Shown: positions 1 to 64,000 of the stretch, one piece after another
How the letters are laid out: every line of letters begins with the position of its first letter
How positions within the stretch are numbered: position 1 is the first letter of the stretch
DNA from: a virus
Virus record (IMG/VR): IMGVR_UViG_3300048597_000624
Location: 21,225-85,224 of that record
Direction: 5' to 3' (one strand)
DNA length: 64,000 nt
The notes under the pieces: model-generated
Told to the model about the DNA's origin: nothing
The model's database searches: none
The model's input: the letters and a program-made list of their open reading frames with translations, nothing else
Program-made: the position numbers and the translations under genes

Positions 1-222
1 TTCAAAGTCCGAAAGGGCAAAGCGGCTGCAACAAAAGAAGTTCTCGGCGGAAAGGTGTTTGCTGACTACAACAGTAAGGGCGAACTGCTGGGCGTGGAAA
101 TGCTCGGCCCCTGCGAAGTAAAGGTTCTCGACCAAATTACTGAGGTACCGCGAGAGCGACAGTTTATTTTGTCGCACACGCCGCGAGCCATGCTGCTGCC
201 AAGCGCCTCAGCTATGGCTTGA
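1..222 (+). CDS. DUF2283-like small protein, 5'-truncated
   Basis: Frame +1 reads FKVRKGKAAATKEVLGGKVFADYNSKGELLGVEMLGP..., with the DYxxxGxxxGxE pattern; stop TGA at 220-222. Confidence 0.55.
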   Translation, partial: FKVRKGKAAATKEVLGGKVFADYNSKGELLGVEMLGPCEVKVLDQITEVPRERQFILSHTPRAMLLPSASAMA

Positions 223-240
223 TGCCGATCTTGTTTCTCG

Positions 241-275
241 GCCCGTGACGTCGCGTCAGATGTCACGGGCTTTTT
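241..275 (+). terminator. Rho-independent terminator
   Basis: GCCCGTGAC...GTCACGGGC stem followed by TTTTT, between convergent genes. Confidence 0.7.
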
Positions 276-667
276 CATTCGCCAGATTCCAGATTGGAAT
301 AATGGGCCGGAAATTCCAATCTCCCTGCGGAGTGCGCCTTCTGCTGACGAAGCTCCGCGTTCGTCCTGAGTTCTGGCTCCGCCTCAAGTTCGGCATCGGT
401 GAAGCCAATAAATCGCTGATCTTCTAGAGCGAGCGGAAAGAACGTCATCCGGTCGAGTTCGGCAGGACGCTCCGTCGTCCACTGTGAGAGCAAGCCATTT
501 TCCAGCTTGGCATAGACCGGGGCGTACAAGACGTCGGGGCCTCGCTCCACGACAGTCGGAATGAAAATCCCGATCATCAGCCACGGGCCTGCGCGATGAA
601 CTTCACCCACGGAAGGCAGGTTAGCCTTAGCCGAACATGATGGACAGCCAGCGGGAGCATTTGACAT
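275..667 (-). CDS. Hypothetical protein (N-terminal CxxC)
   Basis: 130-aa ORF tightly packed with upstream minus-strand ORF. Confidence 0.5.
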   Translation of the reverse strand: MSNAPAGCPSCSAKANLPSVGEVHRAGPWLMIGIFIPTVVERGPDVLYAPVYAKLENGLLSQWTTERPAELDRMTFFPLALEDQRFIGFTDAELEAEPELRTNAELRQQKAHSAGRLEFPAHYSNLESGE

Positions 668-671
668 TCGA

Positions 672-857
672 TTATTCCTTCGCGATTTGCAGCAGCCCGT
701 TCGCCGCCATCACCATGAACCCCAATACGCACACCACCATCAACCAGAATCCCGCGCGGCGGAGCGGTACCCAAGGATCCTCACCTCGCACGGGCGGGAG
801 CGGGGCGGCCTCCCCGAACGATTCGTCGTCGTCGTAATAGTCGAATCGGCTCAACAT
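672..857 (-). CDS. Small single-TM membrane protein
   Basis: 61 aa, hydrophobic segment FWLMVVCVLGFMVMAA, SD-like GAGGGAG upstream. Confidence 0.55.
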   Translation of the reverse strand: MLSRFDYYDDDESFGEAAPLPPVRGEDPWVPLRRAGFWLMVVCVLGFMVMAANGLLQIAKE

Positions 858-958
858 GGGATGGGCTCCCTCGATGAGAAAAGGCCGCGACCGGCGGGCG
901 CTGGTGGGGCCCGGGAAGCCCCTCGGGGTAGAGATGCCGGCCGCGGCCCAGGTTCCTG

Positions 959-1339
959 TTATTCGTCACACCTTTGTTCGAGTTTCCGCTCGATCGTTCG
1001 CAATCGCTTGTGGTGGTCATTCAATCGCTGATCGTGCACTCGCACTTTTCTGATGGCCATCCGTGCTCGTTCCAGCGATTCAGTTGCCGCCCTGGACAGC
1101 TCCTCAATTCGCCGTTCGCTTTGCTCAGCCCGCTTGATTGACTCGTCGATCAGCTTCCGCAGTGCATCGAGACCTTTTTCGTTCTCCTCCGCGAGCTCCT
1201 GTAGCCGCATGAGGTGCTCATTCATCGCGTTGAATTGCTTGTAGCTCGCCCTCAACCACGCGACGAACGCGCCTCCCGTTCCGATCACCGCCGCCGCTGC
1301 CGCCGCATTCGCGGTCGCCTGCCAGTCGATCTCTAACAT
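959..1339 (-). CDS. N-terminal TM plus coiled-coil protein (holin/lysis-accessory candidate)
   Basis: One TM followed by heptad-rich helix; position at distal end of late operon. Confidence 0.6.
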   Translation of the reverse strand: MLEIDWQATANAAAAAAVIGTGGAFVAWLRASYKQFNAMNEHLMRLQELAEENEKGLDALRKLIDESIKRAEQSERRIEELSRAATESLERARMAIRKVRVHDQRLNDHHKRLRTIERKLEQRCDE

Positions 1340-1449
1340 GACGGGGGTTAGCTCCAGTCATTGGAGTCTCGTCATAGAAAATTGCCCGGCGCGATGACGT
1401 CATGCCACCGCGCCGGGCTGCCTGGGGAAAACGCAGTCAAATGGGATGA

Positions 1450-2022
1450 TTACCCACGACTCGCACTGATGGCTACCGAACCCGAGCCATTCAATCGCGC
1501 ACCTCGCCGTGCGGCAGCGGCTGCCGCTAAGGCTCGGATGGTGTTGATGACCGGACGCGGGGGACCGGTTCGGCTAATTGCCAAGCTTGCCGATCGGCCT
1601 CCGCAGCCACCACCGGAGCCGCAACCACTCGAGAAGACTTGCGGTTGAGCTTGAGTCGTCGCCGTCGCCGTCGCGCTCGAGCCCGTTTGCACCGGAGCCA
1701 ACGCCAGTACCTGGGGTTGCGTTTGTACCGTAACCTGCGGCGCTGCGCTGATGAAAAACCGTGTGGCGATCGTAGCAGGAGCGATCCCCTGCACGATGGC
1801 CTGTCCAGTTCCAGCACTCGCAAATGCGTTAGCCGTTACCGGGTTCACAGTCTGGACGGCCGCCAACGGCTGAGCCAAATTGCATTGGCCATTGGCGCAG
1901 CCAACCTGAGCAGCAGAGATGTTGGCGGAACTGATCTGGCGAGTGCCGCATTGAGCGTTCGCCTTTCCGACTGTCAGGCACAAGCAGAGTGCCGCAGCCA
2001 CGATGCACAAGAGATTTCGCAT
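1450..2022 (-). CDS. Secreted low-complexity protein
   Basis: Probable start MRNLLCIVAAALCLCL (signal peptide), Ala/Gln/Thr-rich body. Confidence 0.6.
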   Translation of the reverse strand: MRNLLCIVAAALCLCLTVGKANAQCGTRQISSANISAAQVGCANGQCNLAQPLAAVQTVNPVTANAFASAGTGQAIVQGIAPATIATRFFISAAPQVTVQTQPQVLALAPVQTGSSATATATTQAQPQVFSSGCGSGGGCGGRSASLAISRTGPPRPVINTIRALAAAAAARRGARLNGSGSVAISASRG

Positions 2023-2048
2023 GATTCTCACCTTTCGTTGGAGTCTGG

Positions 2049-2888
2049 TTATTGCATCGGGACAGCGCTCGACTCCAAGAGCGCCGCCGTATTGTTCAAA
2101 AAGTTCGACCACGTCTCAGGAGACCCGAGAACCCCAGCCATTTGCGCGGGCGTTGCCACCTCCTTAAGCCGCACAAAGAACGACGACCATCGCGCAAATG
2201 GTTTCGGACCAATGGCGATTTCGCATGCCCTTTCGAGTTCGATAAACGGATCGGCTTCGAGCGGGACTTGTCCGCTGGCAATGAGGTTCGCGAGTTCTCG
2301 AAACGATCCGGCCAAGGCCTGACCCTCCCCGCCCTTGTTGGAGCTTTGCACTTCAGCGATCGACTTGAGTAAGAACTCATCGACGTTGAACTGCTGTGGT
2401 GGGCCAACGAAATCTTGAGCGGTGACGTCGGGCTTGGGTGCTTCGACAATGACAAATTCCCACACGTGCTGCGCTACCAAACCGCCGTTGCCCGCGACAC
2501 TCACGTGCAGTTGATAAATCCCCGGCTGGCCAGCAAAGTTCGCGACTCGCCCGTCCGGCGAAACGTCAAGCCCATTGACCTGCGGCAGTACGCTCCAGGC
2601 GAAGCTCGTTACCGTACCGGTAGTTTCAGCAATGAAGTAAAGCTTGTTGCCAACAATGCCATCTGCCGGGCCTTTTAGGCGAACAGACAGTGGCGACTGC
2701 GATTCATTGACCACCCGCACGATCTGACTTTGCTCTGGCACGTGCAAGGTAGGCGGAGAGACGGGCAGCGGCTCAACCTCAACAGCCACTGCGGAGCGAG
2801 GCATATCATCAACTGATTGACCGTCTAACGAGCCAGCGCCAAGCAGGACGGCTGCTGCTAAGGCTGAAATGGTTTGATGCATGGTCAT
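2049..2888 (-). CDS. Exported protein with PKD/Ig-like beta domain
   Basis: Signal-like N-terminus; FAWSV...PGIYQLHVSV pattern; start overlaps upstream stop. Confidence 0.6.
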   Translation of the reverse strand: MTMHQTISALAAAVLLGAGSLDGQSVDDMPRSAVAVEVEPLPVSPPTLHVPEQSQIVRVVNESQSPLSVRLKGPADGIVGNKLYFIAETTGTVTSFAWSVLPQVNGLDVSPDGRVANFAGQPGIYQLHVSVAGNGGLVAQHVWEFVIVEAPKPDVTAQDFVGPPQQFNVDEFLLKSIAEVQSSNKGGEGQALAGSFRELANLIASGQVPLEADPFIELERACEIAIGPKPFARWSSFFVRLKEVATPAQMAGVLGSPETWSNFLNNTAALLESSAVPMQ

Positions 2889-3889
2889 CGTGGCAATCCC
2901 GGAGCCGTGATGCGTGGGTAAGTTGGTGAGGACAATCCTTCACGAAGGAAGGCTTCAAGCTGGGCCTGTTCCTCATCATCCAGGCCGAGCAGTCCAATGC
3001 GGGGATCTTGGTTTCGATCGACGCGCCCCCCGATCGACCATCCCGCGTTGTATCCATCAATTACTGCTGCCAGATCGAGAATCGTTCCCGCGTGCATGTA
3101 AGGAGGTGTTCGGCTAATTTCGCGTAGTGTCGGTGTTTTTGCCGCTCGAATGTCTGCTGCCGTTGCTTGGCCTCGGAGAAATCCGCCGCGAAGGCGATCG
3201 CCGGTGTTCGAGAAGAATGCAATGCCCGTGTTGTGAAATTTGCCGTCGGTCATAAGCGGGTAGGTGTGGCACTCATTGCACTTGAGCGTGATGCCAGCAC
3301 GGTTGGGACGCAGGCCCATGAACAGCTGGAAGCCTGCCTCCGCCTGGGAGCTTAAGGCTCGCGTGTAGCCTGCCATGCGTTTGTCGACCGGGGCGTCGAA
3401 CGAGAGTACCGAGTTTTCAAAGCTGGCGATGGCATGACCAAGACGGGCGGCATTGCACGGCTGGCCATAGGCCGCCAGGAACAAAGATCGATAGCCGCGG
3501 ATCGAGTTGACCCGGTTCACCACCTGCTGCACTGAGCCGTTGGCCATTTCGACGGGATTGACCAAGGGGCCAAGAGATTGCTGCGCGTGGCCGAGCGTGT
3601 TTCCGTCCCAGAATTGATTGGGAAGGTAGGTCGCTCCGATCACTGTGGGGGCATTGCGGGTGCCGCGCAGGCCGCGTACGCCGATGGATACGCTCTGCGG
3701 TTCCGCAAAGCCATGGTCCGCGCGATGGCAGGTGGCGCAACTAACCGTGCCGTCGATTGAGAGGCGCGGGTCGTAAAACAGCTTGCGCCCCAATTCCACG
3801 CGCTCGGGGGTGACGGCGACGTTCAGCGGGGCGCCGGGCGTTGGCGGCTGAGCGAGAGCCAGTGCCAGGAATGCGGCGAAGAAATTCAT
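2885..3889 (-). CDS. Di-heme cytochrome c peroxidase (CcpA/MauG family)
   Basis: Signal peptide, LGRKLFYDPRLS, two CxxCH heme motifs (CATCH, CNECH), RNAPTV, QFWDG, KTPTLR..TPPYMH. Confidence 0.92.
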   Translation of the reverse strand: MNFFAAFLALALAQPPTPGAPLNVAVTPERVELGRKLFYDPRLSIDGTVSCATCHRADHGFAEPQSVSIGVRGLRGTRNAPTVIGATYLPNQFWDGNTLGHAQQSLGPLVNPVEMANGSVQQVVNRVNSIRGYRSLFLAAYGQPCNAARLGHAIASFENSVLSFDAPVDKRMAGYTRALSSQAEAGFQLFMGLRPNRAGITLKCNECHTYPLMTDGKFHNTGIAFFSNTGDRLRGGFLRGQATAADIRAAKTPTLREISRTPPYMHAGTILDLAAVIDGYNAGWSIGGRVDRNQDPRIGLLGLDDEEQAQLEAFLREGLSSPTYPRITAPGLPR

Positions 3890-4650
3890 GCGGATGGCTC
3901 CGGATCGTCGCGACGCAAGACCTTCCAGTCGCGAGACTCATCCAAAACCCCCTGCACAATTGGCAGCAGCGAGCTGCCAGGCCGGGACATTGATATCAGT
4001 AGGTTGAGGATTCTGCCTTTTAACTCGTCGTCTTGAATCCAACGACCGGTGGTGTCTCGCGGCATCGGCACCGCTCGCGGCACTACTGCCGGACCTTCGT
4101 CATCCGGCGCGGGCGGTAAGTTGCCCCCCTCTTCCGCGTCGCAGATGAACAAATGCGGAAACGCACTGTAGAGCACAAACACCATCACACCAGGCTTGAG
4201 CCGCCGCAGGTCGCTGCAGAACTGATCCACGTCCTCAATCGCGTCGTGCTCGAATGAATATCGAAGCTCTTCAATCTCCACGTCTGTCACTTGACCAACA
4301 AACCGTTGATTGGCATCGCTAAAGATCGCGCGATACCAGACCACCACGCGGCCGCATTCACTGGTTCCGATGCGAAGCTCCGCTTCTGGCTGCACTCGGC
4401 CGCGATGCTCATCGACAACGACGGTTGACTCTTCTTGTAACCAAGCCAACAGACGTTCCGCTGGCGACAGGATCTCACGTTGTTGCGGCGTATAGGTGCT
4501 CTCATCCGTCGCGACAGGCTGAGCAGCGCGGCCGGCAATTGCCGGAGAGGTCGAGAGATCCCAAGCGGCGACAGTCAGACTCACGACCAATAACGTTAGA
4601 CCAACGCCCACTTTCCACCTGCTGCTTAAAAACTCGGGCACGATTTTCAC
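3886..4650 (-). CDS. Hypothetical membrane-anchored protein
   Basis: Probable GTG start at 4650 after AAGGAG; N-terminal TM segment. Confidence 0.55.
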   Translation of the reverse strand: MKIVPEFLSSRWKVGVGLTLLVVSLTVAAWDLSTSPAIAGRAAQPVATDESTYTPQQREILSPAERLLAWLQEESTVVVDEHRGRVQPEAELRIGTSECGRVVVWYRAIFSDANQRFVGQVTDVEIEELRYSFEHDAIEDVDQFCSDLRRLKPGVMVFVLYSAFPHLFICDAEEGGNLPPAPDDEGPAVVPRAVPMPRDTTGRWIQDDELKGRILNLLISMSRPGSSLLPIVQGVLDESRDWKVLRRDDPEPSA

Positions 4651-4679
4651 TGCTTCACTCCTTTGTGAGTCATCAACAA

Positions 4680-5762
4680 TCAAAAATTGAAAGCCAGGTC
4701 GAACTGCCCGGCCGGCGAGTAAATCTTGATGGGCCCCAATTCCAGCAGCAGCGCGACGTCGCCAGGGTCCGCGGCGCCACCGTCCGGAGCTTCCGGCGGA
4801 ACAACCGAAGCCAGTAGCTTGTCGACCTTGAGCAATCCGCGGCCAACCGCGCGACCGTCGTTGGGGTCGACAATGTCGATCGCCCCGTCGTCCAGGTGCT
4901 TGCGGAGCTCGTCCATCGTCCGCAGCGGAGTGATTCCCCCGCCGAGCCGCTTGTGTCGATCGAGCAGCAGCGCGGTGCAGCCGGCGACCATCGGGCAAGC
5001 CATGCTCGTCCCGCTGATCGTTGCATGCCCGCCATTGAGCCAGAGCGATGTGACGTTCGTGCCTGGGCCGGCGATGTCGACTTCCGGTCCGCGCGACGAG
5101 TAAGGCGCGGGCTGTCCGTCCTCGCCATAGGCCGCGACCGCGATCGTGTCGAGATTCGGGTGTCCCACAGGCTGGTGGTAGCGTGCCGGGAAGTTCACGT
5201 CGTAATCCCGGCCGGTATTTCCCGCCGCGCAGATGACGAAGACTCCTCGCGAGACGGCATATTCGATGGCTGCCGCAATCTCCGGATCTGGGTATGGAGA
5301 ACCAAAGCTTGCGCTAATGACGTGAGCGCCTTGCGCCACCGCCCAATAAATGGCCGCAGCGATCCAGCGATTCTGTCCGGTCCCTCGATGGAGCACCTTG
5401 CCGATCAACAATTCGCACTCGGGAGCGAACCCGATAATTGGGCCTTTGTCTTGTCGAGCCCCAACGATGCCCGCGCAGTGCGTGCCGTGGCCGTCCTGAT
5501 GATCGTCCCAGAACTCGTCGGAATCGCCATAGGGCGTGAAGTTGCGGCCCGCAAGGATCGCATCAAACAGATCCCCTTCGTTCGCGTGGATTCGATCAAC
5601 CCCCGTGTCGAGCACCGCGACCCGGATGCCTGCCCCGGTCGCTCGCGCGAGCGCATCCGGTAAGCCGGCCTGCCCCCAGTCCAAGCGGTCCTTGAGCTCA
5701 TTGGCCAAGAACACCGTTTGGACTTCGTACGGCGGCAGGTGGCTTTCGCGGCGATTCGACAT
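4680..5762 (-). CDS. Subtilisin-like serine protease (peptidase S8)
   Basis: Catalytic triad motifs VLDTG, HGTHCAG, SGTSMACP and oxyanion AAGN. Confidence 0.95.
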   Translation of the reverse strand: MSNRRESHLPPYEVQTVFLANELKDRLDWGQAGLPDALARATGAGIRVAVLDTGVDRIHANEGDLFDAILAGRNFTPYGDSDEFWDDHQDGHGTHCAGIVGARQDKGPIIGFAPECELLIGKVLHRGTGQNRWIAAAIYWAVAQGAHVISASFGSPYPDPEIAAAIEYAVSRGVFVICAAGNTGRDYDVNFPARYHQPVGHPNLDTIAVAAYGEDGQPAPYSSRGPEVDIAGPGTNVTSLWLNGGHATISGTSMACPMVAGCTALLLDRHKRLGGGITPLRTMDELRKHLDDGAIDIVDPNDGRAVGRGLLKVDKLLASVVPPEAPDGGAADPGDVALLLELGPIKIYSPAGQFDLAFNF

Positions 5763-5816
5763 GGGATTGACCTTTGGAACGAACGGATGAACACACCAAC
5801 TGACGTTGGCAGGCGG

Positions 5817-6221
5817 TTAGGCCGTGGCGGGCGGGGCGGGGAGCGCACCGCGAATCGCAGCGATCAACTGCATCACGAGCTTGATGATTGCAATGATCCC
5901 TGCGAGGTCGCTTGCCGAAGACTCACCGGCGAAAGCTTCGTCGATGCAGGCATATTGCTCATCGAGACTCAGCGGAACGGCATCGGACGCGACCGAGAAG
6001 TCCAGGGAAATTCCGAACAGCGCGAGAAGTTCCTTGACGAGAGCGCCGATCTTTTGCACGTTCTCGGAGTTGATGAGTTCCAGCAATTTGCGGAGTCGCG
6101 AGCCGTCGGCACTGCGCAATAACTCGGCAAGTCTGCGAGCCAGTTCGATCAATCGAACTCGGTCGCCGACGGCGGCAGCGTAGGCCATCAAATTGAGCAG
6201 CGCGGCAGATTGAGCCGTCAT
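5817..6221 (-). CDS. Hypothetical helical/membrane protein
   Basis: 134-aa ORF with C-terminal hydrophobic helix, in operon orientation. Confidence 0.6.
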   Translation of the reverse strand: MTAQSAALLNLMAYAAAVGDRVRLIELARRLAELLRSADGSRLRKLLELINSENVQKIGALVKELLALFGISLDFSVASDAVPLSLDEQYACIDEAFAGESSASDLAGIIAIIKLVMQLIAAIRGALPAPPATA

Positions 6222-6269
6222 AGAAGCACCCTTTGCAAGGAGTGAAAGAAAGAATCCCGGTCCCGGAAG

Positions 6270-6345
6270 TAGCAGGGGCTGGATTCGAACCAGCGATCTC
6301 AGGGTTATGGGCCCTACGAGGACGGCCAGACTCCTCTACCCTGCA
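6270..6345 (-). tRNA. tRNA-fMet (initiator, CAT)
   Basis: Cloverleaf TGCAGGG TA GAGG..CCTC G TAGGG CCCATAA CCCTG AGATC GCTGG TTCGAAT CCAGC CCCTGCT A; 1:72 mismatch, A11:U24, three G-C pairs in anticodon stem; CCA not encoded. Confidence 0.9.
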
Positions 6346-6392
6346 CGGGCATACTGCCAGCAAGGTCGGCGCGCGTAAAATGACCAGACATT

Positions 6393-6650
6393 TCAAGCGC
6401 TGGTCGTGCTAGCGTCTTGAGCGGAAATAAAATCGGAGAGCTGCCGCACCAGGTGAGCCGGAATGCGGTCGAAATGCCGCTTCACGCCATCCGCGATCGC
6501 GTCAGCATCAGGACGATCTTGACACTCTGGGCAACGCCGAGCGCGGACGTCGAACCCCTGCATCGGTACTTTCTCTCCGCAGCCGGTGCAAATCCAACGA
6601 TGCTCGCGGTGCTTTTTCCCTGCACGCTCAGCCATCAGTCTCGAACCCAT
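6393..6650 (-). CDS. Zinc-ribbon protein
   Basis: CTGC...CPEC. Confidence 0.55.
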   Translation of the reverse strand: MGSRLMAERAGKKHREHRWICTGCGEKVPMQGFDVRARRCPECQDRPDADAIADGVKRHFDRIPAHLVRQLSDFISAQDASTTSA

Positions 6651-8071
6651 TCCCCGGTGCCATCCGCATGGGTCACGCGCGATACGCGAAAGCTACCGCA
6701 ATCCACGGTGGTCACCAAGGGCCAACCATGAACCTGCCTCGCTGGCACGAGCGGTTCGCCAACAATTCCTTCACAAGTGTCGTCCACTTCCTGCAGTAAC
6801 TTGGACAATGTGTCGAGCGTCGACGGTCGCGGTACTCCCTTGTCGACCGACAGTACGGGCGAATGGGAACCGCAGAGCAGAATCGCATGCCGCGCGTGCT
6901 CGCAGCCCTCGTCCGTCCAACTCCACTGATTGAGCGCCGCCGAGTCTTGGAACCAAGCTTTGCAGCCGCCCAGACGCAAACCCTTGCCGCGGCGACGATC
7001 AACCGCCACCGCGCCCCGCATGCACTCCAAATCGGCTGGCGTGTAAATCTTGACCGAACTGTACCCGCCCAGCGTGGCGCCCGTGCCGAAGGATTGCTTC
7101 ATTCGCGTGATGCGGTACAAGTCACCCGCTTGCATCCAGGCGTTGGCGGATCCGCCGACGGCGCCGGGAAACGCTTCGACCATGGCTTGATGCAAAAGCG
7201 ACTGGCACTCCTGGATGACCCGCTCTTTCATCACGTGATTCCACCGCCAGTAGCGAGGATCAGCGTCGTTCCACCGCATGACGGTCGCCAGGTCGGACTT
7301 GTCGAGTTGCATCCGCTCCTGAATCGGCAGCCAGCGCGGATCATCGAACACCACTTGCTGGATCCACTCCGATCCCTTCTGCCGGCACTCGTGAAGATTC
7401 CAAGCCTTAAACTCCCAGTCGATGTCGAACACCGTGGGGTAGGGGGTCCAGCGGGCGAGCTTGTTCAGCCGCGATCGCCAGCGAATGGGCATTTCTGAGA
7501 GCCAGCGCGGGTTGGGCCAGACGCCAAACTCGGGGGCAGCCATCGGCAGGTCCGCCGCAATGTGGAGGGAGCCGGTTGCGAGTTGATAGGCCCGGGCCTC
7601 AAGCGGTCGTCCTGCGAACAAATCAGCCGTTTCCTCCGGAGTGAGTCGTTTTAACCAGCCCGCGCGAGCGTTGCCGATCGAGGTTTCATCCCAGCCCAGG
7701 TTGATCGCCTGGACGAGATTGGGGTATTCGCCTTCCTTCACGGCACCATGGACGTGGCAAAGGCGGCGGCGCGCGACCGGCGCTGGACCATCGGCCCGCA
7801 ACAGTCGATCGAGGATCGATCCGGGCAGACGCGCGACCATCATGTTCGCACTGTCGAGCACCTTATCGTAAATCTGGTCGGCCGAAACGTCCTTGCCGAA
7901 GACGTCGCGGTCGGCGAGCAATTGCAGGAATCCCGCCGCGCGAAGGTTGTCCGGCCAGGTGAACGACTCAGGGACGCCCAGCCCGCGGCGAAGGTCGGCC
8001 GGCGAGAGCAGGGATAGCAGGTGGTCGAAAATGTGGCCGAGACTAATGGATGAAGCGGCGGAGGTGGTCAT
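6635..8071 (-). CDS. Hypothetical protein (Trp-rich, possibly carbohydrate-active)
   Basis: 478-aa ORF in operon; no confident motif. Confidence 0.7.
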   Translation of the reverse strand: MTTSAASSISLGHIFDHLLSLLSPADLRRGLGVPESFTWPDNLRAAGFLQLLADRDVFGKDVSADQIYDKVLDSANMMVARLPGSILDRLLRADGPAPVARRRLCHVHGAVKEGEYPNLVQAINLGWDETSIGNARAGWLKRLTPEETADLFAGRPLEARAYQLATGSLHIAADLPMAAPEFGVWPNPRWLSEMPIRWRSRLNKLARWTPYPTVFDIDWEFKAWNLHECRQKGSEWIQQVVFDDPRWLPIQERMQLDKSDLATVMRWNDADPRYWRWNHVMKERVIQECQSLLHQAMVEAFPGAVGGSANAWMQAGDLYRITRMKQSFGTGATLGGYSSVKIYTPADLECMRGAVAVDRRRGKGLRLGGCKAWFQDSAALNQWSWTDEGCEHARHAILLCGSHSPVLSVDKGVPRPSTLDTLSKLLQEVDDTCEGIVGEPLVPARQVHGWPLVTTVDCGSFRVSRVTHADGTGEWVRD

Positions 8072-8089
8072 TGCATGCCCTTTCGCTGT

Positions 8090-8746
8090 TTATGACTTGC
8101 CATTAAACGCCAGCAACCAGTCCCAGTCGTGCTTGGCGAAATGTTCGCGGTAAATGCTGTCTTCGCGCAACGCAGTGTCGTCTAACGAAACGAACCCCGC
8201 CGCGCCAAACTGTTCCCGCCACCACTCGAGCGGCTTGATGCAAATATGCGTGGGATCCTCGCCAGGCGTGCCGGGCGTTCTCCCTTGGCGTCCAAACGAG
8301 TCCGCGGTGTCGAGCGCGACAAAGATCAACCCGCCGGGCCGAAGCGCCCGTCGCAGTTCGCGCAAAATGAACGGCACCAATTCGGGCTTCCAATGCTCGG
8401 CGACTTGTGCGGAATGAATCGCGTCGAACTCGTCATCGCCGAACAAGTGCAGGTTGACCGCATCGCAGATTTCCCAGCGCTGATACGGCCATTGCTTGCG
8501 GGCGATGCCGATCGTGTGTTCGTTCAGATCGATCCCGGTGCAAGTCATCGCGCCCGCATCCATGATTCCGTGCGCGATCGCGCCGCAGGCGCAGCCCACG
8601 TCGAGCACTCGTCTCCCCGAAAGGCCAAGCGAACCGACCCACCAGCGACCGTACAGCTTCTGCCAGTCGGAGTAATTCGCGTAGTCGAGCCCGTTGTCTC
8701 GGTGCTGCTCGTAGTAGAGCCGGTCGTAGGCCGTGCGGGTGAGCAT
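8090..8746 (-). CDS. Class I SAM-dependent methyltransferase
   Basis: VLDVGCACG, GIDLN, FDAIHSAQVAEH, LRPGG motifs. Confidence 0.9.
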   Translation of the reverse strand: MLTRTAYDRLYYEQHRDNGLDYANYSDWQKLYGRWWVGSLGLSGRRVLDVGCACGAIAHGIMDAGAMTCTGIDLNEHTIGIARKQWPYQRWEICDAVNLHLFGDDEFDAIHSAQVAEHWKPELVPFILRELRRALRPGGLIFVALDTADSFGRQGRTPGTPGEDPTHICIKPLEWWREQFGAAGFVSLDDTALREDSIYREHFAKHDWDWLLAFNGKS

Positions 8747-9960
8747 TAGAGAGCCGCCAATCTTTCTTTGAGCAGTGCGGGCAGGAAGTAGCGATAGTGC
8801 TTGTCCGCCTCAGCGAACCGATACTTGCGCCGGAAGTATTCGTCGCCGGTGTCGTGGTCGCCGAAGATGAAACGTCGATGGCCGGGACGAATGACATGCT
8901 CCACGTTGTCGGCCAGGCCGTAGTAATTGACCGGGTGGAACTGATGCCAAGCGATCATCGTGGGGGTGTCGGTCGCTCCCGCCACGTGCTCGGGGCCGCT
9001 GTCGATGCCGATCATGTAGGCCGACTGCTGAATCATGGCTGCGATCTTCTCGCCATCACCCGTGCCGGTCCCACCCCAGAATGGATGTTTGACGTCGTTG
9101 ATGGCGATGCCATCTCGCTCCGACAACCGCGAGCGAGGTTTCGTCTCCCACTCCAGCACGAACGGGAGAAACCCAGCCCGCTTGGCGACAAGGCAGAGTT
9201 CTCGCGCGACGCGCTCGCTCATATCCTTGGCGTCTTTGGCAGAGTTGCCTTGGTAGTGGATGAGCACGATGGGGTATCGCTGTCCGGAAGCCACTCGCCG
9301 TCCGCACATTTCCGCCAGGTAATCGCTGGCCGACTCCATCACCTCATCGCTGATGCAAACGGCGTAGCGGCAGAGTTCCTCGATCGGTTCGATTTGGAAG
9401 GCATGACGCAGGTACTGTTCGGCCTTGGTCGATGGAGAGTTGGAATAAGTCTCCCACGGCTCGTGCCACGGAACCCAGCGATAGTCGGTGTAGCCTTCCG
9501 CTGACTTGTCCTCGGAGTAGACATGGCGAGCCAAGCCGCGAAAGAGCGTATGGGCTCCCACCTTGGACGAAACATCAATTGCCCATTCCGGGTGCAAGTG
9601 TCGCAGGTGGAGCAGTACCGTCGTGAACTGGACCGCATCGCCAAAGCCGTGCTCGAAGCGTGCCAGCAGCGTTGGCTGCTTGATCCAGGCTGCTAGGGGC
9701 CTAGGGATGGGTAGGGCCCAATTGAGCCAGGCTTGCCGCCACGGACATTTGCATCCGGGAGACTTCTTGATCCCAACGGCGTCCAGCGCGGCAGACACTA
9801 GATCTCCTGCGCCTTGAAATTCAAGCGGTACGTCGTCCAGAGACACGCTGTCGCAGGTTCGATTGATCTGGTCCGTCGAATACCCATGTGTTCGCGCAAT
9901 GAATCCGCATCGCCGACACGACGCTTCCCGGTCTGAGATTAGATAGAAATCGCAGCGCAT
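8746..9960 (-). CDS. Glycosyltransferase family 9 (heptosyltransferase-like) with Cys-rich N-terminus
   Basis: HGFGDAVQF and IGIDSGPEHVAGA(T)DTP motifs. Confidence 0.82.
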   Translation of the reverse strand: MRCDFYLISDREASCRRCGFIARTHGYSTDQINRTCDSVSLDDVPLEFQGAGDLVSAALDAVGIKKSPGCKCPWRQAWLNWALPIPRPLAAWIKQPTLLARFEHGFGDAVQFTTVLLHLRHLHPEWAIDVSSKVGAHTLFRGLARHVYSEDKSAEGYTDYRWVPWHEPWETYSNSPSTKAEQYLRHAFQIEPIEELCRYAVCISDEVMESASDYLAEMCGRRVASGQRYPIVLIHYQGNSAKDAKDMSERVARELCLVAKRAGFLPFVLEWETKPRSRLSERDGIAINDVKHPFWGGTGTGDGEKIAAMIQQSAYMIGIDSGPEHVAGATDTPTMIAWHQFHPVNYYGLADNVEHVIRPGHRRFIFGDHDTGDEYFRRKYRFAEADKHYRYFLPALLKERLAAL

Positions 9961-9963
9961 GAT

Positions 9964-10635
9964 TTACATCAACGTGAACACTTGAGCGGTCATGACGCCA
10001 TTGAAGTCGCAGAGGTCGGTTCCAAGAGGGTGACGCGCCCAGTTCTCATTGACCGTCTCGGACAAATTCATGCAATCAATCGGCTCGTCATAGGTATTAC
10101 TGACCGCAAAAAAATTATTAGGATGCGGAGCCGGGGAGCCGTGATTGCAACCAACACGGATTGCATAGAGAGTTGGGCTGAACTTTTGGAAGCACAGCGA
10201 GCATGCCGCGTTTGTGCATGTTCCTCCCGAGATCGACGTGCAGCATTGATTGGAAGTTGTTGCCGCGAAGTACCACACGCCGTTGTAGCTAAAGCAGCAG
10301 CTTGCCGGAGGGAACGCCAAGCCGATTCCGCTGATGACAACTTCGTATTCGACGGCCGCAACGCCGTCCTTGCAGGCATCGCACAACACAACGCTGCTGC
10401 CACTCAATCGACGTCGCCGCGTTGAAGTCGACGTGCTCCCAGGCGGCGGAGGCGGCGGCGGAACGTGTGTCGACGTCGAAGTACTCCCGCGATCGCGCGT
10501 GCTCGTGCTGCCCGGATCCATCCCGCAGCAGCGCGGCACCCCCGCCATCTCTAGCAGCGGAAGCGACATGGCGACGAACATCGTCAGCTTCCACACCCAA
10601 GATCGCTTCCACAGCATGCCGCGCGGAATAGACAT
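9964..10635 (-). CDS. Cys-rich putative tail-tip/adhesion protein
   Basis: Many Cys pairs and Ser/Thr/Pro linker; follows tail genes; start uncertain. Confidence 0.55.
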   Translation of the reverse strand: MSIPRGMLWKRSWVWKLTMFVAMSLPLLEMAGVPRCCGMDPGSTSTRDRGSTSTSTHVPPPPPPPGSTSTSTRRRRLSGSSVVLCDACKDGVAAVEYEVVISGIGLAFPPASCCFSYNGVWYFAATTSNQCCTSISGGTCTNAACSLCFQKFSPTLYAIRVGCNHGSPAPHPNNFFAVSNTYDEPIDCMNLSETVNENWARHPLGTDLCDFNGVMTAQVFTLM

Positions 10636-10638
10636 CGA

Positions 10639-12198
10639 TCAGCACTCCCGTTGCCACATTTCCCAACGATTCGCGTCGGCCATGTAGCGCATATAGCCTT
10701 GGTCGGTCCCTTCCGCAGGTCCGATCCCAATCGGATCGTGCAGCAACACTTCAAGCCCGCTGTCGATCAGTTCGCCATCCACGCCGTCCGCATCGGCGAC
10801 CATCATCTTCACTGTCCCGCTGCTGCCTTTGCCGATGCCGCCTTCCTGCGTGCATTCCCAGCGGGCTTCGGGCCAGTATTGAGGTTGCTCGTCGAAGCAA
10901 TGGCAAAGTTCGGTGATCGCGAAGTTGGGCGGCAGGGAGTGGGCTTCAATCAATGCCTGCGGGCCGTCTGGTCCGATCGACCCGAACGAGCAGAGCACGT
11001 AATCGTCAGACCCTCGTGTCCGTAAGCTTGGTCTTACAAAATCACACGCATGGCTGACGTCGTACCAGACATACATTCGAGCGTAGTAATCGTGGGCAAT
11101 CAGTTCGGCCAGGGCGTCTAGTTCCGCTTGATTTACTGGCTCGCTCGGTCCGCCTTCGCTGTCGGTAAAGTCAGCAAGTGCCGTTGTGCGAATAGTAATT
11201 ACTGACCGGTAGACGCCTTCGCTGCCCATGTAATCTCGCGCGTGCTTGGTAATTGCATATTCCTCTCCGCGCGGAGATACGATTCCCTCTCGCCACTTGC
11301 GGAACACAACATCCACACGCTCGGGAACGTGAGCGTGTCCGACTCTAATGTGATACGACAAGTTCGTTTGTCCGCCTGTCACGCACGAACTTCTGTTTGG
11401 GTGTATGTCACTCAGACCAACAACTTCATCGGTCGCAAAGAGTCCAGTGGGCGGCTCGGACAACACGACATGATCGCCCTGGCAAATCACGCGGCGCCCA
11501 ACCGACGCAGCCGCAACATCTAGTAGGACTGCCGGGTTGTCATGCATGCTGCAAAGCGTATATGGATCCGGCTTTCCGTATCCCTCGTCGAGAGATCCGG
11601 GAATATCCAAGGTCAAGCCCAAGTCGTCTTCAATTGCGTGGAAGAACTCTTCCCAAGTCGGTGGCTCGTCGATTGCGGGATTGAATTCCTTGTCCCACGA
11701 AGTGTTTCTGAATTGCCACCAATATCGCTGGTCGACCAGTGGCAGAATGAAGAGGTCTTCGGGAATAACGAAGCCTTGTCGTGAATGCAGGCCCCGGGGC
11801 TCGAGTGCCCACATCTTTAGTTCCGTGGCGTTCGTTCCATTGGAGAGAAAGAGCATTCCAGAAGACTCGGAAGAACCTTGGATCAACGGCCTCGCTTGAT
11901 TGAAAATGGCCTCGTATTGCTCAGCGTTTATCAGAAAACACCCAACTGCCCATCGGCTGGCGCCAGTTGGCCAGTAAATTTGATTGACCTTCAGTTTTGG
12001 AGGCTCGGGCCAGTTAATGAGAGGGATGCCGCGAGGGGTTGGGCCTGATGATTTCTGCCTCCACGTGCCGTAGAAGTTGTGATTGGGCCCAGCCGGGAGA
12101 ATGTGTGAAAGCGGCATGTACTGATCGAAATATTCAACCAGCTCGGCAGTCGGCAGCAGAAGCGGCACGCCAGCGTAAGAAATCACGTCATGGCCCAA
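10639..12198 (-). CDS. Putative tail/baseplate protein
   Basis: 519-aa ORF in tail cluster; function from position only. Confidence 0.55.
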   Translation of the reverse strand: MGHDVISYAGVPLLLPTAELVEYFDQYMPLSHILPAGPNHNFYGTWRQKSSGPTPRGIPLINWPEPPKLKVNQIYWPTGASRWAVGCFLINAEQYEAIFNQARPLIQGSSESSGMLFLSNGTNATELKMWALEPRGLHSRQGFVIPEDLFILPLVDQRYWWQFRNTSWDKEFNPAIDEPPTWEEFFHAIEDDLGLTLDIPGSLDEGYGKPDPYTLCSMHDNPAVLLDVAAASVGRRVICQGDHVVLSEPPTGLFATDEVVGLSDIHPNRSSCVTGGQTNLSYHIRVGHAHVPERVDVVFRKWREGIVSPRGEEYAITKHARDYMGSEGVYRSVITIRTTALADFTDSEGGPSEPVNQAELDALAELIAHDYYARMYVWYDVSHACDFVRPSLRTRGSDDYVLCSFGSIGPDGPQALIEAHSLPPNFAITELCHCFDEQPQYWPEARWECTQEGGIGKGSSGTVKMMVADADGVDGELIDSGLEVLLHDPIGIGPAEGTDQGYMRYMADANRWEMWQREC

Positions 12199-12671
12199 TC
12201 GAACTCGACCCGAATCTTCCAGGCCATCCTGAACGTCGAACCATCACCATCGACGGGTGACGAATACGCCAAGGGCTCGAGCGGGCTGCGAAGAATCTCG
12301 TCGCCGCCGGATTGCAAATCGTGGGCGTTGAGCGCTTTGAGAACCTTCTCAGCCAGTGGCAGCAGCCCATGCGCGGAGTCCGTCAACGCCGATTCGGTGT
12401 GGCCTCGTTCGTCGCGGTTGGATTGGACGTCGATCGCGATCAGCACCGCGCTGTCAAACGTCGTCTGCTCTCGGCCGCCGCCCTCCCAAAGGCCTCGATC
12501 GAGCTGGCCGGAGTCGGGGCAAACTTTGCAGACCGGCACCGGATCGGCCTTCGTGTCCTCGAACCGCGAGATAAAGCAGGTCGAATCGGAGTTGAACTCC
12601 GTCACTTGGGCCTGGATCCGCGCGACGATGGCCGCCAGGATCGTTTGCAGGTTGGTTGAGACGCGGGCCAT
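12183..12671 (-). CDS. Putative tail completion/terminator protein
   Basis: 162 aa, N-terminal 'ILAAIVARIQA' helix then beta strands, as in gpU-like proteins. Confidence 0.5.
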   Translation of the reverse strand: MARVSTNLQTILAAIVARIQAQVTEFNSDSTCFISRFEDTKADPVPVCKVCPDSGQLDRGLWEGGGREQTTFDSAVLIAIDVQSNRDERGHTESALTDSAHGLLPLAEKVLKALNAHDLQSGGDEILRSPLEPLAYSSPVDGDGSTFRMAWKIRVEFDWAMT

Positions 12672-12741
12672 AAGCCTTCTCCCGGATCGCCGTTTTGCTT
12701 ATGGCGAGATACAAGCAAAGCGGCGGAATGCTTGTGTACGA

Positions 12742-13209
12742 TCAGAGGCCAGCGAGGTCGTCGGCCGCTGGGGCTCCCTGCGCAACGGTGGGAGGTTCCT
12801 GCGCAGGGACTTCTTGCGCAGGGAGTCCGAAACTCTCGAACAGTTCCACCAGCGAAAGCACGGAGTCGATCAAATCCCCCAGGTCGATCGAGGGACTTGC
12901 CGGCATGGCCGGTTCGACCACGCCGTTGACCAGATCGCCCACAGTCGGGCTTTCCCAGAATGGCCGAACTTCCTGGGCTTCATGCTGATGCAGAACCACC
13001 GACGGCCGCCCGCGAAGCGCCGACGCAACCGACTCTGCGTACTTTCCAACCAGGTCGAGCGCGGCATAGGCATCGGGTGTCTCGCCGAGACGATGGAAAG
13101 TGAACTCCTCTAATCGTTCCACGTTGTTGTAAAGTTCGTTTATGCACGCGGAATGACCGCGACCGGCAATTGCTGCGCACGTTGCAATTCGTTGATTGAG
13201 GTATTTCAC
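12742..13209 (-). CDS. Hypothetical protein
   Basis: 155-aa ORF with GGAG SD, in operon. Confidence 0.55.
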   Translation of the reverse strand: MKYLNQRIATCAAIAGRGHSACINELYNNVERLEEFTFHRLGETPDAYAALDLVGKYAESVASALRGRPSVVLHQHEAQEVRPFWESPTVGDLVNGVVEPAMPASPSIDLGDLIDSVLSLVELFESFGLPAQEVPAQEPPTVAQGAPAADDLAGL

Positions 13210-13221
13210 GGCACGTCTCCC

Positions 13222-14835
13222 TTACGAAATCAAACTGTCCGGAATCGTGATCCCGACGCCACTCGTAGTGGGCAGCAGCAGTCCCTTGGCTTTCAAATCG
13301 AAGTTTCTGTCCATCCATTCGTGGAACTCGCCCGCGCGGTCGTTCGTGACGGCCAGGCCATACCGGTCGCCAATCGCCCAAGCGATGTTGCCTTCGAACG
13401 CCGCGACACTCGGGCCGCCGCTGTAAATCTGCGTCATGGCCACCAGCGAGAAATCGTCCGCGAATACGCTGCTGGTATTGCTCACCGCGGTTGAGATTCG
13501 GTAGCGCAGATAAACCTGCGGAGGCAGCACGCGCGGGGTGCGGAACGCCACGTTCTTTGCGGCATAGCTGGTCGTCAGCCCGGTCGCGGAAATCGTCAGC
13601 GTGTTGGCCGTCCCCTCGTCGTCGTTGATGACGGCGCCGCCATCCCAGAGCGAGACTTGCAGCACGCCAGCCGCCGGGACCGAATCGACCTTGAATTGTC
13701 CGTTGAACGCATACTGCGTTTGCGGTGAGAGCGACAACGGTACAAGGATCTCGGTCAGTTCCGATCCGTTGGAATCGAACTCCAACGCCTTTCCGTCGCC
13801 ATAAACGTGCGTCGAACCGGCAGTCGTGGTGTTGTGAGCTATCGACGGGCTGCCGCCGGTCAAGTAGCTCGTGCTGGTCAACTGAGTGACGTTGCCGCCC
13901 ACGCCGTTGAACGTGATCGTGTGCGTGTAGTTCGGCGATGTGCCGGTTGCCGCCACGGTTACGAGCTCGAGTCCCTTCAGAGCCCGCAACCGCGACTGGA
14001 CGGTCGAAGCAGGAGCGTTGTACGCGATGAGAGCGGTCGTCTGGACCTGGCTCGCGGCGTTGGTGTAGCTCAGCGTGTAATAGCCGTCGGTTGGGGTGCC
14101 GCTGATCGCGACCGTTTGCACTTCCACGTCCGTAAGCTTGATCGTGGTGCCGATCGTCCCGAGTACCTTGATCCAGTCGTCGGGGAAGTTGGCTTGGTCG
14201 TCTTCGTCCTCGAACCCGCCGTTCGTGATGAGTCCCCCGCCGGTTGTGACTGTGACCGTTGCTGACTTGCCCGATCCCGCCGGCCAGGATTCGGACAGCA
14301 AGTTGCGAGCCGCCACGGGGGCCTTGAGCCGGAACGACGTCGCGGCGGTCGCTTCGATTTGGATCGTCTCCGCCAGCATCAGTTCGTTGACCAGTCCATC
14401 CGCGCGCTTGGTGCTGACGACGAACGTGCCGTTGCCTGCGGGGGAGCCCACGGCCGAGACGGAGGCACCGACGGCGTTCTCTTCGACGGCCTCGGTATCG
14501 GCGATCATCTGCCGAATAATCTCGCGCAGAACGGACGCGATGTCGTAAGCCGGCAACGCGACGTCATCCTTGACCATCTGGATGCAGGTGTTTTCGATCG
14601 CGGTTTTCAGCGCGGACTGGAGCGTGTCGGTGTTCGTTTTGAAGTTGTTCAGCGCTGGGGGCAGGCCCGCGACGGCCGCTTCAAGCTCGGGGCTGACCGC
14701 GGCGAACTCGTCGAGGGCGTCCTCAACCTCGGCCGGAACGGTCGTCCCCCGGGCGGTGTTCAGGACTTCCTGGGCGTAGAAAAGTTTGCCCAATCGGACG
14801 GGAAGGCTGCCGCTGCCGGACCAAGAGAGAGCCAT
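13222..14835 (-). CDS. Virion structural protein with carbohydrate-binding-like beta domain
   Basis: Probable start MALSWSG at 14835; ITNGGFE...W and EVQTVAISGTPTDGYYTLSY...IAYNA motifs of tail proteins. Confidence 0.65.
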   Translation of the reverse strand: MALSWSGSGSLPVRLGKLFYAQEVLNTARGTTVPAEVEDALDEFAAVSPELEAAVAGLPPALNNFKTNTDTLQSALKTAIENTCIQMVKDDVALPAYDIASVLREIIRQMIADTEAVEENAVGASVSAVGSPAGNGTFVVSTKRADGLVNELMLAETIQIEATAATSFRLKAPVAARNLLSESWPAGSGKSATVTVTTGGGLITNGGFEDEDDQANFPDDWIKVLGTIGTTIKLTDVEVQTVAISGTPTDGYYTLSYTNAASQVQTTALIAYNAPASTVQSRLRALKGLELVTVAATGTSPNYTHTITFNGVGGNVTQLTSTSYLTGGSPSIAHNTTTAGSTHVYGDGKALEFDSNGSELTEILVPLSLSPQTQYAFNGQFKVDSVPAAGVLQVSLWDGGAVINDDEGTANTLTISATGLTTSYAAKNVAFRTPRVLPPQVYLRYRISTAVSNTSSVFADDFSLVAMTQIYSGGPSVAAFEGNIAWAIGDRYGLAVTNDRAGEFHEWMDRNFDLKAKGLLLPTTSGVGITIPDSLIS

Positions 14836-14861
14836 AGGGAAAGCCTGTTTCGCCGTGTGCC

Positions 14862-14925
14862 AACGAAAAAAGCCCGCCAGCAAGCCGATATTGGCTCGAA
14901 GGCGGGCCCGGTTGTTCCGACACCC
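14862..14925 (-). promoter_or_regulatory. Repeated attenuator element, copy A
   Basis: GGGTGTCGGAACAACCGGGCCCGC...GCGGGCTTTTTTCGTT; near-identical to copies at 22533, 24020, 40076. Confidence 0.8.
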
Positions 14926-14944
14926 ATGTTGAGTTGTGCGGGGT

Positions 14945-14974
14945 ATTCTAGCGATCCCTGGCGGCCAGTGCCAA
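14945..14974 (-). promoter_or_regulatory. sigma70-like promoter
   Basis: TTGGCA-18 bp-TAGAAT immediately upstream of attenuator copy A. Confidence 0.55.
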
Positions 14975-15043
14975 GGTTCTTGCTGACTTTCGGATTTGCC
15001 CAAATTAAATTAAACGCTGGATTCAGGCCCGGGAGCCCATGAA

Positions 15044-16213
15044 ATGTCCAACGAGTCCCCCACTGTCGACGCCGACCTTCGTTTCTCGTTCCGCTGCCCG
15101 TCGTGCGGCGCCAAGTGCAAGAGCAAGGTCAAGCACGTCGGCAAACGCGTGGATTGCCCGAAGTGCGGGGCATCGATCGCGGTGCCGAGTTACTCCGGAA
15201 GGGGAGAGCAGTTCGAAGATTTGGAAATGACGGATTTGCTCAAGCGGGAGCCCGGAAGGATCCAGCCGGACGCCCCGACGATCAAGGATTGGCAAGCCAC
15301 TCCGTCGCAGTCCGGATCCGGACGGAGTGTGGAAGAAAGCCTGTTTGACGATCTGCCCAGCGCGGAGGAATCGCGAGTTCGGTTCGATGCGATCAGTCGC
15401 GATGACGACTCGGATGACGATCAGCCGAGTATTGATCTGACGATGAGGGCGAAGCCGGAGCGGCGAGATGGCCCGGCAGTTCCAACGTGGGCTCCCGGCA
15501 CAGTTGCAATCATTGCCTGGATGTTCCTAACGACCGCGCACGCCGCATGGATTTCATGGAGCAATACTGAACTGCCAGCCCAGGTGTACACTGCCTTTAC
15601 AAGTTCCATTGGCGCATCGAATCTGTACTGGGCGGTATTTCTCTCAATTCGCGCTTGGAGAGTTGCGAAGTTTTATTCAACAATTTCTGGAGGCGCGCTG
15701 CCCGCGTTTCCGCAATTCATTCGCTACCTGATGGCTATCTCCACGTCATGGTTTGGGATCGGAGCGGTAAGCTTCCTCCTTACGGTCCCTTACGCCATTT
15801 TTTCCAATGAGAACCTTGGGATTGTGCTGGCTGCGATTGGAATGTATTGGGCTCTTTCTCTCGTGATGTGGCTTGCGACGATTACGGTGCTTGGTGTTGT
15901 GTATTTCATCACTAAACCGCCAGTAGTCTATGCAATGCCTGCTCCCAGTCTCGATCAAGAACGAACGACGGCAAAGTCCATTAGCCTTAGTGAAATTGCT
16001 GTTTTGTTTGGGCTCTTGGCGATATGCGCCGTCTGCGGAGCGGCAATTGGAGTTTCTGCACGCGCAATCTATCCGCTGTCGCCGGCCAACGTGGGGATTC
16101 AAGGTCGCTTTGACAGGCTACCTATCAGAGCGAACGGAGCCCAAGCCCAACAGAACCAGCAAATGTGGAAAGACATGATTCGCGGTCTGGCAAACCAGAA
16201 CCAGCAGAACTAG
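15044..16213 (+). CDS. Zinc-ribbon plus multi-TM membrane protein (moron)
   Basis: CPSC..CPKC N-terminus, acidic linker, about 5 TM helices; only large plus-strand gene, lower GC in 3' half. Confidence 0.8.
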   Translation: MSNESPTVDADLRFSFRCPSCGAKCKSKVKHVGKRVDCPKCGASIAVPSYSGRGEQFEDLEMTDLLKREPGRIQPDAPTIKDWQATPSQSGSGRSVEESLFDDLPSAEESRVRFDAISRDDDSDDDQPSIDLTMRAKPERRDGPAVPTWAPGTVAIIAWMFLTTAHAAWISWSNTELPAQVYTAFTSSIGASNLYWAVFLSIRAWRVAKFYSTISGGALPAFPQFIRYLMAISTSWFGIGAVSFLLTVPYAIFSNENLGIVLAAIGMYWALSLVMWLATITVLGVVYFITKPPVVYAMPAPSLDQERTTAKSISLSEIAVLFGLLAICAVCGAAIGVSARAIYPLSPANVGIQGRFDRLPIRANGAQAQQNQQMWKDMIRGLANQNQQN

Positions 16214-17901
16214 AGGATCCCGTCAATGAACGCCGATCCTGGAATCGTGTTGTCGTCAGCATTGGTGCTGTCGTAAGCCCGCGACCCCATGCGCAGTCTT
16301 TCGAGTCGCGACAATGATTTTGTCAGCGCGAATTTGTATTCAGCTTCAATGCGGTAAAGCAACTTTTTCACGTCGGCTGTGAGTTGCGGCGCGTGCGGGA
16401 TGATGCTTACGTCCATCAGAACCGCCACGCCGGGCGCTTCGTTGTAATTCGCGAATGACGGTAGCTGCGGTGGTTCTCCTACCCGCTCCGCCTTGATCTT
16501 CACATGCCGATACGTAAGCCCGCCGCCTGGCTTTGTTAGCTGAACAACGAAGACATCATCGTCGCTGTCGCCGCCTCCAGCGATCGGCAGGGCGATGCGG
16601 TACGGATTGTGCTCGTATCGCCCAGACACTTCGTACACAGTGTAAATGGCTTGCTTGTGCTCTTCGCTGTATGGACCCGCCTGCTTGGGTAAATCGCCGT
16701 AGGTGACTTGCGGCTCTGGCGCGTTTGATTCTTCGGGAACGTTCTCTGACTGTTCGGTGGCTTCGGTCTTGAAGATCGAATGCTCGTCATTGCAAGGCGA
16801 TTGCCAATACGAAACGAATAGTCCGATTGGAGATGCTTCTCCAGTAACGGGAGGGACTGGCGACCGAAAGCGGTTGTACTCGTCTATCGAGACAGGCTTG
16901 CCCATCATGCTCAATGGGTCGTTGATGTTGAAGGCAACTCCTTCTCCGGACTGATTGTGGAGAATTCGGACAACCATTCCGACTCGATTTTCATGCAGAT
17001 AGTCAACGATTGAGGCGTTGAGAATGAAATACTGATTGTTTCCCATTGCCGCTAGCGCCAGTTTGTTTTCGATAACTTGAGCGCATGAGACAAGCAGCGC
17101 AGTCTTGCTTGCCGATGGTGGGCCTGTTAGCTCAATTTCAACTTCTCCGTGAGTGACAATTCCATCAGGCGAACTTGTGGTATGCCTTGCCGTCCACGAC
17201 GTGGCACCACCCGGCGCGGCATACGGTATCTGGCGGTCAACGATCGTGTAGTCGATCGTAAGTCCAGCGGTGTCCACGTTGAAGTTCATTGAATGCCGCT
17301 TAAAGCCTGGCTGTAATGGAGGAACGACCAGGTTGCGGAATGCGTGAGGTTCCATGTTGACCGTACTGACTTGAAGTCTCCCCGCGATTGTCCGCGTGCA
17401 GTACCAGTCTCCATCGTAGTCGTCGATGCTCGACCATCGGTTCGATAGAACTCCGCTAATGTTCGTCGCGTCTTCGCAGATCAGGCGACAAACCTCAATC
17501 GTAAATTCAATGCGGAGAATTCTTGCGCCGGCAGCGTGGGTGATCTTCACTCCAGACGGCTTGGGGCCGCTATTCAAATCCCACTTACTGCGCTCTTCCG
17601 AATCTGACGGAAGCGCCCGAAGGATTACCTCCTCGCCAATTTTGTACTCAAACTCCCGGCGCGGTTCATTCAAGCGATCTTGAATCGCCCGAAAGTTATT
17701 CGCCATGTTTGTGTTTCCAGGAGAAGCCCCCAGGTAGGGAGAAAGAAACTCCGGGTGAACCAAACCGGACACGGTAATACGGAAGCGATGATAGAGAAGA
17801 TCCGTTCCGGAAGGGTCGTATATTGGTTCCTGGGAGAACTCCTTGGTCAGGACGTTTGTTAGGCCAATTCCGTTGTAGGTGACCTTCGTGTCGTCAGACA
17901 T
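16210..17901 (-). CDS. Putative tail protein (distal tail/hub position)
   Basis: 563-aa beta-rich ORF directly after the tape-measure candidate. Confidence 0.6.
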   Translation of the reverse strand: MSDDTKVTYNGIGLTNVLTKEFSQEPIYDPSGTDLLYHRFRITVSGLVHPEFLSPYLGASPGNTNMANNFRAIQDRLNEPRREFEYKIGEEVILRALPSDSEERSKWDLNSGPKPSGVKITHAAGARILRIEFTIEVCRLICEDATNISGVLSNRWSSIDDYDGDWYCTRTIAGRLQVSTVNMEPHAFRNLVVPPLQPGFKRHSMNFNVDTAGLTIDYTIVDRQIPYAAPGGATSWTARHTTSSPDGIVTHGEVEIELTGPPSASKTALLVSCAQVIENKLALAAMGNNQYFILNASIVDYLHENRVGMVVRILHNQSGEGVAFNINDPLSMMGKPVSIDEYNRFRSPVPPVTGEASPIGLFVSYWQSPCNDEHSIFKTEATEQSENVPEESNAPEPQVTYGDLPKQAGPYSEEHKQAIYTVYEVSGRYEHNPYRIALPIAGGGDSDDDVFVVQLTKPGGGLTYRHVKIKAERVGEPPQLPSFANYNEAPGVAVLMDVSIIPHAPQLTADVKKLLYRIEAEYKFALTKSLSRLERLRMGSRAYDSTNADDNTIPGSAFIDGIL

Positions 17902-17915
17902 CTCTCACTCTCTTC

Positions 17916-19112
17916 CTAGTCCCGTTCGTCTTGTCGTTCGCGCTGGTTCCGACCTTTCTGGCCATTCGGAGCTTGCCCCCACCGGACGGTATTAAACTTT
18001 CCATTCGCCATGTCGCGCAACGCTTGATTCCACACGCCGGTAGTCTTTGCATTTCCGTTCGCAATTCCTCGGTCAATATTTTGAAGCAATTGCACAATCG
18101 GATTAAGTCCAAGCTCTGCAGTCTTGGTCTGCAACCATGCCCAAATTGCAACCAGCTTTGCGGCGATAGTGGCGAGAACGTTTAAAGTGTTTGCCAGTTG
18201 CTGCTGGAGAGGGTGCAGTTGAGTTCTCATGTCGTTGATGGCATCGGCCAACATCTTAGTTGATCGTTCAGTTCCGGATGCCATCTGGTATTGACGCTGC
18301 ATGTCCGATCGTTCGAGTTCTGCGAAAGCTCTCGCGATTCCCCCGCTGTATCGCTTCAGGCCCTCCTGCGATCTGAGTTGCGTATCAGCAAATTGCTTGC
18401 TCGCCACACCAGCAGCAAGCAACGAGCCGGCCGCCGCGCTCCCGGCCGTAGCGAGAGTGGCCATCGCCATCGCTGACTTTTCAATCCGCTCGTCTTGCTC
18501 CTTCCTCGCCCGCTCCGCATCCGCCGAATCCGCCTCATCGGCCATCCCGCCGCCGATGATGTCCCCATACTGCTCCTTGTAGCCCGCGCGACGCTCCGCC
18601 CTCTGAACATCCGTCAGCGGACTCGCGGGGGCACCGTCCGCAGCGGTCGCCACGCCTTGGGACCGCTGCCGTAGCGATTGCTGGACAAGGTTGGCCAACC
18701 GCTGGAACGTGCTGCGATCGTTCTTGGCCGGCGCGTTCGGCTCGGATGGAGCCTGCGATCGAGGCTGCTGTGACGGCTGGGCGAACGACCGAAATCCAGT
18801 CTCGCGCCCCTCCGCAGGACGAATCCCGTACTCCCCGCTCGCCGACGGCGTGTACTTCCCCGTCTCGACTGGACGGATGCCGTATTCACTCCCCGACCCC
18901 GGCGACAGGTACTGATTGACTTTGCGTCCCGCGCGAGCCGCCAAGTCTCCCAAGCCTTCGTTGCGAACTACCTGGGCGGTCTGAGCGACAACCGGGCGAG
19001 CGGCTGCCGCGGCTCGAGTGAGCAAGCCGGAACCGGCCCGGGCGGCAATGGGGGCGATCTTCGGAATAAGTCCGGTCGCCATCGAAGCCAGCAGTGCCAA
19101 TGGGGCGCCCAT
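17916..19112 (-). CDS. Short tape-measure-like protein
   Basis: Ala-rich helical 398 aa directly after the frameshifting chaperone. Confidence 0.55.
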   Translation of the reverse strand: MGAPLALLASMATGLIPKIAPIAARAGSGLLTRAAAAARPVVAQTAQVVRNEGLGDLAARAGRKVNQYLSPGSGSEYGIRPVETGKYTPSASGEYGIRPAEGRETGFRSFAQPSQQPRSQAPSEPNAPAKNDRSTFQRLANLVQQSLRQRSQGVATAADGAPASPLTDVQRAERRAGYKEQYGDIIGGGMADEADSADAERARKEQDERIEKSAMAMATLATAGSAAAGSLLAAGVASKQFADTQLRSQEGLKRYSGGIARAFAELERSDMQRQYQMASGTERSTKMLADAINDMRTQLHPLQQQLANTLNVLATIAAKLVAIWAWLQTKTAELGLNPIVQLLQNIDRGIANGNAKTTGVWNQALRDMANGKFNTVRWGQAPNGQKGRNQRERQDERD

Positions 19113-19442
19113 TTACTGAACCCTCGTATCACGCGTCTCGTTCAGACGGGCATGAGTCTCCGCCATTGCGTAGAGCGCGGCTCCCTCGTCGTCCGATTCC
19201 GCCATGGCGCAGAACACAGCTTCGCTCAGCATGTCACTGCCATGCGACTTGAACGCCTCTACGATGCGCTGGCGGGCTCGGATTTCGGCTCGGCTTCGGT
19301 TGAGCCAGAATCCGACGACTCGTTCGTAGCCCCCTCCTGCGTCGTCTCCGTCAACTCCGCCGATGCCTCCTGGGAAGCATCCGCCGGCGACGTCAAAGCC
19401 GTAACAGACGGCGAGGTCAGAGTCTGGCTGGTACTTTTTTTT
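19113..19442 (-). CDS. -1 frameshift extension (gpGT-like) of tail assembly chaperone
   Basis: CTA AAA AAA AGT slippery run at 19435-19442; -1 frame is open (KKYQPDSDLAVCYGFD...) until 19113, abutting the next start. Confidence 0.7.
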   Translation of the reverse strand, partial: KKKYQPDSDLAVCYGFDVAGGCFPGGIGGVDGDDAGGGYERVVGFWLNRSRAEIRARQRIVEAFKSHGSDMLSEAVFCAMAESDDEGAALYAMAETHARLNETRDTRVQ

Positions 19443-19768
19443 AGCCCCGCCAAGTACTCCATAAAGTCGACGAACAGTTGGACGGTTTCGCTTTCGGTCG
19501 CGCCATGCTGCGTACCGTCGGCGTCTTCCGTCCATTCCTTTAGACCGAAGATATCCCGCATGGCGACGATCAGGCGGCTCTGGGCTTCGAGGTCGCCGGC
19601 ATCGATCAATGCCGGATCCGACGTCAGATTGAACGAGTTGTGCATCCCCAGCTTGCGGTGGGCAGCAATCGGATCGATCGCGCGATTGATTTCTCCCGGC
19701 TTCTCTCCGTCGCTGTATCGAAAGATTTCCCGGGTTGGTTTGTTGTCCGTCATGGTCCCGCTGTACAT
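19259..19768 (-). CDS. Tail assembly chaperone (gpG-like)
   Basis: Between tail tube and tape-measure genes; contains A8 slippery site. Confidence 0.72.
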   Translation of the reverse strand: MYSGTMTDNKPTREIFRYSDGEKPGEINRAIDPIAAHRKLGMHNSFNLTSDPALIDAGDLEAQSRLIVAMRDIFGLKEWTEDADGTQHGATESETVQLFVDFMEYLAGLKKSTSQTLTSPSVTALTSPADASQEASAELTETTQEGATNESSDSGSTEAEPKSEPASAS

Positions 19769-19795
19769 GGATAGCGCCTTTCCATCTCTTCAAAA

Positions 19796-20278
19796 CTAGG
19801 AAGTCACTGCGTTTCGAAGCACTCCCGAACCGTTCTTGTGGGCTTCGAACTCGCAGACGAACCGAGAATATTTGGTACCCCGATTGCAGTTGATTGCTCC
19901 GCGCACAAACACCCGCGGGTAGTTTCGCGGAAGCAGCGTGGACGCGATCAGCAAGCGAATCGTCTTGCTGTCCTGGAACATGAGCGTGCCTGGAGTGCCA
20001 GGGGTGCCGGCCGTTCCGCCAGCCAGGCGAGCTTCCACCTTGGCGGCAACCGTAGAATCCCACTTGGTGAGCTCCATGCGGATGCGGGCAATTTCCCCCA
20101 GGTACTGGACGTCGATCGGCGGGCCATCATCGCCGCCGTGCTGGTCGCCAGGGACGTCGAGGAAAAAGCCCTCTTCGTCGATGACGATGCCGTTGTCGGA
20201 GTAGCCGAGATCTTCCAGGCCGGCTCCAGCGTCGATACGGACCAGAGCCGGGCCGGGAACGATGACTGCAAGTGCCAT
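19796..20278 (-). CDS. Major tail (tube) protein
   Basis: 160 aa, LGYSDNGIVI pattern, beta-rich, canonical position. Confidence 0.7.
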   Translation of the reverse strand: MALAVIVPGPALVRIDAGAGLEDLGYSDNGIVIDEEGFFLDVPGDQHGGDDGPPIDVQYLGEIARIRMELTKWDSTVAAKVEARLAGGTAGTPGTPGTLMFQDSKTIRLLIASTLLPRNYPRVFVRGAINCNRGTKYSRFVCEFEAHKNGSGVLRNAVTS

Positions 20279-20296
20279 GGCTTAAATCCCTCTCGT

Positions 20297-20803
20297 TCAA
20301 CCAGCCGACAGCGGCGACGGACGCCGCGCGGGGTAAAAGTTTCGGACGTTGTCGCGAAGTAAGTTCTGGTTCCGCACCGCCGATATCGAGGGCGTCAGCG
20401 CCTTGGGCAGGGCCGCGTCCTGCTGCGGTTCGAGGTTGAAGACATTCCGCCCCCGGCGCAAATCCTCGAGGTGGGCCTCGGCACGATCCATCGCCGCGAC
20501 TCGCGCTTCGCTGGCTCCATCCGGGCGCCGCTCCATGAGCATCCCCATGGCGACTTCGCAGGTGATGCGCTTCAGATACGCCTGCGAGTTGTCGGTGAGG
20601 CTCGACAAGTCCGCGACCGTGTACCGCTTGCCGACCAGCAGCGCCGCTTCGATACGGCCGCTGGCGTCTTCGAGAATCGCGAGCAGCCGATCGTCGGTTG
20701 CCAGGTCAACTTCCTCGACTCGCGTACCGTCCCCGACCAAGTCGCCGATCTCGCGACTATCGAACCGGACGATCATGTCGGCGGGGTCGGCGTAAGAGGC
20801 CAT
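20297..20803 (-). CDS. Head-tail adaptor, Mu gp36/DUF1320-like
   Basis: Start MASYADPADM..RF; LEDASGRIEAAL..RY; LKRITCEVA motifs. Confidence 0.75.
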   Translation of the reverse strand: MASYADPADMIVRFDSREIGDLVGDGTRVEEVDLATDDRLLAILEDASGRIEAALLVGKRYTVADLSSLTDNSQAYLKRITCEVAMGMLMERRPDGASEARVAAMDRAEAHLEDLRRGRNVFNLEPQQDAALPKALTPSISAVRNQNLLRDNVRNFYPARRPSPLSAG

Positions 20804-20817
20804 ATCAACCAGCGAGT

Positions 20818-20864
20818 AAAAGAGAGAAGCTCTGGCGGGCGTGTTCGGCGCCACCCGCCAGAGC
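20818..20864 (-). terminator. Terminator after capsid gene
   Basis: GCTCTGGCGGG...CCCGCCAGAGC stem followed by TTCTCTCTTTT. Confidence 0.6.
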
Positions 20865-20891
20865 AAGCGAGCCAGCAAACATCAAGACGGA

Positions 20892-21941
20892 TCAGTCGCA
20901 GGCACCGGTGAACAAGAACCCAGTGACGGGAGCCGTCACGATGGTGTCGTAGTTCTCGGTGATGCGACCCTTGGTGCGGCGGTTGTCGGGGTCGTCCTTC
21001 GTCTCGATCGTCATCTCCTCTTTCATGAAGATGGTGATCGTCGAGAACGAGGGAGCGCCTTCCACACCAACCAGTCCGCCCGGTCGAGCGCACATGAACG
21101 GCGTTGTGTCAGGCAGCACGAAACCGCGGCTGGTGGTCGCACCCTTTTGCGTCGAAACGCGAACGGTCTTTTCGACCACAAGCGGGAAGCCATACAGCTT
21201 GTCCGGGAGTCCGAACATCGAATTGCCGCCGGCCAACTCGCCGCGGATTTGCGGGAGAGCGTCCGGGCTGCCCTTGATGTGGTCAACGATCTCTTGCGCG
21301 ACCGCCAGCTTGCGGGCCAAGCCCGGGCTGATGACGACAACCAAATCGTTGATGTCGATCGCGGCCAGCGTGTCCTTGAGGATCAACTCGGCCGCGTGAT
21401 TCAGCGACCGCTTGATCGACTGGGCCGCCGTGGTCGAGACGTCCCACTTGGTCGACACGCCGGTGATCGAACCGCCGGTCACAGCGCTCACGTGTGTCGA
21501 ATCGTAGTTGCCGGAGGTCGTCGCAGCGGTGATCGCTCGCAACGTGCGGGCGGTCATCATCCGTTGGGCGTGGATCCGGCTGTGGGCCGCGATGATGTCC
21601 CACGTCGCCTGTTCGGACGTCAAGTAGCCGATATTGAACCCGGTCGCGATGCGTTTCGCAGCGTAGGCCAGGTATTCGTGCGACTCGGTGCCGTCGTTGA
21701 AATCCGGCGACTCGTTTCCGTCCGGCCATTGCAGGTCGGCCAGATTGGAGTTGACCAGGCGGCCAGCCTGTTCGACCGTCATTTTCATGTAATAGCCGAC
21801 CATCTTGTCGACTGGGACGATTTGGGCGTATCGATTGACCGCGAAATCCTTAACATTCCGCGAGAAATCGACGACCATTTTTCCACTCGCTTCGTGCGAG
21901 GGGACGTAGGTGTTGTTTGCGCCTGGAAGTGTGGCTGCCAC
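20892..21941 (-). CDS. Major capsid protein
   Basis: 349 aa, follows protease/scaffold and decoration genes; GGAG SD plus GTG start. Confidence 0.8.
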   Translation of the reverse strand: MAATLPGANNTYVPSHEASGKMVVDFSRNVKDFAVNRYAQIVPVDKMVGYYMKMTVEQAGRLVNSNLADLQWPDGNESPDFNDGTESHEYLAYAAKRIATGFNIGYLTSEQATWDIIAAHSRIHAQRMMTARTLRAITAATTSGNYDSTHVSAVTGGSITGVSTKWDVSTTAAQSIKRSLNHAAELILKDTLAAIDINDLVVVISPGLARKLAVAQEIVDHIKGSPDALPQIRGELAGGNSMFGLPDKLYGFPLVVEKTVRVSTQKGATTSRGFVLPDTTPFMCARPGGLVGVEGAPSFSTITIFMKEEMTIETKDDPDNRRTKGRITENYDTIVTAPVTGFLFTGACD

Positions 21942-22095
21942 GGCTCATCTCCAGACCCTTCCGTCATGGTCGCTTCCGTCGTCATGTGCTATGTGCGTCT
22001 TCGCCCAGGACGGAGCCGGGCTTTTCGGGGGCCAGCCTAGACGCACTAGTTCGGTAAAAACTGTTCGGTGTGAATCGGTTGATTTGGTTGATGGA

Positions 22096-22515
22096 TTACG
22101 ACAAGGCAGGGATGAACTTGAAGATCACGATTTGCACGAGGATCTTGTTGCCCGATGCCCCGGCCGACAGTGCGATCGCACCGACGTGCTGCATGGTCGT
22201 GCCGGTGGTTGCCGCAGCAACGCCCTTGCCGTCCGCATCGGACTTGAGGTAGTCGCCGGCCACGACGTCGCCACCCAGTTCGAGCGGGCAAACGTCACCC
22301 AGGAAGTAACCCTTGAGCGCTTCGCCGGAAGCGGCCGCGTCAGCACCTGCCCCGGGAATCGGAGCGTCCTGCGCGGCTTCGCTCGAAATGCCGATGACCG
22401 GTTCGTTCGCATCGCTCTCCAGCAGCGTGTGATTCGCCGAAGTCGAATGCTTCATGAACCGGGAAGGATTGATCGTTCCGCCGGCGAGGAACGCAGGAGC
22501 AGCAGCACGAGCCAT
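22096..22515 (-). CDS. Capsid cement/decoration protein (DUF2190-like)
   Basis: GGDVVAGDYLKSDADGKGV..VGAIAL..GASG pattern. Confidence 0.72.
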   Translation of the reverse strand: MARAAAPAFLAGGTINPSRFMKHSTSANHTLLESDANEPVIGISSEAAQDAPIPGAGADAAASGEALKGYFLGDVCPLELGGDVVAGDYLKSDADGKGVAAATTGTTMQHVGAIALSAGASGNKILVQIVIFKFIPALS

Positions 22516-22532
22516 GATTTTGTCCTTTGCCT

Positions 22533-22590
22533 AACGAAAAAAGCCCGCGACTCGTTTACTGAGGTCGCGGGCCCGGTTGTTCCGACACCC
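22533..22590 (-). promoter_or_regulatory. Repeated attenuator element, copy B
   Basis: GGGTGTCGGAACAACCGGGCCCGCGAC...GTCGCGGGCTTTTTTCGTT. Confidence 0.8.
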
Positions 22591-22634
22591 AATTAAGTTG
22601 TAAGAGCCGGCTCTTTCGCCGGCGGAATCAGCGA

Positions 22635-24008
22635 TCAGGCTTTCGCGAGGGCGGCCTCGTAGGAAATGCCTTCGGATTGAGCGATGTTGACCGCCCGCTT
22701 CGCGCGAGCCTCGGCGTCGGCATCGCTTTGCCCCGTCTTGATCGGGGGTCCGGAGTAAACCCGACGTTCGACCGGGATGCGTTGATACCGCTCCTTGATT
22801 CGCGCTTCGTGCTTCTCGAATTGATCGTCGCTCAGTTCGATCGTCTCTTCGAGCTCGGCGGAGACGTCGAGCATGTGAGTCTTGGCCAGTTCGTCCAATC
22901 GCGAGTAGCGAACGCTGCGACGGTTCTCGCGTTCGAGCGCCGCGACACGCTGTTCGAGCACCTTGTTTTCACCGTCTTTCATGGCGTACTTCCTTTTCAA
23001 ATCGACGTTTTCGCGGCGGTATTTCTCGGCCACGGTCGCGCTCGCCTTGCCATCGACGTCATCTTCGACGGAGCCGGCGGCTCGCTCGTAGAACTCTTTG
23101 GACTTGGGGTCATCCCCTTCGCACATCGCTCGCTTGAGCTTGGTGCGGTCTTCGTCGCCCAGGATGCCCAGGAAGTCCTTGGCGCCCTTGTCGTCGCCGT
23201 CTTCCTGATATTTGCGGAAGGCTTCGACGTTGGTGTCGTCGTCGGCAAGTGGAGCGGCACCCAGCCCAGCCGCATCCGCTTGGGGAACGGTCGGCGCGGG
23301 GCCAGTCTCTTCGGCCATCTTCGAAGCCGCCCACTGAAAGACGTCGGTTTGTTGAATTGCGTTCACAACCTGCTGGATGTCTTCCGGCGTGAGAGCCATT
23401 TTGCGCTTCTCCTGAGTGGTGCCATCGGTCGGTACGAAGACGTTCGCACCACCAGGCGCGACGGCGGCATATTTGCGGACTTGGCGTCCCTTTTCGAGAC
23501 GTCGGTAGTGCAGGCCGGGCGGCAACCCCAGGTCGAGGCGGGGCGTCTCGCCGGCCAGTAGTGAAATCGGGTCGATGAATCGGTCGTGCAAGTTCTCTTC
23601 CGCCCAGACTTCGACGCTTCGGCGGGGATACTTGCGGATGACGTCGGCGCGATCCTTGAAGATTCGGAAGCGGGCGAAGATTGCCGCGCGAGGTCGTTTC
23701 CGGCCAAGGCGCCCCAGTTTGAACGGGCCAGCAAACCCAACCACTTCAGGATCTCGATCCTCTTCACCGGGATTGGGAGTGTGCCGCAGAATGATTGGCA
23801 CATAATCGCCGGTGTCTTCGATCCGCAGGTTGTTGTTGTGGCACATCGATTCGAGCACCGGCAGGTCGTACACCTCGTCTTCGCCCTCGAAAGCCGTGAC
23901 GTGCTCGGCGAAAACCGCGACGTCGTCCAGCACGATGAATTGCGATTCGTCCAGCGGTGCGCTGGAGAAGTCAATTTCGGCCGGGGCTTCGAGAGTGGCT
24001 GTTGCCAT
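22635..24008 (-). CDS. Prohead protease/scaffold (Mu gpI/Z-like); probable nested scaffold start at 23399
   Basis: PIILRH...YPRRSVE...ISLL..TP protease pattern, coiled-coil C-terminus; internal AGGAG-n8-ATG (MALTPEDI) in frame. Confidence 0.75.
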   Translation of the reverse strand: MATATLEAPAEIDFSSAPLDESQFIVLDDVAVFAEHVTAFEGEDEVYDLPVLESMCHNNNLRIEDTGDYVPIILRHTPNPGEEDRDPEVVGFAGPFKLGRLGRKRPRAAIFARFRIFKDRADVIRKYPRRSVEVWAEENLHDRFIDPISLLAGETPRLDLGLPPGLHYRRLEKGRQVRKYAAVAPGGANVFVPTDGTTQEKRKMALTPEDIQQVVNAIQQTDVFQWAASKMAEETGPAPTVPQADAAGLGAAPLADDDTNVEAFRKYQEDGDDKGAKDFLGILGDEDRTKLKRAMCEGDDPKSKEFYERAAGSVEDDVDGKASATVAEKYRRENVDLKRKYAMKDGENKVLEQRVAALERENRRSVRYSRLDELAKTHMLDVSAELEETIELSDDQFEKHEARIKERYQRIPVERRVYSGPPIKTGQSDADAEARAKRAVNIAQSEGISYEAALAKA

Positions 24009-24019
24009 GCGAGGTAACC

Positions 24020-24077
24020 AACAAAAAAAGGCCCGCGATTCCATTTTGGAGTCGCGGGCCCGGTTGTTCCGACACCC
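24020..24077 (-). promoter_or_regulatory. Repeated attenuator element, copy C
   Basis: GGGTGTCGGAACAACCGGGCCCGCGA...TCGCGGGCCTTTTTTTGTT. Confidence 0.8.
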
Positions 24078-24090
24078 AATCGCTTTGTTC

Positions 24091-24318
24091 TTACTTCAAC
24101 GATTCTGAGTTGGTTGCGTGGACGACTTCGATCAGCCCGTTGTCCACGCACAGCTCGACGTTGACGCGGCCATAATAGCCACGTCTTAAAACGTCCGTCA
24201 ATAGATTCTTCAACCGCGAGTTGGCTAACGCCAGCATCCTCTGGTTCTTCTCGAAGTCCACCGTAGGGACTTCAGGCGACGTCGTTGTACCACTCAAATC
24301 AGAATTCTCCTCGGTCAA
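24091..24318 (-). CDS. Small DUF2292/YezD-like protein
   Basis: helix-YYGRVNVELCVDNGLIEVV..SESLK matches the helix-(Y/F)G-beta-DG-beta pattern. Confidence 0.5.
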   Translation of the reverse strand: MTEENSDLSGTTTSPEVPTVDFEKNQRMLALANSRLKNLLTDVLRRGYYGRVNVELCVDNGLIEVVHATNSESLK

Positions 24319-24523
24319 AAGCCGTCCCGGCCGGCCGAGTTTACTTAGGATGTTTTGCGGTTCTTCCGCTTCACTGTGCTCGCGTTGACCTTGGCTGCCT
24401 GCGCCTTGGAAGCCTTGGACTTGCGGCGGTACGTCTCTTTCTCGCTGGGCTTGGTCATTACCGCATCGCCCATGAAGCCTGGTCCACGGATCGGCGTATC
24501 GAAGATCTCAGGTAGATCGGCCA

Positions 24524-27500
24524 TCAGACCAGCCCTTTATCGCGCCAATACTGGAAGCACTTGGGGTAGTTCGCTTCGGCCTTTTCTCGATCGAGAAAAA
24601 GTAGCCGTCCAAACTCTGCCCAGCCTTCTTGGGCGTCGGTTTTAGCATACTTCGACAAGGGAGTGCTGGGCAAGTTAATCTCTTCCTGCCAATTTTTCTT
24701 CCACTCAGGCGTGTAATCGAAGTCGTGGCCGCCGATGGCATGAGCCAATTCGTGGGCATGCGTGCCGGCCGCGGTGATGTCCGAACCGGGATCTGCAGTT
24801 CCGACGCGCTCCCCTGTGTCTTCGCCTCCGTCCAGGCAAAGCGTTCCGTTGAGATCCTCATGCGTCGGCTTGCCTGTCGAACGGTAAATCGGGTAGGCAA
24901 AGAATCCCATCACGGTTGCTCCGCGCGGGATACGCGAACCGCGGCGGCGGGCCTCGGCTGTGACGCCGCTAACGCTCGGCTTCCACTGGACGCTGGAAAC
25001 GAACCGGTCGACACGTCGCAAGCACTCGCCATTCATGCCGTCGATCGCGCGCGAGATTGCCGCCCGGTAGGCTTGCTGCTTGTCCTTGGAGAGCCGCTTA
25101 AGCTGCTCCGGCATGTCTTTGAGAAGCTTGGCGCGAACCGACTCGCGCGCGGCGTGTAATTCGCTTTCCGCAGAATCGTCGGCGGTGGATTCCTTCGCGG
25201 CAGCCGCCGGCGTCGAACTCGATTCGCTGCTGCTGCTACCGCTGCCGGCGCTCTCCTTCTCGACGAACTTCCCTTCATCGTCGCGCGGATGCTTGGACTC
25301 GAAATCAAGGCCCTTTTGCGTCCCGCTGTTGGCCTGCGGATCGTCGTCGAACAGTCGCGTTTGACGAGCATACTTCCGCAAGAATCGGCGCGTGCGGGCA
25401 AACGGCACCGACTCGATTGCGTCATCCCGCGCCGGAACATACTTGCCGGCCTGATGAGCCAGATCGACCGCTTCCGATAAAACTTCGTTCGACCAGCGCG
25501 CGGGCGGCTCGATTCGGCCTTCGCCGAGCATGTCCCACACTCGTTCGCCGAGATCTTCGGAGTATCCTTCCGCGTGGTTACCCAGGCCGAGTTCCGGCAG
25601 CGAGGCGGCAACCGACGTCGCCTTGACGTCGAACCCAGGAATTGCCGTGTAGTCCTTGCCGGCGTTCGACAGCCGCGCGAAGTCGTTGCGGGTGAGCCCC
25701 ATGATCTCGCGCAACTGCATCTTGGCGTGCTCGCGGTCCGTGATGGCTTGCCGCTTCTCTTCCCAGACGAAGTCGACAGCATCGCGCAGAGTAGCGGCAT
25801 CGAGGTTGTGCTCTTCGGCCAATGCGGAGATTGCTTGGCCCAATCGGCCTTCGGACGTTCGCTTGGGCTTGGGCTGTTTTGCCGGTTGCTGCTGCGACTG
25901 GGGCTGAGACTTGGGCTCACCACCTGGTGGCAGTCCGGCGGCCGACTCGAGTTCGCGGACCGACGCCTCTTGCTTGGGCAGCAGTTCGTCCGGTGGGTTC
26001 TGTCCGGCTTGTCGCCATGCGCGGCGAATCGCCTCTTTCGACTGCTCCAGTTCCGCTCGCGCGCGACGGGCGGCGTCGGCCTTGGCGGGATCTGGCTGCG
26101 TTGGTGCATCGATTTCGGTTTCAACAGGGGATTCCATCTGCTCGCCCGTCTCGGGCTGCTCCTGCGGCGTCGGCTCCTCATCGCCAACCATGTCGATGTC
26201 ATCCCAGGCGTCGGGATAGCCTTCGTGGTCGTCGTCCTCCCGGTGCGGAGTGGCATGACCCGGGGCGTCCACAATGCCGACGCGATGCCCGCGGTTGACC
26301 AGCGTATTGAGGTGGCCCTCTAAATCCGCCTGCTTGATGACCGCATGCTTCCCGTTGCCCAATTCGAGGTGCTCATTGAGTCGAGCGGCGCCAGCACCGA
26401 AGGCGTGATAGTCACCGTTTTCGTTGACCAGCAAAATCGTTCCCGCGGGGGCCATCTCGAGGGCGCGATCGTGGGCCTCCCGCAACACGCTGTCGCGATG
26501 ATCTTCGTGGGCGTCTTGCTTGCGGGCTCGCCGTGCGCGAGATTCGTCCGATTCGTCGCGCAGGTCGTCAACGTCTTCGCCCTCCAGGCCCGGGCAGCCG
26601 GCGTGAATGTGGCCATCTTCGCCGACGAGGGCAGGGGCGCCGCCGACGGTTTTCCACTGGGCACCCTTGGGCTCTGGATCGGGCTCAGCGCGGTAGACGC
26701 GGCGACCTTCTTTGTTTCGACGATGTTTGAGCTTTTCGGGCAAATCTTCGGCAAGCTTCTCGATTTGCTGTCGGAGATCGGGTGGTGTTGTCGCGTCGTC
26801 GAGCTTGGCAAGGCTATCGAGGCTTAGCCACCAGTGATAGTCGTGCTCCTTGGGGTTGGTGTCGACGTTTGACGACGAACCGGCGGCCACTTGCGCCCGA
26901 TACATGACCCCAGATTTGCCGTTGCGAGTTTCAAACGGAACCTCCCCTGGAAGAAACTCGATCGATAACCCCGTTTCCTCTTCCACTTCGCGCGCGGCGG
27001 CCTTGCGCGGATCCTCGCCGTCACGACGATGGCCGGCAGGGCACTCCCATTCGCCCGTGCGGGTGCTGGCTTCCGATCGGCGGACCAGCAAAACCTTGCC
27101 GTCGTGGATGATGGCTGTGGCGACGATGTCCGGATCGTCATCCTCCACGATGATCGACTCGGCATCGTCACGCTTGGCATACTGCCGCGGCGTCGCTCCA
27201 CCTGCGGGCCCGTACATGCGAAGCTGCAATCCGCCATCGGCGGCGGCTGCCTTCTGCTTGTCGCCTTCAGGCCCATCGTCATCCGGTTTATCCGGATCAT
27301 CATCGGGGTCGTCGTCCACCTCGGGTCCGTCTTCGCCCGGTCCCTCATCATCGTCGCCGCCGGCCAGTGGATTCTGCGGAAACGCCACGGTCGAGCGAGA
27401 GCCAGGCAGGTTGTCGCCCGGCTGGCCCGGCTGCCCCGGTTGTTGGCCCGGCATGCCCGGCAATCCCAGCCCCATTCCGGCGCCCTGCGAGAACGTGGGG

Positions 27501-28978
27501 TTCTGTAGCGCCTCTTCGCCGTCGGTCGGGATCGACGAACCAATCATGCCCGCGACTTCAGCCGGCTTGAGCTTCAACCCCATCTCCCAAGCCATCTGGT
27601 ACGCCTGGAGCTTCTTCTCCACCTCGGGCGATTCGGTGTCGATTACGAATCGCACATAGACCCGCTGCGAGCCGGGGAAGTTGAACAGCTTGAGCGGCTC
27701 GACAAAGTCCGTCGTTAGCGACTCTTCGAGGTTCGTCGCGTCATAGCGAATTATTTGATTAAACGTTTCGAGGTGCAGATCCGCCACGCCACTGCCCAGG
27801 CCGGTCGCTTCGGACTCACTCGACAGGATTTGGCCCAGGATGTATCGCTTGATCTGGTGGCCAAACAGGTCATGCACGATCGACTTGAGCGACTCGACGC
27901 CGGCCGCGTTGGGCTCGATGCGATCGATTCCGTACTGCGATTTCTCTTCGCCCTCGGGGATCGGCACCAGAATGTTATTGTTCTGGTGGGACTCCATTGC
28001 CGCCGCTTCGGCCTTTTCTTTCCCCTCGGGGTTCCCCAGCGGGTAGTACCAGATTGTGAAGCCTTGTCCCACGCGCTCGAGATATTCGACCAGCATCGCG
28101 AGGGCTTCTTGTTTCTGATACCACGCCCAGTAGATGCGCGAGCGCACGCCGACGCCATGAATCGCACCGGCGTCAATTGGCGATTCGTAGGCCGCGTCTT
28201 CAACCATGTGCTTGTGCAGCACGATCGCGCGACGTTCCCAATCCTCCAGGAAATACCCCATGCCCTGATCGGTCGCGACCACCTTGTGCGGTCCGACCAG
28301 GTCGCCGGGCTTGAAGTTTCCCGCCACGCGGATGCCGATTTGGTCTGGATCCCAGCCCTCTTCGTTCACTCCGGGGATATCTTGGCGAAAGAGCAGCTTG
28401 TCGCCGTTGATCGGGCGCCACTTGCGAACGATCAGCCGTTGCTGGCCGTGGACGTAGTCCCAGTTGAACAGGTTGTTGATCGCGGATCGTCCGAACCAAA
28501 CCGCTTCCTGCAGCGAGCGGCGATACTCCACGAACCGCGAGGTCCGGCGAATGATCGCGGTGAGGTCGTCGACGAGCTTCTTTTGCAGCGGGGAATTCTC
28601 GTCTTCCGCCTCGAGGTGCCAATTGAGCAGCGCCACGCAACGCTGGCGAGCCTCCAGGCACTCCATCACCGTGCAATCGTTGCGCATGTACCGCGCGTTG
28701 TCTTTCGAGTGGCGGTAGGCTTCGTCCGGATTGCGGTAGACCTTGGCGAGGTTGGAAATCAAACCCTGGAACGTCATCACGTGCGGCATCACCGGCATGC
28801 CGAAGCCGGGAGGGGCTCCCTTGATGCCGCGCGCAGGATCGTGCGACTTCACGTTGGGCGGGCTGGCCTGGCCGTTTGCGTGGCCATTGGTGGACGGCTT
28901 GGGCGGGCGCGGCGTGCGGGCAACCAGCGGGCGGGCGTTGTCGGGCAGGTTGCCGCGAGAGGGGAGGGGAGCGGCCAT
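24524..28978 (-). CDS. Portal protein (DUF935/Mu gp29-like) fused to Nudix hydrolase, MutS_I-like and zincin metallopeptidase domains
   Basis: N-terminal EAVWFGRS..ILGQILSS..GLGSG.ADLH portal motifs; Nudix box GHRRDGEDPRKAAAREVEEETG; ILLV..GDYHAFG..A..L..LVNRGHRVGIVD; HELAH...SKYA.TD..EGWAE. Confidence 0.85.
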   Translation of the reverse strand: MAAPLPSRGNLPDNARPLVARTPRPPKPSTNGHANGQASPPNVKSHDPARGIKGAPPGFGMPVMPHVMTFQGLISNLAKVYRNPDEAYRHSKDNARYMRNDCTVMECLEARQRCVALLNWHLEAEDENSPLQKKLVDDLTAIIRRTSRFVEYRRSLQEAVWFGRSAINNLFNWDYVHGQQRLIVRKWRPINGDKLLFRQDIPGVNEEGWDPDQIGIRVAGNFKPGDLVGPHKVVATDQGMGYFLEDWERRAIVLHKHMVEDAAYESPIDAGAIHGVGVRSRIYWAWYQKQEALAMLVEYLERVGQGFTIWYYPLGNPEGKEKAEAAAMESHQNNNILVPIPEGEEKSQYGIDRIEPNAAGVESLKSIVHDLFGHQIKRYILGQILSSESEATGLGSGVADLHLETFNQIIRYDATNLEESLTTDFVEPLKLFNFPGSQRVYVRFVIDTESPEVEKKLQAYQMAWEMGLKLKPAEVAGMIGSSIPTDGEEALQNPTFSQGAGMGLGLPGMPGQQPGQPGQPGDNLPGSRSTVAFPQNPLAGGDDDEGPGEDGPEVDDDPDDDPDKPDDDGPEGDKQKAAAADGGLQLRMYGPAGGATPRQYAKRDDAESIIVEDDDPDIVATAIIHDGKVLLVRRSEASTRTGEWECPAGHRRDGEDPRKAAAREVEEETGLSIEFLPGEVPFETRNGKSGVMYRAQVAAGSSSNVDTNPKEHDYHWWLSLDSLAKLDDATTPPDLRQQIEKLAEDLPEKLKHRRNKEGRRVYRAEPDPEPKGAQWKTVGGAPALVGEDGHIHAGCPGLEGEDVDDLRDESDESRARRARKQDAHEDHRDSVLREAHDRALEMAPAGTILLVNENGDYHAFGAGAARLNEHLELGNGKHAVIKQADLEGHLNTLVNRGHRVGIVDAPGHATPHREDDDHEGYPDAWDDIDMVGDEEPTPQEQPETGEQMESPVETEIDAPTQPDPAKADAARRARAELEQSKEAIRRAWRQAGQNPPDELLPKQEASVRELESAAGLPPGGEPKSQPQSQQQPAKQPKPKRTSEGRLGQAISALAEEHNLDAATLRDAVDFVWEEKRQAITDREHAKMQLREIMGLTRNDFARLSNAGKDYTAIPGFDVKATSVAASLPELGLGNHAEGYSEDLGERVWDMLGEGRIEPPARWSNEVLSEAVDLAHQAGKYVPARDDAIESVPFARTRRFLRKYARQTRLFDDDPQANSGTQKGLDFESKHPRDDEGKFVEKESAGSGSSSSESSSTPAAAAKESTADDSAESELHAARESVRAKLLKDMPEQLKRLSKDKQQAYRAAISRAIDGMNGECLRRVDRFVSSVQWKPSVSGVTAEARRRGSRIPRGATVMGFFAYPIYRSTGKPTHEDLNGTLCLDGGEDTGERVGTADPGSDITAAGTHAHELAHAIGGHDFDYTPEWKKNWQEEINLPSTPLSKYAKTDAQEGWAEFGRLLFLDREKAEANYPKCFQYWRDKGLV

Positions 28979-29073
28979 AGTCGATCACCGGAGTTTACCG
29001 GGGCGACCGCTCCGTCAGCGGACTAGGGACGCAGGATGGGGCCGCCACGCTGGCCGGCGCGACGACGTTCGCT

Positions 29074-29103
29074 ATGGTAGCGAAGTGAGGGCGGGGGCGG
29101 CAA
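29074..29103 (-). promoter_or_regulatory. sigma70-like promoter upstream of portal
   Basis: TTGCCG-18 bp-TACCAT in intergenic gap. Confidence 0.4.
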
Positions 29104-29124
29104 TCACGAGGTTAAAGCCCCGCA

Positions 29125-29823
29125 TCACAGCAGGCCGGCGTCCGCGAGTTTGGCCGCCTTCCTGGCGAATCGTTTGAGGTCCATCGGTGCATAGCCGAAC
29201 ACTTCGTAGTTGCGCCCATTGTGTTGGAGCGTCTTGCGGAGGTAGCGATAGGTGACGCGCGTCGGCCCGGGCGGATACCAGTGAGTTTCCTTGCCGGTCA
29301 GAGCTTCAATCTCGCGATCCTCCAGGCAGGGGCGATAGGTCTGCGTGATTGCCTTGTCGCACACCTCGGTTTTCGGGTCGAGGAAGTCTTTGGTGTTGTG
29401 GAAGGGTCCGCCGATGAATGGAAACTCGACTTTGACTGAGGCGGCGATATGGGCTGTGGAGCAGCACTGGTGATTCGGATCAGGCGGAGTCGCTGACATA
29501 TTCACGCTTTTGACCGGATAGCCCAGTATCGTCTCCGGAAGAACTTTGGTCGTTGCAAACGTTCCAGTGATTCCATGTGGCGGATAGCTTCCGAGCATTA
29601 CCGACGTGACGTAAACCGTCCAGTACATTCCCGGAGTGTTCAATCTCATCGGCTCGTTAAAGCGGATCGGTGGGCCGTCGTGAGATACTTCGCTGAACTC
29701 AACCGCCCACCGCTCGCCATCGTCCGAAAGATAGAGAGCAAAGTAGCCAAACGACACTACGGACTTGCCCTCGTCATTCGTGAGTGAGCCGCGACTGCCC
29801 GTGATCGAAGGCTTAAGCTGCAT
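29125..29823 (-). CDS. Hypothetical protein
   Basis: 232-aa ORF in operon orientation. Confidence 0.6.
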   Translation of the reverse strand: MQLKPSITGSRGSLTNDEGKSVVSFGYFALYLSDDGERWAVEFSEVSHDGPPIRFNEPMRLNTPGMYWTVYVTSVMLGSYPPHGITGTFATTKVLPETILGYPVKSVNMSATPPDPNHQCCSTAHIAASVKVEFPFIGGPFHNTKDFLDPKTEVCDKAITQTYRPCLEDREIEALTGKETHWYPPGPTRVTYRYLRKTLQHNGRNYEVFGYAPMDLKRFARKAAKLADAGLL

Positions 29824-29872
29824 CGCTCTTATTCCAGTTTTTCCCGCTTTTCCGGAATAACGGGAAAGTTAT

Positions 29873-30253
29873 TCAAGTTGCCTTGGATTCTTCCGGGACC
29901 GGTTCAACACGCCGCTCCGGATCCGTCAGCCAGCTATAGGCGGACTTCTCAAGCGGTGCCGGCGCAACAAACGCTCCGCTCACTCGCATGCTGCCCAGTC
30001 CGTCCTTGGTGTTCGTCGCTTCGACCGTCATCACCACGTGCCGGTAGTCTTGATTGGCGATCCGCAGTTGCAGGGCCTTCGTTCCGAGCAACTCGCCAAG
30101 ATCGAACGGTTCGGACGGCAGGCAGGTCAGGCGGAACTTGCAGGCCGGCGGCGCGGAATCGTCGATCATCAGGCTCCATTGCTCGAACTCAAGGAGCGTG
30201 GTTCCGGTGGAGTCCATGAGCAAACCGGATTCGCCGTGGATGGTTTCTCTCAT
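29873..30253 (-). CDS. Hypothetical protein
   Basis: 126-aa ORF, start overlaps upstream stop. Confidence 0.55.
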   Translation of the reverse strand: MRETIHGESGLLMDSTGTTLLEFEQWSLMIDDSAPPACKFRLTCLPSEPFDLGELLGTKALQLRIANQDYRHVVMTVEATNTKDGLGSMRVSGAFVAPAPLEKSAYSWLTDPERRVEPVPEESKAT

Positions 30254-30462
30254 GTCAGCTTGGTTTCTGATAGTCGCTGTTTGATTTGGATGAACAATCG
30301 GCAGCGGCGCCTGATCGTGTCTATCAGGTCATCTTTAAGACTCACGCTTGCGGCCTTTCCGGCTTGATTGACCATCATGCCAATCGCCTCGCACTCTTCT
30401 CCATACTCGCGAATCAGATGCAGCAGCGGTTCTTTTGCACTCACGGCACATCCCCCGGGCAA
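30250..30462 (-). CDS. Hypothetical protein
   Basis: 70-aa ORF coupled to neighbours. Confidence 0.45.
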   Translation of the reverse strand: MPGGCAVSAKEPLLHLIREYGEECEAIGMMVNQAGKAASVSLKDDLIDTIRRRCRLFIQIKQRLSETKLT

Positions 30463-30698
30463 GGCTCGACGATCGGCGGCATGTCAGGCGGGAGCGGTTT
30501 GGGTTCGTCCATTTCGAGTCGCTCTCGAAGCTTCTTGTAGATCAGCCACACTCCGAAGGGAACAAGGCTGGGGCCGAACGCAGTTTCAACGCTCGCCGAT
30601 TCGCCCACTTTACTGAACCCTCGTCGCCCGAATCTCAATGTACAAGCAAATCGCCATCGCCGCGGCGGACAGGACGTAGGGCAGGTATTGCCAGAAAT

Positions 30699-30983
30699 TC
30701 ACTTCGGACCCTCTCGCCGCCGCGATTCTTTAAGGAAAAAGCGATAGGAATCCCAGTCACTCATCACTTTGAGTCCAGACGCAAACAAAATCAAGCAATA
30801 CCCAGCGATCGCGAATGGATTCCAGTATTGCGGGAGGATGAACAAGGAAGTCAGTACCAAAGCCGCCAACAACACCAGGTCCGCCGCAAAATCTTCCCAT
30901 GCGGTATCAAGCATCCATTCAAGCATGCTGTCGTCCAGCGTGCGAACAAACCTTGCGATGTCGCTTTCGTCGAGAACGCTCAC
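30699..30983 (-). CDS. Small two-TM membrane protein
   Basis: 94 aa with two hydrophobic helices, GTGA overlap. Confidence 0.5.
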   Translation of the reverse strand: MSVLDESDIARFVRTLDDSMLEWMLDTAWEDFAADLVLLAALVLTSLFILPQYWNPFAIAGYCLILFASGLKVMSDWDSYRFFLKESRRREGPK

Positions 30984-32200
30984 TGCAACCCCCTCGAAGC
31001 ACTCGGCATTCCAACGCTCGGCAACAGACTCCGGAAATACTTGCCGTTCTGCTGGATCGTGCGTTGCTTGAACCCGCCATCGACCACCGCCTTGCGTGGC
31101 ACATACGTCGCAGCGGCCGTCCCGTCCTCGTAGAACGCCGTGGTCGCAGCGGCCAGCCGATAGTCAAACCGGTGCCCCCAGACGGTTCCACGGATCCGCA
31201 GGATATCCCAGACGGCTTCGCCTTTCGAGTCGGCCGCCTTCATCCGCATGAAGGCTCGCTCAGGAACGTCGAAGTATTCGTACACCGCGCCGGGCGACCC
31301 GGACTGAGCCCCAATCTTGCCGCGGAATCGCTTCTTTCCCAGCCGGTTCTTGTAGACCTGGATGGCTTTGACGATCGGATTGAAATACTGCACCGTCAGC
31401 GTGCGAGTCGAGCGATCGTAACCAAATGCGTACACGCTGGACGAACCGAAGACGCGAATGTACCGGTCAGGATCGCCGTCGGGCCCGGGCTTGCCCAGCA
31501 CGTGGAACCCGCGATCGTCATCGCCTCCGCCGCTCCCTTTGCCGCCTGATCGTCCGCTACTGCCACCATTGCCGCCGGCGCTGCCCGATCCATCGCGCGA
31601 GCCAAAGCGACCCGTTGCCGCACTGCGACCGCTGGGCCCGCCGCGACCGACGTTGCTTGTGCCCGGTCCGTAGGATCCGCCGCGCCGCTGGTTCTTGGGC
31701 GAAATGACCGTCGCTTCGGTCTTCTCGGCCAGCGGGATCGGCGGCATGTCCTCCACGGGGTTGTGGAACACTCCGGTCGACCGATACGACGGCGGCGGCA
31801 GGTGCGGAGTTTCCAGCGTGTAGCCAGCTCGCTCGAGCGATCGGTGTGCGTCGTCGATAGCCCGCTGCGATGTTCGGCCACCCCGACCACCGCGAGCAGC
31901 GTTGACGAGCGTTCCAATCGCTCGAGCGAGTGAACCAGCTTGTGTGAAGAGTCGCGCGAGCGAGCCCAACGCGGGGGCCGAAGTTGGCGCGATGGATTGG
32001 GAGACGTTCATCGCGTAGCGGACGGTTTGTCCGATGGTGCGCTGAGTGCGTCGATCGGCGAGCGAGTTGAAGGCGTCTTGCGCGAGCGTGTTGGCGCTGA
32101 GTCGGCTGCGGGTTCGGTTGCCGGCATTACGCGACGACGAGCCCCCAGGCCGGAACGGGCCGGAGCGTGTCGGTCGGAATGGGCCGGTCGAGCGGTTCAT
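30980..32200 (-). CDS. Arg/Gly-rich protein with C-terminal KTSC domain
   Basis: SSSVYAFGYD..TLTVQYF...YEYFDVPERAFMRMKAADSKG motif. Confidence 0.75.
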   Translation of the reverse strand: MNRSTGPFRPTRSGPFRPGGSSSRNAGNRTRSRLSANTLAQDAFNSLADRRTQRTIGQTVRYAMNVSQSIAPTSAPALGSLARLFTQAGSLARAIGTLVNAARGGRGGRTSQRAIDDAHRSLERAGYTLETPHLPPPSYRSTGVFHNPVEDMPPIPLAEKTEATVISPKNQRRGGSYGPGTSNVGRGGPSGRSAATGRFGSRDGSGSAGGNGGSSGRSGGKGSGGGDDDRGFHVLGKPGPDGDPDRYIRVFGSSSVYAFGYDRSTRTLTVQYFNPIVKAIQVYKNRLGKKRFRGKIGAQSGSPGAVYEYFDVPERAFMRMKAADSKGEAVWDILRIRGTVWGHRFDYRLAAATTAFYEDGTAAATYVPRKAVVDGGFKQRTIQQNGKYFRSLLPSVGMPSASRGLQ

Positions 32201-32574
32201 TGGGCTCCCTGGCTCTCCAGTCTGATTCGTTGGGCCAGCACGTCAGTTACGACAACCGGATTGAACAAGTATCGCGTTCCGGCCTTTATCGCGGGAATGC
32301 GTCCAGCCTCAACTTCCTCCTTCAGCCACTTCTTGGTTACTCCCAGTCGGCTCGCTTGCCGATTATCCGTCAAAATCTCCGCTGCCCTTCCGGCAAGAGA
32401 ATCAACTCCGTTATCAACCAAGGCCTGTATGGCATCGTGGAATTCGACAACTGCGGGATTGGGATTGTCCCGGTTAAGCGGGCGATTATTGCTCAGAAAG
32501 CCACTGCAAACACCAATGGCCCGGGTGAGGTCCATTACGAATCCTCCTTCGAGGTTCGCGCTTTGGGACGCCAC
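32197..32574 (-). CDS. Excisionase-like helix-turn-helix DNA-binding protein
   Basis: LTDNRQASRLGVTKKWLKEEVEAGRIPAIKAGTRYLFN. Confidence 0.7.
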   Translation of the reverse strand: MASQSANLEGGFVMDLTRAIGVCSGFLSNNRPLNRDNPNPAVVEFHDAIQALVDNGVDSLAGRAAEILTDNRQASRLGVTKKWLKEEVEAGRIPAIKAGTRYLFNPVVVTDVLAQRIRLESQGAQ

Positions 32575-32882
32575 GGCACCGGGCCCTCGTGCAAGGGAGC
32601 GATGCCGCCGTTGACCTTGGACAGAATCTTGCTGAGTTTCCAGCCAGCAAAATCAGCCACTCGCGCGGCATCACGCTGCGACGTCAGGTCGTCCGGGTTG
32701 GCCGATTCGACGATGAGTTGCCGGCACTCGCGCACGATTTCGAGGGCACGCTCACGCGAGAGCTCGCCGCCGCTGGAGACGACTTGGGCGGCGAAGTCGT
32801 CCAGTCGCGAATAGATCACCGCTGCCGCCGGCATGGAGGCGGTTTCGGTGCGGAAGGTTGCGATGGCTTCGTCGATGGTCAT
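32535..32882 (-). CDS. Hypothetical protein
   Basis: 115-aa ORF in operon. Confidence 0.5.
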   Translation of the reverse strand: MTIDEAIATFRTETASMPAAAVIYSRLDDFAAQVVSSGGELSRERALEIVRECRQLIVESANPDDLTSQRDAARVADFAGWKLSKILSKVNGGIAPLHEGPVPWRPKARTSKEDS

Positions 32883-33176
32883 TGGTTGTCTTTCCGGAGT
32901 TCTAAATCAAGGCGAGCACGACAGCACACCACCGCAAAGGCTGAGATCGGCCAAACCACAATGCCCACAACGATTGTTGCCGCGGACAGACATCCGATGA
33001 CTTCGATGGTCATTCGTCACCGCCTGAAATGATTTCCCAAGTACCGACCCGCCAGTGATGGTAAATCAACTCGGCATCTACGAACACCGGATCGACCATG
33101 ACAACGGGATTCGGGTCAACCTCCAGTTCGTGGCCGTTGTAGACGAGCGTGGTTGTGTCGGGCTGATCGAACTGGA

Positions 33177-33485
33177 TCATTGCTGTTGCACCACGGTCCC
33201 AAACAAAACTTGCGCCGCCTGAACCGTCACTTTGCCGAGATGGATGATTTCCGACTCGCCGTCCCTCACGGTCGGAAACGACGAGTGCTCGAATGCGATC
33301 AAGAAATCGTCCGTCTCTTTGCTGAATCCTATCCAGCGGGGAATTGCGCCCTTAGGGACCGGTGATTGGAGTACCACGCCGCCGTTGGTACCCAGCAATG
33401 CCATCAGGTCGATGCGTGAGATTGCGATGGATGCGACTCTCGGGCCTTCTTCGGGATGAAAGATCTCGCCGTTCACGTGGTTCAT
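33177..33485 (-). CDS. Hypothetical protein
   Basis: 102-aa ORF, ATGA overlap with terminase stop. Confidence 0.55.
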   Translation of the reverse strand: MNHVNGEIFHPEEGPRVASIAISRIDLMALLGTNGGVVLQSPVPKGAIPRWIGFSKETDDFLIAFEHSSFPTVRDGESEIIHLGKVTVQAAQVLFGTVVQQQ

Positions 33486-34972
33486 CGCGAATGCCTCTTG
33501 AACTGCAATTGCTTCCGCTGGGGAAGCGGCGCCTTCTTCGCAACTGGCACTTCTCCGCCTACTCGCTGCCGATCACTATGCAATCCATATCGCAGCGCGT
33601 CAACGCAGTCATCGTTGCGCTTGAGCGGAGTGGGGGCCGCGACCTGCGGATTTATGCCGCGCCCGTTCGACCGACGCCAGCGGTAAGTTCGCATTTCCTT
33701 GGCCAGGTGCGGGCAGTTGCCGCGGTGGATCAGCAGCCGCGGCCGGTTGGTCATCGAATTGAGTTTCAGCATCGACCGGACTGTCTCGATCCCCTTGTAC
33801 ACGTTGTTGTTCGCCGGCGAGACCGGGATCCCGTGGGCGGCAAAAAGGTTGATTAGGTCTGGCCGAGACGGATCCGCATAGGTCGAACCGTAGCGGGCGT
33901 TGTTCGTCGGCCAGGGGTGCCGATCCTTGATCTCGGCAATGTGGTCCAGCGCGGTCAGGTGCTGCGAGTTGTTCCAGTATTCGTCGTAGACGTGGTAGTC
34001 GCCCAGCCCATCGCGGAATAGCCACAGCGTTACGAACGGGTGTTCCGCCGACGCGCCCCAGTCGATCGAGCGGAAATGCCAGGCACCGGGCGGGATCTCG
34101 ATGTCGTCGACGAGGTGGATGCGGGGGTTGAAAGTCTGGTAGATCGAGCCTTCGTAGCTGGCAAATGCTCCCGTCTTGCGGGTTTCCAGCATTTCATCGG
34201 AGACCGACGCGAAGAACGTGTCGTACCATTCGTCCGACAGGTTCCCGCGATTCCGCTCGGTGTTGAGGCGGAAGAACGACCAACCCTCGGGCGGATCGTC
34301 GAAAATCTCTTCAATCGGAGCCGACAACTCCGGATCGATCGGCGTAAACTCGCCCCACACGCCACCGGGGTACATGCAATCTCGGCAGCCGCGCAGCACT
34401 TCGAGGAAGATCTCGAACGGGAACTGCTCTGAGAACCAAGCGCCGCCGATCGAACTAGCCTGCATCTTGTCGCGGCCCTGCTCGTAGCTCTTGAACTCGA
34501 CGATCCAGTTCTTGCCCGGGCGCCCGTGCCATGGCTTGAGCGGAACGGCGTAAGGCCAGCCGCGATTGACTCGGTACCACTGCACGCGCTTCCAGTCGAT
34601 CACGTCCTTGGGCAGGTAGCGCGAGAGCTTTTCAAACCAGCACACGCCGCAGGACTGATCGTAGGTGTTGGAGATCACCCAGAACGGCGTATCGCGGCGT
34701 GGCGGAGGCTGGTCGAAGAGCAAGAACTTCGCGCACTTGTAGGCGCCGGCTTCGGTCTTGCCCGAGGCGTTGCCGCCGATCGCCATGGAGACGACCGACT
34801 TGGAATGTACGAACCCTTCCTGCTCGTCGTAATCGGCCGGGTTGTCGGGCCGCGGCTGGAAGGTGTACAGCGCTTGCTGGTGGAAGCGGTTGAATTCGCC
34901 GATTAGGTCATCGTCGCCGCTCGAAAGAACGACGTCCCAATCGTCGGCAGTGAAGGGTGAGGCGATGGGCAT
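33482..34972 (-). CDS. terL: Terminase large subunit
   Basis: Walker A GGNASGKT, FKSYEQGR, FTPI coupling motif, nuclease SIDWG, YADPS, NDDCVDALRY. Confidence 0.92.
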   Translation of the reverse strand: MPIASPFTADDWDVVLSSGDDDLIGEFNRFHQQALYTFQPRPDNPADYDEQEGFVHSKSVVSMAIGGNASGKTEAGAYKCAKFLLFDQPPPRRDTPFWVISNTYDQSCGVCWFEKLSRYLPKDVIDWKRVQWYRVNRGWPYAVPLKPWHGRPGKNWIVEFKSYEQGRDKMQASSIGGAWFSEQFPFEIFLEVLRGCRDCMYPGGVWGEFTPIDPELSAPIEEIFDDPPEGWSFFRLNTERNRGNLSDEWYDTFFASVSDEMLETRKTGAFASYEGSIYQTFNPRIHLVDDIEIPPGAWHFRSIDWGASAEHPFVTLWLFRDGLGDYHVYDEYWNNSQHLTALDHIAEIKDRHPWPTNNARYGSTYADPSRPDLINLFAAHGIPVSPANNNVYKGIETVRSMLKLNSMTNRPRLLIHRGNCPHLAKEMRTYRWRRSNGRGINPQVAAPTPLKRNDDCVDALRYGLHSDRQRVGGEVPVAKKAPLPQRKQLQFKRHSR

Positions 34973-35334
34973 CAGCAGTAAGCCGTAGACGTCGGACGTT
35001 TCAGGGTCGGCGGTACGCTCGGGTCATCCATCCAAGCGCGGAACTCACGAGTCTCGCCCTGGCCGTCGCACTCCGGGCAGCTTGCTCGCTTCGAGAACAA
35101 CCAGCCGAGAATGCCGCGAGCGGTCGGGAGCCAGCCGCGGCCGTAGCAGCGCGAGCACGTGCGATCTGTCGGGCAGTTTGGATAGTCCATCGTGCGTTGA
35201 TCGCCAGAAGACTTGACCATGGCTCGCCTCAGGTGCCGCGGAACCGGAACGGACGAACCAATCCGCTGACCCCAGACGCCAGTACGAACGACGTCCGGTT
35301 TTGTTGGCATCGGAGGTGGTCCGTTGCGGCTCAT
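34972..35334 (-). CDS. DnaJ-type zinc-finger small protein
   Basis: CSRCYGRG and CPECDGQG. Confidence 0.5.
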   Translation of the reverse strand: MSRNGPPPMPTKPDVVRTGVWGQRIGSSVPVPRHLRRAMVKSSGDQRTMDYPNCPTDRTCSRCYGRGWLPTARGILGWLFSKRASCPECDGQGETREFRAWMDDPSVPPTLKRPTSTAYC

Positions 35335-35358
35335 GTCAGCCTTTCACTGAATCACTAG

Positions 35359-35395
35359 AAAAGCCCCGGGAGGTGGTTTCGGATCCTCCCGGGGC
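35359..35395 (-). terminator. Rho-independent terminator
   Basis: GCCCCGGGAGG...CCTCCCGGGGC stem followed by TTTT. Confidence 0.65.
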
Positions 35396-35414
35396 GCGTA
35401 GCAACAACAAGCCG

Positions 35415-36338
35415 CTACGCCGCTGATTCCTGCGTAGCCTTGGCCTTTTTCTTCGCCTTCGACGTCTCGCCCGATTGACGCCTCAGCATCCGCGTGACGA
35501 ACTTGGTTTGGATCCCGAGATACTCGGCGATCTGCTTGGGCTCGTAGCCGCGCTGCGTCATCAACGCGACCCGTTCTTCGTCGCCGAGTTGATACTCCTC
35601 GTCATTCAGCGGGGGAGCATCCTCCGCGGAATCGAGCGGTCCGCCGTGCTCGTCATCGTCGATCGCATCCTCATCGAGATCCTCATCGTCCGGGCCGGCT
35701 TCAACCTCCGGCGCGTCGCTCTCGACCACGCCCGACGCTTCCGCCCCAGGACCGGCCATCGTCCGCATCACGCGACTGCTGCGAGCCTTGGGAGCCTTGG
35801 CGTTGGCGGCCCGATTCGCGTTTCGCTCCAGCTTGGCTTCGAGCTCGCGCCGCTCGTCCAGGAACTGCTGGTCGCGCGTGCACAGCGTGCCAGGCTTGAT
35901 GATCGACCCAGGATTTGCGATTTCTTTGTCGATGTCATCGTAGTGGATCGGCCACATGGCACTGATCTGGAGCTTACTGACGCCGGCCTTGGCGAGCTCG
36001 GCGACGGACGGGATCGGCTCGAGCGGCTTGGGCGGGTTGAACTGCTCTCGCAATCGGAGGATGTTTTCCCACGCGCGCCAGAATCCCTCGTGCGGATTGG
36101 GATTCTTCTGGTTGTCGCGATTCTCGAATTTTTCCCACTCTTCGCTCATGCGAACCATCGCGTCGCGCATCGGCATGCACGCCGGCGGCAGCTCCGCGTC
36201 GAACCATTTCTGGAGCATCGTTTCGAGCGACTCATAGAACTCCACGCTGGGGTATTGCGCGGGAGAGATCACGTAGGCCTCGTGAACCTCCTTGAACCCG
36301 TCGATCTGATCGAGCAGCATTTTCACTTGAGCGTTCAT
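35415..36338 (-). CDS. Hypothetical protein with C-terminal HTH
   Basis: RGYEPKQIAEYLGIQTKFVTRML. Confidence 0.65.
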   Translation of the reverse strand: MNAQVKMLLDQIDGFKEVHEAYVISPAQYPSVEFYESLETMLQKWFDAELPPACMPMRDAMVRMSEEWEKFENRDNQKNPNPHEGFWRAWENILRLREQFNPPKPLEPIPSVAELAKAGVSKLQISAMWPIHYDDIDKEIANPGSIIKPGTLCTRDQQFLDERRELEAKLERNANRAANAKAPKARSSRVMRTMAGPGAEASGVVESDAPEVEAGPDDEDLDEDAIDDDEHGGPLDSAEDAPPLNDEEYQLGDEERVALMTQRGYEPKQIAEYLGIQTKFVTRMLRRQSGETSKAKKKAKATQESAA

Positions 36339-36970
36339 GACTGGCCCTTTCCTGGTTTGCCGTTGCCGTTGTTAGGTGAATGGCCGTTGCGGCTGGCATT
36401 CCGCGGCGGGCCGATGTTCGGTCGAGCTTGGGACGATTGAGGCTTGGACTGGGACGATTCGGGTTGCTGGGGCTCTTGCGGCTTCCTGTCGCGGAACGAA
36501 TCGATCTTCTCCCGCAATTCCCGCAAAGCTTCGGACGGCGACTTGATGTCATCCGTCAAATGCGTCAGCCCCACGTTGATGTTCTCGGATCGATCGCTTT
36601 GGCCAAGATGCTGCTGGCCAAGCCACTTGAGCATGGAGGGATTGCCCTCGCGCGCGGCCTTGAATTGCAACCGCCGCAGGGACATTTTGCCGGCTTCCTG
36701 TCCGTCCTTGATGACCTGGGCGAACCGGCGCTGCAGGGTGTCTTCCGAGCAATCGAACACCGCCGCCATTTCCTTGAGCGTGCATTGAATCTTCGCCATT
36801 TCGAAGACTTGCTTCTCACTGATCTCCTTGCGCGGCCGACCGCCCGGATGCTTGGGCTTCTCGCCATCCGCTTCCGCCGGCGGAGTCGCGTTGCTCGCCT
36901 GCGAAGCCTTGGAAGCTTTCGAATTTGCTGGTTTCTTTTTTGCTGGTTTCTTCTTCGCCATGATCGTCAC
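36335..36970 (-). CDS. Terminase small subunit-like HTH protein
   Basis: GGRPRKEI, CTLKEMAAVFDCSEDTL, SLRRLQFKAA..GNPSMLKWLGQQHLGQ; upstream of TerL. Confidence 0.75.
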   Translation of the reverse strand: MTIMAKKKPAKKKPANSKASKASQASNATPPAEADGEKPKHPGGRPRKEISEKQVFEMAKIQCTLKEMAAVFDCSEDTLQRRFAQVIKDGQEAGKMSLRRLQFKAAREGNPSMLKWLGQQHLGQSDRSENINVGLTHLTDDIKSPSEALRELREKIDSFRDRKPQEPQQPESSQSKPQSSQARPNIGPPRNASRNGHSPNNGNGKPGKGQS

Positions 36971-38191
36971 TTACGCCGCGATATACCGCACGCCGTTCCC
37001 TGGGGTGGGACTCATCGCATAGGTTCGCGCCGGGTCGGCCGGGTCGCCGTGCGTGGAGTGGATAATCGCCCGTTCGCCCGGCCCGAGTTCGTAGCCGCTG
37101 GATGCGTCGACGTCAGCATCTCCGATGTACACGACGTCCTCGTTCGTCGCGTCGGCGATCACTTCCAAGCGATCGTCACACGGAACCGACTGGCCGTTGA
37201 TCGACAATGGGAACGCCTGCAAGTCTCGCGAGGCACCGATCCGCTGGTTGCGAGCAAAGTTGTGCAGGAACCGCCGGAAGTCGAGCTTGAGCGTGTCGGC
37301 TCCTCCAGTGGGCAGGTCGCACACTTCGCAGATATCCGATTCGCTGGGGCGCGCGTACTCAATGTCGTCGAGGTAATCCGCCAGCATGTGGTTGACTGTT
37401 TCGAGCTCGGTCGTGGATATCGGCTTGTTCGGGTGAATCTCGTCTTCCTGGAACGCGAAGGTCGAGTCGTCTCCACCCTCGTGCATCTGGATGACCTGGC
37501 CCCCCAGCGTGATCGTGTCGCTGGCCAGCAGTGTGGCGTAGAGCGAATCGAAATCGATCATCGGAATGCGACGTCGCTTGCACTCCAGCCGGATGCGCTC
37601 ATTCAGGCGGTGGATCGCCGCATCGACCAGCAGCCGACCCGACGCATTGGGGAACAGTCCCTGCACGTAAGGCGACTTCGAGTAGCTGATGCAGTTGCCG
37701 ATGATCGGATAGCCCGTGCCGTAGCCGAGGTAATCATCAACCCCGCCGAACAGCGCCCGGAAGGCTCCATCGAGGTAATCATCGATCGTCGATTGTGCCC
37801 AGCGGCCGAGGTAAATCGACTCATACGCGACGTTCTGCAGCGGGCTGAAATCGTTCTCCAGGATGCGGAAGATCGCGACGTTCGACGTTCCCGCTTCGAG
37901 CAGAGCGCCGGCCCCCACGTCCAACCCGAGCACCGTGCGATAAATCTGATCGCCAAACAGTCCATCCACGCGATAGGCCGAAGTGACAGTCGCGCCGTGC
38001 TTGCCGGCGTAGACGTTCGCGGTCGCGCCGGCAACGGCCAGGTTGTACGGCCGGTTCGAGCCGTCGAGTTCGCCGTACCAGTCCGGGTAATACTCGATGC
38101 CCAGGTCGTACCAGTGCTTGGCGTAGACTGGAGCGGCCGCCGCGGTGAGTGAGTTGCCGACTCCACAAGCTTTGCCGACTAATGCTGGCAT
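36971..38191 (-). CDS. SGNH/GDSL hydrolase with C-terminal small beta domain
   Basis: Probable start 38191; blocks GNSLT, NLAVAGAT, END, DEIHPN. Confidence 0.7.
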   Translation of the reverse strand: MPALVGKACGVGNSLTAAAAPVYAKHWYDLGIEYYPDWYGELDGSNRPYNLAVAGATANVYAGKHGATVTSAYRVDGLFGDQIYRTVLGLDVGAGALLEAGTSNVAIFRILENDFSPLQNVAYESIYLGRWAQSTIDDYLDGAFRALFGGVDDYLGYGTGYPIIGNCISYSKSPYVQGLFPNASGRLLVDAAIHRLNERIRLECKRRRIPMIDFDSLYATLLASDTITLGGQVIQMHEGGDDSTFAFQEDEIHPNKPISTTELETVNHMLADYLDDIEYARPSESDICEVCDLPTGGADTLKLDFRRFLHNFARNQRIGASRDLQAFPLSINGQSVPCDDRLEVIADATNEDVVYIGDADVDASSGYELGPGERAIIHSTHGDPADPARTYAMSPTPGNGVRYIAA

Positions 38192-38195
38192 GGGA

Positions 38196-39362
38196 TCACA
38201 GGCCTCCCAGCGAGCCTTGGTCGTAGGCGAAGGCCACCACGTCGCCCACCACTCCCGAGCCGAACGTGAGGATCGCACAGTTGTGGTTCGACTCGTAGCC
38301 GAGCGTGCCGGGATCCACTTCGCCCGAGAAGGCTACCGTCGGCACGCCCGTCTTGGTGGTGCGCGTCGTGACGAGATACTTCGTCCCGTTCATGCGAACC
38401 TGCACGTAGCGGGTGGAGCCAGCAGTCCAGACGCCAGCTTGCGTGTTGAGGATCGTCCCGGGGGTGCCGGCGACGACCGGACGCAGGTTGAGATTGCCCG
38501 TCGTCAACTCGCGCTCCAACAGCAGGCCGGTCGTTCCGGCGCCGTCGAGCCGAAATCCTAAAAACTCATAGCCGCCGGTGAGCGGGTTGGAGGCGGTGAC
38601 CTTGAAGTCGATCACGGTATCCGCTTCACCCAAATCGAACTGAGTTCCCGACGAGAGATTGCCCGAGTTGGCGTAGAGTTCGGCGATCGTCACGCCAGCA
38701 ATGGGGATCTTCCAGTTGTCGAACGAGCCGACCGCGCTGTCGTTGGCCACGGCGGAATAGAGCGTGGCGTCGGCGTTGGAGAACTCACGCAGCAAAAGCT
38801 TGTAGGTCGAAGAGAATCCGCCCCCCTTCGCGAGCATCCATGAGCCAGCGGCCCCCAGCACGATCGCAAAGCGGTAGTCATTGCCGGTGGCGATGGAGCC
38901 GACGTTGACGTTCGAGCCAGCCAGTCGAGCTTGCAGCGTGCCGGCGGACCCTCGCAGGCCTCCGCGCGGAGAGTTGTTGATCGTGGTCGAGTTCCACCAG
39001 CCCACGTACCAGTTGCCGGTTGTAGAGAGATTCAGGTCGACCGCCATTGCCAGTCCAGCGGTACGAGTTTGCGAGGTGGAAAAGTACGCGGCCAGGTCGG
39101 CGGTTGAGGCGGACGCCTGCGCGGTGAACGCGAGCCGACTCGATGCGATCGCCCAAGTGCCGTCGGCCTGAGTGAGAACCAGAGCACCTGGCCCGGGCTC
39201 CGCGGTGCGCGGGGTCGCGACTGGCGAGGCGTCGTCCGTGGTGAACTGATCGAACAGGATGTTGGTTTCAGGCGGCACGAACGGTTCGCCGGCCGGGCTG
39301 GAGAAATACTCGCGCCGACCGCCACCGGATTTGGTCGAGCCTGCCGAACGAAAATAACCCAT
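38196..39362 (-). CDS. Beta-sandwich (lectin-like) virion-associated protein
   Basis: 388 aa Thr/Gly/Ser-rich beta composition. Confidence 0.6.
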   Translation of the reverse strand: MGYFRSAGSTKSGGGRREYFSSPAGEPFVPPETNILFDQFTTDDASPVATPRTAEPGPGALVLTQADGTWAIASSRLAFTAQASASTADLAAYFSTSQTRTAGLAMAVDLNLSTTGNWYVGWWNSTTINNSPRGGLRGSAGTLQARLAGSNVNVGSIATGNDYRFAIVLGAAGSWMLAKGGGFSSTYKLLLREFSNADATLYSAVANDSAVGSFDNWKIPIAGVTIAELYANSGNLSSGTQFDLGEADTVIDFKVTASNPLTGGYEFLGFRLDGAGTTGLLLERELTTGNLNLRPVVAGTPGTILNTQAGVWTAGSTRYVQVRMNGTKYLVTTRTTKTGVPTVAFSGEVDPGTLGYESNHNCAILTFGSGVVGDVVAFAYDQGSLGGL

Positions 39363-39386
39363 CAGGGCACCTCAGCGCCTCAGTCG

Positions 39387-39665
39387 TCAGCGAACGATGT
39401 AGCACACGCCCTGGCTGCCCGTAGAGGCGAACAAGTAAATCTCGGCGGGGTTGGCGAGGTTGCCGTGTACCGACTTGACGAACACCGATTCTCCGGCGGC
39501 GATGAAGACGCCAGTGCCAGCGTTGACGTCGGGACCGCCGACCCAAACCAAATCGTCATTGTCGACGAGCGCCTTGATGTCCACCCCATCGACGGCGAGT
39601 GCGGAGGGCCCAAGGGCGACCGCTTCGTCCTCGATCTCGAGTTTTTGGCCAGTGACGAGAGCCAT
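39387..39665 (-). CDS. Small beta protein, paralog of the SGNH C-terminal domain
   Basis: KALVDNDDLVWVGG..V.AGTG..IAAGE aligns with ADATNEDVVYIGD..V.ASSG..LGPGE. Confidence 0.7.
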   Translation of the reverse strand: MALVTGQKLEIEDEAVALGPSALAVDGVDIKALVDNDDLVWVGGPDVNAGTGVFIAAGESVFVKSVHGNLANPAEIYLFASTGSQGVCYIVR

Positions 39666-39669
39666 GTGA

Positions 39670-40065
39670 TCACCGCTCCTTGTCGGCGGGTTTCTCGGAA
39701 GAATCAGGAGATTCGAGCTTCGGCGGCTCCGTGATGATCACCGTGCCCATGCCGATGATCTTGACCGTCTCGCCCGTCTCAGAGTTGACGAAGGCCGTGT
39801 CGGTTCCGCCCATGCCCGAAGCGTGCTTGATGATCTTCGAGGCGTACCAGACGGTTTTGGAGCCGACAGGCATCACGAGCAGCACGTGCTTGTCAGTTGG
39901 GTTGACGCGCTGGGGCTGTGGGTTGCGTCGATGCTGAGGCGGGATGTCGATCGCATGGGCGGCGCTGTCGATCGTCCGTCCCCCAGCGAGCACTGCCCAC
40001 AAGATCAGGCAGGCGGCAACCGCGGCGACCATCTCACGCGACACCAGCTTCGTGATTCGATCCAT
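39670..40065 (-). CDS. Membrane-anchored hypothetical protein
   Basis: Probable start MDRITK at 40065 just after attenuator D; one TM. Confidence 0.55.
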   Translation of the reverse strand: MDRITKLVSREMVAAVAACLILWAVLAGGRTIDSAAHAIDIPPQHRRNPQPQRVNPTDKHVLLVMPVGSKTVWYASKIIKHASGMGGTDTAFVNSETGETVKIIGMGTVIITEPPKLESPDSSEKPADKER

Positions 40066-40075
40066 GCAACCCACC

Positions 40076-40143
40076 AACGAAAAAAGCCCGCAGGATGCTT
40101 CGCCGTGAGGCGGCACGCTGCGGGCTCGAGGTTTTCGATACCC
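40076..40143 (-). promoter_or_regulatory. Repeated attenuator element, copy D (covariant)
   Basis: GGGTATCGAAAACCTCGAGCCCGCAG...CTGCGGGCTTTTTTCGTT. Confidence 0.75.
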
Positions 40144-40167
40144 GTTCGGTTGTTTGTTCGGGAGGTC

Positions 40168-40197
40168 AGGATAGGCGCGAGGCGGCGGCGAAGTCAA
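40168..40197 (-). promoter_or_regulatory. sigma70-like late promoter
   Basis: TTGACT-18 bp-TATCCT directly upstream of attenuator D. Confidence 0.6.
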
Positions 40198-40231
40198 GCG
40201 AGTTCGCCTAAGAGGGCCGCAAAACTATCCG

Positions 40232-40963
40232 CTACGCATCCACGATCTTGATCGGCTTGCCACTCCCGCTGGCAGGCTCGACCAGCAGCACCTGCCGTTC
40301 GGTTTTGTGGCCATCCACGTTCACGGTGATGACGCCGCGCGTCCCGCGAGGTAGCGCGACGGGATTGCTAAAAACGATCTCGTCCGGACCGACGTGGGAC
40401 AGGCAATGGAGGTCGGTGACGGCGAAGGAGAGGACGACGCGCGCGGAGTGGGACTGAGAATGAGATTCGCCACTCTTGTCGCCTGCCTCCTCTGGCGTGA
40501 TCGTAACCCAAGCCTGAACTTGAGAGCCGAATCTCATATCGACCCATGGCATCCAGTCGGCGTTGTCGTAAACGTACACGTCCTTCGAGTTGTTGTTGTG
40601 CTTTCTGATCGCCGCGTCAACGTAGAGTTGCCGCTCTGGTCGCATGTATGTTCGGACCTGCCTGAGAAGATACTCCTTCAAGTCTGGATCGCACTTGTCG
40701 AGCAACTTGTGATAGATCAGGAGTCCAGGACTTCGCAGGCCGTTTGGCATTGTTGCCATGGCTTCGAGTTCTTGGATCGTTGGAGTTTGTTCCGCATGTC
40801 TCAGTAGCACGTAGAGGGCTTCGAGGTCTTTGCTGTCGAGCTGCAACGTTTCGTTTGCGGAGTCAAATTTGCTGGCTTCGTGATCGCCACGAAGTCTGTC
40901 AATTGCTTCCTGAACGGTTTGTTCCTTGCGACGTGCTTTGCGTTCATCATCCGTCGGCTTCAC
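40232..40963 (-). CDS. Hypothetical protein
   Basis: Probable GTG start at 40963 overlapping upstream stop. Confidence 0.5.
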   Translation of the reverse strand: MKPTDDERKARRKEQTVQEAIDRLRGDHEASKFDSANETLQLDSKDLEALYVLLRHAEQTPTIQELEAMATMPNGLRSPGLLIYHKLLDKCDPDLKEYLLRQVRTYMRPERQLYVDAAIRKHNNNSKDVYVYDNADWMPWVDMRFGSQVQAWVTITPEEAGDKSGESHSQSHSARVVLSFAVTDLHCLSHVGPDEIVFSNPVALPRGTRGVITVNVDGHKTERQVLLVEPASGSGKPIKIVDA

Positions 40964-41724
40964 TCCGCACCGCCTTTCTGGCGGTCCAGTATCTCCGACA
41001 GCCAACTCGGAATTCGTTGCGGATGATAGTACGCTTCCATTGCCAAGCGTACACGCTCCCGCTCCTTCCGCACCGCCTCTTGCACCTTCGCTTCCACGTC
41101 CGCCCCGGCGTTGATTTGTGCGGCAAGTGATTCCCCGTCCCAGTCTCGAATTGACTGAGCGTGCCAACTGCTACCGTCCGATCCTTGGATATCTACACCA
41201 GAACGCCTAACCGTTGCCCAAAACATCGCCGCTCTCCTTTCGCTGGTTGATTGCAACCGACAATTCGCATGCGGCTGAGAAGAATGCACCGGACAGCCCG
41301 TGCAACTCCTCTGGCAAGTCATCCAATGCGGAGCGTGAGTACATGCTCACTATGTCTGCCAACATTCCTATTCGACTTCCGGCATGGAACAGTGCCGTTG
41401 CAACTGCCTCGTCAAAGTTAGGGCAGGTCGCCGTGAACGATATTGCGCATTGCCGCTCGTCTGGCTCTTGCGCAATCGTTACCGTCCATCTACCTTCCCG
41501 CAGGTCCATCAGGGGGCTCCTTTCAACTCTTCGTCTCTTCTCCTTCTCCAAATACTTCCGTCCGCTCTCACTACCTTGTCCTCATTCAACCTTTTCCACA
41601 TAAACTCTCCGCAATCTTTACAAACCACCGTATAGATTTTGTCCGGTGCTGGGTCAGTAGTAGGCTCTACATTGCTGGACCTACAACGGTGGCATGTAAC
41701 CGGATCGCCTCTGTCAAATAGAGC

Positions 41725-43122
41725 CATCCCCTCACTCCTCCCGCCGCAAGTGAACGCCTTCGGAAATTGCAATCGCCAATCGTTCAAGTATGCCATCAGC
41801 AACCGCGTTGTACTCATGGTCGCCTGACTGCAATGGAAGTTGTTCCCGAAAATACTTGATTAACTGCAAGATTGGCTCTCTCTCGCTTAGGTCCATCACG
41901 CCAACTCCTTCGGTACGTCAATCTCAAACGTAAACGGCTGCATCACATGTCCTTGGTCAAACGCGAGTAGCCACGTTGCCGCTTTGATCGGCATTGGTGC
42001 TCGGTGGTAAGTCTGCCCCCAGATCAGCGATGCAAACTGATGGCACACTGTTACCTCTGTGGGACGGAATCTACGCTGCAAGGCTCGTGCAATCGGGCAC
42101 GTTCGGCAGTTAGCCCGCAGGCCCGCTGCAATATCGCCTTTGGTTACTCGAATCTTCACTGTTACCTCGTCCACAATCACTCCTCCCGCCGCTTGAACTT
42201 TTCGGTCGGCTCCTCGTCGCCGTTATCAACTCGCGCTTGGCGATAAGCGTCCCGACATGGCTCGCACCAGTCGCCGTCGGTCACGCCGTGCTCGCAAATT
42301 CCGGCATTCTCCAAGTGCTCTTGGTAGGCCTTGTGGATCTCAGCCGCGCACTCAATGCACACGAATCCGCCTCGCTCCAGGACAACGCCGTCATTGCCAC
42401 CAAGCACCGTCGCCACCTTGCAAACGTCGCAATGCACGGTGTCCTCGATCACAGCATTGTCGAATTCTTCCTGCGTTGGTTGGTCCCAGCTCATGCAATC
42501 ACTCCTCCCGCCGACCTACGGCAGCGTCTCGCCAACATTCACGCCAACACTTCCGTCACCTTCGCAATTTGGGCAGAACGGTTCTCCGTCCTCATCCTCT
42601 TCCATCGGATAGCCGCACTGATCGCACATATCCATCCCCTCACTCCTCCCGCCGCGATGGGCTGAAAAACTCGACGGGGCAGCACTCTCCGTCGTACAGC
42701 GGTTCACGGCAAATAGGACATTCGCCATATACGTGCCCGTCGATTTCGCAGACCGCTTCGCAATCGTTCTCAGACGCAAACAGCACCATTTCCGCCATCT
42801 GCTGCCACTGCTCGTCGGTTGCTTTTCCGCTCTTGAAAAGATCGATCACCTTTCGCTTGTACTCGCTAATATCCATCGCGCCGCTCCGTAAGAATTACTT
42901 CTCGACCCACGTATTTGCCCATGGATGCTTGCCGTTCAATCGCTGCTCGTGATACCTGATCCAGTCGTGGGAATAGGCGCTGATGTCCCGCACTTCCTGC
43001 CGAAGCTCGACTACCTCTTTGCGAAGTAGTCCTAAGCCGGCAGCCATACAGGCCAACGCAACAGCCAACAGCAGACCTCGAATTGTGAATCGCACAATCA
43101 CTCCTCCCGCCGCAATGGGCTG
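41725..43122 (-). repeat. Five dispersed copies of gene-junction repeat (G)CGGCGGGAGGAGTGA
   Basis: tcactcctcccgccg on plus strand near 41732, 42177, 42499, 42640, 43098. Confidence 0.85.
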
Positions 43123-43344
43123 GGCTTAAATTCTCACTCCGTCACGCTCCACCAGCGCGAAGCGAGTCGGCCACCATCCGTAATAGTCCTTGAAAAACAC
43201 ATACCCGCCGTGGATTTCGGCGACGGTGTATTGCTTGCCTTCACTGATTTCATGTCCTGGAAGGTATGCCCCTTCGCCTGGAAGGCATTCGATAACATCG
43301 CCTACCTCTGGAGTCTCTCCAGTTTCGTAGGTTGAATCGTCCGT

Positions 43345-43622
43345 AGCCATCACTCGTCTCCGCTCGGGCTGGGGTTCGTTGGTTAGTCCGGCACTTTGAT
43401 TCCGTTCTCTCGCCCCCATAGCATCATCGCATCCTGGCACCTCTCAGCTTCGTCAAGCTTCTCCTGTGGAGTTCCTGCCGCGCGAGCCAATTGAATCCAG
43501 TATCCGAGAATCCGCGGAGCTAACTGATCCTTGGCCCGCAGTACAAAAATCGGTTCGTCAGGGCCAACTTGTTTCAGCGTAGGACAACTATCACGAAAAG
43601 CCATCACTCGTCTCCGCTCGGG
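43345..43622 (-). repeat. 24-bp direct repeat at two gene junctions
   Basis: agccatcactcgtctccgctcggg at 43345-43368 and 43599-43622. Confidence 0.85.
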
Positions 43623-43920
43623 GTGGGGGTGGTTGCGCAATAACATTCCTGGCAAAGATTCTTCGGACCCGGAAGGATTGCGAAGATATCTCCCTCTTCG
43701 ATGGTCTCGCCGCATTCGTCGCATGGCTTTGGTTCGCATGCGACTGCCTCTTCGGCGTTGGAGAACAACGCGCACTTTTCGCAGCAATAGTCGCCAACCC
43801 AATCAAGCGGCATCGCTTTAAACCGGTGGTCGAGACAGACTGGCGCTTCGCAGTTGTCGCAGCGACAGTCTGCGATTTGGTCGCAGTGGGTGCAATCGGC
43901 GTGGCCGGATTTGATTCGGG

Positions 43921-44598
43921 TCATAGCTCAACCTTTCGGAACTCAACCGCCCACACCCATGGATTCGACTTCCACGGGCAACGCTTGCGATTGATGCTAT
44001 CCCACAGATCAATGAACGCTCGTCGATAGCTTCCCCAGTGGATCGAATCGCCGTCGGTGATACCTTCGGCGCGAATTTCGTCATCGGTGATCTCGTGCAA
44101 ACGATGGGCGCGAACACTGATGATTTCCAGCGTGAGACGCGAAGCCCAGCGCGGCATGTGGATCGAGGGAGTTGGCTTCCAGCCGTGCTCTCGGCACCAT
44201 TCGACGTCGATGTCGGTCATGTCCGCGCGATACATCACAGGCGGCCAGGTGTCGGCGCCTTCGCGGAGCATGCGATTTGTTCGCTCGGGGCGAAGGTAGC
44301 AGGACTCGCGCACCCAGAGTTGGTCTCCTGGGCCGCCGTATGGGCAGGCCAATCCCCATTCGCCGTTGTTGTCGTAGCAGCCAAATATTTCCGACCCAAC
44401 AACTTCTTGACCACGACGATTCGTGATCGTTGGCTCGTACCAACCGAACGTAACGTCGTCCGTCGGCGGCTGTGGGTTGAGCATCCGCCGGGTCTGCGTC
44501 TTGCGACCTTCGCGAATCGCGCGAACCATCCGCCCGCTGTAGAGCATGGGGCGAATGCGGATTTGCCGGGGTGCGGTCTTCGTCTCAAACATCTCCAA
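43921..44598 (-). CDS. ASCH/PUA-like phage protein
   Basis: RPMLYSGRMVRAIREGRKTQTRR, CPYG.PGDQLWVRE, WKPTPSIHMPRWASR, NPWVWAVEF. Confidence 0.8.
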   Translation of the reverse strand: MEMFETKTAPRQIRIRPMLYSGRMVRAIREGRKTQTRRMLNPQPPTDDVTFGWYEPTITNRRGQEVVGSEIFGCYDNNGEWGLACPYGGPGDQLWVRESCYLRPERTNRMLREGADTWPPVMYRADMTDIDVEWCREHGWKPTPSIHMPRWASRLTLEIISVRAHRLHEITDDEIRAEGITDGDSIHWGSYRRAFIDLWDSINRKRCPWKSNPWVWAVEFRKVEL

Positions 44599-44827
44599 TC
44601 AACTCCTGCATCTTCCGTCGGGCTTCGGTGCCAATTCGAAACGCGTGATCGTACAACGCTTCGTCCGGAACCCAGTTGTCAACCTGCATGCCGGTAATCC
44701 CGTGAATCAACCCGATCCGGTAAGAAGGGTCGCAAACTCCAAGCCTGGTTGCCAGTGTTGCGGCCTGCGCGTAATCCAGATTTCGCCATCCTCGAAGCAC
44801 GTCTTCGACTCCAAGAGTTTTTGCCAC
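44585..44827 (-). CDS. Hypothetical protein
   Basis: 80-aa ORF with GGAGG SD. Confidence 0.5.
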   Translation of the reverse strand: MAKTLGVEDVLRGWRNLDYAQAATLATRLGVCDPSYRIGLIHGITGMQVDNWVPDEALYDHAFRIGTEARRKMQELIGDV

Positions 44828-44921
44828 TGCAATCCTCCACGCCGCGATGAGCTAACTCCCGGCCATCCGTTCCGGGAGTTAGACCACCGCGTTCGCTCAA
44901 GGTCGTCGATCGATCAAAAAA

Positions 44922-45692
44922 TCACACGTCGTCCAGGTCGTCGTCATCGTCGTCGGCATCATCGTCGTCGCCGTCGTCCGAATCGTCGTCGTCATCGTCG
45001 TCCGGGTCTTCGTCGTCGTCCTCGCCACCGTCGAACAGCCCGACCGTCCCGCCGTTGTCCAGCGGCATGTCCTTCGACGTCTTGGCGAGCTCGGTGATCG
45101 CTTCCACGATCAACCGGCCGTTGCGTTTGGCGAAGTGCGGCAGCGAACTGCTGTCGATCGATCCGATGCTCATCGAGAGCGTCGAACTGATCTGCTTCGC
45201 CGACACCCGGTAAGCCTTCACGTCGAAGTCGGCCGACAGCACGGTCGAACCCTCCGACAGCGTCTGGCCGGGAGCGTTGTCGGCGCCGCCTTGCACCATG
45301 TGGGCCCGCAGCCGCTTGCCGCAGAGGTGCTCGTCGGCAGCCAACACCGGCAGCACGGCGCGGTCGGCACTGAACCCGATCGAGGCAACCTCGTCGCCGA
45401 ACGCCACCCCCTTGTAGCTCACCGGGATGTCCAGGATCGGGTTCCGCGGAGGCGTCCAGGTGCCGCCGCTCTTGGGCGACGAGTCGCGCGCCGCCGCGGT
45501 AGCCTGGGCGGGTGGCTTCGAAGCTCGCGCGCTCCCGTTCGCCGGCGGCGCCGCAGTCCCGCCCGATGCGCCGTCGGACTCGGCGAGTTTGCGACTGGCG
45601 GCGGCGCTCAGCTTGGGGCGAGGGGGAGTCTCTTTCGGCCCGCCGCGCGGCGGTCGCTTCGGTGCGGTTCGAGGCTTGGTCGTTGTGGCCAT
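44922..45692 (-). CDS. Hypothetical protein with basic N-terminus and poly-Asp tail
   Basis: Probable start MATTTK after AAGGAG; C-terminal D-rich tract. Confidence 0.7.
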   Translation of the reverse strand: MATTTKPRTAPKRPPRGGPKETPPRPKLSAAASRKLAESDGASGGTAAPPANGSARASKPPAQATAAARDSSPKSGGTWTPPRNPILDIPVSYKGVAFGDEVASIGFSADRAVLPVLAADEHLCGKRLRAHMVQGGADNAPGQTLSEGSTVLSADFDVKAYRVSAKQISSTLSMSIGSIDSSSLPHFAKRNGRLIVEAITELAKTSKDMPLDNGGTVGLFDGGEDDDEDPDDDDDDDSDDGDDDDADDDDDDLDDV

Positions 45693-45749
45693 GGATGGGT
45701 CTCCTTGGGTCTCTGGGGTCAAAACGGAACGTCAAAACAGGAGAGCTAG

Positions 45750-46260
45750 GTCAGCGCAACGCCTTAAGTTGCTCGCTAAAAACAACTTGCAAATCGGCGT
45801 TGCGCGTGTTGCGCGGGCCGCGCGGCGCGTTAAAGCTTGGCGGCGAAAAAACTTAAGTGCCGCTGTTGCGCTGTTGCGCGAAAAACGAATAGAGCCACAC
45901 ACACGCGTACGCGTATACGTGCGTGTGCGTGCGTGCGTACGCGTACGTGCGTGCGTATACGCGCGTGCGCGCCCGCGCCACGAGTGTTTATTTCGCGCAA
46001 CAAGCGCAACAACAACAACAACAACAATCAACAACATCATCTATCTCTCTCTCTCTCTTGTATTTAGGGAGCGGCAACCGGCGTTGCGCGAGGCGTTGCG
46101 CAGGCGTTGCGCGGACCGGCTTCGCGCAACACGGAATGCGTTTCTAATCGCGCATAAATCGCGCAGAAATGTTCCGGAGCATTTTTGCGCTATTTCTGCG
46201 CGATTAGGTGCGCGTTCGAATCGCGCATCTAATGTGCCGGAAATAGGCCGAGTGGTAATC
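45750..46260. repeat. Repeat-rich noncoding region, putative replication origin
   Basis: 11 copies of GTTGCGC/GCGCAAC, 77-bp alternating purine-pyrimidine tract (45896-45972), (AAC)n and (CT)n runs, directly downstream of primase-helicase. Confidence 0.6.
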
Positions 46261-46276
46261 GCGCAGGTAATCATGC

Positions 46277-49018
46277 TCAAAAGGCCGTCCCTTCTTCGGG
46301 GTCGATTCCGCACAGGTCGGCCAGTTGCGCGTATTCGATCTCGATTCCGCGCAGGGACCGACCCGCTAATCGGGAGGGTACGCCCGTTTTCGCCCCAGGC
46401 ACGCGAGCGAGAATCTGGGCAATGTCGGCATTTTGAAATCGCGTCCCTTTGAGCAGTTCGCGGACGATCCGATCCTTGTGCAGGAAGAGTCGATAGGGGT
46501 TCATCAGCACCTTCACGCCAGCGTTTTCGAGGGTCCGTTTACGGTCCTGCATCTCGATCGAAGTGGGGTCGTCCGCATAGCCGTCAAGGAGCGCTGAGAC
46601 GGTGCTTCGAACGCCGCGCGGCATCATCACGACGCCGTCCAAGATGAGGTTGAGAAGTTGGGCCTCGTCCGAGTCCAAACCGTCACCGGCTCGCATTTGG
46701 CTGAGTGTTCCGCGGAGGGTCGTTTCTGCCTGATCGATCGATGCACCATTGGCCACCGCGAGCATCGCCACAGGGACAGCGTAGAGCCCCACGATTCGGT
46801 TGCTGACGCCGAAGGGTCGACGGGCGAGCTGCTCGGCCATCGCTAAGGCTGCGTGCCCATGGCGGAGAGCCAAAGCGAGCATGCGTAGCCCCAGGTCGCG
46901 GGCCTCATGCTCGGTGGGTGTCTCGAGGGTGACCGCCCGTCCCTTTTGGGTTTCGAGGAGCTTGAACAGGATGAACCGGTTCGCGTCCGGCGCGGCGGTG
47001 AGGTTGATGTTGACGCCTGAGATCCAGGTGATGTGCTTCAGGGAGAAGTTCATTCCGCTCTGGCTCATCGTGCCGCGGATGACCTTCGAGCCACGCGTCG
47101 AGCCGCGGAGCAGCCGCAGGATCGCATGGGCGTGGTCGCACTCGTCGAATTCGTCGATGAACAGCACCTGGCCCGAGTTGCGGATTGCCTGGCGGACGCC
47201 GGCTTCGGTGGGGTTCTCGCAAGCGAGGGAGAGCGGCCCAAACATCGGCCGCAGAGTGTCGCGCACGAGCACTGTTTTTCCGGAGTTGCTCGGCCCGATG
47301 ACGGCGATTTGCGGCCGCATCCGCCAGCACGTTTGCAGCCAGGTGGCCGGGATCAACCCGGCGAGCACCTGGGACGACACCCGCTCATGCCAGTTGTCCC
47401 ACCGCGCGAAGAGGTTGCAGGCGGCGCCCATCTGCTCTTCGCACCAGTCTTGGCTGGCCGAGAGTTGCAGGTAGCGGACGAGCTGGTCGCGGTCGTACCA
47501 CTGCGGCCCGGAGAAATCGAGCCTCTGTCCGAGATAGGCTGGGGTTTCGATCCGCTGCAGCGTGCCGTCCGGCAGCCAGGCGTCAGCCGCCCGCGGGCCG
47601 ACCAGCACGAAGGAGTCCTTCACCCGCCAAATGCCGGCGCCGCAGGTTTCCTCCCGGGACAGGGGGTGCTTGCCGGCTTCCCGGGCGATCGCTTTCCGTA
47701 CCTCCGGGATCCGGTACTTCCCCGGGATCTGCTCTGCGCCCTCATATATATATGTGTCGCAAACCTCTCCACCGAAGGCGAGCATGGCATTTTCAGACGT
47801 AAACCGGTTCAGGTCTTTGATTAACGTCTTTTTGTGGAGCCGGCGGCTGAAGATCTCGACTTGTTCGGTGCCCTGGATTTGGCCGCAAACCATTATTTCC
47901 AAGTGGTTTAGGGTTTGATGGTGCGGTTCGGCCTGGACTTCGTCCGACTCTGGGACCAGCGGTTCGAACGTGCCGGAGAACGCCAGCAGGTCCGGGTAGG
48001 TGTGCCCTTCGAGCAGCCAGTCCCGCAGGTCGTTCTTGTCCCCGCCCGGTTCATACGGCAGCCGGACAATTCGCACCGCGCTGGCGACCGGAAGCAGAGC
48101 CGAGGCCCACACGCTCGCGCCGATCTCGCCGGCTTGGTTGGGATCGATGTCGAAACAGATCCGGACGTCCTTACCGGCAAAGTGCGGCAGCCAGTCGGCC
48201 TTGGGGTGGTAGCTGCAGGAGCCGGCCGATAGGACGATGTGATTACCGTTAGCGGGAATGATCGACTGCAGCGCGAGCATGTCGCTGACGCCTTCGACGA
48301 TCCAGACGACTTCCGCTTCCGGCAGTTTGGTCAGCGCGGAGACGTTCATCAGCCCGGGCGTCCCGAGCGTCATCGTCTTGAGCATCTCGTGCCCGGCGCC
48401 CTTGCCCTTGAAGCGACGGACCTTGCCGGCCTTGCCCTCCACGATGTGCCAGCCGATCGGGTCGGCTTCGAGCAGTGAGCCGCCGTACATCGGGAACGCG
48501 ATCACGATTTGCTGATAGGGCAATGGGGCTTTCTTAGGCCAGCGGGCCCCCTTCACGCCGGCGGCCTTGAGCGATAGGGCCTGCACGCCTGGTTTGTTGG
48601 CGGCGTAGACCAGCAGCATCCCCGCGGTCGCGTCGAACAGGTCCAGCCGATCTTCCGGATAGAGCTCGTCGCCGCCCGGGAGTTTCAGGCCTGTCTGTTT
48701 GGCGAAGTGGTTGCGAGCGTTCTTCCAGTCGCCGCCGAAGGATCCGAACTTCGCCGCGAAGTCGAACAGGCTGATGGTGGACGAGTTTCCCGAACCGAAG
48801 TCGCGATATCGTCCACGCGCAGGCCCGTCGCCCGTGTTGATCTCGGCGGACGGCGAATCATCCTGGCGGCCGGCGGCATGGCACTTGAGCCAACCGGTCT
48901 CACGCGGTCGTGCGCCGGAGGCGATGCGCAACCCCAGTTGCTTGTACTCCGCCTCGATGTCCAGGCGGGCAAGGATTTGTTGGTGGGCCTCCGCCCATTT
49001 GGTGCGATTGTCAGCCAT
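46277..49018 (-). CDS. Primase (TOPRIM)-P-loop helicase fusion
   Basis: WIVEGVSD, CFDIDP TOPRIM motifs; GPSNSGKT Walker A and FIDEFD Walker B. Confidence 0.82.
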   Translation of the reverse strand: MADNRTKWAEAHQQILARLDIEAEYKQLGLRIASGARPRETGWLKCHAAGRQDDSPSAEINTGDGPARGRYRDFGSGNSSTISLFDFAAKFGSFGGDWKNARNHFAKQTGLKLPGGDELYPEDRLDLFDATAGMLLVYAANKPGVQALSLKAAGVKGARWPKKAPLPYQQIVIAFPMYGGSLLEADPIGWHIVEGKAGKVRRFKGKGAGHEMLKTMTLGTPGLMNVSALTKLPEAEVVWIVEGVSDMLALQSIIPANGNHIVLSAGSCSYHPKADWLPHFAGKDVRICFDIDPNQAGEIGASVWASALLPVASAVRIVRLPYEPGGDKNDLRDWLLEGHTYPDLLAFSGTFEPLVPESDEVQAEPHHQTLNHLEIMVCGQIQGTEQVEIFSRRLHKKTLIKDLNRFTSENAMLAFGGEVCDTYIYEGAEQIPGKYRIPEVRKAIAREAGKHPLSREETCGAGIWRVKDSFVLVGPRAADAWLPDGTLQRIETPAYLGQRLDFSGPQWYDRDQLVRYLQLSASQDWCEEQMGAACNLFARWDNWHERVSSQVLAGLIPATWLQTCWRMRPQIAVIGPSNSGKTVLVRDTLRPMFGPLSLACENPTEAGVRQAIRNSGQVLFIDEFDECDHAHAILRLLRGSTRGSKVIRGTMSQSGMNFSLKHITWISGVNINLTAAPDANRFILFKLLETQKGRAVTLETPTEHEARDLGLRMLALALRHGHAALAMAEQLARRPFGVSNRIVGLYAVPVAMLAVANGASIDQAETTLRGTLSQMRAGDGLDSDEAQLLNLILDGVVMMPRGVRSTVSALLDGYADDPTSIEMQDRKRTLENAGVKVLMNPYRLFLHKDRIVRELLKGTRFQNADIAQILARVPGAKTGVPSRLAGRSLRGIEIEYAQLADLCGIDPEEGTAF

Positions 49019-49036
49019 CCTGGTTGTCGAGTCCTT

Positions 49037-49894
49037 TCACACTGCCAAGCGCGTCTGCACTTGCTCAATTCGTCGTCGGGTCAATTCGACTTGGCTTTCT
49101 CGGATGTCGATTCCAATTGCGTTTCTGCCCCACTGTTTGGCTACGGCGAGGGTGGTCCCACTGCCACAGAACGGATCGAGCACAATGCCACTGGGCGGGC
49201 AAAATGAGCGGATGAAGAACTCAGGCAGAAGCTCTGGGAATGGCGCCTCGCTTTCATGGGACAAAGCGTCTCCCAAGTGGCCACCTCCACCAGGTCCACA
49301 ATCAATTACATTGCCTGGGTTGGCTAGTTTCGGAGGTTTGTATATCTGCGGGGTACAGTTGCCGTTTGCTCGTCGGGTTCGCGTCTTACTGCCATTCGCG
49401 CGAGTGCCGTCTTTTCGGCGATGTGAAGGTGCGCCTCCAGGTCCAAACTTCGGCGGATGCCCCATTGCCGTATTGTCGCTGTACGGCAATCGCCCTCCCT
49501 TTGTGCAACAGACAATGAACTCGTATCTATTCTTGAGCCAATCCGGCCCGCCACTCCCTGGAATGCCATCTCGCTCATAAATCGGTGGCTTGCGCAGGTG
49601 GATTCCCAGCCTGTGTAAATCGGCCATCAAAAGCGCTGGAGTTGCTGACCAGCGGAAGTTTCTAGTTTGGCCTTCGACGACCATGCACACCACGCCATTG
49701 GTAATTCGCACTGCCTCAACGACCCTCTCAACCATCCAATCGACCCAGGCTTGACCCTTCAGGTTGAAGCCAATCCCGTAAGTACGTGCTGCTTCGTACG
49801 GCGGCGATCCAATGGTGATCGACACTGAGTTTGTCGGTTGCCTTCGCATCCACTTGAGGCAGTCTCCGCAGATGACTTGATAATCCGCACTCAT
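49037..49894 (-). CDS. DNA N4-cytosine/N6-adenine methyltransferase (beta class)
   Basis: SPPY catalytic motif before DPFCGSGTT SAM motif. Confidence 0.9.
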   Translation of the reverse strand: MSADYQVICGDCLKWMRRQPTNSVSITIGSPPYEAARTYGIGFNLKGQAWVDWMVERVVEAVRITNGVVCMVVEGQTRNFRWSATPALLMADLHRLGIHLRKPPIYERDGIPGSGGPDWLKNRYEFIVCCTKGGRLPYSDNTAMGHPPKFGPGGAPSHRRKDGTRANGSKTRTRRANGNCTPQIYKPPKLANPGNVIDCGPGGGGHLGDALSHESEAPFPELLPEFFIRSFCPPSGIVLDPFCGSGTTLAVAKQWGRNAIGIDIRESQVELTRRRIEQVQTRLAV

Positions 49895-50208
49895 CGGCCC
49901 CACCCCAGCAAGCGGCTAAACCACGATCGCCCAACCAACGCATCCACGTATCCCCGCGACACCGGCATCAACTTGCATAACCGCGTGTCGATCACGTGCC
50001 GGCAATTGCCGACGAGATCCTTGACCACCAAGTACGGTTCTTCCGTCGCCATGACCTGGAGCGGCGTCCCTTTGATGCCGTTGCCGTACTCGACCTTGCA
50101 TCCGGCCAGACTCGACGGGGTGATGAAGTCGCTGTCGATCAGCTTTCCGTTGCACAAGGTCAACAGTGTTCCCGGCTGCAAGTCGTCAAACGTTTCAAAT
50201 TGGCTCAT
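49891..50208 (-). CDS. Hypothetical protein
   Basis: 105-aa ORF, ATGA overlap. Confidence 0.55.
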   Translation of the reverse strand: MSQFETFDDLQPGTLLTLCNGKLIDSDFITPSSLAGCKVEYGNGIKGTPLQVMATEEPYLVVKDLVGNCRHVIDTRLCKLMPVSRGYVDALVGRSWFSRLLGWGR

Positions 50209-50218
50209 CGTTTCACCT

Positions 50219-51937
50219 TCACTCGAAAAACACGTCGCTCGCCTTGGTTCCGCCGTCCTTATCCTTGCCGACTGCCGCTTCGAGACTTCGCAGCCGACTC
50301 AGCGGATTGTTGAACGCTCCACCGCCTGCGCTGTAGCCAGCCTGCTCGGCCAAGGCATCACTTCGCAGCCGCTGCGGGTAGGCTTCCATCAGCACGTCAA
50401 GAATCTTGTTTTCTGGTCCGCCGATCTTGGGTCGCAGCCATTCGCGAAGTTCAGCGCCGCGAGGCTTGGGATCGACTCGGCCAACCATGAGGCTTTCGCC
50501 GGCCGGCGTGATTTGCAGCCCTTCCATCAACCCCAGGCTGCGGAGCTTGCTCAGCGGGTTATTAAACGCTCCGCCGCCGGCGGTGTAGTTGGCGTAGAAA
50601 GCGAGCTTTGAGGCAGTGACTTCGCGGTCATCCTTGCACCAGTAGGCGGCCTGGAGGATTCGCATGTGCGGGCTGCCGAGACCATGGGGAATATCTCCGT
50701 TGGATCGATTACCACCTCCGGTCGAGGGCTTTGCATGCCAGGCGGCAGGGACAACTATCGGACGTGCCTTGTCTATTGCCGTCTTAAAGGCTTCCATGTC
50801 AACGTCAGGCGGACGAACGAAAACGATAGCAGGATCGCTTTGGTCGATGAGTTCGCGGATCCTTTGCAACGTGTTGATAACGCCAGTGTGATGCTTCTCG
50901 GCATCGGCGAACTTCCGTTCCCACTCTCGATTGCGTTCCGCCACTGCCTTTGCGATTGCTCGCTCTAGACTATCGCCGTTGCTCGCGCCCTTCGCCGCCT
51001 TCAATTCCCGCTCTAACTCCGCGATTCGCTTCCGCAACTCCGCCGGATCGTCCGCCTTCGCCCGCTCGACCGTATCCGCCAACTGCGACGTCAATCGCTT
51101 CAAATCCACCGCGGCCAGCGACTTCGGCGGCGCCTTCACTTCGCCCGGCTTGGGTGTAGCGCTCGAATCGTAGGTCGTTCGCTTGCGGACCTTGACTTGT
51201 TTGAGCAGCTTGAGCCAACCCGGGCTGTACACCCACGCCTCGCCGACTTGCAGCTTGGGCAGGGAACGCATGATGCGATCGCGTTCTTCGGGCGTGCCGT
51301 GGTACTTAATCCAGTCATCGATAGCTCGCAGGTCATGCGGCGCCGTGGTTTGGTGGGCGATCAGGCATTCCGCTTGCGTCAGAACGCTCTTGTTGAGCAC
51401 TGCAGAACGCTGGGTGATGAGCGTTACGCCGATACCCCGGGCCCGGCCGCGGCGGACGATGTTTTGCATGGCGCCAAGGCACTTCGCCAGCGGTCCGCCG
51501 GCAGCCTGTTGCGGCGCGAACTCATCCGCCTCGTCGACAAACCAATGAATCGGCGAGCGATTGGTGCGATAGAACTCGCTGGCGAAGTCCGCCACGAACC
51601 GACGCATCTCGTTTTCGCCGAACGCCGAGACGTCCAGGATGACCGGCACTCGCTCGCGGACGACGAACTCGGCCACAACCTTGCCGCCGGTGGCCTCTAA
51701 AGGAACGTCCCCATGCTCGCCGCCGAGAATCGCGATCGAGTGGCCGGAGCGGAGCCCCCACCACACTCCGAGCGGATCGAGCGCCACAATCGGGAAGCCA
51801 GCCGAAAGCATCTCCTCGGCCATTACGGACGCAGTGTGCGTTTTGCCGGCGCCGCGACGGGCGAGGATCGCAAAGGCTTGCGTGATCGCTTCGGGTGGCA
51901 GTGACAGGCCAGGAGCGAGGTTGAATTGCTTGGTCAT
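50219..51937 (-). CDS. HerA/DUF87-like P-loop ATPase
   Basis: ARRGAGKT, LDPLG, VDEADEFAP, RGRARGIG, ITQRSA. Confidence 0.85.
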   Translation of the reverse strand: MTKQFNLAPGLSLPPEAITQAFAILARRGAGKTHTASVMAEEMLSAGFPIVALDPLGVWWGLRSGHSIAILGGEHGDVPLEATGGKVVAEFVVRERVPVILDVSAFGENEMRRFVADFASEFYRTNRSPIHWFVDEADEFAPQQAAGGPLAKCLGAMQNIVRRGRARGIGVTLITQRSAVLNKSVLTQAECLIAHQTTAPHDLRAIDDWIKYHGTPEERDRIMRSLPKLQVGEAWVYSPGWLKLLKQVKVRKRTTYDSSATPKPGEVKAPPKSLAAVDLKRLTSQLADTVERAKADDPAELRKRIAELERELKAAKGASNGDSLERAIAKAVAERNREWERKFADAEKHHTGVINTLQRIRELIDQSDPAIVFVRPPDVDMEAFKTAIDKARPIVVPAAWHAKPSTGGGNRSNGDIPHGLGSPHMRILQAAYWCKDDREVTASKLAFYANYTAGGGAFNNPLSKLRSLGLMEGLQITPAGESLMVGRVDPKPRGAELREWLRPKIGGPENKILDVLMEAYPQRLRSDALAEQAGYSAGGGAFNNPLSRLRSLEAAVGKDKDGGTKASDVFFE

Positions 51938-52308
51938 CGGGTTCGCTCCGAAATATTGACGCGCCGGCAGAGCCATTCCATGCACCACTGGCCGTTGCGG
52001 TGGACGCACTTAGCCGAGACGGTTTTCCAGGTCTGGCCGTCGCTGACGACGATAGTTCCAGAGGTCCACAGGTAGCGAGTCTCAGCGATCTTTTGCCGAT
52101 AAGACTTGTCCCAGTGGTAGTAGAACGACACGTCGCCGACGCCCCACACGTAGGGCCGAAGCCAATCGTCGGTAACCAAGTCAACAAGTGGCTCGTACAC
52201 CAAGCAGTGCTTCTCGTAGCAATCAGCGGGACGCAGACGCGAGGTGTCTTCGCGGTACGATCTCAGTCGTATTCCGGCGATTGGCTTTGGTGTGGTGGTG
52301 ATGCTCAT
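51934..52308 (-). CDS. Hypothetical protein
   Basis: 124-aa ORF with ATGA overlaps. Confidence 0.5.
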   Translation of the reverse strand: MSITTTPKPIAGIRLRSYREDTSRLRPADCYEKHCLVYEPLVDLVTDDWLRPYVWGVGDVSFYYHWDKSYRQKIAETRYLWTSGTIVVSDGQTWKTVSAKCVHRNGQWCMEWLCRRVNISERTR

Positions 52309-52508
52309 TGGTTCGCTTTCCGTTGATCGATCTTCTTTTGCAGTTCCTGTGCTCCGACGATGTCCGCGAGCATCCGGATCGCCTGGGCATTCAGTGAGTG
52401 CTGGCAGGCTGACTCTGGGTAGTCTTCAAGCGTTGCCTCGGCCGATCCGAGATAGGACTTCTCGATCATCCGAGCGCGGCTGATGGCTTGGTCGATGGAC
52501 AAGGTCAT
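52305..52508 (-). CDS. Hypothetical protein
   Basis: 67-aa ORF with ATGA overlaps. Confidence 0.5.
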   Translation of the reverse strand: MTLSIDQAISRARMIEKSYLGSAEATLEDYPESACQHSLNAQAIRMLADIVGAQELQKKIDQRKANQ

Positions 52509-52726
52509 TGGTTCGCATACCCCCGATTCATCCGCCGCAACGGCCCGCCGCCCATTTGCCGCTTTTGCAACCGCTCCTGTCGCTCCATCCGTGCCGACGG
52601 ACTTCGATCGCTGTATGAACCGCCTTCGTCCGGATCGTCATCGAACAGCTTCTTGCAGTCCTTACAGAAGTGCTCGCGGTCGCCGTTGGGGACTACCTTC
52701 TTGCTGTTACAAAAGGGACAGCGCAT
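52505..52726 (-). CDS. Small zinc-ribbon protein
   Basis: MRCPFC...CKDC. Confidence 0.55.
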   Translation of the reverse strand: MRCPFCNSKKVVPNGDREHFCKDCKKLFDDDPDEGGSYSDRSPSARMERQERLQKRQMGGGPLRRMNRGYANQ

Positions 52727-53246
52727 CTTCGACTCCTTGCTTCTTTGCCTTCTGGTCGGCCTTCCAAAACCGGTGCAACATTCGATACGTCGTCCGCTCG
52801 GCGAAGCTTCGCGTGGGGCAGTCCCACCAATGCACGCGCAGGAACCGCTGCTGCCAGGAAATGATGGAGCGGTAAACAATCTTGGGGTTGAGCTTCGATT
52901 TCGGCGGCGGGTCGCAGACGATCGACGACCAGCCCGCTTCGATGACCACGGCCGCGAACTCTAGTTCGTTCAACCGGGCGAGCTCGTTCTCGAATCGCTC
53001 GCGGGATCCGCCGATCGTGCCGTAGAGGTCGGAGAGGCTCTTTCGCTCGATCGCGATGCGGTTTTGGTAGCCGATGATGGAGTAGTCGCCAGAGCGAATC
53101 GTGACGATCTCAGTGGGAATCAGGATCGGCTTGTTTCGCTTGTCCGCGTCCGCCTTGAGGCCCTGGAACGTGAACGGAAACTGCTCGCGCGTATCGATCG
53201 CGACAGTAAACGGCGATTGAATGAATTCGGCTGGTGTCCTGGGCAT
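52707..53246 (-). CDS. ERCC4-domain nuclease
   Basis: IDTREQ, GDY, IERKS..DL motifs; probable start MPRTP. Confidence 0.88.
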   Translation of the reverse strand: MPRTPAEFIQSPFTVAIDTREQFPFTFQGLKADADKRNKPILIPTEIVTIRSGDYSIIGYQNRIAIERKSLSDLYGTIGGSRERFENELARLNELEFAAVVIEAGWSSIVCDPPPKSKLNPKIVYRSIISWQQRFLRVHWWDCPTRSFAERTTYRMLHRFWKADQKAKKQGVEDALSLL

Positions 53247-53269
53247 CCTGCTCGTCCTTGACGCGATCG

Positions 53270-55042
53270 TTAGGCGGTTTGCAGCGGCGAATCGCAGTTC
53301 GCTCGTACCATGGCCTCTGCTAGTTGGGGTGGAACGCTGTTGCCAAGCCGGGCGACTTGGTTCGACTTGCTGCCAGTCAACAGGTAGGTGTCGGGGAATC
53401 CTTGGGCTCGCGCGAGTTCGCGCGGCGAGAGCATGCGCAGGCCGATGTCGGCAATGACACAAGGCCCAATATCCGGAACGTCGATGGCTATTGCCGGCTC
53501 GTGCCGGCCTGGGGCGACTTCAACCGTAACCAGGCCAAAGCGATGCTTGCCCGTTTGCGTGTGAAGTGGTTCATCGAGGGGCTGACCAATGGCCGTCCCG
53601 AAGTATTTGACGAGGAATGCGTACACCAGCCCGAACTTATTGCCTTGGCTGGTGATGGTTCCCAACGGCTCGCCCATCCCGTTCCATTGCTTCTCGCCGT
53701 GGTTGAAGCGGGCAAGGTAGGCGGAGGCAATGCCGAGAGCATGAGCCGCTCCCGCCGGCCTCGCTGCACCTGCGCCGGATGTCACAGTCGGCATCGGCTG
53801 TTCGACGCTAGCGCCGTTTGAATCGCCGCGGAATTTGACGAGATTGGCAGCCACAAGCCCGTGATGATCGACCGCGGTAACCGTTCCAATGGGCTTGTCG
53901 ATCGAATGCCCCACAACTCCGCCGTAGAACTTGGCCAGTGTGGCGGCCACCAGACCGAATCGATTCTGCGTGTCGAGCGTTGCAAATCCGCGATCAAGCG
54001 AATGGCAGCGAGACTCCCCGGCTTTTTGGCCGTGGTACTTACTCAGCACCGGAGCAACAACGCCAAACCCATGATGCCCGGTAACCGTCGAGAGCGGCTG
54101 ATCGATCGATTGGCCGCGAAAGTGGTCACCACCGTGATCGCAACGAACAATGAACGGTTGCGGATCGTTGAGCACGTACCGCCACAGGCCCATGGCAATC
54201 CGTCGCATGGTCTTGTCAGCCAGCGGGCGTTGACGATCGAAAATACTGGGACATGGCAGGGACCAGTCGATGCACTCCGCAGCCGTTCGCCAAGGCTTGA
54301 GCCGTGAGAACAACGGTTGATCGTCCAGCTTGGACGGATCCGCGTGCGATGCCTCTGGCCATTCGATCGGCCGACCGTCGCAGCGGGCAACTAAGAACAG
54401 TCGCCGGCGGTGGGTTGGGGCGCCGTAGTCTGCCGCGTCGAGCGTTTTGTAGGCGACTACATACCCCAGGTTTCGTAGTCGTCCCGTCCAGCGGCGGAAA
54501 GTCAAACCGCGGCGATTGGGATCCGGACGGTGTTCGTCTGTCTGAATGAGCCGAGACGCATTGCAGCGCGGGCAGCGTCGATGAACTCGAGCCAGCTTGG
54601 CCTGGCCCTCCGTCCCGCGCCAGTCGCAGGAGCGGCAGCGATAGACCGGCACAAGCGGGCCCCAGTCGGCGAACTCGCGCACGTTTTCGAGAACGATCAC
54701 ACGAGGCCGGACCTGCTCAGCCCAGCGACAGATAACCCACGCCAGTGATCGAATTTTCTTGCTGACCGGCTTCGAGCCCTTCGCCCGTGAAAAGTGCCGG
54801 CAGTCCGGCGATGCCCACAGCAGGTCAACCTTTCGGCGGCCAATGAGCGATCGCAGGTTCGCGCGCCAGACGTCCTCCAGCACGTGCCGAGTGTCGGGAT
54901 GGTTGGCCTCGTGCATCGCCAAGGCTGGGCCATCGTGGTTGACGGCAATGTCCGGCGATCGACCGAGCGCCCACGCAATCCCGAGCGATGCGCCACCGCC
55001 GCCGGCGAAGCTGTCGATGATGAGTCCTTGCTTCCTGCTCAT
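53270..55042 (-). CDS. DNA cytosine-C5 methyltransferase
   Basis: FAGGGG, SPDCRHFS, LENV, RRRLF, RELARAQGFP, GNSV; internal Zn ribbon and repeated P..T.T....GLV units. Confidence 0.92.
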   Translation of the reverse strand: MSRKQGLIIDSFAGGGGASLGIAWALGRSPDIAVNHDGPALAMHEANHPDTRHVLEDVWRANLRSLIGRRKVDLLWASPDCRHFSRAKGSKPVSKKIRSLAWVICRWAEQVRPRVIVLENVREFADWGPLVPVYRCRSCDWRGTEGQAKLARVHRRCPRCNASRLIQTDEHRPDPNRRGLTFRRWTGRLRNLGYVVAYKTLDAADYGAPTHRRRLFLVARCDGRPIEWPEASHADPSKLDDQPLFSRLKPWRTAAECIDWSLPCPSIFDRQRPLADKTMRRIAMGLWRYVLNDPQPFIVRCDHGGDHFRGQSIDQPLSTVTGHHGFGVVAPVLSKYHGQKAGESRCHSLDRGFATLDTQNRFGLVAATLAKFYGGVVGHSIDKPIGTVTAVDHHGLVAANLVKFRGDSNGASVEQPMPTVTSGAGAARPAGAAHALGIASAYLARFNHGEKQWNGMGEPLGTITSQGNKFGLVYAFLVKYFGTAIGQPLDEPLHTQTGKHRFGLVTVEVAPGRHEPAIAIDVPDIGPCVIADIGLRMLSPRELARAQGFPDTYLLTGSKSNQVARLGNSVPPQLAEAMVRANCDSPLQTA

Positions 55043-56421
55043 GCCGCCATCCTCAATTGCTCCGCCAAAAACGTCTTCCGCGACTCCAACGCACACCGCT
55101 GGCAGTCCTGATCGATCGTGGATTTCTTCCCGATCGTGAAGCACAACTGCTCGGTCCGGCTGATGGCCGTATAGATCAACTCGCGGCTCGCCACGAACCG
55201 GGCCCCGCCGTAGTCGTCCGATACGTAAATGACGATGGGCCAGCCGCAACCCTGCGATTTGTGCGTGGTAATCGCATAGGCCAGGTCAAAGTTGCTGATT
55301 TCGTCCCGCTCCGCCCGAATCGTCCGCCGCGGCGAATCCAGTTCGACGTAGATCGCTCCGGCATCAAGCTGGCGAACTACCCCGAGCTCGCCATTGGCAA
55401 CGAAGATTTCATCGCCGTCGACTTGCTCCCCCTCTGCCTCAAGCTTCTCCTGCTCGATGCGCAGGTACTCTTCGTCGATGCAGGTAAACCAGCCGTTCGA
55501 GGTGCAGAGAACCTTGTCCCCCTCGCGGAGCCGTGCCGCCGGCCCAGCCGCGACCGTCTTGCCGTTCGGGTTCAGCAGCGCCTGCAGCACGCGGTTCATC
55601 GCCGGCTGCGACAGTTCCGACTTGTCGACCTTGATGGCCGTCAGAACTTGCAGGTCGCGCCGGACGTCAAAATGCGACGGCAGGCCCGACAGTAATCGTT
55701 CAATGTGCCGGATGGTCCACTTGGGCCGCGTGCATTCCACGTGGCGGAGGTTTTCGCCGGTAGCCAGGTTGATTGCCTCACTGGGCGTGAATGGGACGCC
55801 CGCGCGAATCTGCTGGCACGCTTTGACGATGCGGCCCGCGTTGCGGCGAACCTCGGTCAGTTCCTCGCACGGGATGCCGGCCAGTCGCATATCGCGCAGG
55901 ACAGCGCCATGCTCGACCGGCGGGAGTTGCCCCTCGTCACCCAGGCAGAGCACGAGGGTGCCCGGCTTGATGGCTGAGAAGAGCGAATAGCCCAGCGTGG
56001 TGCCGAGCATCGAAAGTTCGTCGATCACCAGCACCTTGAACCGCAACGGGTTGCCGGCGTGATGCTTGAACCCCCAGCCCTTTTTGTCGTGGCCGTTTCG
56101 CGTGACTCGCAATGCCCGATGGATTGTGGTCCCTTCGAGCGAATAGAGGCCTTGCGACTGCATCGCTTCCGTGGTGCGGATGGCAGCCTTGCCCGTTGGC
56201 GCCACGATGCCGATTTCGTGCGAATAGAACTTTTTGGTGCACGCCTTGAGCAGGGCGGACATGGTGTAGGTTTTGCCCGTGCCAGGTCCGCCGGTGAGGA
56301 TGGCGAGACGGGAGCGCAAAAGGCGATCGAGGGCGTCCGATTGGTGTTTGGACAGGCTTTCGATGTCGAAGGTTTTGGGCCAGGTGGAGTGCAACTCATT
56401 GCTCCTCGGTTGATCGTTCAC
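55039..56421 (-). CDS. recD2: RecD2-like SF1B helicase, C-terminal (motor) half
   Basis: GGPGTGKT, APTGKAA, TIHRAL, DELSM, GDEGQLPPV, NGELG, YAITTHKSQG, YTAISR. Confidence 0.9.
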   Translation of the reverse strand: MNDQPRSNELHSTWPKTFDIESLSKHQSDALDRLLRSRLAILTGGPGTGKTYTMSALLKACTKKFYSHEIGIVAPTGKAAIRTTEAMQSQGLYSLEGTTIHRALRVTRNGHDKKGWGFKHHAGNPLRFKVLVIDELSMLGTTLGYSLFSAIKPGTLVLCLGDEGQLPPVEHGAVLRDMRLAGIPCEELTEVRRNAGRIVKACQQIRAGVPFTPSEAINLATGENLRHVECTRPKWTIRHIERLLSGLPSHFDVRRDLQVLTAIKVDKSELSQPAMNRVLQALLNPNGKTVAAGPAARLREGDKVLCTSNGWFTCIDEEYLRIEQEKLEAEGEQVDGDEIFVANGELGVVRQLDAGAIYVELDSPRRTIRAERDEISNFDLAYAITTHKSQGCGWPIVIYVSDDYGGARFVASRELIYTAISRTEQLCFTIGKKSTIDQDCQRCALESRKTFLAEQLRMAA

Positions 56422-56522
56422 TTATGCGATTACAAGTCTTCAGTAGGTCGATGCGTTCCATCTCCGCTCCTCGGTTGGTAGCTTTCACACGCGAAACCTC
56501 AACAACTCTTTGCCACTCTGGA

Positions 56523-57110
56523 CCTCAGTAACTTCCACACGTGAAGCATCCCGGTAGCAAACAAACGCCCGACATCCCTCAGTAAATTCCACATGCAGGA
56601 TGGTCGCGAGCTGGTCAGGCAAGGCGTGCTCCTCCTCCCTCAGATCGCACCTCAGTAAATTCCATATGTGAAAACAACGTAAGGCGCCGACGTCCTCGAC
56701 ATACTCATGCTCGCGCTCTCGCCCTCAGTAACTTCCGCATGTGAAAACAACCGAAGGCGATCAGCACGCGAGAGATTGCCAGTTTCCTTGACACCCTCAG
56801 TAACGTTCGCATGTGAAAACAACCGAAGGACGGTGGTCGCCATGGCTTTTCTCCCAGTCCAGTAACCCCTCAGTAACGTTCGCATGTGAAAACAACCGAA
56901 GGGTCGGCGTCTGACCTTGGCATCCGCGTAATCAGATTCCCTCAGTAAATTTCGCATGTGAAAACAACCGAAGGGCAGATGTCCACCGCAGAAAAACTCG
57001 TCCCTCAGTCTCATTCGCATGTGAAAACAACCGAAGGCGGACTTTGACTCAATCGTTCCAAAACTCGGGGCACGACCTCAGTCTCTTTCGCATGTGAAAA
57101 CAACCGAAGG
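56523..57110 (-). CRISPR. CRISPR array: 7 clear 35-bp repeats plus 2 degenerate distal repeats
   Basis: Repeats start at 56650, 56723, 56795, 56868, 56940, 57003, 57076 (plus strand CCTCAGTnnnnTTCGCATGTGAAAACAACCGAAGG); unique spacers of 38, 37, 38, 37, 28, 38 nt; decayed copies at 56577 and 56523. Confidence 0.95.
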
Positions 57111-57239
57111 GGCGGCTGCACAAGTGCAAATATCCCTTCCGCTTAAACCGCGTTCCGCGAGCGTTCGTTGCCGGCAAGCGTACAACGCCTTTCCCGCGCT
57201 CGGCCTGGAGGTGGCCTGTTTGTTCCAACTCATATCGCA
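57111..57239 (-). promoter_or_regulatory. CRISPR leader or RNA scaffold region
   Basis: 129-nt gap between effector stop and first repeat with GAGCG...CGCTC inverted repeat; repeats decay away from this end. Confidence 0.5.
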
Positions 57240-58505
57240 TCACTCCTTTACGTCCTGTGCGAGCGGTTCCGGCGATTCGCTCGCCACCTCGCCGCTCGCA
57301 ACGATCAGTTCAATTCCGCAGTCCTCGCAAGCCTTGGCTAAAGCCAGCCGCAAACGAGTCCAATCCAACACGCAATACAATTTGTTTGAATCGTCGTAAC
57401 GAATCGCTGCCATCCGTCGTCGCTGGGCGTACTTCGCCAACTGCATCGCGCACTGCTGAAACCAGCTATTGATGCGGCGATGATGCTTGGTGACCATTGC
57501 CGCACGTCGCGACTGAAAAGACGCAACTGGTCGCTGCTCGGCCGTTGCGTCTTCGCTCAGTCGGTGCAGCCGCTGCCCATGCTCAGCTTGAGCGCGGCGA
57601 ATGTGATCTGCGTTCAATACCCAAATCTGCTCGTCTTTCTCATTCAGTGCCCGCCAGAGCGATTCGGGACCAGTGGAAACCCGCAGAACGTCCGACGCGG
57701 CAGCCCTTTCAACTCGCGGAAGCCAGCAGGCAATTTTCAACATGACTTCGCTGGATGACTTTTGGCCTCCGCTGTCGCGTCCGCTATCGCCGGCGCGGTG
57801 GGTGTTGGTTCCGGACGACACGCGATAAATCGACACTTCGCCAAGTTCGGCCTCCCCCTTAACCAGCTTGTCAAAGGCGGCAATCTGCCGGCGGTAGCGG
57901 TGCCCTCCCCGCAACCGAAGCGACCATCGTTCCGTGCCGAACGGCAGCGACACAATCGCTTCTCCACCTTCGCCGCGAGAGAGCTTCACGGTGGCAGCGG
58001 GGACGGGATAAGGCACTGGATACTTAAAGTTTTGAATTGACCGATCGCAGGTCCAAAGAACCTTATATCGATCCGATCGGTATTTTCTCTGTGTTTGCTG
58101 TTCAAGACTGGCAACTGTGCTGCTGGACAGGTCCGGAAATCGCGTTCTTGCTTCGGGGTATAAGTACACCCGCTCCATGGCTGGCATCTTTTCCTGGCTC
58201 GGCACTCTCTGGGTATCGCGAGCCCACAATTGGGACATCATCCAATTCGATGCCGCCGTTGTCTGCGACCACGCGGTTCGCAGTGCAGCCCGGAATTCCT
58301 CCCAGCTACGATCGACAGGACCGGAAACCGCAAACGTCACAGCGCGAAGCACGTAGCGATTACGCCAGCACTTGTCGCAAAACACGGAGTCGCCTTGCCG
58401 CTTCCAGCCGCTTGGAACCCTCGCCGTTCCGCGAGCCGTGACTTTCGTGTCGCGACCAGCGCCACACGAGCAGCACAGGACGGTTTGCTTCGTTGCTGTC
58501 GTCAT
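57240..58505 (-). CDS. Cas12f/TnpB-like type V effector, predicted nuclease-dead, with N-terminal zinc ribbon
   Basis: Colinear with AsCas12f1 as recalled (PVDRSWEEF..LR vs PLDLDWKEF..LR; DRSIQNFK vs DMSIPSYK; KACEDCGIELI vs KAEEAGIKVI); RuvC-I GIDLG replaced by RVSTG; ends before Zn finger/RuvC-III; adjacent to array. Confidence 0.8.
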   Translation of the reverse strand: MTTATKQTVLCCSCGAGRDTKVTARGTARVPSGWKRQGDSVFCDKCWRNRYVLRAVTFAVSGPVDRSWEEFRAALRTAWSQTTAASNWMMSQLWARDTQRVPSQEKMPAMERVYLYPEARTRFPDLSSSTVASLEQQTQRKYRSDRYKVLWTCDRSIQNFKYPVPYPVPAATVKLSRGEGGEAIVSLPFGTERWSLRLRGGHRYRRQIAAFDKLVKGEAELGEVSIYRVSSGTNTHRAGDSGRDSGGQKSSSEVMLKIACWLPRVERAAASDVLRVSTGPESLWRALNEKDEQIWVLNADHIRRAQAEHGQRLHRLSEDATAEQRPVASFQSRRAAMVTKHHRRINSWFQQCAMQLAKYAQRRRMAAIRYDDSNKLYCVLDWTRLRLALAKACEDCGIELIVASGEVASESPEPLAQDVKE

Positions 58506-58735
58506 TGCATGATCCGTTTTGAACTGCGCCGAAACTCGTTCACGTAACCGCCCGACCGCTCCACTTCCCGCTTCCGCCTCAGCACCTCATCCCCATCTTC
58601 AGATTGCAGCAACACCAAGTTCTCCTCCGACCGCTCGCCTATTCGGATCGTCGAGGGCCAAAATCGGAGCACCCAGATAGGTCGCGTCCGATCGAATACC
58701 TTGCTCTCGCAGGCACGCTTTGTTGCACTCGACAT
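58502..58735 (-). CDS. Small hypothetical protein coupled to the Cas12f-like gene
   Basis: 77 aa; stop overlaps effector ATG (ATGA); AGGGAG upstream. Confidence 0.5.
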   Translation of the reverse strand: MSSATKRACESKVFDRTRPIWVLRFWPSTIRIGERSEENLVLLQSEDGDEVLRRKREVERSGGYVNEFRRSSKRIMQ

Positions 58736-59630
58736 CCATCAACTCCCTTAAATGTCCCGCGAGCCACACCTCGTGATTCGCCTTCTCTCCCTCGGCCAGC
58801 CAAGCAACTCCGGCCTCATCCTCAAACCGCGCGAGCCAGCCCGAGCGAATGCCGAGCTTGATCGCCTTGGCCGCATCCGGCACGGTCCCGCCGATCATCT
58901 CGCCCAGTTTGCGGACCAGATCGCTTTCGCGTAGCCAAGTGCTGTTGCTGTCTTCCCGCAACAAATGCCAAATGCAGATCGTCTGCCGCTTCAAGGCATC
59001 CTGCGGCAGCCCCAGGTCGCAATACAGCGAGTCGCAGCGGGCGAATCCGCAGCTTGCAAACCCTTCGACCAGCAAGCACAGCGGATCGCGTTTGATTCGC
59101 TGAGGTGCCAGGATTCCGTACTTCCGGATGACGTCGTCGACCAGCCGGCCATGGAAGCCACGGCCGTGGAACAACGTTGCCAATTCCTGCCGGACGTCCT
59201 CGGTGAGCTTCATGGCCTGGAGCGATTGAGAAGCCGCCCGGGCGCGATCGCGCGTCAATCCCTTGATGGTCTCCGCGACGAGTTCCCAATTGCCGCGCAG
59301 TTCCTTGACCGCATCGGTGCCGTAAACGTCAAACAGCCGGTTGGCGATTGCGGGGCCGATGTTGGTTGCGAACTTGCTGAGGTAGGTCACCACGCCCACG
59401 CGAGTGTGGGGCTCTTGCAGCTTGTATTGCTCGAAGACGAACTGATCCTTCCCCTTGCGGACCTTCCACTTGCCGTAGAACCGATAGGTCATGCGCGGCA
59501 CGAACGATGCAACTGGGGCATCGCCGCACACGATCTTGCCGTCCACAAGTTCGGCAACGATGAAATCCGAATCTTCCGATCGGAAGAAGATCGCTTTCAC
59601 GGTGCCGGTGAGTTCTTCGGAGTCAGCCAT
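58599..59630 (-). CDS. recD2: RecD2-like helicase, N-terminal (OB/HhH) half
   Basis: LTGTVKAIFFRSEDSDFIVAEL, YLS...NIGPAIANRLFDVYG, IKGL, KYG...IKRDPLCL...GFARCD. Confidence 0.8.
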   Translation of the reverse strand: MADSEELTGTVKAIFFRSEDSDFIVAELVDGKIVCGDAPVASFVPRMTYRFYGKWKVRKGKDQFVFEQYKLQEPHTRVGVVTYLSKFATNIGPAIANRLFDVYGTDAVKELRGNWELVAETIKGLTRDRARAASQSLQAMKLTEDVRQELATLFHGRGFHGRLVDDVIRKYGILAPQRIKRDPLCLLVEGFASCGFARCDSLYCDLGLPQDALKRQTICIWHLLREDSNSTWLRESDLVRKLGEMIGGTVPDAAKAIKLGIRSGWLARFEDEAGVAWLAEGEKANHEVWLAGHLRELMDVECNKACLREQGIRSDATYLGAPILALDDPNRRAVGGELGVAAI

Positions 59631-59689
59631 GTCGATCGGGTGAGCGTGCGAGTGGTAGAGGGTGTGGTTGGTGGTTGAGGTTGAAAGAT

Positions 59690-59771
59690 TGGCGACGGGC
59701 CGGATTGTCCGACCGTTTGCGTGAGCCCGGGGCAGGGAGGCTCATGTTGACCGCGTGTCACCGCCGTCGCC
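59690..59771 (-). ncRNA. tRNA-like cloverleaf structured element
   Basis: GGCGACGG/CCGTCGCC-A closing stem enclosing three hairpins; lacks TTC T-loop and canonical anticodon loop. Confidence 0.35.
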
Positions 59772-59785
59772 TTCGCGCGGGGTTC

Positions 59786-60544
59786 CTACAAATCAGCCAA
59801 AGCCGCATCGTCCAGGCCCGCTGGGGCCGACACGGGAGCCGGAGCAGGCGCCGGAGGTGTGGAAGCGCCTGGAGCGCCACCTCCTGCCGCCGGCGGTGCT
59901 GCTCCGATGGGGTTGTCGAGCCAGTGCTTGCGAGTTTGTGCCATCTTTTCGAGATCTTCCTTGAACATCGCAACGGCGTCAGTGTTCTTGGGAACGTCCG
60001 CAACTTTCGGATCATCTAGCGACCAAGAATCGCCATATGACAATTTTGCTTGCGGAGCGTACTGGGGATTGTCCTGCTCCATCTCAATCTTGCCGATGAA
60101 CTGGCAGGACTTCGCCAACTTCCAAAGGTCAACTGGAATATTGGTTTTTCCGCTACGGAAATCCACCATCACCTTCTTGCCGTCGACATTGCGTTCCATC
60201 ACCAATCCCAGCGCACTTCCGAACTTGAACGCCGACTTGCGAGAACCCTCGGACGGCGGGCCGCCCTTGGCGGATCGCATGTAGATGCGATGAAACAGAA
60301 TCGAGCCAGCGGGGCTTTGGTTTGGTACTGAATGCATTACCAGCAAATCAAAACGAATGGCTGGCGTTTTTCCCGCCTGGACATCGGTTTCATCCACTAC
60401 GTCACTTACCTCGAAGTGATACATCCCTTTCTTGTCGACCTGCCCATTGTTTGGCTTAAGTTCATCGGCATCGATGTCGCCGGCATCCATCGAGAAGTCC
60501 GCACCCTTTGTCGTATCCCAGTCGCTATCTGTCATGGCTATCAC
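59786..60544 (-). CDS. Putative single-stranded DNA-binding protein (DUF669-like)
   Basis: KGMYHFEVSDV strand pattern, Pro/Ala-rich acidic tail, position after RecT-like gene. Confidence 0.5.
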   Translation of the reverse strand: MIAMTDSDWDTTKGADFSMDAGDIDADELKPNNGQVDKKGMYHFEVSDVVDETDVQAGKTPAIRFDLLVMHSVPNQSPAGSILFHRIYMRSAKGGPPSEGSRKSAFKFGSALGLVMERNVDGKKVMVDFRSGKTNIPVDLWKLAKSCQFIGKIEMEQDNPQYAPQAKLSYGDSWSLDDPKVADVPKNTDAVAMFKEDLEKMAQTRKHWLDNPIGAAPPAAGGGAPGASTPPAPAPAPVSAPAGLDDAALADL

Positions 60545-60728
60545 TCCTATTGCTTGAGGGCCTCCGCCACCCTCAATGCTTCTGCGGTCGAATGAATCAG
60601 CCCGGGCGGATAACCGAGCACTTGCAAACCTGTCTGGTGAACTCTGTCCGGACCGTAGGTCTCAACCAGGTGCCGGAGTTGCTTTGGCCAACCCTCAAGA
60701 TTTGCGCCAGGATGACCCCGGCGCTCGG

Positions 60729-61853
60729 TCAGTTTCCCGAGTTACCCTCAGCGGGTTTCTCTGCGCCAAGATTGTTGGCCCACTCGTTGGACTCCCGATC
60801 TTTCTTGAGCTTTTCGAGCCAACCGATCAGTCGAGACATTCCCGTTTCGTCGAGATCCTTGGCCGTCGTGACTCCCAACTTGGTCAGCCCGGCGAGATAC
60901 GTTTCTTGCGTAATCCCCGACGCTTCCTTGAGTTGCTTCACCCAGCGCAGTTGATCGACCTTCGTGACGGTTGTGTCGAGCGGCGTCGTTGCTGTGGCCG
61001 CTGCTCCTTGCTGTAGAAACTTCTCCGCTGTAGCAGCCGTTTCAGTGCTCGGATACGGCCAGCGAATCGCTTCATCCTTGGTCGCCTCCGCCGCCGGTGT
61101 GCTGGCAACGTCAACCGTCGTCTTTGCAACCTCGCTCATCGCTTGCCGCCGCGCGTTGGCTGCCTCAGATTTTCCGGCCGGTTCCTTGGGCGGAGCCGAT
61201 GCTCCGGGGATGTCGTCGCCAAAGTCGGCCGTTTCTTCCGGGGTGTAGACTCCCCAGTTCACTTCCGGCTTTAGGGTTCGGACGGCATCGCTCACCACGC
61301 GAGCCCAGAGCATTTGCATCCGTGCGCGAGGCGTGGCCCAGTTCTTCTTGAGAACGGGCTTTCCGTCCTTGTCAGGCTTGCCATACGGAAACGGCTCTTG
61401 CTGCGCTTCCTCCCAAGTAAACGTGAAGTCCGTTTGCTTGCGGGCTCGCGTCTTGCCATCGATCAACCGAATCGACGCAATCTCTGGCGTGCGATGCAAA
61501 ACCTCATGCTCGCCGCCCAGCATGCGAAAGATCGCAAGCATGGCGTCGGCTCTCATCGACAACTTGTTTTCGATGATGTGATAGGTCCGCATGATCTCGG
61601 TCGGGGATTTCCGCTCCGACATGCAAACCAGCGCGAGCATGCGGCCTTGGTCCGGCGTCTGACAGCCGAACATACCGCTGCGAAACATGGAATCGCCAAA
61701 CTTAACGACGGCATCCATCGGATCCGCAATCCGGTCGTACAGGGCAACCTGCTGGAATGCGTTCATTCCTTGGATTGCCGGCAGTCTGGCTTGGTCCGCA
61801 TCAAAAGGGGCCTCTGCATCGGCATTGGCCGCGTCAACTGTCGCCGTGTTCAT
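60729..61853 (-). CDS. RecT-like single-strand annealing protein
   Basis: HIIENKLSMRADAM, FTWEEAQ, NWATPRARMQMLWARVVSDAVR..PEV.WGVYTPEE. Confidence 0.75.
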   Translation of the reverse strand: MNTATVDAANADAEAPFDADQARLPAIQGMNAFQQVALYDRIADPMDAVVKFGDSMFRSGMFGCQTPDQGRMLALVCMSERKSPTEIMRTYHIIENKLSMRADAMLAIFRMLGGEHEVLHRTPEIASIRLIDGKTRARKQTDFTFTWEEAQQEPFPYGKPDKDGKPVLKKNWATPRARMQMLWARVVSDAVRTLKPEVNWGVYTPEETADFGDDIPGASAPPKEPAGKSEAANARRQAMSEVAKTTVDVASTPAAEATKDEAIRWPYPSTETAATAEKFLQQGAAATATTPLDTTVTKVDQLRWVKQLKEASGITQETYLAGLTKLGVTTAKDLDETGMSRLIGWLEKLKKDRESNEWANNLGAEKPAEGNSGN

Positions 61854-61902
61854 TTCCTATCTCCTGGTTCGCTCGTTCATTCCAACTTCAGAGTTCAATC
61901 AA

Positions 61903-62916
61903 TCACGACCACAAGTAGCCGCGGTACATGCGGTGATACGCCCGCGTGACGTCGATATCGCTCGCGACGTATTCGCCAACCTTTTCCGGACTGGTCGCAA
62001 ACAATTCCGCGACCTGGCTGCCGTCCACGTCCCCAGCGGGAACCGGAATCCCCATCACGCGAGCGAGATCCTTGAGCCGGCCCGGCCGCTCGCCGCCCAT
62101 GCTGCCGCGACCGTTGAATCTCGCGTGGTACAAATCCAGCACGTCGTTGCCCCAGGGCTTCAGGTCGAGTTGCTTGGTCGAGGGAACGTCCAGCAGCACC
62201 GATCGCGTGAAAAGCACCGGCAGGTCGAACGACAAACAGTTGAAGCCGACCAGCCGATGCGACAGGGCATGCGACCAGAACGTTTCGAGGATTTGCTCCT
62301 CGGTGACACCCTTCAGACCAACCACCATCGCATGGGCCGGGCTGTCGCCGACGGCAATCCCCATCGCCACGATTCGACAGAACTCGGGGGTGGTGCTGAG
62401 GAGCTTGCGGCGCTCGTCGCCGGCCGAGAGGGCTTTGTCGCGGGCCGCTTTCGCTGACTGGATTTCTTTGATGACTCCGTCGCGGTTTTTGCCCGCCGCT
62501 TCTGTTTTGATGCACTCTTGGTAGTAGTAGTCATCGGAGAACACGCCTTGCAGTTTGGCTTTGACATCAGCAACCGTTCCGGCAACTACTTCCCCTGGAA
62601 TGGGGCAATCGAGAAATGTTCGCAATTCCACCGGCGGCACCGGCTCGAGCCCGAACAACTCCAACCGGCTTTCATCCGGGATCGTCTCCAAGTCGAAGTA
62701 GCATGGCTCGTCCGCACTAGCTCGACGCGCAGCCGCCGCCCTGGGCCTGCGCGATGTCGTGGTTGTCTTCGCCGGCGCCTTGGGCGGGACTGCCCTGGCC
62801 GGCGTGGCAGCCGGATTGCCCGCGATCTTTGTTGCGACCGCGCCGTCGTCGGAATCCATGTCGACGTCGAGGCTGTCGAGTGAATAGTCTTCAGTTTTTG
62901 CTGGTGCTGTCTTCAC
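61903..62916 (-). CDS. PolB-type 3'-5' exonuclease
   Basis: ExoI YFDLET, ExoII GFNCLSFD, ExoIII YVASD; start uncertain (GTG at 62916 chosen). Confidence 0.82.
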   Translation of the reverse strand: MKTAPAKTEDYSLDSLDVDMDSDDGAVATKIAGNPAATPARAVPPKAPAKTTTTSRRPRAAAARRASADEPCYFDLETIPDESRLELFGLEPVPPVELRTFLDCPIPGEVVAGTVADVKAKLQGVFSDDYYYQECIKTEAAGKNRDGVIKEIQSAKAARDKALSAGDERRKLLSTTPEFCRIVAMGIAVGDSPAHAMVVGLKGVTEEQILETFWSHALSHRLVGFNCLSFDLPVLFTRSVLLDVPSTKQLDLKPWGNDVLDLYHARFNGRGSMGGERPGRLKDLARVMGIPVPAGDVDGSQVAELFATSPEKVGEYVASDIDVTRAYHRMYRGYLWS

Positions 62917-63100
62917 TGCTTTGCTCCCGCTTGCTGCCGTTTCGCTTGATCGCCTCGTACACCTCGTCCCGATGGACCGGCACTTCCTGCGGTGCCTCGA
63001 TCCCCAGCCGAACCTTGTCGCCCCGAATCTCGACAACCACGATGCGGATGTCGTCGCCGATACGAATCCCCTCGTTGCGCTCTCTGCTCAAAACCAACAT
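62891..63100 (-). CDS. csrA: Carbon storage regulator CsrA/RsmA
   Basis: MLVLSR..NEGIRIGDDIRIVVVEIRGDKVRLGIEAP..VPVHRDEVY. Confidence 0.95.
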   Translation of the reverse strand: MLVLSRERNEGIRIGDDIRIVVVEIRGDKVRLGIEAPQEVPVHRDEVYEAIKRNGSKREQSSEDSTSKN

Positions 63101-63196
63101 GCCGAACCTCCTTGCACTTCCCGCAGAGAACCTCCATGCCGTCCGCGGAAGAATCCCTTTGACGCCGGCTCTCCCTGCCGGCCAACTCCTACTGAC

Positions 63197-63604
63197 TCAA
63201 CTGACTGCTTGAAACGTTTCGACCAATTGCCGATCGAGCAAGTCGCGAAGGTCGTACAGCCGCACCAGTTCCTTCGCGTTGTCGCCTCGCACGGTCGATG
63301 CCTTCTCCATTTGCCGAATCTCGTGATTGACCGCGCGGAGCCGATAGGCACACTCGCTCACCGGCCGATACCGCTGCTCCAAGTCCTTCGCGGCAGCAAG
63401 CGAATCGCTCCGTCGCCACGTGCCCAACGTCATCAGTCGCCCCGACAGCAACTTCACTTGGAATCCACAAAACACCATGCATTTCGCGTGGTACGCACAG
63501 ACGGTTGGGCAATATTCGCCCACACCCTGGCCGACGGCGGTAAATCCGCACGGACTGCCGCTGACGTCGCGCACCGTGCACAAGGCTTGATTCGTCGCGA
63601 TCAT
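63197..63604 (-). CDS. Hypothetical protein
   Basis: 135-aa ORF, ATGA overlap. Confidence 0.5.
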   Translation of the reverse strand: MIATNQALCTVRDVSGSPCGFTAVGQGVGEYCPTVCAYHAKCMVFCGFQVKLLSGRLMTLGTWRRSDSLAAAKDLEQRYRPVSECAYRLRAVNHEIRQMEKASTVRGDNAKELVRLYDLRDLLDRQLVETFQAVS

Positions 63605-63783
63605 TGCTCGCTCGTCTCCTTGAACGATTTCGATTTCGCCGCATCCGCCGGCGGCTTAAACCCATAGAACCGATAACAGGTGCCGCACAGCATCCGAGTC
63701 CAACCCCGCGAGTCCACGCCGTTGGTTACGAGCGTGGCTGGATTGCAGAGATTGCAGCGGCGGGTATTGGGGGTGGTGGTCAT
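63601..63783 (-). CDS. Small zinc-ribbon protein
   Basis: CNLC...CGTC. Confidence 0.45.
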   Translation of the reverse strand: MTTTPNTRRCNLCNPATLVTNGVDSRGWTRMLCGTCYRFYGFKPPADAAKSKSFKETSEQ

Positions 63784-63793
63784 GGAAATACGG

Positions 63794-64000
63794 CTAGGCT
63801 GCCACTCCCCACCAACGCGCGATACGTGAGGCTCCGTCGCGCTCTTCCCGGTTGGACGATTGCAGAGATTTGGCGATTTGCTCTCGGTGGTCCGCCTCGG
63901 CCTCCGCGATTCGCTCTGACACCTTGGACAACTCAGACTCCAAGGCGCGACGACGATCGTTAAGGCGCGACAATCGGGCCTGAGTGCTCAAAATGCTCAC
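63794..64000 (-). CDS. Coiled-coil hypothetical protein (possibly 5'-truncated)
   Basis: ORF reaches window edge. Confidence 0.4.
   Translation of the reverse strand: MSILSTQARLSRLNDRRRALESELSKVSERIAEAEADHREQIAKSLQSSNREERDGASRIARWWGVAA

Follow-up and report, generated by a model that had tools for sequence, protein, structure and literature searches.

C-terminally truncated, nuclease-dead Cas12f proteins (dCas12f) have already been published, including a cluster that is associated with CRISPR arrays (Hoffmann 2026, PMC13472631; Altae-Tran 2023, PMC10691335). The idea of an undescribed subtype, which was part of the original prediction for the locus studied here, is therefore too strong. For the array-associated members, the dCas12f paper describes guides against efflux promoters (PMC13472631). 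TldR proteins are reported to be prophage-borne nuclease-dead members of the TnpB family that are thought to act as RNA-guided repressors (10.1101/2023.11.30.569447, PMC13418256). Cas12m (type V-M) and Cas12k (type V-K) are described as non-cutting type V DNA binders located on mobile elements (PMC11656645). A compact phage-encoded type V protein without an adaptation module is Cas12r of the Thermus Lalka phages with a length of 564 aa; according to the preprint its spacers target integrative elements, its interference needs an active RuvC domain (the exchange D238A abolishes it) and no tracrRNA is necessary (bioRxiv 10.64898/2026.04.20.719267).

The window analyzed here is the whole stretch of 64,000 nucleotides of a viral record. 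This record has been assigned to the proviruses, and the window contains phage genes for portal, terminase, primase and RecT. A 2.34-kb cassette (58739-56398) is located inside the recD2 gene of this prophage, and it probably, at roughly 70%, encodes a self-contained nuclease-dead system similar to type V-F. On the minus strand the order of the parts is a 77-aa ORF, the 421-aa Cas12f-like protein, an approximately 105-nt scaffold RNA and six guides, and the two ORFs are the only ones between the bounds of the cassette. The recD2 gene is split by the cassette, with the 6-bp direct repeat GAGTTG at the left (58740..58745, minus strand) and at the right junction (56392..56397, minus strand). The 5' part of recD2 (59630 to 58599, minus strand; OB_YrrC and HHH_RecD2 domains in Pfam) aligns with its residues 4-299 to residues 3-299 of protein P0261; homology stops at residue 299 and the final 44 codons extend into the cassette. 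The 3' part (56421 to 55039, minus strand) comprises the helicase core with the Pfam domains AAA_30, SH3_13 and UvrD_C_2, aligns with its residues 14-456 to residues 305-735 of P0261 and matches the RecD2 structure 3e1s with an E value of 7.8e-39. The right cassette edge harbors the 5' half of the CRISPR repeat in two inverted copies, spaced 65 nt apart (56401..56496, minus strand), with inverted repeats of 20-28 nt that are 75-85% complementary and one direct pair. Neither a sigma factor nor a transposase nor a Tn7-like gene (tnsB, tnsC, tniQ) was found in the cassette. The absence of cas1 and cas2, stated in the original prediction for the window, was upheld for the entire 85-kb provirus record, in which no match exceeded the cut-off. 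A consensus scan revealed no promoter, terminators were not in excess, and Rfam contains no family for this region.

To characterize the 421-aa protein (57240..58505, minus strand), which comprises an N-terminal Zn ribbon (residues 1-51), the WED/REC domains and a RuvC-like core, an AF2 model with a pLDDT of 92.8 was used. In a Foldseek search with this model Cas12f structures were the best matches (AsCas12f E 2.5e-19), followed by a natural dCas12f (E 1.9e-14), and the scores of TnpB, Cas12k and Cas12m were below those of the Cas12f and dCas12f structures. Comparison by VIA gave a Z score of 22.7 for AsCas12f (8j12_B; rmsd 5.6, 315 aligned residues), with residues 52-407 of the model corresponding to residues 1-367 of the chain. 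For dCas12f (9n9c_A) the Z score was 18.5 (rmsd 15.4, 320 aligned), and residues 45-403 of the model covered the whole chain (1-365). TnpB (Z 12.9), Cas12k and Cas12m only reached values of 12-13. A profile built from 57 relatives matched Cas12f (9nzq) in the PDB with an E value of 1.1e-7. Taken together, VIA, Foldseek and the profile all demonstrated the TnpB/Cas12f fold with WED, REC and RuvC core, and the proposed homology to Cas12f was borne out; by fold and by profile the protein matches the type V-F nucleases AsCas12f (8j12), OsCas12f (9nzq) and SpCas12f1 (9i8y) best. As residue 52 of the model aligns with residue 1 of AsCas12f, the Zn ribbon is an addition at the N-terminus. Its cysteines C11, C14, C43 and C46, recognized already from the sequence as a CxxC...CxxC pattern, are retained in 54-56 of the 57 relatives.

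The protein belongs to a large family. A word search yielded 142 matches, and 1372, 1054 and 746 clusters, all of similar length, were obtained at E values of 1e-3, 1e-10 and 1e-30 or below. With at least 746 clusters, a lone decaying pseudogene, the case that would have spoken against the prediction, is excluded. The carriers of the relatives are mostly Acidobacteriota and their phages. In records of cultured phages no homologue was detected, and plasmids gave only faint matches, to annotated TnpB genes (E 1e-3).

The changes in the RuvC motifs that had been noticed by eye (RVSTG, RYDD) are present at residues 274 and 368. In the HMMER alignment LRVSTG falls on LGVDMG of OsCas12f (RuvC-I) and IRYDD falls on IQMED (RuvC-II). 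The RuvC-I column of 57 sequences contains 43 arginines, five lysines and two serines, and no Asp or Glu; it is thus basic in 48 of them, and the window protein has a serine here. In the column of the RuvC-II glutamate 48 of the 57 sequences have Asp, and the following position is Asp in 55. D300, D319 and E323 are nearly invariant among the relatives. In the VIA alignment the end of the protein is equivalent to residue 367 of AsCas12f and coincides with the final residue of Fta dCas12f, which confirms that it terminates before the C-terminal zinc finger and RuvC-III. Both the TNB zinc finger and the RuvC-III segment are absent; sub-threshold matches to Cas12f1-like_TNB were obtained for six of the 57 relatives and not for the window protein. 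With the acidic residue of RuvC-I lost, the RuvC-II glutamate replaced by aspartate and RuvC-III missing, no intact D-E-D triad is left, and judged from the sequence the RuvC nuclease of the 421-aa protein is most likely dead. Two conserved acidic residues persist beside the former RuvC-II site, so that a non-canonical activity is conceivable.

The 129-nt gap between the stop codon of the 421-aa ORF and the first repeat (57239-57111) encodes a conserved structured scaffold RNA, which had been overlooked in the first inspection of the sequence. This tracr/omega-like RNA (57111..57216, minus strand) is contiguous with the first repeat and was identified by alignment, covariation and a covariance model. 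In the alignment 76.8% of the cells were paired compared with 59.1% after shuffling, and none of 500 shuffles reached an equally high value. For 26 of the 30 pairs changes were found on both sides, and the G-U pairs agree with the strand of the gene. The covariance model matched positions 57069-57231 (minus strand) of the window with 122.7 bits, a value in the middle of the family range, and it found the scaffold at all 22 loci, including three that were not part of the training set; two extra copies in locus L015 were likewise outside this set. The order scaffold, repeat and guide is fixed by ten loci that contain the scaffold with one repeat and one guide. Guides 2 to 6 of the window array have no scaffold of their own.

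The arrangement of the 421-aa ORF, 129 nt and an array of unique spacers was confirmed. The CRISPR-like array (57110 to 56649, minus strand) consists of seven 36-nt hairpin repeats with a period of 63-73 nt and six unique spacers with lengths of 37, 27, 36, 37, 36 and 37 nt. The repeat folds with -12.2 kcal/mol (z -3.5). Two degenerate half repeats, which comprise only the 3' halves (56598-56576 and 56545-56522, minus strand), follow at the decayed distal end. The seven repeats represent six sequence variants, which argues against recent uptake of spacers; the suggestion in the original prediction that Cas1-Cas2 of the host supplies the spacers is not supported, and on sequence grounds the copy in the window may be old. 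The search for targets, which the original prediction had proposed, yielded none for any of the six spacers. In the own 85-kb provirus the best non-self matches were not longer than 16 nt (E at least 0.11), and no target was found in 50,697 phage records or in 401 genomes from the order of genome G001. The search of 401 genomes from the phylum of G001 (Acidobacteriota) gave a single match of spacer 6 (25 of 26 nt, 27 of 37 overall), whose E value of 1.6e-4 per genome corresponds approximately to chance over 401 genomes. It is located in an ORF that we take, by eye, to be an S41-type peptidase. The exact pattern of spacer 1, the one spacer scanned there, was absent from IMG/VR and the JGI metagenomes.

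The first gene of the cassette is the 77-aa ORF (58502..58735, minus strand), whose first codon lies 4 nt inward from the left boundary of the cassette and whose end shares 4 nt with the beginning of the 421-aa ORF. The GC3 value of its frame is 0.68-0.70 compared with 0.47-0.51 in the frame continuing from recD2. It matched no family in Pfam or NCBIfam, and its sole database match is a 45-aa fragment with 86% identity. Since no homologue was found at the 21 other loci, the proposal that it acts as a coupled partner is not supported. A conserved partner gene was also considered for the neighborhood as a whole and rejected, because no neighboring protein family is common to the 22 loci.

About half of the 22 loci carry arrays, and the other half, ten of them, a single guide. 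The two states form no clean clades in a tree of 20 rows, which does not include L021 and L022 with their fragmented genes; at least three changes are forced, and clustering is no greater than in shuffles. Perfect matches of spacers to their own contig or genome were detected in three of ten arrays. Two spacers of L014 match other contigs of the same MAG (36 of 36 and 35 of 35 nt), with an XRE gene among the self-targets of this locus, a spacer of L002 matches its own viral contig within the 5' end of a methylase gene (39 of 39 nt), and a spacer of L012 matches its own contig (37 of 37 nt). The four protospacers have the flanks TTT, TTC, AGA and TGC with none in common, and the known self-targets are located within coding regions. 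That such perfect self-matches are tolerated fits binding without cutting. Two complete phage genomes with relatives showed no self-matches; one relative belongs to a phage genome of 58 kb that is complete and has terminal repeats. For the single-guide loci L013, L016 and L011 a search of their own MAGs revealed no convincing target. Cas1 was found in none of the five viral records that carry relatives, and the repeat of one CRISPR-Cas1 locus in a host (G005) is unrelated to the repeat of the family, which speaks neither for nor against acquisition in trans by a host system.

Among the described systems, the cassette shares with dCas12f the Cas12f fold, a C-terminal end at the same point (residue 403 of the model corresponds to residue 365 of the chain), the inactive RuvC site and the position of the guide 3' of a structured scaffold. 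Two relatives (L013 and L018) lie directly downstream of a gene for an AcrB-type pump, which recalls the efflux promoters targeted by array-associated dCas12f. In contrast to dCas12f, the cassette contains a multi-spacer array and the additional Zn ribbon of about 50 aa, an operonic rpoE (sigmaE) or HTH partner is absent, and the hosts are mostly Acidobacteriota and phages instead of Bacteroidota. The similarity to 'nuclease-deactivated Cas12f' (9n9c) is remote at the sequence level (profile E 4.3e-6); the family may belong to the published array-associated cluster. The small size, the adjacent CRISPR array and a long structured helper RNA are common to the cassette and to type V-F Cas12f, but here the RuvC-I Asp, the TNB zinc finger, RuvC-III and an adaptation module are missing, and in place of a separate anti-repeat tracrRNA there is a scaffold joined in cis to the first repeat. 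TldR is closer to TnpB and uses a single fixed guide of the omega type; the present protein differs in being nearer to Cas12f than to TnpB and the window in its seven-repeat array, although ten relatives do have one guide each. Cas12m and Cas12k are larger proteins with a poorer fold match. Cas12k is accompanied by Tn7-like genes, which the cassette lacks, and Cas12m is not known to require a scaffold RNA. The lack of an adaptation module is shared with the active nuclease Cas12r, and the integrative elements targeted by Cas12r are comparable with the targets of L014.

These data most likely describe, as far as can be inferred, an array-programmed DNA binder or silencer rather than a cutter. 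Gene, scaffold and array would be transcribed in one direction. The scaffold and the repeat hairpin would load the 3' guide onto the protein, probably as a dimer by analogy with Cas12f, and the complex would bind complementary double-stranded DNA and block transcription or replication without cutting it. The RNA-guided silencing binder of the original prediction is supported indirectly by the perfect self-matches of the relatives; the six spacers of the window contributed no target to it. As the guides of the relatives aim at other integrative elements and at genes of the carrier, the system probably serves in conflicts among mobile elements, in self-regulation or in both. Somewhat short of even odds, and thus only tentatively, a wider reading can be considered: the cassette would be one member of a large family from uncultured sources, in which dead-Cas12f systems programmed by arrays are carried by phages and other mobile elements together with a natural scaffold similar to a single guide, a multiplex CRISPRi cassette of about 2.3 kb would regulate genes of its carriers and silence rival integrative elements, and chromosomal copies would have repeatedly collapsed to single-guide regulators.

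An unlikely alternative, though more probable than the other two, is that the working system recruits another activity to its target instead of simply repressing it, e.g. activation of transcription as with dCas12f-sigmaE, a nuclease or partner acting in trans, or a recombination that moves the cassette. Fta dCas12f, the solved relative cut at the same point, recruits a sigma factor (PMC13472631), the extra Zn ribbon could serve as a docking module, and the 6-bp direct repeats, which indicate that the cassette has moved at least once, as well as the inverted repeat-derived units at its right edge would be in line with movement. However, the cassette lacks genes for a sigma factor, a transposase and Tn7-like proteins, the 77-aa ORF matches no family, the neighborhoods have no protein family in common, the recD2 insertion site is matched neither by the guides nor by the array tail, and self-targets inside coding regions fit a roadblock better than activation at promoters. 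It is quite improbable that the copy in the window is an inactive relic decaying in recD2. The heterogeneous repeats, the distal end with its half repeats and fragments in inverted orientation, the disruption of recD2 and the spacers without targets in the searches made would fit a relic, but the 421-aa ORF is intact with all invariant and nearly invariant residues of the family, the score of the scaffold is ordinary and all seven repeats still form a hairpin. Slightly less probable still is a cutting type V system in which a nuclease or nickase is kept by a rearranged active site. For TnpB and Cas12, RuvC sites with rearrangements have been documented (PMC10691335), and the acidic residues retained at and next to RuvC-II together with D300, D319 and E323 could contribute to such a site. 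This has to be set against a RuvC-I position that is never acidic, the loss of the whole TNB and RuvC-III segment, and full-length perfect protospacers that coexist with arrays in three genomes or contigs, which would be self-destructive for a cutting enzyme.

New in the present analysis are the covarying scaffold RNA, the size of the family, the mixture of arrays and single guides, the tolerated self-matches and the insertion into recD2. The family shows array and single-guide states side by side, and for the guide RNAs of dCas12f an origin by such a transition has been proposed. If the silencing function applies, the system would be a compact scaffold for tools of the CRISPRi type, and a phage-borne, array-bearing branch would be added to the relatives of Cas12f and TnpB that have turned into regulators of transcription. 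Temperate phages of soil bacteria would then carry a tiny programmable silencer that requires, besides the protein of 421 aa, a single RNA scaffold and can accept several guides, which would be directed at genes of the carrier itself and at rival integrative elements.

The window DNA is phage, with genes for portal, large terminase, primase and RecT, and lies inside an 85-kb IMG/VR record classed as provirus; a 730-kb contig carries the gene call for the 421-aa protein. A 1484-aa ORF (24524-28978) joins a portal domain and a Nudix hydrolase domain according to PHROG matches. The cassette is located on the minus strand and begins with a 77-aa ORF (58735-58502), which has a 4-nt overlap with the start codon of the 421-aa ORF encoding the Cas12f-like protein (58505-57240). 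An array of seven 36-nt repeats (57110-56649) starts 129 nt past this ORF. ORF calling and repeat search thereby confirmed the predicted ORF and, at 129 nt, the array with unique spacers. Beyond the array the repeat search identified two half repeats (56598-56576 and 56545-56522) and two inverted copies of the repeat 5' half (56496-56466 and 56429-56401). The two inverted units (56401-56496, minus strand) are 20-28 nt long, 75-85% complementary to the 5' half of the array repeat and 65 nt apart at the right cassette edge, where the second unit and the putative GTG start of the downstream half of recD2 overlap. If they are on the same transcript as the array, they would pair with every repeat.

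A RecD2-type helicase gene is divided between the ORFs on either side of the cassette, one half in each. Using the intact homologue P0261 (756 aa) as reference, residues 4-299 of the upstream half align with residues 3-299 and residues 14-456 of the downstream half with residues 305-735. Removal of 58739-56392 in silico yielded an open frame of 747 codons, and the rejoined frame gave one continuous alignment with P0261 (3-735, 44.9% identity). Comparison of the junctions revealed a GAGTTG direct repeat on the minus strand at the left (58745-58740) and right (56397-56392) side of the 2342-bp cassette, with the 77-aa ORF starting 4 nt inside the left edge. This pair could be a target-site duplication or the result of recombination at microhomology; the chance of a 6-bp repeat within the junction tolerance is estimated at roughly 2-5%. 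The split in recD2 (55039-59630) is located exactly between the N-terminal OB/HHH region and the helicase core. By eye there is no obvious ribosome-binding site before the GTG of the downstream half, so this half may not be expressed.

Pfam and NCBIfam contain no family for the 421-aa protein. A word-index search returned 142 proteins at E <= 1e-3 among 8000 candidates, and the best non-self matches showed 45-48% identity at similar length. With a profile of 57 relatives we obtained 1372, 1054 and 746 clusters, counted at 50% identity, at E <= 1e-3, 1e-10 and 1e-30, respectively. Among solved chains the profile matched OsCas12f (9nzq, E 1.1e-7), SpCas12f1 (9i8y, E 1.5e-6), a 'nuclease-deactivated Cas12f' (9n9c, E 4.3e-6) and AsCas12f (E 1e-5). 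The predicted fold (AlphaFold, pLDDT 92.8, pTM 0.77) agrees with this result in its assignment to Cas12f. The top Foldseek matches were Cas12f structures (AsCas12f, E 2.5e-19), followed by natural dCas12f (E 1.9e-14) and, lower, TnpB (about 1e-9) and Cas12k (about 1e-8). VIA-align gave Z 22.7 for AsCas12f 8j12_B (rmsd 5.6, 315 aligned, model 52-407 to chain 1-367), Z 18.5 for dCas12f 9n9c_A (rmsd 15.4, 320 aligned, model 45-403 to chain 1-365) and Z 12-13 for TnpB, Cas12k and Cas12m.

The fold alignments and the profile alignment therefore define an N-terminal addition, an early chain end and altered RuvC motifs. In the structural alignment residues 1-51 extend beyond the Cas12f body and include C11, C14, C43 and C46, cysteines conserved in 54-56 of the 57 relatives. 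The chain ends just before the position of the TNB zinc finger and RuvC-III in Cas12f, coincident with the end of the solved natural dCas12f. In the HMMER alignment RuvC-I LGVDMG falls on LRVSTG and IQMED on IRYDD. The RuvC-I column of the 57 relatives contains R in 43, K in 5, S in 2 and neither D nor E, and the RuvC-II Glu column contains Asp in 48. By the usual criteria these motifs predict a dead nuclease. The protein family is under selection and not decaying. The 77-aa ORF is coding-like (GC3 0.68-0.70) and has one database relative of 45 aa; with no homologue at the 21 other loci, its suggested role as a partner is unsupported.

Across nine IMG/VR loci and 12 loci in GTDB species genomes, most of the latter Acidobacteriota MAGs, the 129-nt gap proved to be conserved with few exceptions. 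The original prediction had registered the 129 nt and the array but missed the scaffold RNA inside the gap, which is shown by covariation in an alignment of 20 copies. RNAalifold predicted 21 pairs on this alignment, 20 of them with compensatory changes. A hand-written structure of seven helices paired in 76.8% of cells, compared with 59.1% in shuffles (0 of 500 as high). Slid controls reached 37-54%, a comparison which favours the structure because it was derived partly from the window sequence; the compensatory counts, with changes on both sides in 26 of 30 pairs, are not so biased. Helices 4 and 6 are rich in G-U pairs, consistent with the gene strand. In helix 4 (89% paired, double changes in 5 of 6 pairs) the repeat's first five bases pair with the scaffold segment just 5' of the conserved GGGATAT, a short anti-repeat. 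With a covariance model the scaffold was recovered at 22 of 22 loci, on the same strand as the gene and downstream of it. For the 19 loci used in training the match follows by construction; the independent finds are L008, L021 and L022 and two additional copies in L015. Rfam has no family in the scaffold region.

The array contains six unique spacers of 37, 27, 36, 37, 36 and 37 nt. The two ends of the repeat pair in a hairpin of -12.2 kcal/mol (z -3.5; 0 of 200 shuffles as good), and the seven repeats comprise six sequence variants differing mostly at positions 25-29. An array follows the scaffold at 8 of 10 loci on viral contigs (window, L002-L008), the exceptions being L001, cut by the contig end, and L009 with one repeat, and at 3 of 12 MAG loci (L012, L014, L015). 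At ten loci the scaffold is followed by a single repeat and a single guide. In L015 four copies of the scaffold (6501-6691, 9235-9423, 9489-9651 and 9802-10001) surround one gene, one of them upstream of it, and the locus looks like an array of whole guide RNAs rather than of repeats. In a tree of 20 proteins the array and single-guide states are interspersed, forcing at least three changes. In the proposal of Altae-Tran et al. (PMC10691335), the same two states mark the route by which Cas12f arrays became fused guide RNAs. Another contig of the L014 MAG begins with a second array copy (L026, G005:C11:1-2098), which is 91% identical and shares four spacers with the L014 array in an order that differs at the start, which suggests a duplicated or strain-variant locus. 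In two Bryobacterales MAGs (L013:4863-7997, L018:3837-6974) the gene in its single-guide form immediately follows one for an AcrB-type RND pump (Pfam E 1e-242 in L013). The first 12 nt of both guides are identical, and no target was found in flanking DNA or in the L013 MAG.

For the window spacers no target emerged from the 85-kb provirus, 50,697 phage records and 401 + 401 Acidobacteriota genomes, where the one hit (spacer 6, 25 of 26 nt) was at chance level; spacer 1 also lacked an exact match in IMG/VR and JGI metagenomes. Perfect self-matches, searched against the own contig, record or genome, were present in 3 of 10 arrays, namely L014, L002 and L012; for L004, L005 and L015 the comparison covered the locus flanks only. 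Spacer 5 of the viral contig L002 matches 39/39 nt within codons 1-30 of an N6/N4 methylase gene 2.7 kb away from the array, and spacer 1 of L012 matches 37/37 nt in an ORF on the same contig. In the L014 MAG spacers 3 (36/36 nt) and 4 (35/35 nt) match two other contigs, a weaker case than the two on the same contig, given that strains may be mixed in a MAG bin. MerR/HTH_17 (excisionase-type) ORFs surround the spacer 3 site; the spacer 4 site is inside an XRE-type HTH gene adjoining a PD-(D/E)XK nuclease ORF and a sub-threshold integrase-N-terminal ORF. No self-matches were found in the window, L007 or the complete genomes L003 and L006. A non-cutting binder allows an array and a full-length match to it to exist side by side. 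On the 5' side the four protospacers are flanked by sequences ending in TTT, TTC, AGA and TGC, from which no common PAM can be named. DNA methyltransferase genes are located within a few kb at four loci (L002:5205-6714, L003:10915-12246, L012:12387-13352 and window 53270-55249); the self-target of L002 is among them. Such proximity could be coincidence, since methylases are common in phages.

Host Cas1-Cas2 as the spacer source is unsupported. No Cas1 or Cas2 exceeded the cut-off in the provirus, and Cas1 was absent from 5 of 5 viral records with relatives. Cas1 occurs elsewhere in 2 of 5 host MAGs; the one array read beside a host Cas1 has an unrelated repeat.

Non-cutting relatives are already known in Cas12m and Cas12k (PMC11656645) and in TldR, phage-encoded dead relatives of TnpB (PMC13418256). 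Likewise, a natural nuclease-dead, C-terminally truncated Cas12f is published, with sigmaE-coupled activators as the characterised case (PMC13472631), and the survey of Altae-Tran et al. describes large inactivated Cas12f and V-U branches (PMC10691335). In open full texts without supplements we found no printed description of a Zn ribbon at the N-terminus, of a setting in Acidobacteriota and phages, of a scaffold fused in cis to the first repeat (the architecture that covariation demonstrates here), of phage genomes with self-matching spacers or of carriage as a discrete cassette.

Taken together, fold, profile, conservation and guide-RNA anatomy support well the proposed dead Cas12f-like, RNA-guided binder, and we infer that the 421-aa protein acts with its guides in silencing. 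A homologue was absent from 50,697 cultured-phage records and present in the centre genome only among 401 sampled genomes of the phylum, and no neighbour gene family is common to the loci. Such a distribution is that of a sporadic, mobile accessory module.
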